Assembly (NCBI GenBank): GCA_951406725.2
Contig: OX597832.1
Coordinates: 34,534,001-34,598,000 of the forward strand
From: Octopus vulgaris
Taxonomy: Eukaryota
Length of the DNA stretch: 64,000 nt
Direction of reading: 5' to 3'
Below are positions 1 through 64,000 of the stretch, piece by piece; the first letter of the stretch is position 1; every line of letters starts with the position of its first letter. Both the position numbers and the translations under genes were made by a program. Below the pieces are notes generated by a model. It did not search any database. It had not been told where the DNA came from and worked only from the letters and a program-made list of their open reading frames with translations.

Positions 1-3079
<3,079 letters not shown>

Positions 3080-3646
3080 AAGATGGCGCTGAACTAACAA
3101 CAAGTGTGTTAACGTCTCTCTCCTAAACATTAAGGAAGTCCTTCCAGAGATCGATGTTATCAGAAGCGAAATTGTCTGCAAAGCGAATATAAGTGAAAGT
3201 ACAACAAGTCACTGTATTTGAGAAGAATATTTTCGCTTTTGATATAGTGTTTTGCAACTAGAACATACTCGCGAATACACGTGTTAAAACGCACGTGTGT
3301 TACTTTCCCGAAATCGAAGTGAATTTTATTCTTCGTCTGTGAATCAACAAGACACAGGATATTTTCGTTTTTGATGTATATCTGCGTGTTCTGAAAAAAG
3401 CCTCTGAAAAATTTGCTGCTTAATACCAAATCGCTTAGGGAAATACAAACTGTTGCACGTGCTAAATCGAAACTCAAATCCCTTTTGTTTACAAAGCGCT
3501 TGGGGAATAAAAGGTCTGTCTTGTCTATCTATCTTCCTTTCTCATAAAAAGGAATCGCGTAAGTACTCTCTCTCAGCCGGTAAGGTAAGGAAAAAAAATA
3601 TATTACTTATTTTGTTATCATTAGTGTTCTTTCAAACAGAAAATAA

Positions 3647-4800
3647 TAATATATCTATGTGTATGTATATGTGTGTGTTAGAAGTATAGCCGCAATTATT
3701 TTTAGAAGACATTGTTTTAGCGACGGACAAATGTATATCTTCTTTTCTCTTTTTCTCTGCTTAAATTCTGTAAAATCTCTATGTGTATGTATATGCGTGT
3801 GTTAAAAGTATAGTCGCAATTAGTTTTTATTTTTTATTTTAGAATACATTGTCTGTAGCGACAAATACATATTTTCTTTTCTCTTTTTCTCTGCTTAATT
3901 TCTGTAAAATCTCTTGGATTGTTTTCTTTCAGCTATTTCATTATTATTATTATTGTTTCTTTATATACTCACTTGGTACTACTGTTTATATATGTGCATG
4001 TGCACACGTGTGTATATGTGTGTATGTGTATGCGTGTATGTGTGTGTACAAATAGCTTCGCTTAGAATTCTCCCCTCTCTTTTTCTCTGCTTAAATTCTG
4101 TAAAATCTCTTGGATTGTTTTCTTTCAGCTATTTCATTATTATTATTATTGTTTCTTTATATACTCACTTGGTACTACTGTTTATACATGTGCGTGTGCA
4201 CACATGTGTATATGTGTGTATGTGTATGTATGTATACGCGTGTGTGTGTGTGTACAAATAGCTTCGCTTAGAATTCTCCCTCTCTCTCTCTCTCTCTGTC
4301 TGTCTCTTCAGTTTCTCTCACTCACGCTTCTCCTTGTCTCTTCATAGCTCTCATTCTATCTTACTCCCCTCTTTCAAATATATAAATTCTCTCTATATTT
4401 CTTCCTTCTCTCCCTATCTCTTCAGTTTCTCTCCCGCTTCTCTTTGTCTCTCCATTACTCTCTTCTATCTCTTCAGTTTCTCTCCCGCTTCTCCTTGTCT
4501 CTCCATTTCTCTCTTCTAACTTACTCTCCTCTCTCGGATACATATAAGGACATAGACGCTTTCTCTCTCTTCCTTCAGCTCTCGGTCTCTCCTCTTCCTC
4601 TTCTCTCTTACTCTCGGCTCCCAATTTCTCCTTAAGTACATAGACGCTCCCTTTCTCTTCTAACTTACTCTCCTCTCTCGGATACATATAAGGACATAGA
4701 CGCTTTCTCTCTCTTCCTTCAGCTCTCAGTCTCTCCTCTTCCTCTTCTCTCTTACTCTCGGCTCCCAATTTCTCCTTAAGTACATAGACGCTCCCTTTCT
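3647..4800 (+). repeat. Tandem duplications in family B 5' UTR
   Basis: ~200-bp units at ~3880 and ~4080; 144-bp CT-rich direct repeat starting at 4517 and 4661. Confidence 0.85.
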
Positions 4801-4960
4801 CTACTTTCTCCCTACCCCCTATTGCACTATTAGATTAATATAAATTAATATAATATAATATAATATAATTCCTCCCTTCCTCACAATCACAATCTCTTCC
4901 TCTCTCCTCCCTTCTCCCTTTTTCCCTCACAGCTTCTCTCTCTCTCCCCGCTACAACGGA

Positions 4961-5897
4961 ATGGACAACATGCAAAAATTAGAGGTGAATGCAAACACTG
5001 GCGTCAACAAAAGCCAGCGTAACTGGACGAAAGTAGAGCTGGAAGTTTTCATCAGAGGATGGAGCTCGGCCGACAGATCGCAACCAACTAAAAACATAGC
5101 GGCGACCCTGAAAAGCCATGGCTTTATGAGGACGTTGGCGCAAGTAGAGAGGAAGAAAAGAGAAGTCGAAAGGGCCTACACTCTCATTGCACCACACATG
5201 GCTTTGCTAAGCCAAGTCCTCAAGGTGGACAAAGACAAAGAGAGAGAGATGGAAACAGGAAACACCAACCACAGAGTGTCAAAAAATGACACGCCCACTG
5301 CCACAGTCGAAGAAGGCAAGCAGGGCAAACAACAGATAGGCGGCGATGGGGAAACAGAAAATAACCACCCGGATGAAAAGACCTATGCAGAAAGGAACCA
5401 GTGGACAACCGTCCAACGGAGGAAGAAAAAAACAGAGAGGAACTGGGGACAAGAAAACCCAGATAACATGCAAATTCTTCCGGAATGGAACCTGCTGGCA
5501 TGGAGAAACAGGGGAAGGATGCAGGTTCGCTCATCCCAGGCCCTATGGAAATTGCATCAAACCCACTCGACCAAAATGCCTTAACCAAAACCAGAACAAA
5601 TACAAGCTGCCCCAGAAATATGCAGACATAGTGCGTAATGCCCCAACAAGGAGAAGGCGCACATTTGCAGAGGAAATGCAGACGGCGGCAGCAGAACAAA
5701 GAAATTTTGTGGAAATGGCAGAGAAAATTGTGGGACAACTGGCCTGGATACATCGTCTTCAGAGCCAGGGGCACTCACAACAGCACTCAAGACCACCACA
5801 ATCAAGGGACCCAGGGTGGCCACCGCTGACGCCGGCCCAGGTGCCACACCGTCAGCCTTTATTGACACCCCGGGTGTCTCACCAGTGCTTCTGCTGA
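4961..5897 (+). CDS. LINE ORF1 (Myb/SANT-like trihelix + CCCH zinc finger), split by one frameshift near 5426-5432
   Basis: Frame 4961: NWTKVELEVFIRGW...IAATLKSHGFMRTLAQVERK; frame 5346: CKFFRNGTCWHGETGEGCRFAH and YADIVR; both halves align to the unbroken family C ORF1. Confidence 0.85.
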
Positions 5898-8839
5898 ATG
5901 TCAGAGGTCTGGTGAAACCCACTAATATGGGTAAAATTCCTTACCTTAGGGACTTGAGCACAAGCAACCATGCAATATGCATAGCGCTGACTGAAACGCA
6001 CCTGTCAAGCAGTATAGCAGATGCAGAAATACACATACCGAAGTATACTGTTTTTCGGTCGGACAGGAAGGAAAGAACTCATGGTGGGGTTGCCCTGTAC
6101 GTCCGTGAAGACGTCAAACCCATAGTACTGTTGACACACTCAAACTCAGTCTGTGACACACTGATAGTACACATGAAACAACCGAAAATAGTAATATGTG
6201 TCACATATCGGCCACCAGACACCCCTAGTCATGAAGGAGTGTTTGAAGATAGCCTCAGAAGAATAGAAGAAGTCCTGGACAAACTGGACCAGGGTAACAC
6301 CATTCTACTGCTGGGAGATTTTAACCTTCCGAAAGTCAAATGGCCAGATGGCCATCTCCTCCCTGGAATGACATCACTTGAACAGAGACAGACAGAGTCC
6401 TTGTTGGCTCTCACACGCAAGTTTTTCATGGAGCAAGCAGTGCTTTGGCCAACAAGAGGTGAGAATGTCTTGGACCTCTGTTTCACAAGCAACCCGATGC
6501 TCATCCACAACATAATGGTAACACCAACAATTCTCTCAGATCACAACTTAGTAGAGGTAATGATATATGGTATGAGAGAGTTAGTTGAGACGCAGCCATT
6601 AGAAAATACCACAGGCCTATCCAGTCTAAACTTCCATAAGGCAAACTGGAAGAAGATCAACGAAGAGATCCGAAAACATGACTGGAGTGACTTCATCACC
6701 ACACAAGACACCAACACACATTTCCAACATTTCATGACAACAATACAGAACATATGCCATAAGTTTGTCCCGGAGAAAAAAGCCAGCGGGCATAGGAACG
6801 TTATTCCCAGAGACAGGAAAATACTTATGAGGCGAAGAGCTAAGCTCTCGAAGCAACTGAATGCACGGCAGAGAAACAATGAGGGACTCCACCTGAAACT
6901 TTTTGAAACGGAAACTGCACTCAAACTTTCCTATGAGAAGGAGAGGGCAGAGAGAGAAGCCAGGGCCATAGAGAATATTAAAACAAACCCTAAAGCCTTC
7001 TTTAAATTTGCGAAAGAAACCACCTCGGTACACTGCAAGATTGGCCCACTCTTTGATAAAAAGGGCTCTCTAACTGAGGACCCCCAAGGGATAAGTGAAA
7101 TACTAAAGGAACAGTATAAAAGTGTGTTCACATCCCCTCTGGGGCACATGCAAATCACAAACCCAGAAGTTTTCTTTGATGCCACAACACTCCAAAACCA
7201 AACAACATCCATCGACCACATAGACATAACAGAGAGGGATGTAATATCTGCCATAGAAGAAATGAGCATAAACTCAGCTGCTGGACCAGATGGATTCCCA
7301 GCAGTCCTCCTAAAAACATGCAGGCATGCCCTAGCGGGACCACTGAAGAAGCTCTTCAGTGGTTCCTTGGCTAACGGTAAACTGCCCAGGGCGCTAAAAG
7401 AAGGCACCATATGCCCTATCCACAAAGGAGGGAGTAGAGCAGAGGCCAAAAACTACAGGCCAGTCTCCCTGACGTCACACATAAGTAAGGTCATGGAACG
7501 AATCATCAGAAAAAAACTGATCACGTTCCTCGAAGAAACTAACCGTCTCACTGACACACAGCATGGCTTTCGCCCAGGAAGAAGCTGCCTTACGCAGCTG
7601 TTACAACACTACGACTGGGTACTGAAACAACTACTGGATCGCTCACAGGTGGATGTGGTATATCTCGACTTTGCGAAGGCCTTTGACAAAGTCGACCACG
7701 GAGTGATATGTCACAAATTACTCAGACTCGGCATAACAGGAAAAGTAGGTGAGTGGATACATGACTTCCTGAAGGACAGAAGCCAGATGGTTGCAGCCAA
7801 TGGAGCCCTCTCGGGAAAGACACCAATAGCAAGCGGGGTGCCACAGGGCACAGTCTTGGGACCCTTGCTGTTTTTGGTGGCGCTCTCTGACATGCCCTTG
7901 GTAGCACAAACAACATCCCTCACTAGCTATGCTGATGACACAAAGGTAGCACAGGCAATCAAAAACCCAGCTGATGCTGACCTTTTACAACAAGATCTGG
8001 ATGCCATATACAAATGGGCTGAAGACAACAACATGCAATTTAATGCTGGTAAATTTCAAGCCTTACAATATCAAGCTGTAAACACATATACATTACAACA
8101 CAACTATACTGGTCCAGGAGGGATCGAAATCCCAGTATCGAAATCAATACGGGACCTGGGGATAGACATGAGTGACGATGCATCTTTTTCTTCACACATC
8201 GCGAAGGTGGCGACAATGTGCAGACGACTCACTGGCTGGATCCTGAGGACATTCCGGACAAGAGACTGCGAGACCATGTTGACACTATGGAGGACATTTG
8301 TCCTAAGCCGCCTGGACTACTGCTCCCAACTGTGGTCACCGCATAGTGTCAAACTAACCACAGAGCTTGAGACAATCCAAAGACATTTCACCAAGAGGAT
8401 TTCCACCATGAAAGAAAAGAACTATTGGGAGAGGCTTAGGGAACTCAATTTGTACTCCTTGGAACGAAGACGAGAGAGATATGCAGTGATATACATATGG
8501 AAAATCCTGGAGGGACTAGCACCAAATTTTGGAATTGAGAGCTGTTCCAATCCCCGTACAGGACGTCACTGTGTGGTGCCAAAGGTCCCGTCTTCCACAT
8601 CCAGGGTAAGGAGCAGATACTGTAATAGCCTGGTGTTCAGGGGCCCTCAGCTTCTCAACAAACTGCCAAGAAAACTAAGAGATCTACATGATGCGGATGT
8701 GGACATTTTCAAAAAACATCTACACAAGCTGCTTTCCGGGATCCCAGATGAACCCACTGCAAGGTACGAGGGTAACCTAAGGGCAGCAGCTACAAACTCT
8801 CTCTTAGATCAGTGGCCAGCCACGGCAAACTGGACTTAG
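5816..8839 (+). CDS. LINE ORF2, APE endonuclease + reverse transcriptase, 1007 aa (GTG start)
   Basis: LLNVRGL, LTETHL, GDFNLP, SDHN (APE); [37 protein letters not shown] (RT); uninterrupted. Confidence 0.96.
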   Translation: MATADAGPGATPSAFIDTPGVSPVLLLNVRGLVKPTNMGKIPYLRDLSTSNHAICIALTETHLSSSIADAEIHIPKYTVFRSDRKERTHGGVALYVREDVKPIVLLTHSNSVCDTLIVHMKQPKIVICVTYRPPDTPSHEGVFEDSLRRIEEVLDKLDQGNTILLLGDFNLPKVKWPDGHLLPGMTSLEQRQTESLLALTRKFFMEQAVLWPTRGENVLDLCFTSNPMLIHNIMVTPTILSDHNLVEVMIYGMRELVETQPLENTTGLSSLNFHKANWKKINEEIRKHDWSDFITTQDTNTHFQHFMTTIQNICHKFVPEKKASGHRNVIPRDRKILMRRRAKLSKQLNARQRNNEGLHLKLFETETALKLSYEKERAEREARAIENIKTNPKAFFKFAKETTSVHCKIGPLFDKKGSLTEDPQGISEILKEQYKSVFTSPLGHMQITNPEVFFDATTLQNQTTSIDHIDITERDVISAIEEMSINSAAGPDGFPAVLLKTCRHALAGPLKKLFSGSLANGKLPRALKEGTICPIHKGGSRAEAKNYRPVSLTSHISKVMERIIRKKLITFLEETNRLTDTQHGFRPGRSCLTQLLQHYDWVLKQLLDRSQVDVVYLDFAKAFDKVDHGVICHKLLRLGITGKVGEWIHDFLKDRSQMVAANGALSGKTPIASGVPQGTVLGPLLFLVALSDMPLVAQTTSLTSYADDTKVAQAIKNPADADLLQQDLDAIYKWAEDNNMQFNAGKFQALQYQAVNTYTLQHNYTGPGGIEIPVSKSIRDLGIDMSDDASFSSHIAKVATMCRRLTGWILRTFRTRDCETMLTLWRTFVLSRLDYCSQLWSPHSVKLTTELETIQRHFTKRISTMKEKNYWERLRELNLYSLERRRERYAVIYIWKILEGLAPNFGIESCSNPRTGRHCVVPKVPSSTSRVRSRYCNSLVFRGPQLLNKLPRKLRDLHDADVDIFKKHLHKLLSGIPDEPTARYEGNLRAAATNSLLDQWPATANWT

Positions 8840-8907
8840 AGAGGGTAGCAACAAGGGCGGTGCCCCAGCATGGCCTCAGCCGGAGGCTGAAACAAGTAAA
8901 AGAGTAA

Positions 8908-8999
<92 letters not shown>

Positions 9000-9000
<1 letters not shown>

Positions 9001-9245
9001 TCTTTTACTCATTTACTTGTTTCTGCCATCGGCTATATATATATACCATTATGCTACCTCTCTAAGTCCTGTTTGCGTATATATGGCCACTGATCTATAT
9101 ATAGTATATAGCTATATGCCCTTATTACCTTCATATGCATGGTATCATATGGATCCCGAAAGCAATATATAGATATACATTTATAAAATGTCCACATCCA
9201 CATCATGTAGAACTCTTAGTTTTCTTGGCAGTTTGTAAAACCTGA
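9000..9245 (-). other. Inverted family B 3' end blended with TA (probable consensus artefact)
   Basis: Blocks match the reverse complement of ~8660-8905 (ctctctaagtcc, ggccactgatct, aaaatgtccacatcc, cttagttttcttggcagtttg) with TA substituted between them. Confidence 0.75.
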
Positions 9246-9276
9246 CCATATAATATTACAGTATATGCTCCTTACA

Positions 9277-9456
<180 letters not shown>

Positions 9457-9546
9457 TTGATTGATTGATTGATTGATTCTAGTTTCAGCCTATGAGCTGT
9501 GGCCATGCTGGGGCACCGCCATTTGGTGTTGCTACTTGGTTTCACT

Positions 9547-12542
9547 TCATGGAGGCTTTCTAACAACTGCTATTTGGTGCATGAGAGAGTTCGATGCAGC
9601 TGCCCTCATCTGCCCCTCCTGCCGTGAAGTTGGTTCATCTGGGACACCTGACAGGAAGAGATCCAGCTTCATTTTAAAGACATCTGTATCCACCCCATGC
9701 AGGTCTCTCAGGTTCTTCGGGAGGATATTGAAGAGCTGTGGGCCTCGGAAGCCCAGGCTATCACAGAATCTTGTCCTACATCTTGATGGCAGGTTTGGAG
9801 TCCTAGGCACCACGCAGTGGCGCCCAGTTCTGGCATTTGCGTAACTCTCGATGCCAAAGTTCAGGACACTTCCCTCCAGGATCTTCCAGATGTATATTAT
9901 GGCATATCTTTCCCGCCTACGCTCCAGGGAATATAATTTTAATCTCTTGAGTCTTTCCCAGTAGCTTACATTCTGCATAGAGGCTATCTTCTTTGTGTAG
10001 CTTCGTTGGATCGCCTCAAGTTCTGTGATCAACTTGACACTGGATGGTGACCATAGCTGAGAGCAATAGTCAAAGTGGCTTAGGACAAGTGTCTTCCAGA
10101 GGACCATCATGGTTTCTTGTTCTCTTGTTCTAAAGGTTCTAAGAATCCATCCAGCCAGCCGTCTACATTTCATTGTCAGTTTAGCAACATGTACATGAAA
10201 GGTCGCGTCATCACTCATGTGAATACCCAGGTCACGCACTGATTGTGCCTCTGGGATTGCAATCCCTCCGGGTCCAGTGTATTCATTGGGTATTGCATTC
10301 AGTTTTGCATGCTGATAGTATAAAGCTTGAAACTTTCCAGCATTGAACTGCATGCTATTCTTTTCAGCCCACTTGTATATTTCGTCCAGCTCACATTGCA
10401 GGTGTTTAGTGTCCTCAGGGTTCTGTATTGCCTGTGAAACTTTTGTATCATCTGCATAACTTGTGATCGTGGCTCTCTGCGTGGCTGAGGGCATGTCTGA
10501 GAGGGCCATTATGAACAGTAGTGGTCCCAGAACAGTGCCCTGCGGAACACCGCTCACTATTTGTGTGTTAATGGAGGTGGCCCCATTGGCTACTACCACC
10601 TGACTTCTATCCTTCAGAAAGTCATGAAGCCATTCTCCCAGTTTTCCAACTATGTTGAGATCACGCAGTTTGTGACATATCATTCCATGATCGACTTTAT
10701 CAAAGGCCTTTGCAAAGTCGAGATATATCACTTCCACATTTGAGTGGTTGAGCAGCCGTTTCAGCACCCAGTCATAGTGTTGTAGGAGCTGAGTTAAACA
10801 GCTTCTCCTGGTCGGAAACCATGTTGGGTGTCGGGCAGCAAGTCATTCTCTTCAAGGAAGGTGATCAGCTTCCTTCTGACTATTCGTTCCATGACCTTGC
10901 TGATGTGTGAGGTCAGAGAGATAGGTCTATAGTTCTTGGCTTCCGCTCTGCTACCTCCTTTATGAATGGGGCATATTTTACCTTCCTTCAGTTTTCCTGG
11001 AAGTTTGCCAGCTGCAAGGAAGCTCTGAAAGAGGAACTGCAGTGGTCTTGCTAGGACTCTCTTACATGCTTTTAGGAGGATTGCCGGGAATCCATCGGGG
11101 CCAGTAGCTGAGTCTGTTTTCATTTCATCTATAGCCTTCGTTACATCGTCTTCCTTTATATCGATGTAATCTATCGTCGCCGCCTCTGATTTTATATCTG
11201 CAGTGGTAAAAAAGTCAGTTGGATTGGTGATTTGGAGATGCCCAAGGGGTGGAGTGAAAACACTCTTGAATTGCTCATTCAGTATTTCACTTACCCTCAT
11301 TGGTTTTCCTGTAAGTGTGCCATCCTTTTCGAGGAGTGGCCCTATTCTACAGTGCACTGTAGCTGTTTCTTTGGCATACCTGTAGAAAGCTCTGGGGTTA
11401 GTTTTTATGTTTTCTATAGCCCAGGCTTCTTTGTCTGCTCTTTCTTTTTCATGGGAGAGTTGCAGACATTTTTCGATTTCCAACAGTTTTATTTTTAGGC
11501 GGGACTTTTCACTGCTTTCAATCTGTTTGTTTAGGCGATTTGAAAATTTCGTACGCCGTCTCATTAAAATTTTCCTCTCTCTGGGGATTTTGTTCTTGTG
11601 TACAGTGGCCTTTCTCTCTGGGACACATTTGTAGCATATGGCTTGCATTACAGACATGAATTGTTGAAGTTTCACGTCGATGTCTGGCGAGGAGAGACAT
11701 TTAGGCCAGTTTTGTTTGAGGATCTCTTTCTCAATTTGTTTCCAGTTTGCCTTATGGTAGTTCAAGCTGGAAAGATTTTGAGGGTTTCTTATAGGCTGCA
11801 TGTCCGTGCTCTCTTTTGGCCCGTACATGGTCAGCTCTATCATGTTGTGATCCGAGAGTAGTGTCGGTGTCACTTTCACATTATGGATGAGATCCATGTC
11901 ATTTGTGAAGCAGAGATCCAGTGTGTTACCTGCCCTGGTTGGTTGGAGTATTACCTGCTCCATGTACAGGGTGTTGATGAGGTTCAGGAGGGACCTCGCC
12001 TGTCCTCGTTCACATCTTGTCATTCCTGGGAGAGAAAGGCCCTCGGGCCATCTGACATTGGGCAGATTGAAGTCTCCCATAAGAAGCACACCTATGTGTT
12101 GTTCTAATGTGGTTAGAATTTCTTCTATTTTTATAAGGCAGTCTTCAAACTTGCCCACATGGCTTGGGGCATCTGGAGGGCGATATGTAGCACACACAAC
12201 TACATCAAGTTGCTTAATATGTACAATTAGTGTGTCACACACCGAGTTTGAGTATGACAAGAGGACCTGGGGTGTGAGGTCCTCACGGATGTACATAGCA
12301 ACACCTCCATGACTCCTTTCTTTCCTGTCGGTCCGTAGTACAGCATACTGTGGTATGTGTAACTCCGCATCTGCTATGTCCGGTTTCAGGTGCGTTTCTG
12401 TAAGTGCTATGCATATGGCTTGATTGCATGCAACAAAGTCTCTCAGGAACGGGATCTTTGTCCTGTTACTGAGTGTTTGCAGTCCTCTGATGTTCAGTAG
12501 GAGTATCGAGGTGAGGTGTACGTTGTTGCCGGCGGTGTCCAT
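9547..12542 (-). pseudogene. Family C ORF2 (APE + RT) with 1-bp deletion near 10807
   Basis: ORFs 10794..12650 and 9547..10767 together match the intact ORF at 54574..57570; cttctcctgg here versus cttctccctgg there. Confidence 0.93.
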
Positions 12543-13405
12543 CCTGTGTCTGTTTGCTGTGGTGGTCTGGTATATAGTGGGTAGTCCCACCTGCGGGCTT
12601 GGGTTTGATGAAGCCAGGTCAGCTGCTGTACAATCTTTTGTGCCATGCACAAAAAAGATTGTTGCTCAGCAGCTGCTCTTTCGACAACATCATGTTGGCT
12701 GTTTGTGGCGCGCACAACATCTGCGTACCTCCGCTTTGGGGCAGGTGGTGCGTGGTCCATCCCTTTTCTTTGTGTTGATGGTTTGTCCATCTGCCTCGTG
12801 TCTCTGTGGCAGGGTCCCCGATGTGCAAAGCGGCAGCCTGCACCTTCCTTTCCATGCCAGCAGGAACCTCTCAGGTAGAACATACACACCCGTGTGCGCT
12901 GTTTGGTTCCATCCTTTGCGGTTCCACTTCTATTTCTGGTTGTTTCACTCTTTGGTCCTGCTTGAGCTTTTTCTTTTCCTTTAGCTCTTCCAGTCCTTCT
13001 TTTAGTTCTTCTTCCTCCCTCTACCTCTTCACCGGGTTCTCCGTCTCCGTGGCCCTTGCTGCCGGTTGGAGAATTTGCACCTGGGTTCACTTCCCGGGCA
13101 GGTTTCTCATTCAAAACCTCCTCCCGGGCGTCCACCAGGTGGGGGTGACTTCTTTCATCGTCTCCATTCTTGCCATCTTTGCCCCGCTCGTTCTCAAAGA
13201 TGGCATCAAGTGCGCCAATGTGCGACCGTACAAGCGCATATGAGCGCACGAATTCCTGTCTCTTTCGCTCCATCTGAGCCGCCGTCCTCTTGTAGCCTCT
13301 GCTCTTCAGCGCAGCCGCAATCACCTCGCTAGGGCTATCTCCGCCGGCGCACTCCCATGCTCGTACGAATAAATCCAGCTCGTCACGTCTCCATGCTCTG
13401 GACAT
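12494..13405 (-). CDS. Family C ORF1, 303 aa (Myb/SANT-like trihelix + CCCH zinc finger)
   Basis: AWRRDELDLFVRAW...IAAALKSRGYKRTAAQMERK; [22 protein letters not shown]; YADVVR...[23 protein letters not shown]. Confidence 0.9.
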   Translation of the reverse strand: MSRAWRRDELDLFVRAWECAGGDSPSEVIAAALKSRGYKRTAAQMERKRQEFVRSYALVRSHIGALDAIFENERGKDGKNGDDERSHPHLVDAREEVLNEKPAREVNPGANSPTGSKGHGDGEPGEEVEGGRRTKRRTGRAKGKEKAQAGPKSETTRNRSGTAKDGTKQRTRVCMFYLRGSCWHGKEGAGCRFAHRGPCHRDTRQMDKPSTQRKGMDHAPPAPKRRYADVVRATNSQHDVVERAAAEQQSFLCMAQKIVQQLTWLHQTQARRWDYPLYTRPPQQTDTGWTPPATTYTSPRYSY

Positions 13406-13465
13406 GCTGGATAATCCGTCTATCCGTTTATCTATCTAATTATGTTCGAGAGAAGACAGGAAGAT

Positions 13466-14783
13466 ATTAAGGCTAATTAGAAGATAGAGTACTTGAAAAA
13501 GAAATATTAACAATATTAAAGTTTGTGTAAAAAACGTTATTTGGGTAAAAACGTTATTTAATCTTAAGGCTAATTAGGGGATAGAGTATCTGAAAATGTA
13601 TTAGCAATATTAATATTATATTAGAGTGTGGATAAAAACGTTGTTTAATCTTAAGGCTAATTAGGAGATAGAGTATCTGAAAATATATTAGCAATATTAA
13701 TATTATATTAGAGTGTGGGTAATATTAAACGTTATTTAATCTTAAGGCTAATTTGGAGATAGAGTATCTGGAAATATATTAGCAATATTAATATTATATT
13801 AAACGTTATTTAATTTAATCTTAAGGCTAATTAGAAGACAGAGTATCTGAAAAATTATATATACAATATTAAGCAATATTAACCGTTATTTAATTTAATC
13901 TTAAGGCTAATTAGACGTTATTAATATTAAACGTTATTTAATTTAATCTTAAGGCTAATTAGAAGATAGAGTATCTGAAAATATATTAGCAATATTAATA
14001 TTATATTAGAGTGTGGATAAAAACGTTATTTAATCTTAAGGCTAATCAGGAGATAGAGTATCTGAAAATATATTAGCAATGTTAATATTATATTAGAGTG
14101 TGGGTAATATTAAACGTTATTTAATTTAATCTTAAGGCTAATTAGAAGATAGAGTATCTGAAGAATTATTAACAATATTAAAACAATATTAAACGTTATT
14201 TAATTTAATCTTAAGGCTAATTAACAATAATTATTAACAATATTAAACAATATTAAACGTTATTTAATTTAATCCTAAGGCTAATTAACAATAATTATTA
14301 ACAATATTAAACAATATTAAACGTTATTTAATTTAATCTTAAGGCTAATTAACAGTAATTATTAACAATATTAAACAATATTAAACGTTATTTAATTTAA
14401 TCCTAAGGCTAATTAACAATAATTATTAACAATATTAAACGTTATTTAATTTAATCCTAAGGCTAATTAGACGTTATTAATATTAAACGTTATTTAATTT
14501 AATCCTAAGGCTAATTAGACGTTATTAATATTAAACGTTATTTAATTTAATCTTAGGGCTAATTAGAAGATAGAGTATCTGAAAAATTATTAACAATATT
14601 AAACAATATTAAACGTTATTTAATTTAATCTTAAGGCTAATTAACAATAATTATTAACAATATTAAACAATATTAAACGTTATTTAATTCAATCCTAAGG
14701 CTAATTTGACGGTATCAATATTAAACGTTATTTAATTTAATCTTAAGGCTAATTAGAAGATAGAGTATCTGGAAAATTATTAT
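13466..14783. repeat. AT-rich modular minisatellite in family C 5' UTR
   Basis: About 20 copies of core aaacgttatttaatttaatcttaaggctaatt with optional gatagagtatctg and aacaatatta modules. Confidence 0.92.
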
Positions 14784-15238
14784 ATCGAGAACAGATATTG
14801 AAAATGTAAACAAACAAAATGACGATCGCAACTTTAACTAAGATGTGGGCCTAAGTGAAAGATAAAATAGAATAATAAATAAAATATGAAATAGATGAAA
14901 TTGATACTTAATCCAACAATGTGGTCTGGATTATTTTTTTTTTTTGGTTTACGGGATTTTTTTCAGGAGAGATACTTCTTTTTCTTTCTGGCAGGAGATA
15001 ACTTGATTTAGTTATTTTTGCACCATGTGCGTTTCGGCGAAAATGAAAATTACTGTGTATATGTATATATTTATATATATATTTTTAAAAATATTTTTAA
15101 CCAAAGTGTTGTAGTGATCTCTATGACTTAGAGTTTTACGTTTTGCAACTACAGTGGGATATTTCGCCGTTCTATGCAAACTTTTTCACAGAGCAAAGGC
15201 AATCACGTCTTTCTCTGTTGAAAACGGAACCGGATATC

Positions 15239-16448
<1,210 letters not shown>

Positions 16449-17948
16449 GATTGATTGATTGATTCTAGTTTCAGCTTATGAGCTGTGGCCATGCTGGGGC
16501 ACCGCCATTTGGTGTTGCTACTTGGTTTCACTTCATGGGGGCTTTCTAGCAACTGCTATTTGGTGCATGAGAGAGTTCGATGCAGCTGTCCTCATCTGCC
16601 CCTCCTGCCGTGAATTTGGTTCATCTGGGACACCTGACAGGAAGAGATCCAGCTTCATTTTAAAGACATCTGTATCCCCCCCATGCAGGTCTCTCAGGTT
16701 CTTCGGGAGGATATTGAAGAGCTGTGGGCCACGGAAGCCCAGGCTATCACAGAATCTTGTCCTACATCTTGATGGCAGGTTTGGAGTCCTAGGCACCACG
16801 CAGTGGCGCCCAGTTCTGGCATTTGCGTAACTCTCGATGCTAAAGTTCAGGACACTTCCCTCCAGGATCTTCCAGATGTATATTATGGCATATCTTTCCC
16901 GCCTACGCTCCAGGGAATATAATTTTAATTTCCTGAGTCTTTCCCAGTAGCTTACATTCTGCATAGAGGCTATCTTCTTCGTGTAGCTACGTTGGATCGC
17001 CTCGAGCTCTGTGATCAACTTGACACTGGATGGTGACCATAACTGAGAGCAGTAGTCAAAGTGGCTTAGGACAAGTGTCCTCCAGAGGACCATCATGGTT
17101 TCTTGTTCTCTTGTTCTAAAGGTTCTGAGGATCCATCCGGCCAGTCGTCTACATTTCATTGCCAATTTAGCAACATGTACACGAAAGGTCGCGTCATCAC
17201 TCATGTAAATACCCAGGTCACGCACTGATTGTGGCTCTGGGATTGCTATTCCTCCGGGTCCAGTGTATTCATTGGGTATTGCATTTAGTTTTGCATGCAG
17301 ATAGTATAGAGCTTGAAACTTTTCAGCATTGAACTGCATGCTATTCTTTTCGGCCCACTTGTATATTTCGTCTAGCTCACATTGCAGGTGTTTAGTGTCC
17401 TCAGGGTTCTGTATTGCCTGTGAAACTTTTGTATCATCTGCATAACTTGTGATCGTGGATCTCTGCGTGGCTGAGGGCATGTCTGAGAGGGCCATTATGA
17501 ACAGTAGTGGTCCCAGAACAGTGCCCTGCGGAACACCGCTCACTATTTGCGTGTTAATGGAAGTGGCCCCATTGGCTACTACCACCTGACTTCTATCCTT
17601 CAGAAAGTCATGAAGCCATTCTCCCAGTTTTCCAACTATGTTGAGATCACGCAGTTTGTGACATATCATTCCATGATCGACTTTATTAAAGGCTTTTGCA
17701 AAGTCGAGATATATCACTTCCACATTTGAGTGGTTGAGCAGCCGTTTCAGCACCCAGTCATAGTGTTGTAGGAGCTGAGTTAAACAGCTTCTCCCTGGTC
17801 GGAAACCATGTTGGGTGTCGGGCAGCAAGTCATTCTCTTCAAGGAAGGTGATCAGCTTCCTTCTGACTATTCGTTCCATGACCTTGCTGATGTGTGAGGT
17901 CAGAGAGATAGGTCTATAGTTCTTGGCTTCCGCTCTGCTACCTCCTTT
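16449..17948 (-). mobile_element. 5'-truncated family C LINE (variant subfamily)
   Basis: Open RT/C-terminal frame 16533..17879; (ATCA)n tail on TA; homology stops at cctccttt 17948. Confidence 0.95.
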
Positions 17949-18828
17949 GATCTACTATTTGGACATTCGTTGTGTTAAATGTGCTATAATTCGAAGTAAT
18001 CGTATTTTCGTTTTGTGAAATTTGGTGATGTATATAAAAACTTGCTATACTGGCCTGAATCCTATGAAGCTTGGCTGTCGGATGAAGTAAAGCCAAGTGA
18101 TTGATCTAGAGACAACAAAAACTGAATTCATGTTACGGGTTTATTTTTTAGTTGTTTTTAAACATTTTACTTAACAGCAGTCGAAGTGTTAGAGAAACAC
18201 ATGAAGAAAGATAGGACAAACTCCGATCTCAGAGACAACGAAATGCCGTGGAGACACAAGAGCAACAAGAAGCAAGACGTCAGTTTGAAACAACCAGGAA
18301 AGTCTGCCTGAGGGAAGAAGTCAAGTTGGAAGATAGATGACAATCGGTGCCTTATGAATAGATTTGCGTACAGTACAGACGGAGCGAAGACCACGTGATC
18401 GCTAGTATTAGTATAAACATCATAAACTCTATACAATCGAAGTCAGGAAATTGTGTTGCTGCTTAAGCATTGTTCCAAAATATTACTTTTAAGTAATACT
18501 TTTCATTAAAAGTATTAATTAATGTTCTAAAAATCTATGAGTGTGTATGGGAATATTCATTCTGTATGCCCCTGTGCCGTTGCATAGATATCGATTTATG
18601 TACTCTCATAGACACACTGATATACACAGAATAATATAGTCATGTATATTATATATATATATATATATTCTCACATATAGATCAGCACACACACACATAT
18701 TAAAACATAAATCAATAAAACCTATTAATTAAACATTTCAAAAATAAGTTGTATTGATATGTTTTAATGTGTGCCTGTCTATATAAATATATAAGCATAT
18801 ATATATATATAATCATATATATATATAA

Positions 18829-18870
<42 letters not shown>

Positions 18871-19014
18871 ATATATGCGTATATATATGCGTATATATAC
18901 ATACATACGCATATATGCATATGCATACATGTATGCACATATGTATACCTAAATATATATGGGGCGAGTCAAAATCTACTTAGAAACATGTGTGTGTGTG
19001 TACTGTTCTATATA

Positions 19015-19205
19015 TGCGCGGCCGCAAGTTGGTAAGAAGCGCTACACTCTGGTCACTGCTGAGAAATCCGTCAGGGGGTAGAAAATATTTTATGTGTACA
19101 TATGTGCGTTTGATCGCGCGGCCGTCAGTTCGTAAACAGCCCTACACAATGGTCACTGCTGTAAGATCCGTCGGGCGGCAGAAAAATATTTTATGTGTGC
19201 GTGTG
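19015..19205. repeat. Diverged two-copy ~100-bp tandem repeat
   Basis: gcgcggccg...ctacac..tggtcactgctg..a.atccgtc.gg.gg.agaaaa..attttatgtgt occurs twice. Confidence 0.7.
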
Positions 19206-19964
19206 TTCGTCTAATCATGCCTTGTCAAAGAAGCCCCCCGTCGTCAAAACATATAATACACCTAATATTCTTTAAATAGTCAGAACTTTAGTCTCGGTCA
19301 CAAAGAACATCTAAGCACCCCGTGCTCTCACCCACCGGAATGACCGCTGCCTGACCCGTTAAAATCTTCAACGCACCCACCACCCGTTTTCAACATACAT
19401 TGATAAACAGTTTGGCCATGGGCTCTTAGGAGCCTCGTTCGATTTGTTTTGCTCCGCCTCTGTTCTGTTTTTGTTTTTTCCAACGGATTTCCTATTTCTT
19501 CCTGAAGAGAAAGACACAATATGGTCTCCTTATTCAATCGGAATTTGGTAAATTGTGCCTTTCGAAGCACGTGTAGAATGCAATAAAACGATTTCTGTTC
19601 AATCTTCGTTCAACTCCATTTCTTCAATTCACTAATAATATTAAAATTCAATTATCCGCACCAACGCACGGTTGCAACACCATATGGTTGTACCTCCAAC
19701 CGTGCTGTCTTCTGCTGTGATTTTTGCTACCAAGGTATCGGTTAAACTTTTGATTAATCTGTAACAAGATTATTCATCTTTCTATTTCACAAAATATATA
19801 TATATATATACATACATACGCTAGGAACGTATTAGTGTACAAAATAGAGCTCATTCTTCCTTAGAATTACACATAGCCAGGAGTATTTACTAAATAGCTG
19901 TCTAAACGTACTCCTTTCTGTTGACTCTATTCAATTTATATATATAAATATGTGTGTGTGTACG

Positions 19965-20009
<45 letters not shown>

Positions 20010-20643
20010 GACACGAACTCACATAAAGAATCTTGCAAACCAAATCCTAAAACGAAATAATATATATTATATATGTATGTGTGTAGGTATGATTGTATGT
20101 ACGAATAGTTGTTTATGTATATATGTGTATAGAGTGTTTCAAGTGTCCTTATTAGTCGAAAGACACCTGTTGTTATTCTTTTGTTATTTGTATTTGTAAT
20201 CGTGTAACATTTTCCCTGTTTTCTCGTCTTTTTGTCGGTGCTATACCCATTCGCTTGCTTTCTTCCAAACATTTAATGCTCTTGGCTTAGATTTTTTGGG
20301 TCAAGTGTAACAGGCCGAAACTGTAATGATAGTTGGAAGCTTGACTGATGAATAGAAGGCTATGAATGAGCCCTCCTCATTTTCCTGTCCGTCATTATAT
20401 CGTCTATCTGTCCGTATGTTTTTATTGTCGTCCGTTACGTTCTTATTCCTTTTTCTGGATTTATATATACATATATTGTATATTGAGAAAAAGGAGGCAG
20501 TCGGAATTTTGGATAATTCGTTAACATTTTGTGATTTTGCGTTGACGAGTTCGTAAATGAACTAAAGCGCTAATAAAACATTATCCAAAGTTCTGACTGC
20601 CTCCTTTTTCTCAATATGGTTGACCAGTAACTCCAAAACTTTT

Positions 20644-20693
<50 letters not shown>

Positions 20694-20697
20694 TCAC

Positions 20698-20732
<35 letters not shown>

Positions 20733-20868
20733 ATTTCCTTGTGTTCCTTTCAGTTGAAGAGCGTAGGTTCGAAACGGAAAAGACTTTCTCATCCTCCCGA
20801 AAGTCAAACTAATACACCAGTTTGTTGTTTATACACCTGTCTTCGTTTATTGTTTTTTTGTAAATTTC

Positions 20869-20919
<51 letters not shown>

Positions 20920-21677
20920 CATGTGTGTTTGAGAGAGAGAGAGAGAGAGAGAGAGAAATTTGCGGGGTTTTTTTTTTTAGCAAAATGCCAGCGTCTTTCA
21001 GGACAAAATCTTTGGAAGCTGTTCGCATGCTTTACTGCCTCAGACTCCCACTCCGTTTGTTGTTTTACTTTTCTTTCCTCAAGCGTGACCGACAGGCCAC
21101 ACACATTGCGTTTTATTACATATAATGTTGTTGTTGATGCAGTAGTAGTAGTAGGAGGAGGAGGAGGGGAGGCGGAGGAGGAGTTGCAGCAACATTATAA
21201 GCAATAAATAAAAGGATGAGGGAATGGAATTTTTTACAAGAAGCAATAGATAATAGTTTATTAAACAAAACTAATAAACAAAATCGAGAAAGAGGGCATA
21301 ACAGTGTTATAGATGATATGTGTGTGAAACGGTAGAGCCACTGCCTCCCACACGTACATATGGCCCTGTCTGTATAGAGGAAGGAAGGAGACACAAAGAA
21401 ATGGAAGGTGTTGGAGAAAAATAGATGATTAATATGAAAATGACGCTTAGCTAAATTCACAATCGTTCTTTTTTGTTTTTAATTACAAGATTACAGACTG
21501 GAGACGCACTTCTTAAAGTTACTCTCTCTATTATAATTAAACATTTTTTAAACATTTAAATAAATTGTTGTGCAGTTGTTTCTCGTATGCGAAGTTTTGT
21601 TTTATGTGTAATGAATTTATGAAAACGTCAGAGAGATTTAAGAGATTTAAGTAGCTGGTTAAACTCTCCTATCGTCT

Positions 21678-21744
<67 letters not shown>

Positions 21745-21937
21745 TAGATGTGATGTACAGAATTGAATATTTAGAAAAAGTTGTCAGAATTTTGGAAAAA
21801 AAATCCTATCTCTTTATTATTATTAGCGCTTTCGTTCCTCTCTAGTACTTATAAAAAAAAACAGATTTTTGGGGTTTTGTTTAGAAGAGTACGTTGTTTC
21901 TGTTTTTTAGGGGTGAGGTTCCAAGTCAGTGGAGATG

Positions 21938-21988
<51 letters not shown>

Positions 21989-22127
21989 GGGCAGATAGAT
22001 AGACAGACATACAGATGGGTAGAGAGAAAGAGAGAGAAGGGATATCCACATTCCTATTCACCATTCATTCATTTATTTTTTCCTTTACCATTGTATTGGA
22101 ATGGGTTTAATGCTAGTGACCACTTTA

Positions 22128-23397
22128 GATTTCTTTATTGGCCACGCAAGGCTAAACATAGAAGGGACAAAATACAAAGTAGAGTTTTTCTTTTCGGGAA
22201 GAAGAGATGGAGGAGAGGGGGGGGGGCGAATTCCGATCAAAGGGGATCGTGAAAAATAGTGGGGCCGATCAATAGGGATCATGTATCACAAAAATGTCAA
22301 TGTAAAAAGGGAAAACAAATTAGGTTTGTCCGTGGATGGAAAAGTCTACGGAAAAGACCACGGGAACCTTGGGCAATAGTGTCATGCAAAAAGAAAACAC
22401 ATTACAGTAAGTGGGTCTCTTTTTTCCTTTCGTTTTTTTCTTTTGGTTCATAGGATTATGCTCAAGCTGGTTCCGTCATTCACACGTGCCATCCTTGATA
22501 CATTCACCCATCTTTTTTTGAAGCATTCACTAGACAAAACTTTCTTCTCTACTCTCACTTTCGTCTTCAAGTGATACTTGAAGAAGTTGATGAGAGATTG
22601 ACTAGCGAGGAAAGTTTTTGTTTCTAGACCTTTCAGACGCATCCACCATACACATTCTTTCGTCATAGCCACAAGTACGATGAAAATGGCTCTTACTTCC
22701 CGTTTCAAGGAAGGCGGCGCGACAATATTCACGATAGACTCGGTTGATAAACCGACTCGTCCTACACGTGGCAGCAGTCGTTCGACATAGGCCTACAGGT
22801 CGGAAATGGTTGGACACTGCACGAGTGCGTGCAGGACGGTTTCGTCGTTCTGACCGCATCTCGGAGTGATCAGCCGCGTGTTTCTCGAGCCATGCCTGTA
22901 GAGCTTATCCCGAACGAGTAGTGCTTCTCGATAGCACTGCCAAGCCAGGGATCTCTGGAAGTTGTCCATAGGTCCCGGCCCGAAAGTCGTCTTGAACAGG
23001 CGGGTCGGGTATTCCTCGTCGACGCCCAGGTTCGCCCCGACATCGTCGTCGTACCTCCCCTCCACTAATCCTCTATAGAATGCTTTGGTTGTGTTAAAGT
23101 CGCTCAAGGTCGACCCGGGACGGCATAGTTGCTCGAGAGCAACGGGACACTCGCGGTGCCATTCGCCCTTCCTCGGCCTCTTCTTGATCCACGACTGCAG
23201 CTAGGTCATGGTGACGAGCTGCGGGAAAGCGCTCCGCACAAACGGCGACCACACCTGTTCATCGTCGTCTACGTAGAGCTGGAGATGTCGCAGTCTCAGC
23301 GCGTGTCTGTGCATCATCAACCACGGCATGCCCAATCCTCCTTTTAACGGGTGTTGACAGCAAATGGATCGCCTGACCATCGGAACGCATCCTTTGG
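22128..23397 (-). mobile_element. 5'-truncated L1/Tx1-like LINE fragment with 8-bp TSD
   Basis: KGGLGMP and WQCYREAL...PRCGQNDETVLHALVQCP (zf-RVT-like); terminal AATAAA; ccacttta at 22120-22127 and 23398-23405. Confidence 0.8.
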
Positions 23398-23780
23398 CCA
23401 CTTTAAAAAATAAAATAAACAGGTTTGGTTTGGTCATCACTGAAAGTAGTTTTGCTTTCTTTCTAACTCTCTTCTTTTTCCTTTTCCCTTTTTCTTTCCT
23501 TTTTCCTTCCTTTTTCCTCCTTTCTCTTTCTCTTTGAGTTATATTTAGAATATGCCCCTTAAAAATATTCATTTTTGGAAAGAATTTTTTAATAAAGTGT
23601 AGTTCTGCATAAAAATACATTAGTATAATATTTGCAAATTAACAATTTGAAAAATCAATCAGTAAATAAAACGAATATATATATGTATATAGTTAATCCA
23701 AACATGAAAACACAACAACGCGAGGACGTGGAACAAATATAGTATTATTGGACGCTCAGGAAAGAAGGAAAGAAGGGGGG

Positions 23781-23814
23781 GTTAACGTTTCGAGCGGAGC
23801 TCTTCGTCAGAAAC
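23781..23814 (-). ncRNA. Hammerhead-like motif in a probable Penelope-like repeat
   Basis: gttt-CTGACGA-a-GAGC-tcc-GCTC-GAAAC-gtt-aac; one extra base after the core. Confidence 0.4.
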
Positions 23815-23914
23815 ATAGGAAAAGGAAAGAAGGGAAGACGGAGGAAAAAAAATCGCCAACGGTACACACGCGGTCACACTTTGAATGTGACTATATATAT
23901 ATATATATATATAT

Positions 23915-23951
<37 letters not shown>

Positions 23952-23975
23952 TACATACATACATACATACATACA

Positions 23976-24006
<31 letters not shown>

Positions 24007-25149
24007 GCCTAAAGCTAGAACATTCCAATGCTACGCATATATACATCTGAACATTTGTAGAGATGAGCCACATTCGGAATAGCGAATTCAAATTCTCCAC
24101 TTTACCTTCAAACATTCAATTTTAGGGAGGATTCCTTGATGAGGTGTGTGGTTGGGAATACGTCCATGTTTATACTGTGTAACTGTGACCAATTCCATGG
24201 TTTTGCGTTAGAGAACATTAGTATAACACTTACAAAAGGTACTGACTCAGCTTTTCTTTCAAACATTAACTTTGGAGAGAACTTTTTGATGAATTGTAGT
24301 TCCATTGCTTTTCGGTATTGCGGATTGTATGTTCATGCAGAACCACACTTTATCAAAAAAAAATTACCTCCAAAAATGAATGTTTGGAAGGAGTATATAC
24401 TAAACATAACTCAAAGAGGAGAAAAAGAAAGGAAGAAAGAAAGGAGGAAAAAGAAGAAAAAAAGGAGAGAAAGGGAAAAAGGAAAAATGTGATAGAAAAA
24501 AAGCAAAAAAGTCTTTCAGTGATGACCAAACCACGCCTGTTTTTTTTTTAAGTGGTCACCATCTTTAAACTAGTTCCAATACAATGGTAAAGGAAAAAGT
24601 AAATGAATGAATGAGGAATAGGAAGGTGGATACCCCTTCTCTCTCTTTCCCTCTGCCCATCAGCCTATCAACCTACCTATATTTCTATCTATCCATCTCC
24701 ATTGTCTTAGAACTTCACCCCGAAACAAAAAAAAATTATGTTTTCTTCCAGCCCCCCCCCCCCCCCAAGCATGTTTTATATAAATGAAGAAGCTGTTTGT
24801 ACATTCACAAGATTGTATTTGACGAGTTCTAGAGAGGAACGAAAACGCTAATAATAAGGAAGAAATAAAAGGATTTTTTCCAAAATTTTGACGACTTTTT
24901 TTCTCAATATATATAGATAGATAGATAGATGTAAACACCTATGCCACACCAAGGACCAACCCCAGAGCTGGGTCTACTGTTTGAATTGGATTTGGTACTT
25001 GGATATTACAGTATCCTAAAAACACTTGATATCTTCAATGTTGTTCACCTCTGTGTGAGCCCTAAATTATCGTACCTAACCGTTTCTGGCCTCCCACATA
25101 TTGATATGCCTAGGTTCCAATGAAGCTCTCTAACTAAATTACATTATAA

Positions 25150-25183
<34 letters not shown>

Positions 25184-25197
25184 CGTGTGTGTGTGTA

Positions 25198-26419
25198 AGG
25201 TTAGAAAGAAAGTCTCTTTTTGAAAGCAATTTTCAATACTAATGGTAAAATAAGCATTCATTTTTACATTCTAATATTTTTGCTTTCTTTCTTTGCAAAC
25301 TGCTTTATACTATAATGGTTAAATTCATATGGATTTTATTTTTGAAAATGAGTTTGGTTGAAACCTGTATTAGACAATGCCTTTTTGAATTTGAAAGTGA
25401 TTCTTCAGGAAAAGAAGGGGCAAAAAAAAAATCTTCTTATCTATGTAAATGAAGCTTTTAGCTTCTGAGCATGCCAACGAGGATTTGAACAGTTTTCATT
25501 GACATGTATTACTTTCAAAAACTCCCTTCGATCGGAAAAACCAACTTTTGTCAATACTGAACTTCTAAAACCTGTAATTGAGCAAAATCCAGTCAGCAGA
25601 AGGTTCCGTGGGTTCGATTCAAGTGAGAATTCGATCATAAAACATTTCCATGAAATAGGAAAAAGTGTCTAAATTTGGTTAGTGGGTCTCTTGTCTTACT
25701 GCTTCTCAGCTTAATCAAAGACTCGTTTTCTGCCCGTCATTAAAAAACCAGGCTTACTACTGAACCTTTTCTGGACAGAATCACCACAAGTAACAAAGTG
25801 TGTTCTCTATAATCGTATCTAACGAATTCTAAATGGTTACCACCCAGTGTAAAAGGAGAGTTCACCCCCAAACTAGAACGACATCCGAAAAAGATTGTTT
25901 CGTGTTTCATGGGATATGAAAGGTGTCATCTATCATGAAGTGATAAACAAAAACGAAACAGTTTGGCTAAGAATTGTCAATTGGAGGCATGGCACAAAAA
26001 TTCTCAGAAAAGGCCCTTCTCGTTGGTCATTCGTTAAGCCACGTTGCTTATACACGATAATGCAGGACCATATATTGCCCAAGTCAATCAAGAAAAGATT
26101 ATGGCCCTAAATATGAATATTCTGACCGATCCTCCTTGCTCTTTTCATCTTGCTCCATCTGATTATCATCTTTTCAGATCATTTTGCAACAATATTTAAA
26201 GGTTCAAAAGTTAATTAATTGTGAAGAAGTTAAAAATGATATTAAGTATGTTTTTTACTTCGATACCTGAATAGTTTTATGTCCGAGGCGTCAACAATTT
26301 CCCAAATGGTATTATACTGGTAATGAGGTGAATATTATCATGTACAAATATATCAATTAACGCCGAAGAAGTATTTGTTTCTTTTTCTTCAAATGCGACA
26401 GGACCTTCTTTCCAAACTA
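25198..26419 (+). mobile_element. Degenerate mariner transposon
   Basis: Remnants WDMKGVIYHE, HDNAGP, LAPSDYHLFRS; imperfect TIRs ggttagaaagaaagtc and ggaccttctttccaaact. Confidence 0.8.
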
Positions 26420-27124
26420 AAATATATTCTTTATATCTGATTTACTATTTCAATTAAAAATTTCGAAAAACATTTAACATTTATCCGTAGATCCTATTAC
26501 CACCCCCACTATCACCACCGCCAACACTACATCATCAATACCACCACCAACACCACCACTATCATCGTCGTTCTCATCATCTCCAATTTCATCACCACCA
26601 CTAGCACCTTCATCGTCATCATCCTCATCATCAGTACAATCAGCATGAACATCATCATTATTTAACGCTGTGAATTACTTTGGATAGAGGATGACTAAAG
26701 ATTTATTAAACCTGATCAAGTGGACAAAAACTCTTAAAGATATTGATTAATTAAAGCCTAAATTAGTCATGGAATGACGTGATTAGTTCTAAAAGGAGCA
26801 ATTATTCATTAATTCAATCTTTGGCAAACACAGTGCTCCCCCCAGAACACGTTCCTCTCTTATCAAAAGTTATTGTATCTACTGTTCCCTCGAGATTTTA
26901 CTTTCTTACAAGTAAATATAGGTTTCCCTAATTATTGCTCTTTCAAATCTGAGTGGGGATTTTATTTGTTTTTGATTTTTCTTCGATGTTTTTTTATGCT
27001 TGAAGCTTCTTTTTTTATTTATTAATTTTTACCTGCAATTATTTCGACATACGTACCTGCTTACAGACATAAAAACATACATATATACAAATACATACAT
27101 ACATACGTGCATACCAGCATGCAG

Positions 27125-27233
<109 letters not shown>

Positions 27234-27264
27234 ATAAGAAAAAAGCAACAAGAATGGATCAATA

Positions 27265-27353
27265 TTTCGGTACAATTGTTTCGTACGAAGACAGCTTTAT
27301 TAAGGCTGCAAATATTGCAGTAAATATAAGTGACCCGTACTCATCAGCCGAAA
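27265..27353 (-). ncRNA. Type I hammerhead ribozyme
   Basis: Reverse complement of the motif at 28157-28245. Confidence 0.8.
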
Positions 27354-28156
27354 AAACATCTGAGTTCTCCAAACATCTAAGGGGGTAATGTTACACTCCT
27401 GAAACATCAGGGATAGTTCTATAAAAATAAGATTTAGGTAACAAACGGACTTCTAAAAGTTCTTTTAGTGTTGCACAGTCATATAACGGGTTTTTAAAAA
27501 GTATTTTAAAAAACCTCTTGGTTTCCCAGAAAATGAAAATGTAAATCCATCCATATTGAAGTAAGTTAGATTTCTGGAGATATGGGGAGATGTATCATAC
27601 TCACAGAAGATGCATTTATCCATAATTAGTCCATAATAAAGTGTGTTTCCTGATGTGTGATGATATACTGGTTACATTTCTGAGAATTTCTCCAAACTGC
27701 TATGTTAGAATTAAATTTGTTGAAGGAGACTTAGTGAAGCGTAGAGACAATCCATCACATAGGGTATATTGGGGTAACTGAGAGGGGAGGGGGATGTAAA
27801 TGCCCAACTACGCAGAATAGTTTATTTCAGTGGAGACGAACTGACTGATTCAGAATTTGCAAGAATCTAAGAGCTTTAAGGAGGAATGCTAATCTTGACC
27901 AAATACCGTCGTTAATTGCTATATAAAGAGGATATGGGAAGGTAAAGAAGGGTCAAAGGTTGTCACTATAGGAAAAAAACATTAACAGATTTCAGTGCAA
28001 TACTAGAAAGGAGGTCATTTAATTTATTTCTTTGTGCAACACTAAAAGAACTTTTAGAAGTCCGTTTGTTACCTAAATCTTATTTTTATAGAACTATCCC
28101 TGATGTTTCAGGAGTGTAAAATCACCCACTTAGATGTTTAGAGAACTCAGATGTTT

Positions 28157-28245
28157 TTTCGGCTGATGAGTACGGGTCACTTATATTTACTGCAATATTT
28201 GCAGCCTTAATAAAGCTGTCTTCGTACGAAACAATTGTACCGAAA
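28157..28245 (+). ncRNA. Type I hammerhead ribozyme
   Basis: TTTCGG-CTGATGA-GTACG...CGTAC-GAAAC-AATT-GTA-CCGAAA: full core, stems I and II, short palindromic stem III. Confidence 0.82.
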
Positions 28246-28734
28246 TATTGATCCATTCTTTTTGCTTTTTTCTTATTTATAATCACCCCGCATTATCTTA
28301 TGGTTAACGCCATATAGATTTCTGGTGCATCTAAGTTAAGTACCGCATTCATGTGAATTCAACAGAACTCACTTGAATCTTAATTGCTTTTACTGTATAT
28401 ATGTATGTATATATATATGTATGTATAACTATATATGCATATATATATAATATATTCATACAGGTATATGCATACATAGTACATTACATACATCCATGCA
28501 TACGCGCGCATACATATATATATACATGCACGTCTGCACACACGATATTACTAGTACTACTACTCCCAGCACCACAAGGACATTGAAAACAATCAAAAAT
28601 GCGATCATTCTGGGTATTCAGCAATTTTTCTTCATGTCTTTTTTTATGATTGCATCCTCAGCATTTAGTTACATATATACAGTACACAGACATACAGACA
28701 CACACACATATACATACTTACATACATGTGTGTG

Positions 28735-28774
<40 letters not shown>

Positions 28775-28782
28775 CATATGTA

Positions 28783-28826
<44 letters not shown>

Positions 28827-29495
28827 CTTATGCATTATGCATATAGTATTAGCATACGCATATATGCAAATATATATATACATGTATTATATAGTTAGGT
28901 AGGCAGGCATGGTTGTATATAAATGAAAGAAAGAAAGAACATTCACATAAACAATCGAAATTCTTTAAAATATACATTATGGCTGCATCCACCTACTTAC
29001 AGTTGTTTACAGATGTGTATGTGTGTGTGCTTATGTATGCATATATAAATATAATATATATTATACATTATGCGTATACTTATGTAATATATATATATAT
29101 ACACACATATAATGTGTATATTACATATAATGTAATATATATTTATTTATTTACCTATATACATATGTGCGTGTGCATGTATATTTATATCATGTATATT
29201 TATATACGCGTGTATAATGTTGATACCTACATATACACAAAAACACACACACAAATGAAGACCCTGTTTCGTTCATTTTTACTACTACTACTACTACTCC
29301 CTTTTCTTCTACAGAACACTTGTACCTTGCAATGTCACCATAACTATATGAATCTAAAGTCGTAACTCTTCCAAGATATAAACCAATGAAATCCTAAGAA
29401 ACGCGGTCTCAGCTAAAATGTCATTCTATGCAACATAATCTTCTTTACCATTATTTTCCTTGCCCTTGTTCTTCTTCTTCTTCTTCTTCTTCTTC

Positions 29496-29552
<57 letters not shown>

Positions 29553-29553
<1 letters not shown>

Positions 29554-32500
29554 AGACGTCGCACAGTATACAATATGGTGAGGTTGTTCATTGAAGACAT
29601 TGTATCTACCGAGGGTTTGTTCTGTTTGTCAAGTCACAACAAGGACCTCAGACAGACAGTACTTTACGCAATATGCATGCAGTTCAAAGTAAAGCCAACT
29701 TTTGCAATGCATCTAGATTGTAGGGTAGCTCTAAGGTATTCAGATGGGGTTTTTTTCAGATTGGGTGGTTTGAACCTAATGCTCCGATGACAATAAGGTT
29801 AACCTTTATGTTCGACTCTCGTAGCTGCCACATCTTAGCGATCTCGATTCTCAGATCTCCATATTTATCAACTTTCTCTCTTTCTTTAATGATGATGTGT
29901 TGAACTCCTACGTCAATTATTAGGCACTCCTGTTTGGCCAATCTAAAGCCTTCGGTGTTCTAACACTTTGTCTGTCTGGAAATCAAAGTCTCAGAGGATT
30001 TTTGCTTTCCCCTTTTCGTCCATTACCTTTTCCGGTGTATGTTGGTACCAAGCACCCGTAACCTCAGATCCATACTTTCGGCATAGTAGCCGATGGAGGC
30101 TTTGGGCTACTTTGTTGTGTCTATGCTTGCACTCTTTATGCGCAAGACTTTCACAAGCACTAACAATGTGAGTCACACTTTCGACCCTCTTCCCGCACAT
30201 TCTGCAGAGATCCAATACACTTGTATGGTACATATTCTTTTTCAGTGAGTTGGTATTCAATGCCTTGTCCTATGCCGCGAGGATTAAGCTTTTAGTATTC
30301 TTTTTAGGTCACCCTTCTACAGCCACCTCCATGATGCTCCCTGGTCTTTTAATTCGTTGGTTTCACGGTGGAACTGACCATGTAATCCCATACGGAGTAG
30401 GCTTTCTTCTCTTGGTTGTTCTTGTTCGGAATTCATGAGCACTCTCAAGTCCATGTTTGTTAACCCCTTCTGCACTAGCAGCATACTCTAGCAGGTCTTC
30501 TTTGCTGTTTACCAAATATTCTGCCATGTTTCTTCTTTTCTGATTGATGCACTCCCGTACGCTAATCAGCCAACGTCCACCCTTACCTCTCTTCATGTAG
30601 AGCCTGTGTACATTTGCCTTAGGGTGGAGGGCACCACGCATTGTCATTGTCTTTCGGGTAGTTCGATCGAGTTGGTTAATCTCCACTAGTGTCCATCTCA
30701 AGATGGATGCACTATAGCGGATTATAGCAAGAGCCCATATGTTGATGGCGGTCACAAGGTTCCTTGAGTCGGGTTTTGTGGCGCTTGAAATAGCAGTGGT
30801 GACCTTGTCTTTAGTTTCTCTGTACAAGATATTGTCCAGCTCCAGGATCCCAAGGTACTTGTACCCATCATCATCTGGGTCTTCCATTCTCTCTCCGTTT
30901 GGAAATTCTATGCCCCTACAATTTACTCTTTTCCTCCCGCTTCAAAGTAAGCACTGCACACTTCGAGATACTGAATTCCATCCCTATATCCTTACTGCAC
31001 ATTTGCTCAGTCTCAACCAGCCTCTCCATTTCGGCTCTGTTTTTGCGAACAGTTTTAAATCATCCATGAAGAGAAGGTGGTTGAGGCGAGGTCCGTTCTT
31101 TCTCAGTTCATAGTGCACGTTGATTTTATGTGGGATCAAGGCTATAATAAATAACAGAGGTGAACAAGAATCTCCTTGGAAGATACCTCTTTTGATTGTT
31201 ACCTCGGCTAAGTGCTGGTGGTTACAGGAAAGACGTGTTTTCCAACTAGGAATGTTGTTCTTAATCAGTACACACAGCTATTCCACACATGTCGAGTGTT
31301 TCCAAAATCCACGAATGCGGCAACATGTCGTAAGCCTTTTTGAAGTCTATCCAGGCCACGCATAAGTGTTTTCGGTACCGTTTCGTTCTTCATTATAACC
31401 TTCTCTATCACAAGGTGGTCCTTGGTGCCCTTGGATCCTTTTTGGCATCCTTTTTGTTCTACTGGCAGAAGATTGTTTTCTTCAAAGAACGTATATATTT
31501 TCTCTGTGAGAGTACCTATTAATACTTTCCATAGAAGGTTAAGACAAGCTATGGGTTGGTAATTGCCAACCTCATTGCCTTTTGACCGATCTTTCCTTAA
31601 CAATGTTGATCTACCCTCTACCATCCACTCCCGATCTGTACCGTTCTGTTGTCAATTGTCTAATTGCAACTCAATTCTCTTGTGTATTGACTTGAACCAC
31701 TTGAGCCAGTGGATTCCGTCTGGTCCTGCTGCTTTCCAATTTGGCAGTTTTGATATCTGTGCAATGACATCTTCCCTTGTTATGGACACATGGTCCTGTC
31801 GGGGAGCCTCCGAGTGATGGAGTTCTCATCTCACGGAATGAATCCACTCAGCTCTGTGGTTGTACGAAACGTCTTGCACCCAGATGGCAGGTTTCCTCTG
31901 CTTCAGGAGGTGTTTTATCTTCTGTATTTCCTCCTAAGCCCTTAAAAAAACTGCCTCTGGATATTTGAGTATAACCGGTTTTACTGGAACTGCGATATGA
32001 GATCAGTGTAGCGCTGCACCTTAATTTTTTGAGCCCGCATATGTTTTAGTGTTTCGATGGAAGTTTTGAACCTTTCTTTTCTATTTGGTACTTCCTTTTC
32101 CATTTCATTGCCCTTTTGACCACTCTTCTATGCAGCTGAGATCTTTACGCAAAGTTAAAATATCGCCTTCAATTCTCCGCTTCCACTATGGCTACTTTTG
32201 TCCGTCTACTTTCCTCTCTTGCTTTCCAACCAGGTCACCTACTAAAATTGATGCGAATCTGATCAAATCCCTTGTTTCTGTTAGATCTTTTGTCAGAATG
32301 TGTTTCAGAATCTCATCAACTTTTTGGGTCGCACGTTTCACATTGTTAGGTTCGAAGCTTCTTAGATTCACTAACTTGGTCTCTGTTCTTGTAATTCTTA
32401 TATCCTCGAGTCTTTTCCTGAAGTTTCTCAGTTCCTCAGTCATATCCTCTCTTATTTCAGGGTTTTCTACACTACATTGATTGACCGGCCTCTCCTCCAC

Positions 32501-33450
32501 TACAACTTCACTTTGCCGACACATTCGCTGATCTTCAACGTTATTCTACTCGAGATTCTCACCACTACAGAGGCTTTTCCTCATTGTCTGAATCTGGGCC
32601 TCATTAAAAGAGACTCTATTCTGAATTATTCTTATCTGACTTTCAGTAATCTGGAACATACTCAGCTGGTTCCAAAGTTCCAATGATCTTTTTCCGACAG
32701 CTTTACATTTGCCATTGTTCTTGTCTAGCAAGGCTTGTTCATGGCACTGGATTGCCTTTTGGTTCATATCAACAGACCACTTGCGTTGCATATTTTGAAA
32801 AGTACAGGGACTATGTCTTGTTTTATGGTTAGCAGTTGTTGGATTACGACCGGGCCCACCCTACTGTACAGTGGGACATCTGCCGGGTTCGGCACCTTCA
32901 CTGTTTGTTCCAGTCCAGTTCACACCGTTATCGCCATTTATTTTACTTGGCATTTTCACTCCTCAATGTGGTGGGGTTTTTTTAGGTTACTACCAACCAG
33001 TATTTTTATCGAGACATCTCTATCAAGGAAGTCCATCAAGGCGGCATGGTCCTTGCTTCCCTGGTTTGGGGCTTGGAGTGTTCCTTCTCCTGGGCTGCCT
33101 GCCACCCAAGGCTAACGAGTACAGCCTACCCGGAGCACTGGTCATTTGGAGGCGCCAGATATTCGCCTTTTCCCAAACTTCTCCTTTTGATTTCACGTAG
33201 GAGTCGGACTTGACCACTGTGACTAAGGAGTCTTATCTCCACCGGTTTTGAAATCAGAGTATTACTTCTCCTAGACAGACTGCCAACCAAGGCTCTCGAG
33301 TTCTGTTTACCCGTTTTCGGAATGGCCATTGACTCTTTAAGATCCTCTGCCCTTTGTCGGAATTTGCTTTTGGTCCCACAAGGTATCAAAAATCCACCCT
33401 CCTCACTAATCAAGTTTAGTGGGGTTGTTGGTTTAGTCACCGACGAGTCG
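29553..33450 (-). mobile_element. Degenerate near full-length R4/Dong-like LINE (RT + CCHC + restriction-like endonuclease)
   Basis: NYQPIACLNLLWK, EQKGC, GYKYLGILE, LYMKRGKGGR, CRMCGKRVESVTHIVSAC...RHNKV, CLIIDV; 3' end joins (TAA)n at 29497-29552; 5' boundary approximate. Confidence 0.85.
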
Positions 33451-33583
33451 ACACTTTCACAACTCCAATTGTTAAATGATTCTGAATAATTCTCGTTCAC
33501 TTTTATAATTTCCGTATTACTACAATAATCTCTATCTTATTATTTACTTGTTCACTACTATTTACTATTATACTACTATATAC

Positions 33584-33638
<55 letters not shown>

Positions 33639-34191
33639 GAGTGAGAGAGCAGTTCATGCCATCAAAGTGAGACTGGGGTAAAATATACGAAACCCAGTAT
33701 ACTCATTATGACTACCCGTCTGATAAGGGTGCACCAGGCACGTGCATCACAACCATATGTGCGCGACATGGTGATCTCATATCAAGATAAACCGCACATG
33801 ACCTTGTAGGTGGGGCCCAGTTAGAATTTTCTTCTGGTCGAATAACCCACCCCGCTCAAAATGTCCCTGAATAAGGATTGTTTAAGGATGTTGAACGAAA
33901 CACCCATGTTTCCAGAAGTGAATTATTCAAACCCCAAAGAATCCCTCTCAACACATCACTATGATGCTCTCCCACTACTTCTGCTCGTGATCAGAGATGC
34001 ACATAACGTCAGCCATTAAGGGACATGCTCAACTGGTTATGGTCAAACAACTGACAGGCAAATCTGTGGTATTGAGCAGAATATTTGCTGTAGCCCATCT
34101 TTTATACCAAGACAAAACATGTACATGGTAACACTTCCAATGAGTTAAGATCAGAAGCCATGAGAACCAGTGTCTGGTATTGCATCAGGGC

Positions 34192-34192
<1 letters not shown>
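33639..34192. mobile_element. ~550-bp dispersed non-coding repeat flanked by (TTA)n
   Basis: Clear homologues at 40368-40748 (internally deleted) and 40759-41243. Confidence 0.8.
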
Positions 34193-34233
<41 letters not shown>

Positions 34234-34286
34234 CATCATCATTATTGTTATTATTATTATTATTATTGTTATTATTATTATTATTC

Positions 34287-34497
34287 GCTGGCAGAATTAT
34301 GAGAGCGTTGGAAAAAACTGTTTTATGTTACTTGTTCTAGTTCTTTACATTCCGAGTTCAAATTCCGTTAATGCCATCTTTACCTTTCATCCTTTCGGAG
34401 GTCTATAAAATAAAGTACATGCCATGTACTGGGGTCAATATCATTAAATTTTTCCCTCCCCTCAAAATTGCCGATATTGTGCCCAAATTAGAAAACA
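34287..34497 (+). mobile_element. SINE family 2, degenerate copy
   Basis: gctggcagaat...gagttcaaattcc...cctttcatcctttcgg, shared with 39794, 40005 and 43010. Confidence 0.6.
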
Positions 34498-35024
34498 TTA
34501 TCATAATCATTATTAAAATTATTACATGATATTTTAAATTAGCTGCATCAATTAGTACAGAAGTTTGGTGAAAACATGTCTCCTCAACCCTCAAGAAGCC
34601 ATCTTAGGATTCTTGCAGAATACAAGACTGCATTTTTCTGCCGCTCGACAAATGCGAGTTTGAATTCCAGCATTGTTCCGTTTTCCCTGTAGCAGTAGCA
34701 GAATGGCTGTTGTGCTAAGTGCACTTACACCCCTTTCTTTTATCGTATTTCGGTAGGCACGCTTCTGTAATAGCATTCAGTCACATTCCTATAGTTGTTT
34801 TGGGACCATCTTCTCTTAAACTTTGCATAACGACTAGCCCATCCAACTGTATAGTGAAACACTTGCCGGATAAGAGATTCTGCTTGGAGATCCGGCCTCA
34901 TAAACACAGTTGAGGTACCATTTGCCGTATTGAGGTGTTACATATACCGATGCTTATCAAAACTATCAACTCTCGGTTGTTGCCAACCAAAGTTCCAGAG
35001 ACTTTCATTCTTTACTATTTACAA

Positions 35025-35248
35025 TACTCTTTTACTCTTACTTGATTCAGTCATGTGACTGCAGCCGTGCTGAAGCACCGCCTTTAGTCGAGCAAATCGG
35101 CCCGAGGACTTATTCTTTGTAAGCCTAGTACTTATCCTATCGGTCTCTTTTTCCGAACCGCTAAGTTACGGGGACGTAAACACACCAGCATCTGTTGTCA
35201 AGCGATATTGGGGGGGGGACAAACACAGGCACACAAACATATACACAC

Positions 35249-35304
<56 letters not shown>

Positions 35305-35421
35305 CACAGGTTTCTTTCAGTTTCCGTCTACCAAATCCACTCACATGACTTTGGTCGGCCCGAGGCTATAGTAGAAGGCACTTGCCCAAGGTACCACGCA
35401 GTGGGACTGAACCCGGAACCA
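35025..35421 (-). mobile_element. tRNA-derived SINE family 1, 5'-truncated
   Basis: Reverse complement of the 62398-62808 element, including LINE-like tail and (AAGAGTA) repeat. Confidence 0.88.
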
Positions 35422-37134
35422 TATACAATAAAGCTTTCATTCGGTTTCGTAGTAATCCACTAAAATGTCCCCTTTCTCAGTTGGGTCATTAATAACAAGG
35501 ATGGCCTGTTATCACCATTGTTGCTGTTGTTGATGTTACTTAACCTTAGCTTAGTGCTGTGTAGCTGGCCCCTAATCAAAGGCGTTTCATTTTCAGATAT
35601 CGGAAAGGATTACTTTTCCTTCATGTGTCTCTCCTAATTCTAAAGACGTTGATGTGTGATTGTGATGCTCACTTAGGCTCCTAATTCTAACAGATCGAAA
35701 GACTACATAGAGGATCCATCGATAAATGTTTTGCCTTTGTTGTTGCATAACCCAAGTCTGAGTTGATAGAATCTACATTTAGTTTGTTGCCATTCCGTTC
35801 GTTCTCTCAGACATAATTGAACAACTCCATTATTCATCCTCTTTCGAGTATTTGTTTCCTTCTGTTTATTATTACATCATTCAATGTAATCTTCTTATTT
35901 TTAAGACATACGGTGTGATTTCAAAGAACATTGCTACTATTTCTAGCAAGTTGTACGACCACGTAAAGAGTTCCGCGTTGATTCATCTTTTCTTTTGGGG
36001 ATTCTTCTTGAAAACGTCAAACCATTTCCTTTATATATTTTTTTTTCCTTTTTTTTTTTTTGGCTTTTCTTTTCGGAACAGCATCCTTGTCTGTTTTATT
36101 TAATCAAGTGTTGTGCCTTTCCAAGAAAACTTTGCATTCATCACATTTCGGCGATTCTAGAACGAATGAAAACCAATTCCATTATTCACAACGACAACGA
36201 CGGCTACGAGATCTCCAAGTCAGATATTATCTGTTTGATGAATAGCTGCAGCGGGAAAAACAGAAGCTGATTTAATTCAAATCGGAAAAGTTCTGGCAGA
36301 GAACAATGGAAGATTTCAGGTGCCAGCGATATAGCGTATTGATTCCTCAATAAAAGGCGGCTCGGCGGAGCGACGGTGGGGAGTTCAAAGTGTCAGTGTC
36401 GATGTCAGATACAGAACAGTGCTTAACTAAAGGCTTTATACTATTTTAGTTAGAAACATCAAGGTTCTGAGTTCGAATTCATCTGTGGTCGATATTGTCT
36501 TTCAACTCACCCACTCGCTTTCTTGATATTAACCAATAAAGAAACCGCTATATTACTGCTTTTAAACCTTTTGGGGGATTCAACATCGTCTTTCAGTGAA
36601 TAGTGTATTACAGAGGCCCTCTTCGCATGTTTTGCAAAACTAAAAAAATAAAACTCTATGTGGCTCAGAAGCTCACTTTGCTGCCACGTGGTTTCAGATT
36701 CAGTCCCACTGTCCAGCACCATCGGCATATAAACCTGGACTGACGAATATCTTGCGAATGAATCCGGTAAACGAAACTTGTCCTATATAGCTACATCAAA
36801 CTCCATTCTTCACCAAGTGCCACATATTGAAGGAGACCCTCATTAATAACTGTAGCAAAACGGCAGTGCATCAGCATGGTCGCAGCTCTGAGCTGAAACT
36901 ACAGAGAAAAAAACATATAATTTCACTAGAAGCGATAAATAACCGGACTCAAACCGAGCTGTGTTTCTATTTTGAAATATTCATTCTTTGCATATTTTTT
37001 CGAATTACAAAATGAACCCTTAAGACAAAACACTAGGCCTTATGTTCTTTTATTCAAAACAACCTCTATAAACATAAGGATACGCATTTTTTTTTCAAGT
37101 TTCATTTCATATTTCAGGTGATGGCCGATAAGAT

Positions 37135-37355
37135 ACATATGCGTCTGTGTGTTTGTGTTTTTCATCTCCCCACCGCTTGAAAACTACTGTTTGTTTATTT
37201 ATGTTTCCGTAACTTATAGAGTGTTCATGAAAAGAAATCCATGGAACAAGCACTCGACGTCAAAAACAAATCCATAATTACTGCGGTCGATTTGTTCAAC
37301 TAAAACTCTTCAAGGTGGTGCTCCATTATGGCCGCAGTTCAATGACTGAAATAAA
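37135..37355 (+). mobile_element. SINE family 1, degenerate 3' half
   Basis: aaggtggtgctccattatggccgcagttcaatgactgaaa tail. Confidence 0.65.
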
Positions 37356-38018
37356 TAAATGAGATAAAATAGATTTATCTGAAATAGATTTACTTGAAAT
37401 AAATAAATACAATACGATAAAAGATAGGTGCTAATTTTGAGCTGTTGTTTATAGATATTTGCATAGAATGGCCCCTATGTTAAAACTTTTTATGAGCATT
37501 ACTAAAGAAGAGGAATACTTAGATAACGAAATTTTATTGGACATTAGTTCATCATTAGATGTTTCTGCTCACTGAAAGCACATCTAACTCTGATATACTC
37601 ATTTTCTAAGACCAAACAAAATCGGTGAGTTGGCTGAGTTGCGAGTGACGAAAATGTTGCCTTAGTGGTATTTGTTTTGGCTCTTCATTTCCCGAGTTCA
37701 AATCCCGATGAGATCAACTATGTCTTTCATCCTTTCCACTGTGATAAAGTACAATAAACTACCAAAAACCGTTAAATTCACTTCAACAATTAAACGTAAT
37801 TTACCAAAATATTTTCGTTGCTTTGAGACCGCAACCTGTTCACTGACAAAATTCCGTTCTGTTACGTATTAAAGAAATAAATGCAGATCTGGATAATTTA
37901 ATCTTAGAACTCGCTGAAATGACCAGATTATATAGTCGAAGATGCACAGATTATATAGTCAAGGATTATATAGTGTGCATCCTCGACTATATACATGTAT
38001 ACACACACACACACATAT

Positions 38019-38345
38019 TATCTTTTATTTGCTTCAGTCACTAGCCAGCAGCCATTCTGGAGCACCACTTTGAAAGGGGTTTTTATTTTCTATGTATCAC
38101 TTGCCAAGCCACTGAGGTTAAGTTAGGGGGACGTCAACAAACCAATACCAGTTGTCGAGCAGTGGAGTAAGGAAAACAAAAGCACACTCACACATGAACA
38201 CCTATACTCTTGCACACACACACACACACGCACACACACATGCACACACACACACACATATATCCGTCGGGTTTCTACAGCGATTTTGCTTTTCATATTA
38301 ACTCAGATAGCATTGGTCTATCCAGTGCTATAGAGGAACACAATT
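38019..38345 (-). mobile_element. SINE family 1, degenerate copy
   Basis: ttcagtca...gccattctggagcacca tail and ggggacgtcaacaaacca body. Confidence 0.6.
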
Positions 38346-38697
38346 GGAAAAGGTGCCGCGAAACTAACAAAAAAGGGCGGAATGATTGTATCTGGATTGA
38401 CGGGTGCATGATCTGTGCGATCTGCACGAACATATAGCTCGACTTAATCTACAATAGCGAAGATTTTACACACGATATTCACAAACCTCGGGACTAAAGA
38501 AACGAAACGAACTTAGAAGTAAAAAAAAAACCCTAATTTAACGGAAAAAGCATATAGCAAAACCTTGACATATTTTTGTAATTGTAGAGATTTTGTGGTT
38601 TCCTTTTTGTCTACACGTTCTCCCACAATCAAAGTTAGTCATCAACGGAATAATGACGATAATTACCCATTCAGCATTACAGTGAACCACGAAGAAT

Positions 38698-38742
<45 letters not shown>

Positions 38743-38921
38743 GAGCTTTAAATATAAAAAAATTTAGTTCGAAATGGATTTTCAATAATTTCGATCTATA
38801 TTTTAGATGGTTAACACAATATATTTATGTCTATGTGTATCTGAGTGTTGGTGTAGATACCTAGATATAGTTACCTGCCTTGCCATGTATGTATGTGTGT
38901 ATGTATGTATGCATGTATGTA

Positions 38922-39281
38922 TGTATAAAGGACTGTGTCAAGTCCTCATTAAAGGCCTGTGATATGCGGACACTGACTGGGAGGAGAATGCCTGTCATCG
39001 CCACAGATGGAGGAAGCAGGTTAAGGAGGGGATCAACACTTTTGAGAGAGCACGTATCCAGCATGAAGAACTTAAGCGAGCTGCGCGAAAGCACGCGGCT
39101 CGTATAGTGAATGGGGAAAACTTGGTCTGCAATGTGTGCAGTGGTGTATGCTTGTCAAGAGCAGGGCTCATTAGCCACCAACGGAGCCGCAAATGCAAAA
39201 TATAAGTTAGTCCTCGGGCACACAATGTTCCTGAACGTCGGCAATGGTCTTCCTCGGTCACGAGTGGACGGCCATCATCAT
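38922..39281 (+). mobile_element. RTE-clade LINE 3' fragment in (TATG)n
   Basis: KDCVKSSLKAC...RWRKQVKEG...VCNVCSGVCLSRAGLISHQRS C-terminus; short (CAT)n tail. Confidence 0.75.
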
Positions 39282-39395
39282 GTATGTATGTATGTATGTA
39301 TGAATATTCACAGTAAATTATCAGTTAACGAAATTACTGTTTCATATTTTCTTAGGCTTAGCTCGTAGAAACTTCATCATACTTCTCTCTCTCTA

Positions 39396-39461
<66 letters not shown>

Positions 39462-39662
39462 GGTCTGTCTGTCTGTCCAGTGCTGTGCAGTAAATGAGTG
39501 CATGTGAATTAAATCGTATAAAATATGGCTGCACTATTAATGCAGCCTGGGTTACCCCTTTCCTTTTTTATGTGAGTTTTGTTAGTCTGGCCGAATTTAT
39601 TTATTTATTTATCATCATTATTATTATCGTTAGTAGTTGTGGTGATTATAGTAGTGGTAGTG

Positions 39663-39715
<53 letters not shown>

Positions 39716-39793
39716 TGCAGCAGCAGCACGCTCTGTCTCGTGTTTTGTAATATAACATCCGCACTAGTTTCTTCTTCTTTATTTATTCATTTG

Positions 39794-40200
39794 GGCGGCG
39801 AGCTTGCTGAGTCGTTAGAGCATCTGTAAAAATGAATTGCAATATTTGCTTCAGCTCTTTACGTTCTGAGTTCAACTCACGCCAACGTCAGTTTGCTTTT
39901 CATTCTTCCAGAGACAATAAAGTAACAGTGATGTACCTAGATCGTTGTGGTCGACTTTCTTTTACCCTTCAAAATTGCTGGCCTCAAGGCTGCAAGATGA
40001 GAGAATCGTTAGCACACCTGGAAAAATGAGAGAATCGTTAGCACACCTGGAAAAATGCTTAGCGGCATTTCCTCCATCATTACGTTCTCAGTTCATATTC
40101 CACCCAGGTCGATTTTGCCTTTCAGCCTTTTGGGTTCGATAAAATAAGTACAAATTCAGTCCATCCCCCCAAATCTCAGGTCTTGTGCCTTTTGTAGAAA
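39794..40200 (+). mobile_element. Two adjacent degenerate SINE family 2 copies
   Basis: ggcggcgagct head, acgttctgagttca box twice; 30-bp local duplication at ~39997-40056. Confidence 0.65.
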
Positions 40201-40230
40201 TAATAATAATAATAATAATAATTATTATTA

Positions 40231-40261
<31 letters not shown>

Positions 40262-40367
40262 TATTATTATTGTTGTTGTTGTTGTTATCATCATCATCAT
40301 CATTATTATCACCATCATCAGCATTATTATTATTATTATTATTACTATGATTATTATTATTATTATT

Positions 40368-41243
40368 GAGTGAGAGAGCAGTGCATGCCACTAAAGTAAC
40401 ACTGGGGCACAAATATACGAAGCCCAGTATAAGGGTTGTTTAAGAATGTTGAACGAAGCACCCATGTTTCCAGAGGTGAATTATTCAAACCCCAAAGAAT
40501 CCCTCTCAACACATGGCTATGATGCTCTCTCCATATTTCTGCTCGTGGTCAGAGATGCACATATCGTCAGCCATCGAGGGACATGCTCAACTAGTTAAGA
40601 TCAAACAACTAACAAGTAAATCTGTGGCATTGAGCAGAATATTTGATGTAGCTCTTCTTTTATACCATACAAAACATGTACATGAATACACTTCCAATCA
40701 GTTAATATAAGAAGCCATGAGAGTTAGTGCCTGGTACTGCATCTGGGTAATTATTATTGAGTAACAGAGTACTGCATGCCATCAAAGTGACATTGAGGAA
40801 TAAATATACGAGGCCCAATATACACATCATGACTACCCATCTGATAAGGGTATATCAGGCACATGCATCACAACCATATATGCATGACATGGTGATCTCA
40901 TATCAAGATAAACAGCGCAAGGCCTTGTAGGTGGTGACCCAGTTAGAATTTACTTCAGGCTGAGTAGCCCAACCTGCTCGAAAGGTTCCTGAATAAGGGT
41001 TGTTTAAGGATGTTGAACTAAACACCCATGTTTCCAGAGGTGAATTATTCAGACCCTAAAGGCTATGATGCTCCCCTATCCATGGTTATGATGCTCCTCT
41101 ACTACATATGCACATATCGGTAGCCAAGAAATATGCTCGACTGGTTAAGGTCAAACACCTGGCAAGCAAATCTGTGGTATTGAGCAGAATATTTGCTGTA
41201 GCCCATCTTTTATACCAAGGCAAAACGATGTACATGATAACAT
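40368..41243. mobile_element. Two further copies of the ~550-bp (TTA)n-associated repeat
   Basis: Both start gagt..agag...catgcca..aaagt and share cacccatgtttccagaggtgaattattc with 33639-34192. Confidence 0.8.
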
Positions 41244-41807
41244 TTCCAAGATTTTTACTCACTGTTCCCAGAGCTCCGACAATTATTGGTACTAGTTTCC
41301 ACCTTTTTCAGCGACCACAACTGCTTAACCTCCCAAGCTAACCTGTTATATCTATCGGCTTTTCTTTCTTCCTTATCGCATGCCTTGTTGTCAGCTGGGC
41401 ATGTTATATCTATGATCCAGCATCGTTTGCTTTCTTTCTCAATTAATACTACGTCTTGTTTCCTATTCTCTATGTCATGGTCGCACTGAATCATAAAATC
41501 CCATAGGTTCTTTGCATTATCATTTTCAATGATGCCTTCGGATTCATGTTCGTACAACTTTTTTGTTCAGTTAAGTCCGAATTTGTTGCAAAGTGTCCAA
41601 TGGACAATTCTTGTTATATTGTTATAACGTCACTTATATTCTTTTTGGGCTAGTGGCGTACATCGACTGCTAATATGCCATATGGTTTAACCATTTTGTC
41701 CACAAATTCTGCACTTATCACTTTCTGGTGTGTTGTCTATTCTGTATTTGAAGTAATTCGTTCTTAATGCTTGCTCTTGGGCAGCACAGATAAGAGCCTC
41801 CGTATTG

Positions 41808-41810
<3 letters not shown>
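41244..41810 (-). mobile_element. R4/Dong-like LINE C-terminal fragment
   Basis: TEALICAAQEQALRTN, KCRICG, LWDFMIQCDH..ENRKQDVV, IIDITCP; adjoins (TAA)n. Confidence 0.82.
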
Positions 41811-41838
<28 letters not shown>

Positions 41839-43009
41839 GATATATCTTTATTTCTATTATTACTGCTATTATATACAACGACTACACACAGTGAATTTCG
41901 ACAATGCACTCTTGTAGCATCATATTCGTGTCTTTAGAGCAGAGTTTTTTTCCCCAAAAGAATACAGTCACGACTTCTTAGCAAGCCATTCCACTGTTTT
42001 TCGCCATTTTTCAAAGTTTCTACATCAAAAATTATATTTTCGTTTGTCATTTTTGCATTATGTTCTTTACATTTTACAAATATTTTTTTTCTTACTTTAA
42101 TTAGTAAAATGATATTTGAAGACGAAAACTAAATATTTTTAGTCTTCCATCATTTTGTGATTTTGTCAAATGTCTTGAATGTTTTACTGCTTTGTGTTTC
42201 TGTGCGTGTGTTGTACATGCATGTACACACACACACGCACACACACACACACGCACACACACACACACACACATGAATCCATGATTTTAAGCATATATGT
42301 GTATGTATGTGTGTATATATATATGTATATATACATACATACATATATATATACACATATGCTTGTATGTGTGTGTGTATGTGAGTGTATTCATATATCT
42401 GCAAAGATGCATATATATATAGTGTTATATATATATATATATCACATATGTAAAAATGTATTTATACATACGTATACATATTTAGATGCGTATACATATA
42501 TGCATACATATGTGTACATAACAAAATATTTTCATGTATGTGTGCATATATATATATAAGGATATGTATATGGATGCGTATTTATTGTACATATATATTT
42601 ACAAATAAATCTATATCAACATATCTATAATTTACAACTATATACATACGTTAAAAAAACATATATACACATATACATTATAAAACGTTATACTTATATA
42701 TCTGTGTGTGTAATATATCTTATATATCTTATGCATGCATATGTGTACATTAACATACACGTACGTACGTCTATGTATGTATGTATGTATGTATGTATGT
42801 ATGTATGTATGTATGTAGGTATGTATGTATGTGTGTGTGTATGTATCTGCGTATGTCTATGCTCACATTTCGAAATTGGAAAAATTAATGGAACCTCAAT
42901 ATTTTAGAATTTAAGGCATCCAAGATAGCTTTTCACATAATATAGAATATTTTTAACAATGGCAAATTTTGCTGTAAGTATGAAATATATACAATATCTT
43001 ATTATTTAA

Positions 43010-43110
43010 GGCGGCGAGCTGGCAGAATCGTTAGCACACCGGGCAGAATGCTCAGCGGTATTTCGTCTGCCGCTACGTTCTGAGTTCATACTCCGCTAAG
43101 GTCTACTTTT
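43010..43110 (+). mobile_element. SINE family 2 head
   Basis: ggcggcgagctggcagaatcgttagc...acgttctgagttca (A/B-box-like). Confidence 0.7.
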
Positions 43111-43434
43111 ATTCGTCATTTGCATAGCATTCTAACTCCACTTTAACACGTCTGGTAAAAACGTGTGACCCACTGGTAAGTGTGTCGTATTTCCGACCGC
43201 TATGAATCTTGGCTACAGTTCCCGGACAGGGTGGGACGCTGTGTTCGCAGGTAACATACTTCATTTAACGCTGCTCCAGTTCCATCAGCTGTAAATAAGT
43301 AAATGGTGGACTTTGTATTGTTGGAAAACATATATAGTCTCCTTGGAATCTTACTTCAGATTCATGGAACTCACTCCTATAACTTCATAAGGATATTTAC
43401 ACTCTCTAAGATATTTGGAAAACCTATATGTGAT

Positions 43435-43519
43435 TTAGCTGATGAATACTTGACATTATATTTGCTGTAATATTTGCAGCTTGAAATAAAATGTTAATAG
43501 TATGAAACAATTGTACTAA
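43435..43519 (+). ncRNA. Type I hammerhead ribozyme, diverged paralogue of 28157-28245
   Basis: TTAG-CTGATGA-ATAC...GTAT-GAAAC-AATT-GTA-CTAA. Confidence 0.78.
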
Positions 43520-43600
43520 TCTACTGATCCATTCTTGTTGCTTTTTTCTTGGTTATAATCACCCCACATAATTTTATGGTTAATACCATAAAGAATTCTG

Positions 43601-43643
<43 letters not shown>

Positions 43644-43749
43644 AACATGCCATAAAACGTCGTTTCATGTTCATTCTAACTTGTAAAGGCTTATATTTTT
43701 TTATTAATTGACATTTTTATGTTTCAAGTTCTATATGTGACTGTTTAAT

Positions 43750-44740
43750 TATGCCATGTACAAAAGAAGCCTTGGCACTCTCTGAATTTCAGAAAGGCTG
43801 CATTGTGAGTCATTCTGAAGGTGACATAAAATCGCAGAAAACCTTGGGATCCCGATTTCTACAGTTAATAGAGTGATTGTGAAATTCACCAGAGTGGGGA
43901 AATAGTCCACATCACCGCGTCCAGATAAACCAGGGCCCGCTGACAGGACCCTTCTCTTTAAGAGAAGTGTAGAGGATAATCCTCATTGCAAGGCCTCTGA
44001 CAGAGCAGAACAAATTGATGTCAGTCTCAGAACAGCTGTTCGGTATCTCCATAAACTTGATTACTATGGGAGAGCAGCAAGAAGAAAGCCACTTCTTCGA
44101 CCAGCCAACATCAAGCGGAGAAAGGATTTGGCCAGTGAGATGGTGGAGAGTCCACAAGCATTTTGGAACACTGTCATATTCTCTGACGATTCCAGGTTTG
44201 CTGCTTTTCCTGAGAGTAGTCGAGCGTGGGTCTGGATACTGAGATCAAAATTTGATGCGAAAAGATTGCAGCCAACAATCCGTGATGGCCTGGGAAGCAA
44301 TTTGGAGAGATGGTTGATCAGAGCTGGTGGAGTGTGATGGAAACATAAACTCAGACACATATGAGTCCATATTGCAGAAAGGACTCCTTTCAAACTTCTC
44401 CACTGGTGAAATGATTAATGAAAATTCTTTAAATATTGAAGAGGGAGCTTTTTGTCACACGGCTAGAACAACCCTAGATTTGTTGTATGAAAGTGGCATT
44501 AAAAATCTTCCTTGGCCAAGCCAGTCATCAGATATGAACCCTATTAAGCTCCTCTGAGACATAACGGACAGGAGACTTCATAAAAGGAACAAGAAAGCAC
44601 CTTCAAAGCCAAATCTTTTGAGATTAATGCATGAAACTTGGCAAGAAATTCCGCAAGAGAACATTCGTCATCTGTCAATAACATGCCAATAAGATCCTTG
44701 CATTGAAAAATACAAAGGGCATGTCTACTAAATAATAAAT
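43750..44740 (+). mobile_element. Degenerate Tc1-like transposase
   Basis: WNTVIFSDDSRF and LPWPSQSSDMNPIK motifs with frameshifts. Confidence 0.8.
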
Positions 44741-44878
44741 ATTCACATTATAATTTGATTGTATAATTTCAGATTTAAATAAATGTTAATGATTATAAGG
44801 GTGTCTATTTACTCCTGTTATATGTGTGTGTGTCAATGTTTAAATGCATATATCTGTTTATGTATGTGTATATATATG

Positions 44879-44931
<53 letters not shown>

Positions 44932-45054
44932 ATATATATATCATTAAAATTGAAATGAGGGTGAAAAATTGAATATTAATTTGATAACATCAATATAACA
45001 CCAGTGGTCTAGCATATTAAACAAACTGAGGTTCAGTAAATAGTATTACATACA

Positions 45055-45192
45055 TATAAGAGGGAATTTACCACTATGTGGAAACCCTTATGCTAGAAGA
45101 AGATCCCTATGGTCTTACCACTAATTCTTAGTGGTAAGACCATAGCGGATCTTCTTCTAGCATAAGGGCTTCCACATAGTGGTAAATTCCCT

Positions 45193-45198
<6 letters not shown>
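45055..45198. repeat. Near-perfect hairpin, ~70-bp arms
   Basis: tataagagggaatttaccac...accactaa-ttc-ttagtggt...gtggtaaattccctcttata. Confidence 0.9.
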
Positions 45199-45236
<38 letters not shown>

Positions 45237-45241
45237 CTGTG

Positions 45242-45276
<35 letters not shown>

Positions 45277-45481
45277 ATCATACATGTAGCATGTGTAGTT
45301 TTTTCGACAATATCAACAGCCTATATTTTGGAACAAGGAATAATTTATAGTTTACTGTCTGCTAGTCCTCAATAACAACTGTCTTCATAAGATTTATGTC
45401 ATGATACGACTCATCATTATATCCATGTCATGTCCTAAGTTTTATCATAAGAGTCATCATTAAATCTATGCCATGCCATAA

Positions 45482-47000
45482 GTGGTGGTACGTCCTAACC
45501 ATTGGGACACACGCTTAGACTGAGAATGATAAGAACAAATGATAAGAAGACAGAAACCATGTCACCAAGAGATTTGTAAATCACTCGCAAGGCATCAAAT
45601 ATTAACCACTGATCAATATTGAACTGGTAAACATTTTGCTCAAGTATGAGGTTCGACCCACTTTCCACTATGTTTATTGGATATAAGAAGCTTATTAAAT
45701 ATTGATATTAATCATAATCTACGTAAACATCTGTCAGAATTATATTATTAGTCAAAAATTAAAATTAAAAAAAGTCTTGCGACGCCTAAAAGTGAATGGA
45801 AAAGCTTTCATTTTCGGCAGAAGATTTTTATTCTTGAGGTTGTCAGCTACTAACGAAAAGCTGTCAGTACAAAGTTTGATAGCCTTCTGTGGCGAAAACA
45901 ATCTATTTTGACCGGTTTTATTTTTGGTTCTTATAGTCATTCCTTTCCTGTTTGGGTTCCAATATCAAATGATATTGTTGATTTCTTTATAAACAGCGAA
46001 GGACAAACAAGAATATCTTATTTTATTTTAAGTTCAGCCCAATCCTATTACTTGTCATGACATAAATTTTATGATAAAACTTATGACGCGGCATGAATCT
46101 TATGATGAATCTCAAGAGGAATTTTATGACGCTATAAATCTTTTGATGAATCTCATGACTTGGCATGAATTTTATGATGAATCTTATGACAAATCATTGA
46201 TTTTATGATGAACTTTATGATATAATATTGATCTTATGACACATAAGATCAATATTATATCATAAAGTTCATCATAAAATCAATGATTTGTCATAAGATT
46301 CATCATAAAATTCATGCCAAGTCATGAGATTCATCAAAAGATTTATAGCGTCATAAAATTCCTCTTGAGATTCATCATAAGATTCATGCCGCGTCATAAG
46401 TTTTATCATAAAATTTATGTCATGACAAGTAATAGGATTGGGCTGAACTTAAAATAAAATAAGATATTCTTGTTTGTCCTTCGCTGTTTATAAAGAAATC
46501 AACAATATCATTTGATATTGGAACCCAAACAGGAAAGGAATGACTATAAGAACCAAAAATAAAACCGGTCAAAATAGATTGTTTTCGCCACAGAAGGCTA
46601 TCAAACTTTGTACTGACAGCTTTTCGTTAGTAGCTGACAACCTCAAGAATAAAAATCTTCTGCCGAAAATGAAAGCTTTTCCATTCACTTTTAGGCGTCG
46701 CAAGACTTTTTTTTAATTTTAATTTTTGACTAATAATATAATTCTGACAGATGTTTACGTAGATTATGATTAATATCAATATTTAATAAGCTTCTTATAT
46801 CCAATAAACATAGTGGAAAGTGGGTCGAACCTCATACTTGAGCAAAATGTTTACCAGTTCAATATTGATCAGTGGTTAATATTTGATGCCTTGCGAGTGA
46901 TTTACAAATCTCTTTGGTGACATGGTTTCTGTCTTCTTATCATTTGTTCTTATCATTCTCAGTCTAAGCGTGTGTCCCAATGGTTAGGACGTACCACCAC
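45482..47000. repeat. 1.5-kb near-perfect palindrome centred at 46240
   Basis: Arms 45482-46238 and 46242-47000, 3-nt spacer; only homopolymer indels noticed. Confidence 0.95.
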
Positions 47001-47145
47001 GATGGTAATGTCGTGGATTCAACTCTTGGTCCAGACACACATGTAATAACTGGAGGTTAGAGAGCTTCACTACCAGGAATTGATCCCACGACCTTACGAT
47101 CATGAGCCAAACACCTCTAAATTCTAGGCTCCGTAAGACTATACA

Positions 47146-47190
<45 letters not shown>

Positions 47191-47282
47191 ATATATGTGC
47201 ACTCATTCGTGGTACCTTACAAAGCATCTAAACAAAATTTGTACATTCATCTCTTAACATTCGCATTAACCTTCAAGTACAG

Positions 47283-47460
47283 ATATGGCTGTGAGGTTAA
47301 GGAATTCGTTTTGAAAACGCGTATTCAGTACCACTTTCGGGTTCAGTCCCGCTGCGCAGTACCTTAGTCAAGAATTTTCTACTGTACACCAAGAGCAGAT
47401 CAGTGCCTAATGAGTGAGTTTGAAAGACGGAAACAGAGTAGAAGCCCGCATTTTATACAC

Positions 47461-47495
<35 letters not shown>

Positions 47496-47676
47496 TGTAT
47501 GTTAATACATCCAACACCCTGACAACTTGTGTTGGTTTGTTTGCATCCTCGTAACTTACCAGTTCGGCAAAGTATACAATAGAATAAGAACCAAAATGAA
47601 AATAAAGGACAGAGGTCGAGTCAAAGTGGTGTCACAGCATGGTCGGTCGCTGTTCAATGACTGAAACAAGCAAAAG
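47283..47676 (+). mobile_element. SINE family 1, degenerate copy
   Basis: gggttcagtccc box, agacggaaac...gaagccc, (TG)n, atgactgaaacaag tail. Confidence 0.65.
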
Positions 47677-47981
47677 ATTTATCATATATGTGTATATATA
47701 TATATATACGCAGAAGAATTTGTATGCAATACACACTATATATTATATATGTGTGTGTTAAGAGAGAGAAAGAGTATGTGTGTGTATTTGTGTGCTTGTG
47801 TGTGGGGGGGGGGGGAATTAAATGACAAGGAAACTGCGCGAAAATATCTGAACTTTCCCAAGTGTAAAGGTTTTAATGTCACACAGGAAAAGAGAGAGAG
47901 AGAGACAGACAGTCAGACAGAGAGCTAGATAGACAGACAGACAGAAAGGGAGTGGTTGAGGGAGAGAGAAACAGGCAAAGA

Positions 47982-48021
<40 letters not shown>

Positions 48022-48729
48022 AACAGACTAAGAGAGAGAGAGAAACAAAAAGAGAGGGTAAGAGAGGTGAATTTCTGGCATAGAAGTCTGGAAGTCTGGA
48101 ATTTCTTTAATTAAAGATCATATTTTGCCAATTCCACATTTTCTTGTCACCACATCTGTCATCGTATAAAGAGTTGTTCTTTGTAAAATGGATCTCTGTC
48201 ACTCTCGACGATGACTGTTGTCATATTTTGATCAACGGTTTGGCTTAGTGTCATTGAATTAACGTCTAAAATGGCTGAGAATTTCACAGGACAAGATTAC
48301 TTTTAACATAAATTTTAAGGAGGATCAGAGTAACACAATGCCCCACCCTTTGAATTACAGTAGGATCCCAAAGAGTTTAACTCTACCTAATAGCACACAG
48401 AAAAAATTCGGTTAACTCGAGTCTATTGTAAAAGATATTTACCCAAAATACCCCAAGGTGAGAGCGATCTCAGGGACTTGTAATTGCGAACCGAACGTCT
48501 TATCTATTCAGCCATGCCTACGTCCATAATATGTAGCACTGTATACATTTATACAAACCATATGAATAACAAGTATGTTTATGCCTTCAGAATCATTCAC
48601 GTGTATCTAGGTGTATATACAACCACACAACTAATTTCTATATTTCTGTGTAACTGGATATTTCCACCTGTTTTGTGTATACATCGTTCTATGAAACACT
48701 TACACAGATAATATTGAACACACACTCTT

Positions 48730-48776
<47 letters not shown>

Positions 48777-48789
48777 TGTATATATATAG

Positions 48790-48841
<52 letters not shown>

Positions 48842-48964
48842 TGTATATATCTATATACAGAAAATAAAGAAAATTCGCGAACACAAGGTTTTGAGAAGGC
48901 TTGCTGGCCACTTTTGTACCGCATTATAACGTGGTGGATTGGGAAAGTGTTTCAAAGGAGTAAG

Positions 48965-49015
48965 ATGTGCTGAAGAAGTTAAGATCTTTGTATCAAACCA
49001 GAAACCGGTCTACAT
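48965..49015 (+). ncRNA. Degenerate hammerhead-like motif
   Basis: ATGTG-CTGAAGA...GAAAC-CG-GTC-TACAT; stem II weak. Confidence 0.4.
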
Positions 49016-49201
49016 ATACATCTGTGCCATTAAGTATATAGCTTTATGCAATATAGGTATGTGAAAGATTTTTTCGATCCGCTTGGTCCTATACTGTTGA
49101 ATCTATTAGTTTCAGTGTTAATTAGTTTGGTGGTCCAAATGGGGATTTTAACTCTCATTTCGAGCGGGTAGACACTTTAATGTGTCCTTATGATTAAAAT
49201 A

Positions 49202-49247
<46 letters not shown>

Positions 49248-49270
49248 CACATACACACACACGTATATAA

Positions 49271-49309
<39 letters not shown>

Positions 49310-49379
49310 AGTATGTATATACATATATACAAGGTATATTTATCAAAATTACATAAAAGTATCTTGAAATACTAAGGAG

Positions 49380-49620
49380 TTAATTTATTTAGTAAAATCG
49401 CCAATCGATTCAACCACGACTTCCAGATGACTTCAGAATCTGCAACTCTTCTTGGCGTCTTCCTTATTGGTGAATGCTTGCCTTCAGTTCATCTTTGGTG
49501 TTACAAGGGGTTTTGTTGGTCTTTCGCTCAACTGAGTCTTACACATAATAATCAAGGGGCTTGCAGTCCGAGGAGTTAGGTGGCCAGATGTTGGGGGTGA
49601 TGTGGTCGCAGAAATTGTCC
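49380..49620 (-). mobile_element. Tc1/mariner-superfamily transposase C-terminal fragment
   Basis: DNFCDHITPNIWPPNSSDCKPLDYYV motif. Confidence 0.7.
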
Positions 49621-49855
49621 GTTAGGTTATTAGGTGCTGAGATGATTCGAAAACACAACACCTAATAGCCTAACGGTATATCTTTTCCCACATCTGATGA
49701 AATTTTGCCTGACATAATGATTTAATAATTGCAATTTTAATCTTTTAGGCTTAATTAAAACAGCTGTAAGAGAATATGTTGGATTTTTGCAGATAATAAA
49801 GTGTATTAATGCTATATCTCCTTTTTCTTAATTTTCTTTTGGTAGCATATATATG

Positions 49856-49910
<55 letters not shown>

Positions 49911-49913
<3 letters not shown>

Positions 49914-50755
49914 AAAATAGTAAAGTGTGAAAAAACGACAGAAGGCTTAAATGTTAAAAAATATATATATTTGTGTCAAAATGTCTGGAGAATATTGGAA
50001 AAAATTTTTTTCCTTTCCTTAAAATGACATAATTTTAAAATTTTTAAAGAAATTACCGGTTTCGCGTGTAGCTTTTCAAATTTCTTGTGACGTTATGTTT
50101 ATATTGCATGGAGTTATCGTTGTTTTTATTTCCAGGAGATTTCTAAATAAGGGGAGGTAGTGAGTGATTTCTTCCGGTGTAAGGGAGATAATCGCTTAAA
50201 ATTTTTTTTTCCTTTTTCCTTGTTAATTTCTCTGTGTCAGTATGTTAGGATGGTTGAGTCTGGGTTTGTACTTTTCAATGAAGAATGTTTCCTTGTTCAG
50301 TCTCATTTGTGTTGATGATCCGAAAGCACATTGGTAAAATGGGAAGATTAATAATTGTGGCAGTAGTTGCTTTGCGCATTTCTCAATGTGCTCACTAAAA
50401 GGTATCATTCTATATTCTGGGAATGCAATCTGTTGTCGATGCAGTGTGCATCTACGCCTGAGTGATAGTCCCGTGGAACCCACGTAGTCTTGGTGGCAGC
50501 CCGAGCATTTAATAACATAAATTATGTTTTCAGAGGCACAAGTAAAGTTAGATTTGATCTTAAATTTCTGTTCCTCTTTAAAGAAGAATTCTGATCCTTC
50601 CAATAGGTTAGGACATGTTGCACAGTTCGATCTACCACATTTTTTTACTTTTGCATCCGTAATTTTAGAAGACAATTTTGCCTTTATGAGAATCTTTTTA
50701 AGTGATTTAGGCTGTTTGTAGCTTTTAATGATTTGGTGTATGTTTAGAATTTCCT
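49911..50755 (-). mobile_element. Penelope-like element 3' fragment with GIY-YIG endonuclease (ORF 50223..50675)
   Basis: C..C..C then NIIYVIKCSGCHQDYVGSTG...RR...H...E..FIEKYKPRLN; decayed hammerhead-like gaaat-ttgaaaa-gc..gc-gaaac-cg-gta-atttc downstream. Confidence 0.88.
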
Positions 50756-50821
50756 ATATATATATATATAATAATAATAATAATTTGAGAGAATATTATT
50801 CTAAACTTACAGTGATGTATG

Positions 50822-50888
<67 letters not shown>

Positions 50889-50966
50889 TTGAGAGAATAT
50901 TATTCTAAACTTACAGTGAAAAATTCAATTTAGAAATACTAAATCAAATTTCACAATATATATATA

Positions 50967-51242
50967 AATTAGAAAAAAACACCTTTTATCAATTTAAAAT
51001 GAAAAATTAAATTACACCATCTAGAAAATTACATATAATAGTAATATGAAATATAAAAAATATACCGATGATTAAGTAATGTGCAAAATAATAAATAAAA
51101 TATATACGTTTTATTTATTATTTTACACTTTACTTAATCATCGGTATATTTTTTATATTTAATATTTCTATTATATGTAATTTTCTAGATGGTGTAATTT
51201 AATTTTTCATTTTAAATTGATAAAAGGTGTTTTTTTCTAATT
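50967..51242. repeat. AT-rich hairpin, ~135-bp arms
   Basis: aattagaaaaaaacaccttttatc... versus ...gataaaaggtgttttttttctaatt with a few mismatches. Confidence 0.88.
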
Positions 51243-52049
51243 ACTTAATTCCTTTAGATTTCAATTCCCATATATATTTACTAAGGCCAATAGAATTAAT
51301 CAATGTTTTATTCTTAAATGAATGCATGTGTTGAGCCACCCTTAATTAAATTTTATTAGAAGTCGACCCCACGTAAATCGCATCTAGATTATAACTATTA
51401 GTATTAATATTATCATCAATCAAAGTCACTACACTTTTTATAGACTAAATCATCTAAATTGCATTTATTTTTAAATTTACATTTTGTCTTATCTCTAATT
51501 AATGTACAATTAATTATATTCTGGTCTTTATTATTATTGGATTAATTATTTAATTTGTTTCTGTAAAACTTATTAAGCTTAAATCTATTAAAAGAAGAAA
51601 TAATGTTACCAACATTATTAGTAGTAGAATAACCAACTCCTAAATTATTACTAGAAAAAATGTTATTATATTTTTTATTATCTATAATGAATACTTCAAT
51701 TAATTTTAATATCTCTTTAATAATGCTCTTAATTATAATTGTATTTTATACTACTACTGTATATATATATGAATATATTACATACACACATACATATATA
51801 TATACATACACGCACACACATACACATACAATATATATATATATATCACACACCCCCAACCCCGCAAGAGCACCACATTAATAATACACATCCTCTCCAC
51901 TTCAGGATAACTCTTGCCTGCTAAGCAGCATATAACGTAACCCACTGGCCCCTTTTTCGTTTCACTACTTTTTTCACAGTAGCCGCTGACCGCTTGTACT
52001 AGTTCACCTCCGACAATAGAGAGCAGTCGCCATATTGCCTTCCATATCA

Positions 52050-52139
52050 GCTAACTCTGATGAGCGTTAAGTTATATAATCGAACTGTTACCTAACATTC
52101 CATTGTATTCTTTACGCGAAACCGATTGGTAAGATAAGC
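52050..52139 (+). ncRNA. Type I hammerhead ribozyme (different family)
   Basis: gctaact-CTGATGA-GCGT...ACGC-GAAAC-CGATTG-GTA-agataagc. Confidence 0.68.
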
Positions 52140-52280
52140 CGCGATAGATATTTAATGCTATACTTTTCGGATGATACACCCACTCTACGGACAGATATGA
52201 GTGCATCTTTTCCCTGACTTACGGTCTCTTAGACGACTCATCCGCATATATTATATATAATCCCAAAAGATTATTATATA

Positions 52281-53144
52281 ATCCCAAAAGTAAGGTCTCC
52301 AAAAATATTTAGAAATCACAGAAACATTTATTGCCAATGACGTTTACATCATTTTAATGTTTGAACATTTAACTATTTTTCTCCATAATCGCCATTTCGG
52401 TCGATACATTTTTGTAGGCGTTGGGGCAATTTTTGTATACCCATATCATACCAGCTCACCGCCATGTCGTTGAGGAAGCGCTGAACCTTATCTTTCACCT
52501 CGTCGTCGTTGCTGAAGCTTGTTCCGGTCAAATGTTTTTTCAACTTAGGAACAAGTGATAGTCACTGGATGATAGGTCTGGACTATAAGGTGGGTTACCG
52601 TTTATGGCCTTCTGTGAGCATTCGTGGGTCCCATCTTGCGCACACCTTCCGATATTGCAACTTTCACTCAAAAACCTCAGGAACCAAAATGCGGAGATCA
52701 TCCAAACTGATCCGCCGATTTTCAAACAAGATTTGCTCAACCTTCGCGATTGTCTCGTCGTCAATTGATGCTCACCCGCCTTTTTTCTTCTCCTTAAATT
52801 TCAGTACGACAAGCTTCAAATTCCATACACCACTTGCGGACGTTTTTCACGACTCACCATACACTTCCGTTTACTGACGATGAATTCCAATTGGTTTACT
52901 GCATTTACTGCATTTTGCAAAACCGAATAACTACACTAACTTCACACTTGGCGGTAGCGTCAGCGGGGAGGTCCAACAGATACGAGTGCTAAGACGAGAC
53001 TGAGCGTGGCAGCGAGGCGCGCGCAGGGGTTCGCGCAGGCGCGCGCAGGGGGTAGGCTCAGGCGCGCGCACTACAGAACACAGTAGTGTTGCCAATAGCC
53101 GCACGCAGGTCTCCTACATTCCCAGACCTTACTTTGGGATTACC

Positions 53145-53150
<6 letters not shown>
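52281..53150 (-). mobile_element. Internally deleted mariner transposon
   Basis: TIRs atcccaaaagtaaggtct and agaccttacttttgggat; PPYSPDLSSSDYHLF motif. Confidence 0.85.
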
Positions 53151-53222
<72 letters not shown>

Positions 53223-53301
53223 GTGATTCGTGAAAAACGTCCGCAAGTGGTGTAGGGAATTTGAAGCTTGTCGTACTGAAATTTATATATATACTAGAGT
53301 T

Positions 53302-54485
<1,184 letters not shown>

Positions 54486-57400
54486 GATTGATTGATTGAT
54501 TGATTCTAGTTTCAGCTTATGAGCTGTGGCCATGCTGGGGCACCGCCATTTTTTGTTGCTACTTGGTTTCACTTCATGGAGGCTTTCTAGCAGCTGCTAT
54601 TTGGTGCATGAGAGAGTTCGATGCAGCTGCCCTCATCTGCCCCTCCTGCCGTGAAGTTGGTTCATCTGGGACACCTGACAGGAAGAGATCCAGCTTCATT
54701 TTAAAGACATCTGTATCCACCCCATGCAGGTCTCTCAGGTTCTTCGGGAGGATATTGAAGAGCTGTGGGCCTCGGAAGCCCAGGCTATCACAGTATCTTG
54801 TCCTACATCTTGATGGCAGGTTTGGAGTCCTAGGCACCACGCAGTGGCGCCCAGTTCTGGCATTTGCGTAACTCTCGATGCCAAAGTTCAGGACACTTCC
54901 CTCCAGGATCTTCCAGATGTATATTATGGCATATCTTTCCCGCCTACGCTCCAGGGAATATAATTTTAATCTCTTGAGTCTTTCCCAGTAGCTTACATTC
55001 TGCATAGAGGCTATCTTCTTTGTGTAGCTTCGTTGGATCGCCTCAAGTTCTGTGATCAACTTGACACTGGATGGTGACCATAGCTGAGAGCAATAGTCAA
55101 AGTGACTTAGGACAAGTGTCTTCCAGAGGACCATCATGGTTTCTTGTTCTCTTGTTCTAAAGGTTCTAAGAATCCATCCAGCCAGCCGTCTACATTTCAT
55201 TGTCAGTTTAGCAACATGTACATGAAAGGTAGCGTCATCACTCATGTGAATACCCAGGTCACGCACTGATTGTGCCTCTGGGATTGCAATCCCTCCGGGT
55301 CCAGTGTATTCATTGGGTATTGCATTCAGTTTTGCATGCTGATAGTATAAAGCTTGAAACTTTCCAGCATTGAACTGCATGCTATTCTTTTCGGCCCACT
55401 TGTATATTTCGTCCAGCTCACATTGCAGGTGTTTAGTGTCCTCAGGGTTCTGTATTGCCTGTGAAACTTTTGTATCATCTGCATAACTTGTGATCGTGGC
55501 TCTCTGCGTGGCTGAGGGCATGTCTGAGAGGGCCATTATGAACAGTAGTGGTCCCAGAACAGTGCCCTGCGGAACACCGCTCACTATTTGTGTGTTAATG
55601 GAGGTGGCCCCATTGGCTACTACCACCTGACTTCTATCCTTCAGAAAGTCATGAAGCCATTCTCCCAGTTTTCCAACTATGTTGAGATCACGCAGTTTGT
55701 GACATATCATTCCATGATCGACTTTATCAAAGGCCTTTGCAAAGTCGAGATATATCACTTCCACATTTGAGTGGTTGAGCAGCCGTTTCAGCACCCAGTC
55801 ATAGTGTTGTAGGAGCTGAGTTAAACAGCTTCTCCCTGGTCGGAAACCATGTTGGGTGTCGGGCAGCAAGTCATTCTCTTCAAGGAAGGTGATCAGCTTC
55901 CTTCTGACTATTCGTTCCATGACCTTGCTGATGTGTGAGGTCAGAGAGATAGGTCTATAGTTCTTGGCTTCCGCTCTGCTACCTCCTTTATGAATGGGGC
56001 ATATTTTACCTTCCTTCAGTTTTCCTGGAAGTTTGCCAGCTGCAAGGAAGCTCTGAAAGAGGAACTGCAGTGGTCTTGCTAGGACTCTCTTACATGCTTT
56101 TAGGAGGATTGCCGGGAATCCATCGGGGCCAGTAGCTGAGTCTGTTTTCATTTCATCTATAGCCTTCGTTACATCGTCTTCCTTTATATCGATGTAATCT
56201 ATCGTCGCCGCCTCTGATTTTATATCTGCAGTGGTAAAAAAGTCAGTTGGATTGGTGATTTGGAGATGCCCAAGGGGTGGAGTGAAAACACTCTTGAATT
56301 GCTCATTCAGTATTTCACTTACCCTCATTGGTTTTCCTGTAAGTGTGCCATCCTTTTCGAGGAGTGGCCCTATTCTACAGTGCACTGTAGCTGTTTCTTT
56401 GGCATACCTGTAGAAAGCTCTGGGGTTAGATTTTATGTTTTCTATAGCCCAGGCTTCTTTGTCTGCTCTTTCTTTTTCATGGGAGAGTTGCAGACATTTT
56501 TCGATTTCCAACAGTTTTATTTTTAGGCGGGACTTTTCACTGCTTTCAATCTGTTTGTTTAGGCGATTTGAAAATTTCGTACGCCGTCTCATTAAAATTT
56601 TCCTCTCTCTGGGGATTTTGTTCTTGTGTACAGTGGCCTTTCTCTCTGGGACACATTTGTAGCATATGGCTTGCATTACAGACATGAATTGTTGAAGTTT
56701 CACGTCGATGTCTGGCGAGGAGAGACATTTAGGCCAGTTTTGTTTGAGGATCTCTTTCTCAATTTGTTTCCAGTTTGCCTTATGGTAGTTCAAGCTGGAA
56801 AGATTTTGAGGGTTTCTTATAGGCTGCATGTCCGTGCTCTCTTTTGGCCCGTACATGGTCAGCTCTATCATGTTGTGATCCGAGAGTAGTGTCGGTGTCA
56901 CTTTCACATTATGGATGAGATCCATGTCATTTGTGAAGCAGAGATCCAGTGTGTTACCTGCCCTGGTTGGTTGGAGTATTACCTGCTCCATGTACAGGGT
57001 GTTGATGAGGTTCAGGAGGGACCTCGCCTGTCCTCGTTCACATCTTGTCATTCCTGGGAGAGAAAGGCCCTCGGGCCATCTGACATTGGGCAGATTGAAG
57101 TCTCCCATAAGAAGCACACCTATGTGTTGTTCTAATGTGGTTAGAATTTCTTCTATTTTTATAAGGCAGTCTTCAAACTTGCCCACATGGCTTGGGGCAT
57201 CTGGAGGGCGATATGTAGCACACACAACTACATCAAGTTGCCTAATATGTACAATTAGTGTGTCACACACCGAGTTTGAGTATGACAAGAGGACCTGGGG
57301 TGTGAGGTCCTCACGGATGTACATAGCAACACCTCCATGACTCCTTTCTTTCCTGTCGGTCCGTAGTACAGCATACTGTGGTATGTGTAACTCCGCATCT

Positions 57401-57903
57401 GCTATGTCCGGTTTCAGGTGCGTTTCTGTAAGTGCTATGCATATGGCTTGATTGCATGCAACAAAGTCTCTCAGGAACGGGATCTTTGTCCTGTTACTGA
57501 GTGTTTGCAGTCCTCTGATGTTCAGTAGGAGTATCGAGGTGAGGTGTACGTTGTTGCCGGCGGTGTCCATCCTGTGTCTGTTTGCTGTGGTGGTCTGGTA
57601 TATAGTGGGTAGTCCCACCTGCGGGCTTGGGTTTGATGAAGCCAGGTCAGCTGCTGTACAATCTTTTGTGCCATGCACAAAAAGATTGTTGCTCAGCAGC
57701 TGCTCTTTCGACAACATCATGTTGGCTGTTTGTGGCGCGCACAACATCTGCGTACCTCCGCTTAGGGGCAGGTGGTGCGTGGTCCATCCCTTTTCTTTGT
57801 GTTGATGGTTTGTCCATCTGCCTCGTGTCTCTGTGGCAGGGTCCCCGATGTGCAAAGCGGCAGCCTGCACCTTCCTTTCCATGCCAGCAGGAACCTCTCA
57901 GGT
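54486..57903 (-). mobile_element. Family C LINE truncated within ORF1 (copy D)
   Basis: Nearly identical to 9454-12877; TA on both sides. Confidence 0.96.
54574..57570 (-). CDS. Intact family C ORF2 (APE + RT), 998 aa from MDTAGNN
   Basis: All APE and RT motifs including YADD; no stops or frameshifts. Confidence 0.95.
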
Positions 57904-59104
<1,201 letters not shown>

Positions 59105-62100
59105 CAGCGCACACTAGTGTGTATGTTCCAGCGCACACGGGTGTGTATGTTCTACCTGAGAGGTTCCTGCAGGCATGGAAAGGAAGGTGCAGGCTGCCGC
59201 TTTGCACATCGGGGACCCTGCCACAGAGACACGAGGCAGATGGACAAACCATCAACACAAAGAAAAGGGATGGACCACGCACCACCTGCCCCAAAGCGGA
59301 GGTACGCAGATGTTGTGCGCGCCACAAACCGCCAACATGATGTTGTCGAAAGAGCAGCTGCTGAGCAACAATCTTTTTCGTGCATGGCACAAAAGATTGT
59401 ACAGCAGCTGACCTGGCTTCATCAAACCCAAGCCCGCAGGTGGGACTACCCACTATATACCAGACCACCACAGCAAACAGACACAGGATGGACACCGCCG
59501 GCAACAACGTACACCTCACCTCGATGCTCCTACTGAACATCAGAGGACTGGTAAACACTCAGTAACAGGACAAAGATCCCGTTCCTGAGAGACTTTGTTG
59601 CATGCAATCAAGCCTTATGCATAGCACTTACGGAAACGCACCTGAAACCGGACATAGCAGATGCGGAGTTACATATACCACAGTATGCTGTACTACGGAC
59701 CGACAGGAAAGAAAGGAGTCATGGAGGTGTTGCTATGTACATCCGTGAGGACCTCACACCCCAGGTCCTCTTGTCATACTCAAACTCGGTGTGTGACACA
59801 CTAATTGTACATATTAGGCAACTTGATGTAGTTGTGTGTGCTACATATCGCCCTCCAGATTCCCCAAGCCATGTGGGCAAGTTTGAAGACTGCCTTATAA
59901 AAATAGAAGAAATTCTAACCACATTAGAACAACACATAGGTGTGCTTCTTATGGGAGACTTCAATCTGCCCAATGTCAGATGGCCCGAGGGCCTTTCTCT
60001 CCCAGGAATGACAAGATGTGAACGAGGACAGGCGAGGTCCCTCCTGAACCTCATCAACACCCTGTACATGGAGCAGGTAATACTCCAACCAACCAGGGCA
60101 GGTAACACACTGGATCTCTGCTTCACAAATGACATGGATCTCATCCATAATGTGAAAGTGACACCGACACTACTCTCGGATCACAACATGATAGAGCTGA
60201 CCATGTACGGACCAAAAGAGAGCACGGACATGCAGCCTACAAGAAACCCTCAAAATCTTTCCAGCTTGAACTACCATAAGGCAAACTGGAAACAAATTGA
60301 GAAAGAGATCCTCAAACAAAACTGGCCTAAATGTCTCTCCTCGCCAGACATCGACGTGAAACTTCAACAATTCATGTCTGTAATGCAAGCCATATGCTAC
60401 GAATGTGTCCCAGAGAGAAAGGCCACTGTACACAAGAACAAAATCCCCAGAGAGAGGAAAATTTTAATGAGACGGCGTACGAAATTTTCAAATCGCCTAA
60501 ACAAACAGATTGAAAGCAGTGAAAAGTCCCGCCTAAAAATAAAACTGTTGGAAATCGAAAAATGTCTGCAAATATAAAATCAGAGGCGGCGACGATAGAT
60601 TACATCGATATAAATGAAGACGATGTAATCAAGGCTATAGATGAAATGAAAACAGACTCAGCTACTGGCCCCAAAGTATTCCCGGCAATCCTCCTAAAAG
60701 CATGTAAGAGAATCCTAGCAAGACTACTGCAGTTCCTCTTTCAGAGCTTCCTTGCTGCTGGCAAACTTCCAAGAAAACTGAAGGAAGGTAAAATATGCCC
60801 CATTCATAAAGGAGGTAGCAGAGCGGAAGCCAAGAACTACAGACCTATCTCTCTGACCTCACACATCAGCAAGGTCATGGAACGAATAGTCAGAAGGAAG
60901 CTGATCACCTTCCTTGAAGAGAATGACTTGCTGCCCGACACCCAACATGGTTTCCGACCAGGGAGAAGCTGTTTAACTCAGCTCCTCCAACACTATGACT
61001 GGGTGCTGAAACGGCTGCTCAACCACTCAAATGTGGAAGTGATATACCTCGACTTTGCAAAGGCCTTTGATAAAGTCGACCATGGAATGATATGTCACAA
61101 ACTGCGTGATCTCAACATAGTTGGAAAACTGGGAGAATGGCTTCATGACTTTCTGAAAGATAGAAGTTAGGTGGTAGTAGCCAATGGGGCCACTTCCATT
61201 AACACGCAAATAGTGAGCGGTGTTCCGCAGGGCACTGTTCTGGGACCACTACTGTTCATAATGGCCCTCTCAGACATGCCCTCAGCCACGCAGAGAGCCG
61301 CGATCACAAGTTATGCAGATGATACAAAAGTTTCACAGGCAATACAGAACCCTGAGGATACTAAACACCTGCAATGTGAGCTGGACAAAATATACAAGAG
61401 GGCTGAAAAGAATAGCATGCAGTTCAATGCTGAAAAGTTTCAAGCTCTATACTATCAGCATGCAAAACTAAATGCAATACCCAATAAATACACTGGACCC
61501 GGAGGAATAGCAATCCCAGAGGCACAATCAGTGCGTGACCTAGGTATTTACATGTGTGATGACGCGACCTTTCGTGTACATGTTGCTAAATTGGCAATGA
61601 AATGTAGACGACTGGCCGGATGGATTCTCAGAACCTTTAGAACAAGAGAACAAGAAACCATGATGGTCCTCTGGAGGACACTTGTCCTAAGCCACTTTGA
61701 CTACTGCTCTCAGTTATGGTCACCATCCAGTGTCAAGTTGATCACAGAGCTCGAGGCGATCCAACGTAGCTACACGAAGAAGATAGCCTCTATGCAGAAT
61801 GTAAGCTACTGGGAAAGACTCAAGAGATTAAAACTATATTCCCTGGAGCGTAGGCGGGAAAGATATGCCATAATATACATCTGGAAGATCCTGGAGGGAC
61901 GTGTCCTAAACTTTGGCATCTAGAGTTACGCAAATGCCAGAACTGGGCGCCACTGCGTGGTGCCTAGGACTCCAAACTTGCCATCAAGATGTAGGACAAG
62001 ATTATGTGATAGCCTGGGCTTCCGAGGCCCACAGCTCTTCAATATCCTCCCGAAGAACCTGAGAGACCTGCATGGGGTGGATGCAGATGTCTTTAAAATG

Positions 62101-62313
62101 AAGCTGGATCTCTTCCTGTCAGGTGTCCCAGATGAACCAACTTCACAGCAGGAGGGGCAGACGAGGGCAGCTGCATCGAACTCTCTCATGCACCAAATAG
62201 CAGTTGCTAGAAAGCCTTCATGAAGTGAAACCAAGTAGCAACACCAAATGGCGGTGCCCCAGCATGACCACAGCTCATAAGCTGAAACTAGAATCAATCA
62301 ATCAATCAATCAA
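59105..62313 (+). mobile_element. Defective family C LINE truncated within ORF1 (copy E)
   Basis: 1-bp insertion near 59551, 262-bp deletion at ~60571, TAG stops at 61168 and 61921; (ATCA)n tail. Confidence 0.95.
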
Positions 62314-62397
62314 TATGTATATATATATATACATATGTATATGTGTATATATGTATATATATATATATACATATGTATACATATACATATGTATATA

Positions 62398-62808
62398 GGC
62401 GCAGGAGTAGCTGTGTGGTAAGTAGCTTGTTAACCAACCACATGGTTCCGGGTTCAGTCCCACTACGTGGCATCTTGGGCAACTGTCTTCTGCTATAGCC
62501 CCGGGCCGACCAATGCCTTGTGAGTGGATTTGGTAGACGGAAACTGAAAGAAGCCTGTCGTATATATGTATATATATATGTGTGTGTGTTTGTGTGTTTG
62601 TGTTTGTCCCCCTAGCATCGCTTGACAACCGATGCTGGTGTGTTTACGTCCCCGTCACTAAGCGGTTCGGCAAAAAAGACACCGATAGAATAAGTACTGG
62701 GCTTACAAAGAATAAGTCCCGGGGTCGAGTTGCTCGATTAAAGGCGGTGCTCCAGCATGGCCGCAGTCAAATGACTGAAACAAGTAAAAGAGAAAGAGAG
62801 AAAAGAGA
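62398..62808 (+). mobile_element. Full-length tRNA-derived SINE family 1 with LINE-like tail
   Basis: A-box-like tagctgtgtggt, B-box-like gggttcagtcc, internal TA/TG run, tail ggcggtgctccagcatggcc...ctgaaacaagtaaaagag. Confidence 0.88.
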
Positions 62809-62814
62809 ATACGT

Positions 62815-62873
62815 TTATATATGTATATATGTATATATATATATATGTATATACATATGTATATGTATACATG

Positions 62874-62904
<31 letters not shown>

Positions 62905-62905
62905 G

Positions 62906-62969
<64 letters not shown>

Positions 62970-63080
62970 TGTATGTATATATGTATGTATATATATGTAT
63001 ATATATATGTATGTATATATATGTATATATATATATGTATATATATATATGTATATATATATATATGTATATATATATAC
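62815..63080. repeat. (TA)n/(TATG)n microsatellite
   Basis: Direct reading. Confidence 0.9.
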
Positions 63081-63517
63081 ATTACGGGCATTAATACACA
63101 TAAATACCTTATGCTATGAGGGACTCTTAAAGTCAAAGCTACCATAATAAATACATTTTGTGCACTAATTATGAAATCATATTATATGCGGCTGAATCTG
63201 TTTTTAAGAAGCTCGCTTCAAGTGTGTCTATGGATATCCATGCATGTGTGAATGCGTGTACGCTGTATATATGTATATATATATACGTATAAGTCGGTGT
63301 GCATATGTGTGTATGTGCATTATCTGTAGCTGTGTGCCTGTATACTTACAGATGTTTCTTTATATGTATATATTTCTGTATGCACGTCTACGTGTTTGCA
63401 TATTTATATATATTCACATACGCATGTTTATGTATATATATGAGTGTGCGTGTATGTAAGCATATAATACATATATATGTATGGATGTATACATATGCAT
63501 ATATATGCATACATATA

Positions 63518-63600
<83 letters not shown>

Positions 63601-64000
63601 TAGGTGCAGGATGTCACAAACCGTAAGCAACATAAAATACAAAAACAAATGAGTTGAATACGCAAACAACGAGAGAAAAATGGAAAACAGGACAAGTAAC
63701 ATAAAGAACGTCCTTTCATCTGTTGTCTATCTACTCCTTATTTCGAGCATTCAACGACAATATGGATCTTCGAAGGCAGTTGCTCCCACAAATGCCAAAA
63801 TTAAATTTGGGATTTAAGGAGGGTCAAAGGAAACCGAACGAAAACAAGCTTGGGAAGTTTTTAGACCAGATAAAGGTAAAATAGCGAACGCTGGAGAAAT
63901 ATTTTCTTTGACAAGAGAAAAGATAGAAGGGAGAGAGAGGGTACGTGCAGTCTTTACGACAGCCCTGAAGAAAAAGAAAGATGATCACATAACGAAAAGA

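Follow-up and report, generated by a model that had tools for sequence, protein, structure and literature searches.

The LINE families and the SINE copies found in a 64-kb window of Octopus vulgaris DNA (the window being the whole of the stretch analysed) end in a common tail of 50 nt that is predicted to fold into two hairpins. A link between the SINE and this clade of LINEs is near certain. Judged by the tail sequences, one of the families, designated B, is the best candidate, still unproven, for the partner of the SINE.

Twelve tails are present in the window, in LINE families A, B, C (four copies) and F and in five SINE copies (Table 1). The DNA of families A, B and C is 69–78% alike. An earlier note on this DNA had claimed a tail motif common to A, B, C and the SINE, and that claim was borne out. 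The 20-nt motif of hairpin 1 has 10 matches in the window at three or fewer mismatches, as against none in 100 shuffles, and a covariance model, built from nine of the same 12 tails, returned those 12 in full and nothing further below E 0.7. All of the second hairpins quoted in the note were found in the sequence. Its list of tails was sound for the copies quoted, but it lacked family F (36862) and four older SINE tails.

Table 1. Positions of the LINE families, SINE copies, tail elements of family B and (TA)n arrays in the window
Feature	Position	Strand	Description
Family A, 3′ end	1..674	+	ORF2 end; hairpin 1 617-636, hairpin 2 638-651 with UUCG loop
Family B, putative 5′ region	3080..4858	+	196-, 51- and 144-bp tandem repeats; start fixed solely by (TA)n array edge
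Family B, ORF1	4859..5897	+	Two frames (frameshifted copy); weak Myb/SANT match, then CCCH finger
Family B, ORF2	5639..8839	+	1066 codons open stop to stop; APE-type endonuclease and reverse transcriptase
Family B, hairpin 1	8856..8875	+	3 bp, G/G mismatch, 4 bp; loop CCCA; mean pair probability 0.99-1.00
Family B, hairpin 2	8877..8889	+	5-bp stem CAGCC/GGCTG; 3-nt loop in window copy
Family B, terminal segment	8890..8907	+	AAAC-AAGTAAAAGAG-TAA; 15 nt identical to young SINE S1
Family C, copy C1	9456..13435	-	ORF1; ORF2 frameshifted once; ATCA repeats at end of tail (9520-9456)
Family C, copy C2	16449..17948	-	5′-truncated; tail from 16506
Family C, copy C3 (D in the earlier note)	54487..57903	-	ORF2 open; 5′-truncated within ORF1; tail from 54547
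Family C, copy C4 (E in the earlier note)	59105..62313	+	Internal deletion; tail from 62250
Family F, decayed 3′ end	36760..36910	+	Fourth LINE family; tail from 36862; hairpin 2 C-like
SINE S1 (young)	62398..62810	+	Pol III A/B-box-like head, CORE-like motif, internal TA/TG repeat; tail 62743-62792
SINE S2	35020..35422	-	Truncated head; 87-90% like S1; tail from 35082
SINE S3 (older)	37140..37364	+	Tail from 37314
SINE S4 (older)	38018..38360	-	Tail from 38069; end AAAAGAT
SINE S5 (older)	47335..47677	+	Tail from 47625; end AAAAGAT
(TA)n array following A	674-3079
(TA)n array following B	8907-8999
(TA)n array following C1	9279-9453
(TA)n array following C2	15234-16448
(TA)n array following C3	53284-54485
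(TA)n array between C3 and C4	57905-59104
(TA)n array following C4	62313-62397

Tandem repeats lie 5′ of ORF1 both in C1 (13542-14776, AT-rich units of 48–91 bp) and in B (3880-4802, units of 196, 51 and 144 bp), and are perhaps 5′ UTR monomers. The 5′ regions of B and C are alike in AT-rich patches only, so the proposed 5′ ends are not confirmed by comparison; the putative first bases of B, AAGATGGCG, resemble a YY1 site. Copies C3 (57903) and C4 (59105-59152) stand head to head across a single 1.2-kb (TA)n array, their truncations falling within 25 nt of the same ORF1 position, with a 24-bp duplication at the C4 start. A piece of a distant RT-bearing LINE, with ~30% identity to the ORF2 of B and C, was observed on the minus strand at 31276-31813.

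In order, the tail is made up of the 20-nt hairpin 1, a single linker base, the 14-nt hairpin 2, the bases AAAC and an end that is specific to each family. It begins 16 nt past the stop codon in B and 26 nt past it in C. Hairpin 1 is near-invariant, with 0–2 base differences among A, B, C and S1 and one mismatch in C4 (62250). Two adjacent hairpins constitute the minimum free energy (MFE) fold outright in eight of the 12 copies (A, B, C1–C3, F, S1 and S2); the MFE fold of C4 has two hairpins with one pair lost, S3 folds weakly, and S4 and S5 adopt a different fold. Pair probabilities in A, B, C1–C3, S1 and S2 were 0.76–1.00 in a 100-nt context, and fold z-scores against shuffles were modest, ranging from -2.8 to +0.15 over the tails (A, -0.65; B, -1.26).

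Some details of the B tail had been read otherwise in the earlier note. Its second hairpin is indeed present, but the stem is better given as CAGCC/GGCTG, which is the MFE fold and is in register with the other families. AAGAGTA, which had been proposed as the terminal repeat of B, occurs once in the window copy and is not repeated there; SINE S2 has the repeated form, as does the inverted fragment described below (9000-9275), and the unit is better read as TAAAAGAG. The observation that the SINE ends exactly like B was correct, ctgaaacaagtaaaagag being identical in B (8887-8904) and S1 (62775-62792). The end of family A carries two TTTAAGGA repeats.

The tail motif was also sought in other collections. 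It had no matches in viral contigs or in bacterial genomes, and 42 metagenome matches were dismissed as chance, since they lay in GC-rich DNA with no ORF2 match and no second hairpin. Distant ORF2 relatives, at 26–40% identity, were found in 80 MAG contigs and none in viral contigs. No tail was detected among those 80 (best E 1.8), many of which end before the LINE 3′ end; the sole 3′-placed match, in L069, was rejected in view of its different fold. The tail was thus not traced outside this LINE clade. The 80 contigs (L043–L122), bacterial or archaeal MAG contigs with a eukaryote-type LINE ORF2, represent host contamination.

The tail had been described as a covarying double hairpin, a description that applies to hairpin 2 (two compensated pairs) but not to hairpin 1, which is conserved in sequence and therefore yields no covariation. 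In a set of nine tails, 97.2% of cells were paired, and the covariation score exceeded those of all 500 shuffles, a procedure that ignores kinship among the tails. Two pairs in this set are changed on both sides, which is not above shuffles (272 of 500), and both are in hairpin 2, with none in hairpin 1; for all 12 tails the number is three (85 of 500 shuffles). At pair 4 of hairpin 2, every LINE has C-G where the SINE has U-A. At pair 5, families A and B share C-G with the young SINE, and families F and C carry U-A apart from copy C1 (9520), which like S3 shows U-G; the U-G pairs would be intermediates of the C-G to U-A change. The closing pair of hairpin 2 is broken in family A. A crude simulation gave a chance of 0.0024 for two such compensated lineages, a rough figure that involves a post hoc choice. 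With only five lineages, no formal significance attaches to the compensated pairs.

The tail of S1 was compared with that of each LINE family. It is apparent that B gives the best match, at 43 of 50 positions with a gap counted as a mismatch, as against 34 for A, 34 for C and 31 for F. Nearly all of this lead derives from the last 11 bases, where S1 matches B at 11 of 11 and the other families at 4–5; the chance of a complete terminal match, calculated from the composition of the other tails, is ~6e-6. In hairpin 2, S1 matches B at nine of 15 positions and the other LINEs at seven, two of the four bases of loop 2 and one stem pair differing between B and the SINE. Hairpin 1 gives 19 matches with B and 16–19 with the other LINEs, and does not distinguish B, given how nearly identical it is across A, B and C. 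For S2, S3 and S4, B was also best or tied best over the whole tail (36, 36 and 34, versus 26–32); S5 was excluded from the count on account of a 4-nt insertion. The older SINEs share the end of B only up to AAAAGA and then diverge.

The likeness between the SINE and the LINEs starts sharply at the first base of hairpin 1. In the 30 nt upstream of the tail, SINE–LINE comparisons gave 3–14 matches and LINE–LINE comparisons 6–12, with six for S1 and B; the 14 for A and S1 was set aside as within the LINE–LINE range (up to 12).

Family B was next sought in public sequencing runs. Of the words sampled from its last kilobase, 83–84% are present in 16 of the 24 runs listed, from seven studies and under two organism labels. 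Contigs from four runs were compared with positions 8560-8918 at 80% likeness, giving 1474, 15, 40 and 42 contigs; run X1 was covered to ~80% and X10 wholly (15 contigs), and four metatranscriptome runs with low shares were left out of the comparison. In each of runs X10, X6 and X13, one contig joins the end of the B ORF2 to the tail, with five, four and two other letters, respectively, and one extra base. The window copy is within ~1.5% of the family contigs. These joins in three runs show that B is a real, young, multi-copy family and not a chimera. The extra base is probably a T behind position 8884, the depth of which in X10 is 68.6 (13.9 + 47.5 + 7.22, a sum that includes the B contig); this depth suggests that loop 2 of the family is 4 nt long. 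The match between B and S1 would then be gapless, at 44 of 50 by hand count.

Several other features were observed in these contigs. In X1, 264 contigs depart from B after 8903 with the consensus TAAAAGAT..., and S4 and S5 end likewise; by its sequence this end is evidently that of an older SINE subfamily, B-like only up to AAAAGA. One contig is identical to S1 over the 27 nt upstream of the tail. Five contigs, from X1 and X6, carry the tail (8856-8907) head-to-tail or looping back, with 2–34 letters between. In X13, a run whose type is presumed, three contigs of depth below 4 have clusters of changes within 8560-8870, at 25 places for A>G or at 11 for T>C, a pattern resembling ADAR hyper-editing of B-family RNA on both strands. 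The window itself contains, on the minus strand at 9000-9275, an inverted B 3′ end that is ~75% alike, with changes mainly to T and A forming TATA runs. This fragment also shows the extra T of loop 2, and with B it makes a rough palindrome around the (TA)n array; it probably arose as a fold-back or as an artefact of assembly or polishing.

As to the identity of the SINE, the head of S1 has motifs resembling the Pol III A and B boxes. An Rfam search with the SINE returned nothing, with no tRNA match up to E 5. The CORE hallmark CCTTGGG, as given in the available text of PMC5786205, is exact in S2 and has one mismatch in S1. tRNA-Core is a main octopus SINE type according to the accessible part of PMC8967140, and the octopus tRNA-CORE SINEs OR1 and OR2 (Ohshima and Okada 1994) are cited in the portions available of PMC4824008 and PMC4758252. 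The SINE of the window resembles OR1/OR2 in its octopus host, its apparently Pol III-type head and its CORE-like CCTTGGG, a likeness of description rather than of consensus. No partner LINE for OR1/OR2 was found in the literature searched.

The ORF2 of B contains an APE-type endonuclease followed by an RT (PF14529, E 2e-12; PF03372; PF00078, E 3e-30). Among its named matches, the best is from Argonauta hians (63%), and bird RT proteins, which we take to be CR1, match at 34–37%. On protein sequence, the families likely belong to the CR1 group, the tree having no labelled clade references. The ORF1 of B (4859-5897, plus strand) is homologous to that of C1 (12494-13435, minus strand). Its 31 relatives are less than 50% identical to each other (50%-identity clusters); of 10 that were checked, six are from O. 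vulgaris or O. sinensis, five of these being from O. vulgaris. The ORF1 has sub-threshold Myb/SANT and CCCH matches, and no Pfam match at E 0.5 to RRM, CCHC, PHD or esterase (ORF1 types I–IV). Its N-terminal 70 residues were modelled confidently as a helix bundle (pLDDT 84–96), and the best structural matches were Myb/SANT/trihelix domains, namely those of LUX (Z 7.7, rmsd 1.9, 55 aligned) and GT-1 (Z 7.7, rmsd 8.1, 76 aligned), both Z values being below the 8 that rules out a common arrangement. A Myb/SANT/trihelix-type domain is predicted from the model. No match to ORF1 was obtained in a word-indexed search, in Atlas or in PDB sequences, or with Foldseek at E 0.001. ORF1 type is not fixed within CR1, and CCCH, Myb and SANT go unmentioned in the available part of a survey of CR1/L2/Jockey ORF1s (PMC4120745).

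By analogy with stringent LINEs such as ZfL2 (PMC4176376), the ORF2 protein would bind the shared tail. Hairpin 1, retained letter for letter across families that are only ~70–78% alike, may be a recognition element for the whole clade, and in hairpin 2 it is presumably the 5-bp stem that is maintained, the loop being free to vary. Reverse transcription would start in the terminal repeat at the target nick, here usually in a (TA)n array. The SINE would have gained its tail from the B lineage by template switching, the shared end marking descent from that lineage and, probably, continued use of it. The position of S1 between (TA)n arrays, as for young LINEs, supports this link.

On balance, B or a close relative of B likely supplies the ORF2 protein for copying the SINE in trans. 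The proposal that B is its autonomous partner accordingly stands in part: a structured tail of LINE origin is shared, and of the four families in the window B matches best, but the partnership of B itself is opposed by the differing loop 2, the common hairpin 1 and the departure of the older SINEs after AAAAGA. In ZfL2 the loop carries the specificity and the stems can be swapped, according to the available text of PMC4176376; in the octopus, A, B and C have loop 1 in common and B does not share its loop 2 with the SINE, which counts against B. The frameshift in its ORF1 means that the window copy is not itself a clean source copy. It is possible, if clearly less probable, that the true donor and partner is an unsampled family of the clade with the hairpin 2 of the SINE, B being merely the nearest in the window. 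Neither the U-A that the SINE has at pair 4 nor the AA that opens its loop was seen in any LINE, and many more lineages exist: two additional ORF2 lineages, P0002 and P0003, fall inside the clade (100/99) in a tree that leaves the position of B undecided, there are the 31 ORF1 relatives, and 169 CR1 consensus families, 13 of them recently active, are given for O. vulgaris in the accessible part of PMC13282606. Against this, the loose-end rows listed for four runs immediately before hairpin 1 (8856-8864) were SINE-like in 12 of 12 cases and LINE-like in none. The earlier note had allowed that another LINE might match the SINE tail better; none appeared among 21 of 109 loose-end rows, a weak test in that each row is a consensus that hides minorities. 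Moreover, accepted pairs commonly differ at five or six positions in 50. The accepted range for bivalve CR1-Zenon/SINE pairs, in the portion of PMC11481361 available, is 35–61 bp and 72–95%, and the match between B and S1, falling within it, is comparable.

It is rather unlikely that the SINE is served by the whole clade, the ORF2 proteins of A, B and C all reading hairpin 1 and the end common to B and the SINE being a retained ancestral state. The near-identity of hairpin 1 favours such service, as does the grouping of A and C apart from B (95/97), in which case their different ends could be the derived state; in addition, one bivalve CR1-Zenon tail matches four SINE superfamilies (PMC11481361, available text). 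The agreement of the young SINE with B, however, extends as far as the G of the TAAAAGAG unit, which is absent from the older SINE copies, and this suggests that the SINE has tracked the B lineage over time. There is little likelihood that the direction was reversed, with template switching or gene conversion having passed the end of the SINE, by far the more abundant element, to B, although identity between the two is perfect in the last 18 nt only and tail-bearing non-B contigs far outnumber B contigs in X10 (14 of 15). B shares the upstream spacer motif GTAGCAA with C and F, and pair 4 of its hairpin 2 is still the C-G typical of the LINEs; a transfer could therefore have involved no more than the last few bases. 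That the likeness is due to chance, or to a chimeric assembly of LINE body and SINE end, is scarcely credible: the TA-riddled inverted copy adjoining B does look like an assembly artefact, but the ORF2 end is joined to the tail in three independent runs, and the motif is absent from the shuffles.

The (TA)n arrays around the young copies were also considered. The TA fraction is at least 0.7 at six of six young LINE 3′ junctions and at three of the five visible 5′ junctions in this one window; the 5′ junction of C3, beside a 1.2-kb array, has 0.67, and the 5′ end of C2 abuts no array. S1 is flanked by arrays on both sides. None of six junctions of older copies reached the threshold. As background, TA accounts for 16% of the 43,190 bases outside the elements, a share that falls to 2% when arrays touching an element are left out. 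As copies share arrays and two 5′ ends are set by an array edge, the association is suggestive only. It is possible that the young LINEs target (TA)n; seeding of the arrays, or passive survival in them, is a possible alternative. (AT)n makes up more than 10% of a squid genome. The non-LTR elements Waldo, Mino, Kibi, Koshi and Dong target the microsatellites ACAY, AC, TC, TTC or TAA (PMC3812793, in the part available), and resemble the octopus LINEs in being APE-type, with copies lying within simple repeats at both ends. They differ in that the list in the accessible text of this 2013 review has no (TA)n target and does not name CR1, and in that the octopus case comprises six copies in one window. 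No (TA)n-targeting CR1 was found in the literature searched.

Sharing of tails between SINEs and LINEs is itself a textbook mechanism. In bivalves, BivaV-SINE2 and BivaCORE-SINE1 are paired with CR1-14_CGi (PMC4824008), and Vhc_1 with CR1-1/14_CGi (PMC4758252), as stated in the available parts of those papers. These systems, so far as the texts at hand describe them, are like that of the octopus in combining a mollusc tRNA-type SINE with a CR1-group LINE through a short stem-loop tail with compensatory changes, in the same range of length and identity. They differ in mollusc class and families, and the octopus has several sister LINEs with one invariant and one covarying hairpin. The octopus tail motif was not found in supplements of published work, and the likeness to bivalves drawn here is one of description. 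ZfL2-1/ZfL2-2 (PMC4176376) and UnaL2/UnaSINE (PMC3747384) also have, in the portions available, a short 3′ UTR made up of a stem-loop and a terminal tandem repeat, with the stem kept and the loop varying by family; they belong to the L2 clade and have one tested stem-loop per element, function having been assayed there and being inferred here. The review table of SINE/LINE pairs, in the accessible text of PMC3747384, is without octopus, and no octopus SINE/LINE pair or tail motif was found in the literature searched; Repbase or Dfam may already record the pair.

Since shared, compensated SINE/CR1 tails are known from bivalves, the octopus pair adds to a known class. SINEs account for ~12% of the O. 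vulgaris genome (PMC13282606, available part), and no partner LINE for the octopus SINE of CORE type appeared in the literature searched, so a named candidate driver closes a small gap. Stringent tail discrimination has so far been tested mainly in L2 elements, and a set of sister families in which one hairpin is fixed and the other free offers a ready-made swap system for tail recognition by stringent LINEs. A broader proposal, tentative and unlikely to hold in full, is that this octopus CR1-type lineage targets (TA)n via the Myb/trihelix domain of an undescribed ORF1 (Myb plus CCCH), that its tail is a code with hairpin 1 as the key of the clade and the loop of hairpin 2 plus the terminal repeat as that of the family, and that the dominant octopus CORE-SINE is driven by the B branch, which would also contribute to the very large (AT)n load of cephalopod genomes. 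The (TA)n arrays and the Myb/CCCH ORF1 may matter more than the SINE/LINE tail pairing; should the (TA)n preference and the Myb-type ORF1 prove general across the genome, they would represent a new target and a new clade among microsatellite-targeting LINEs.
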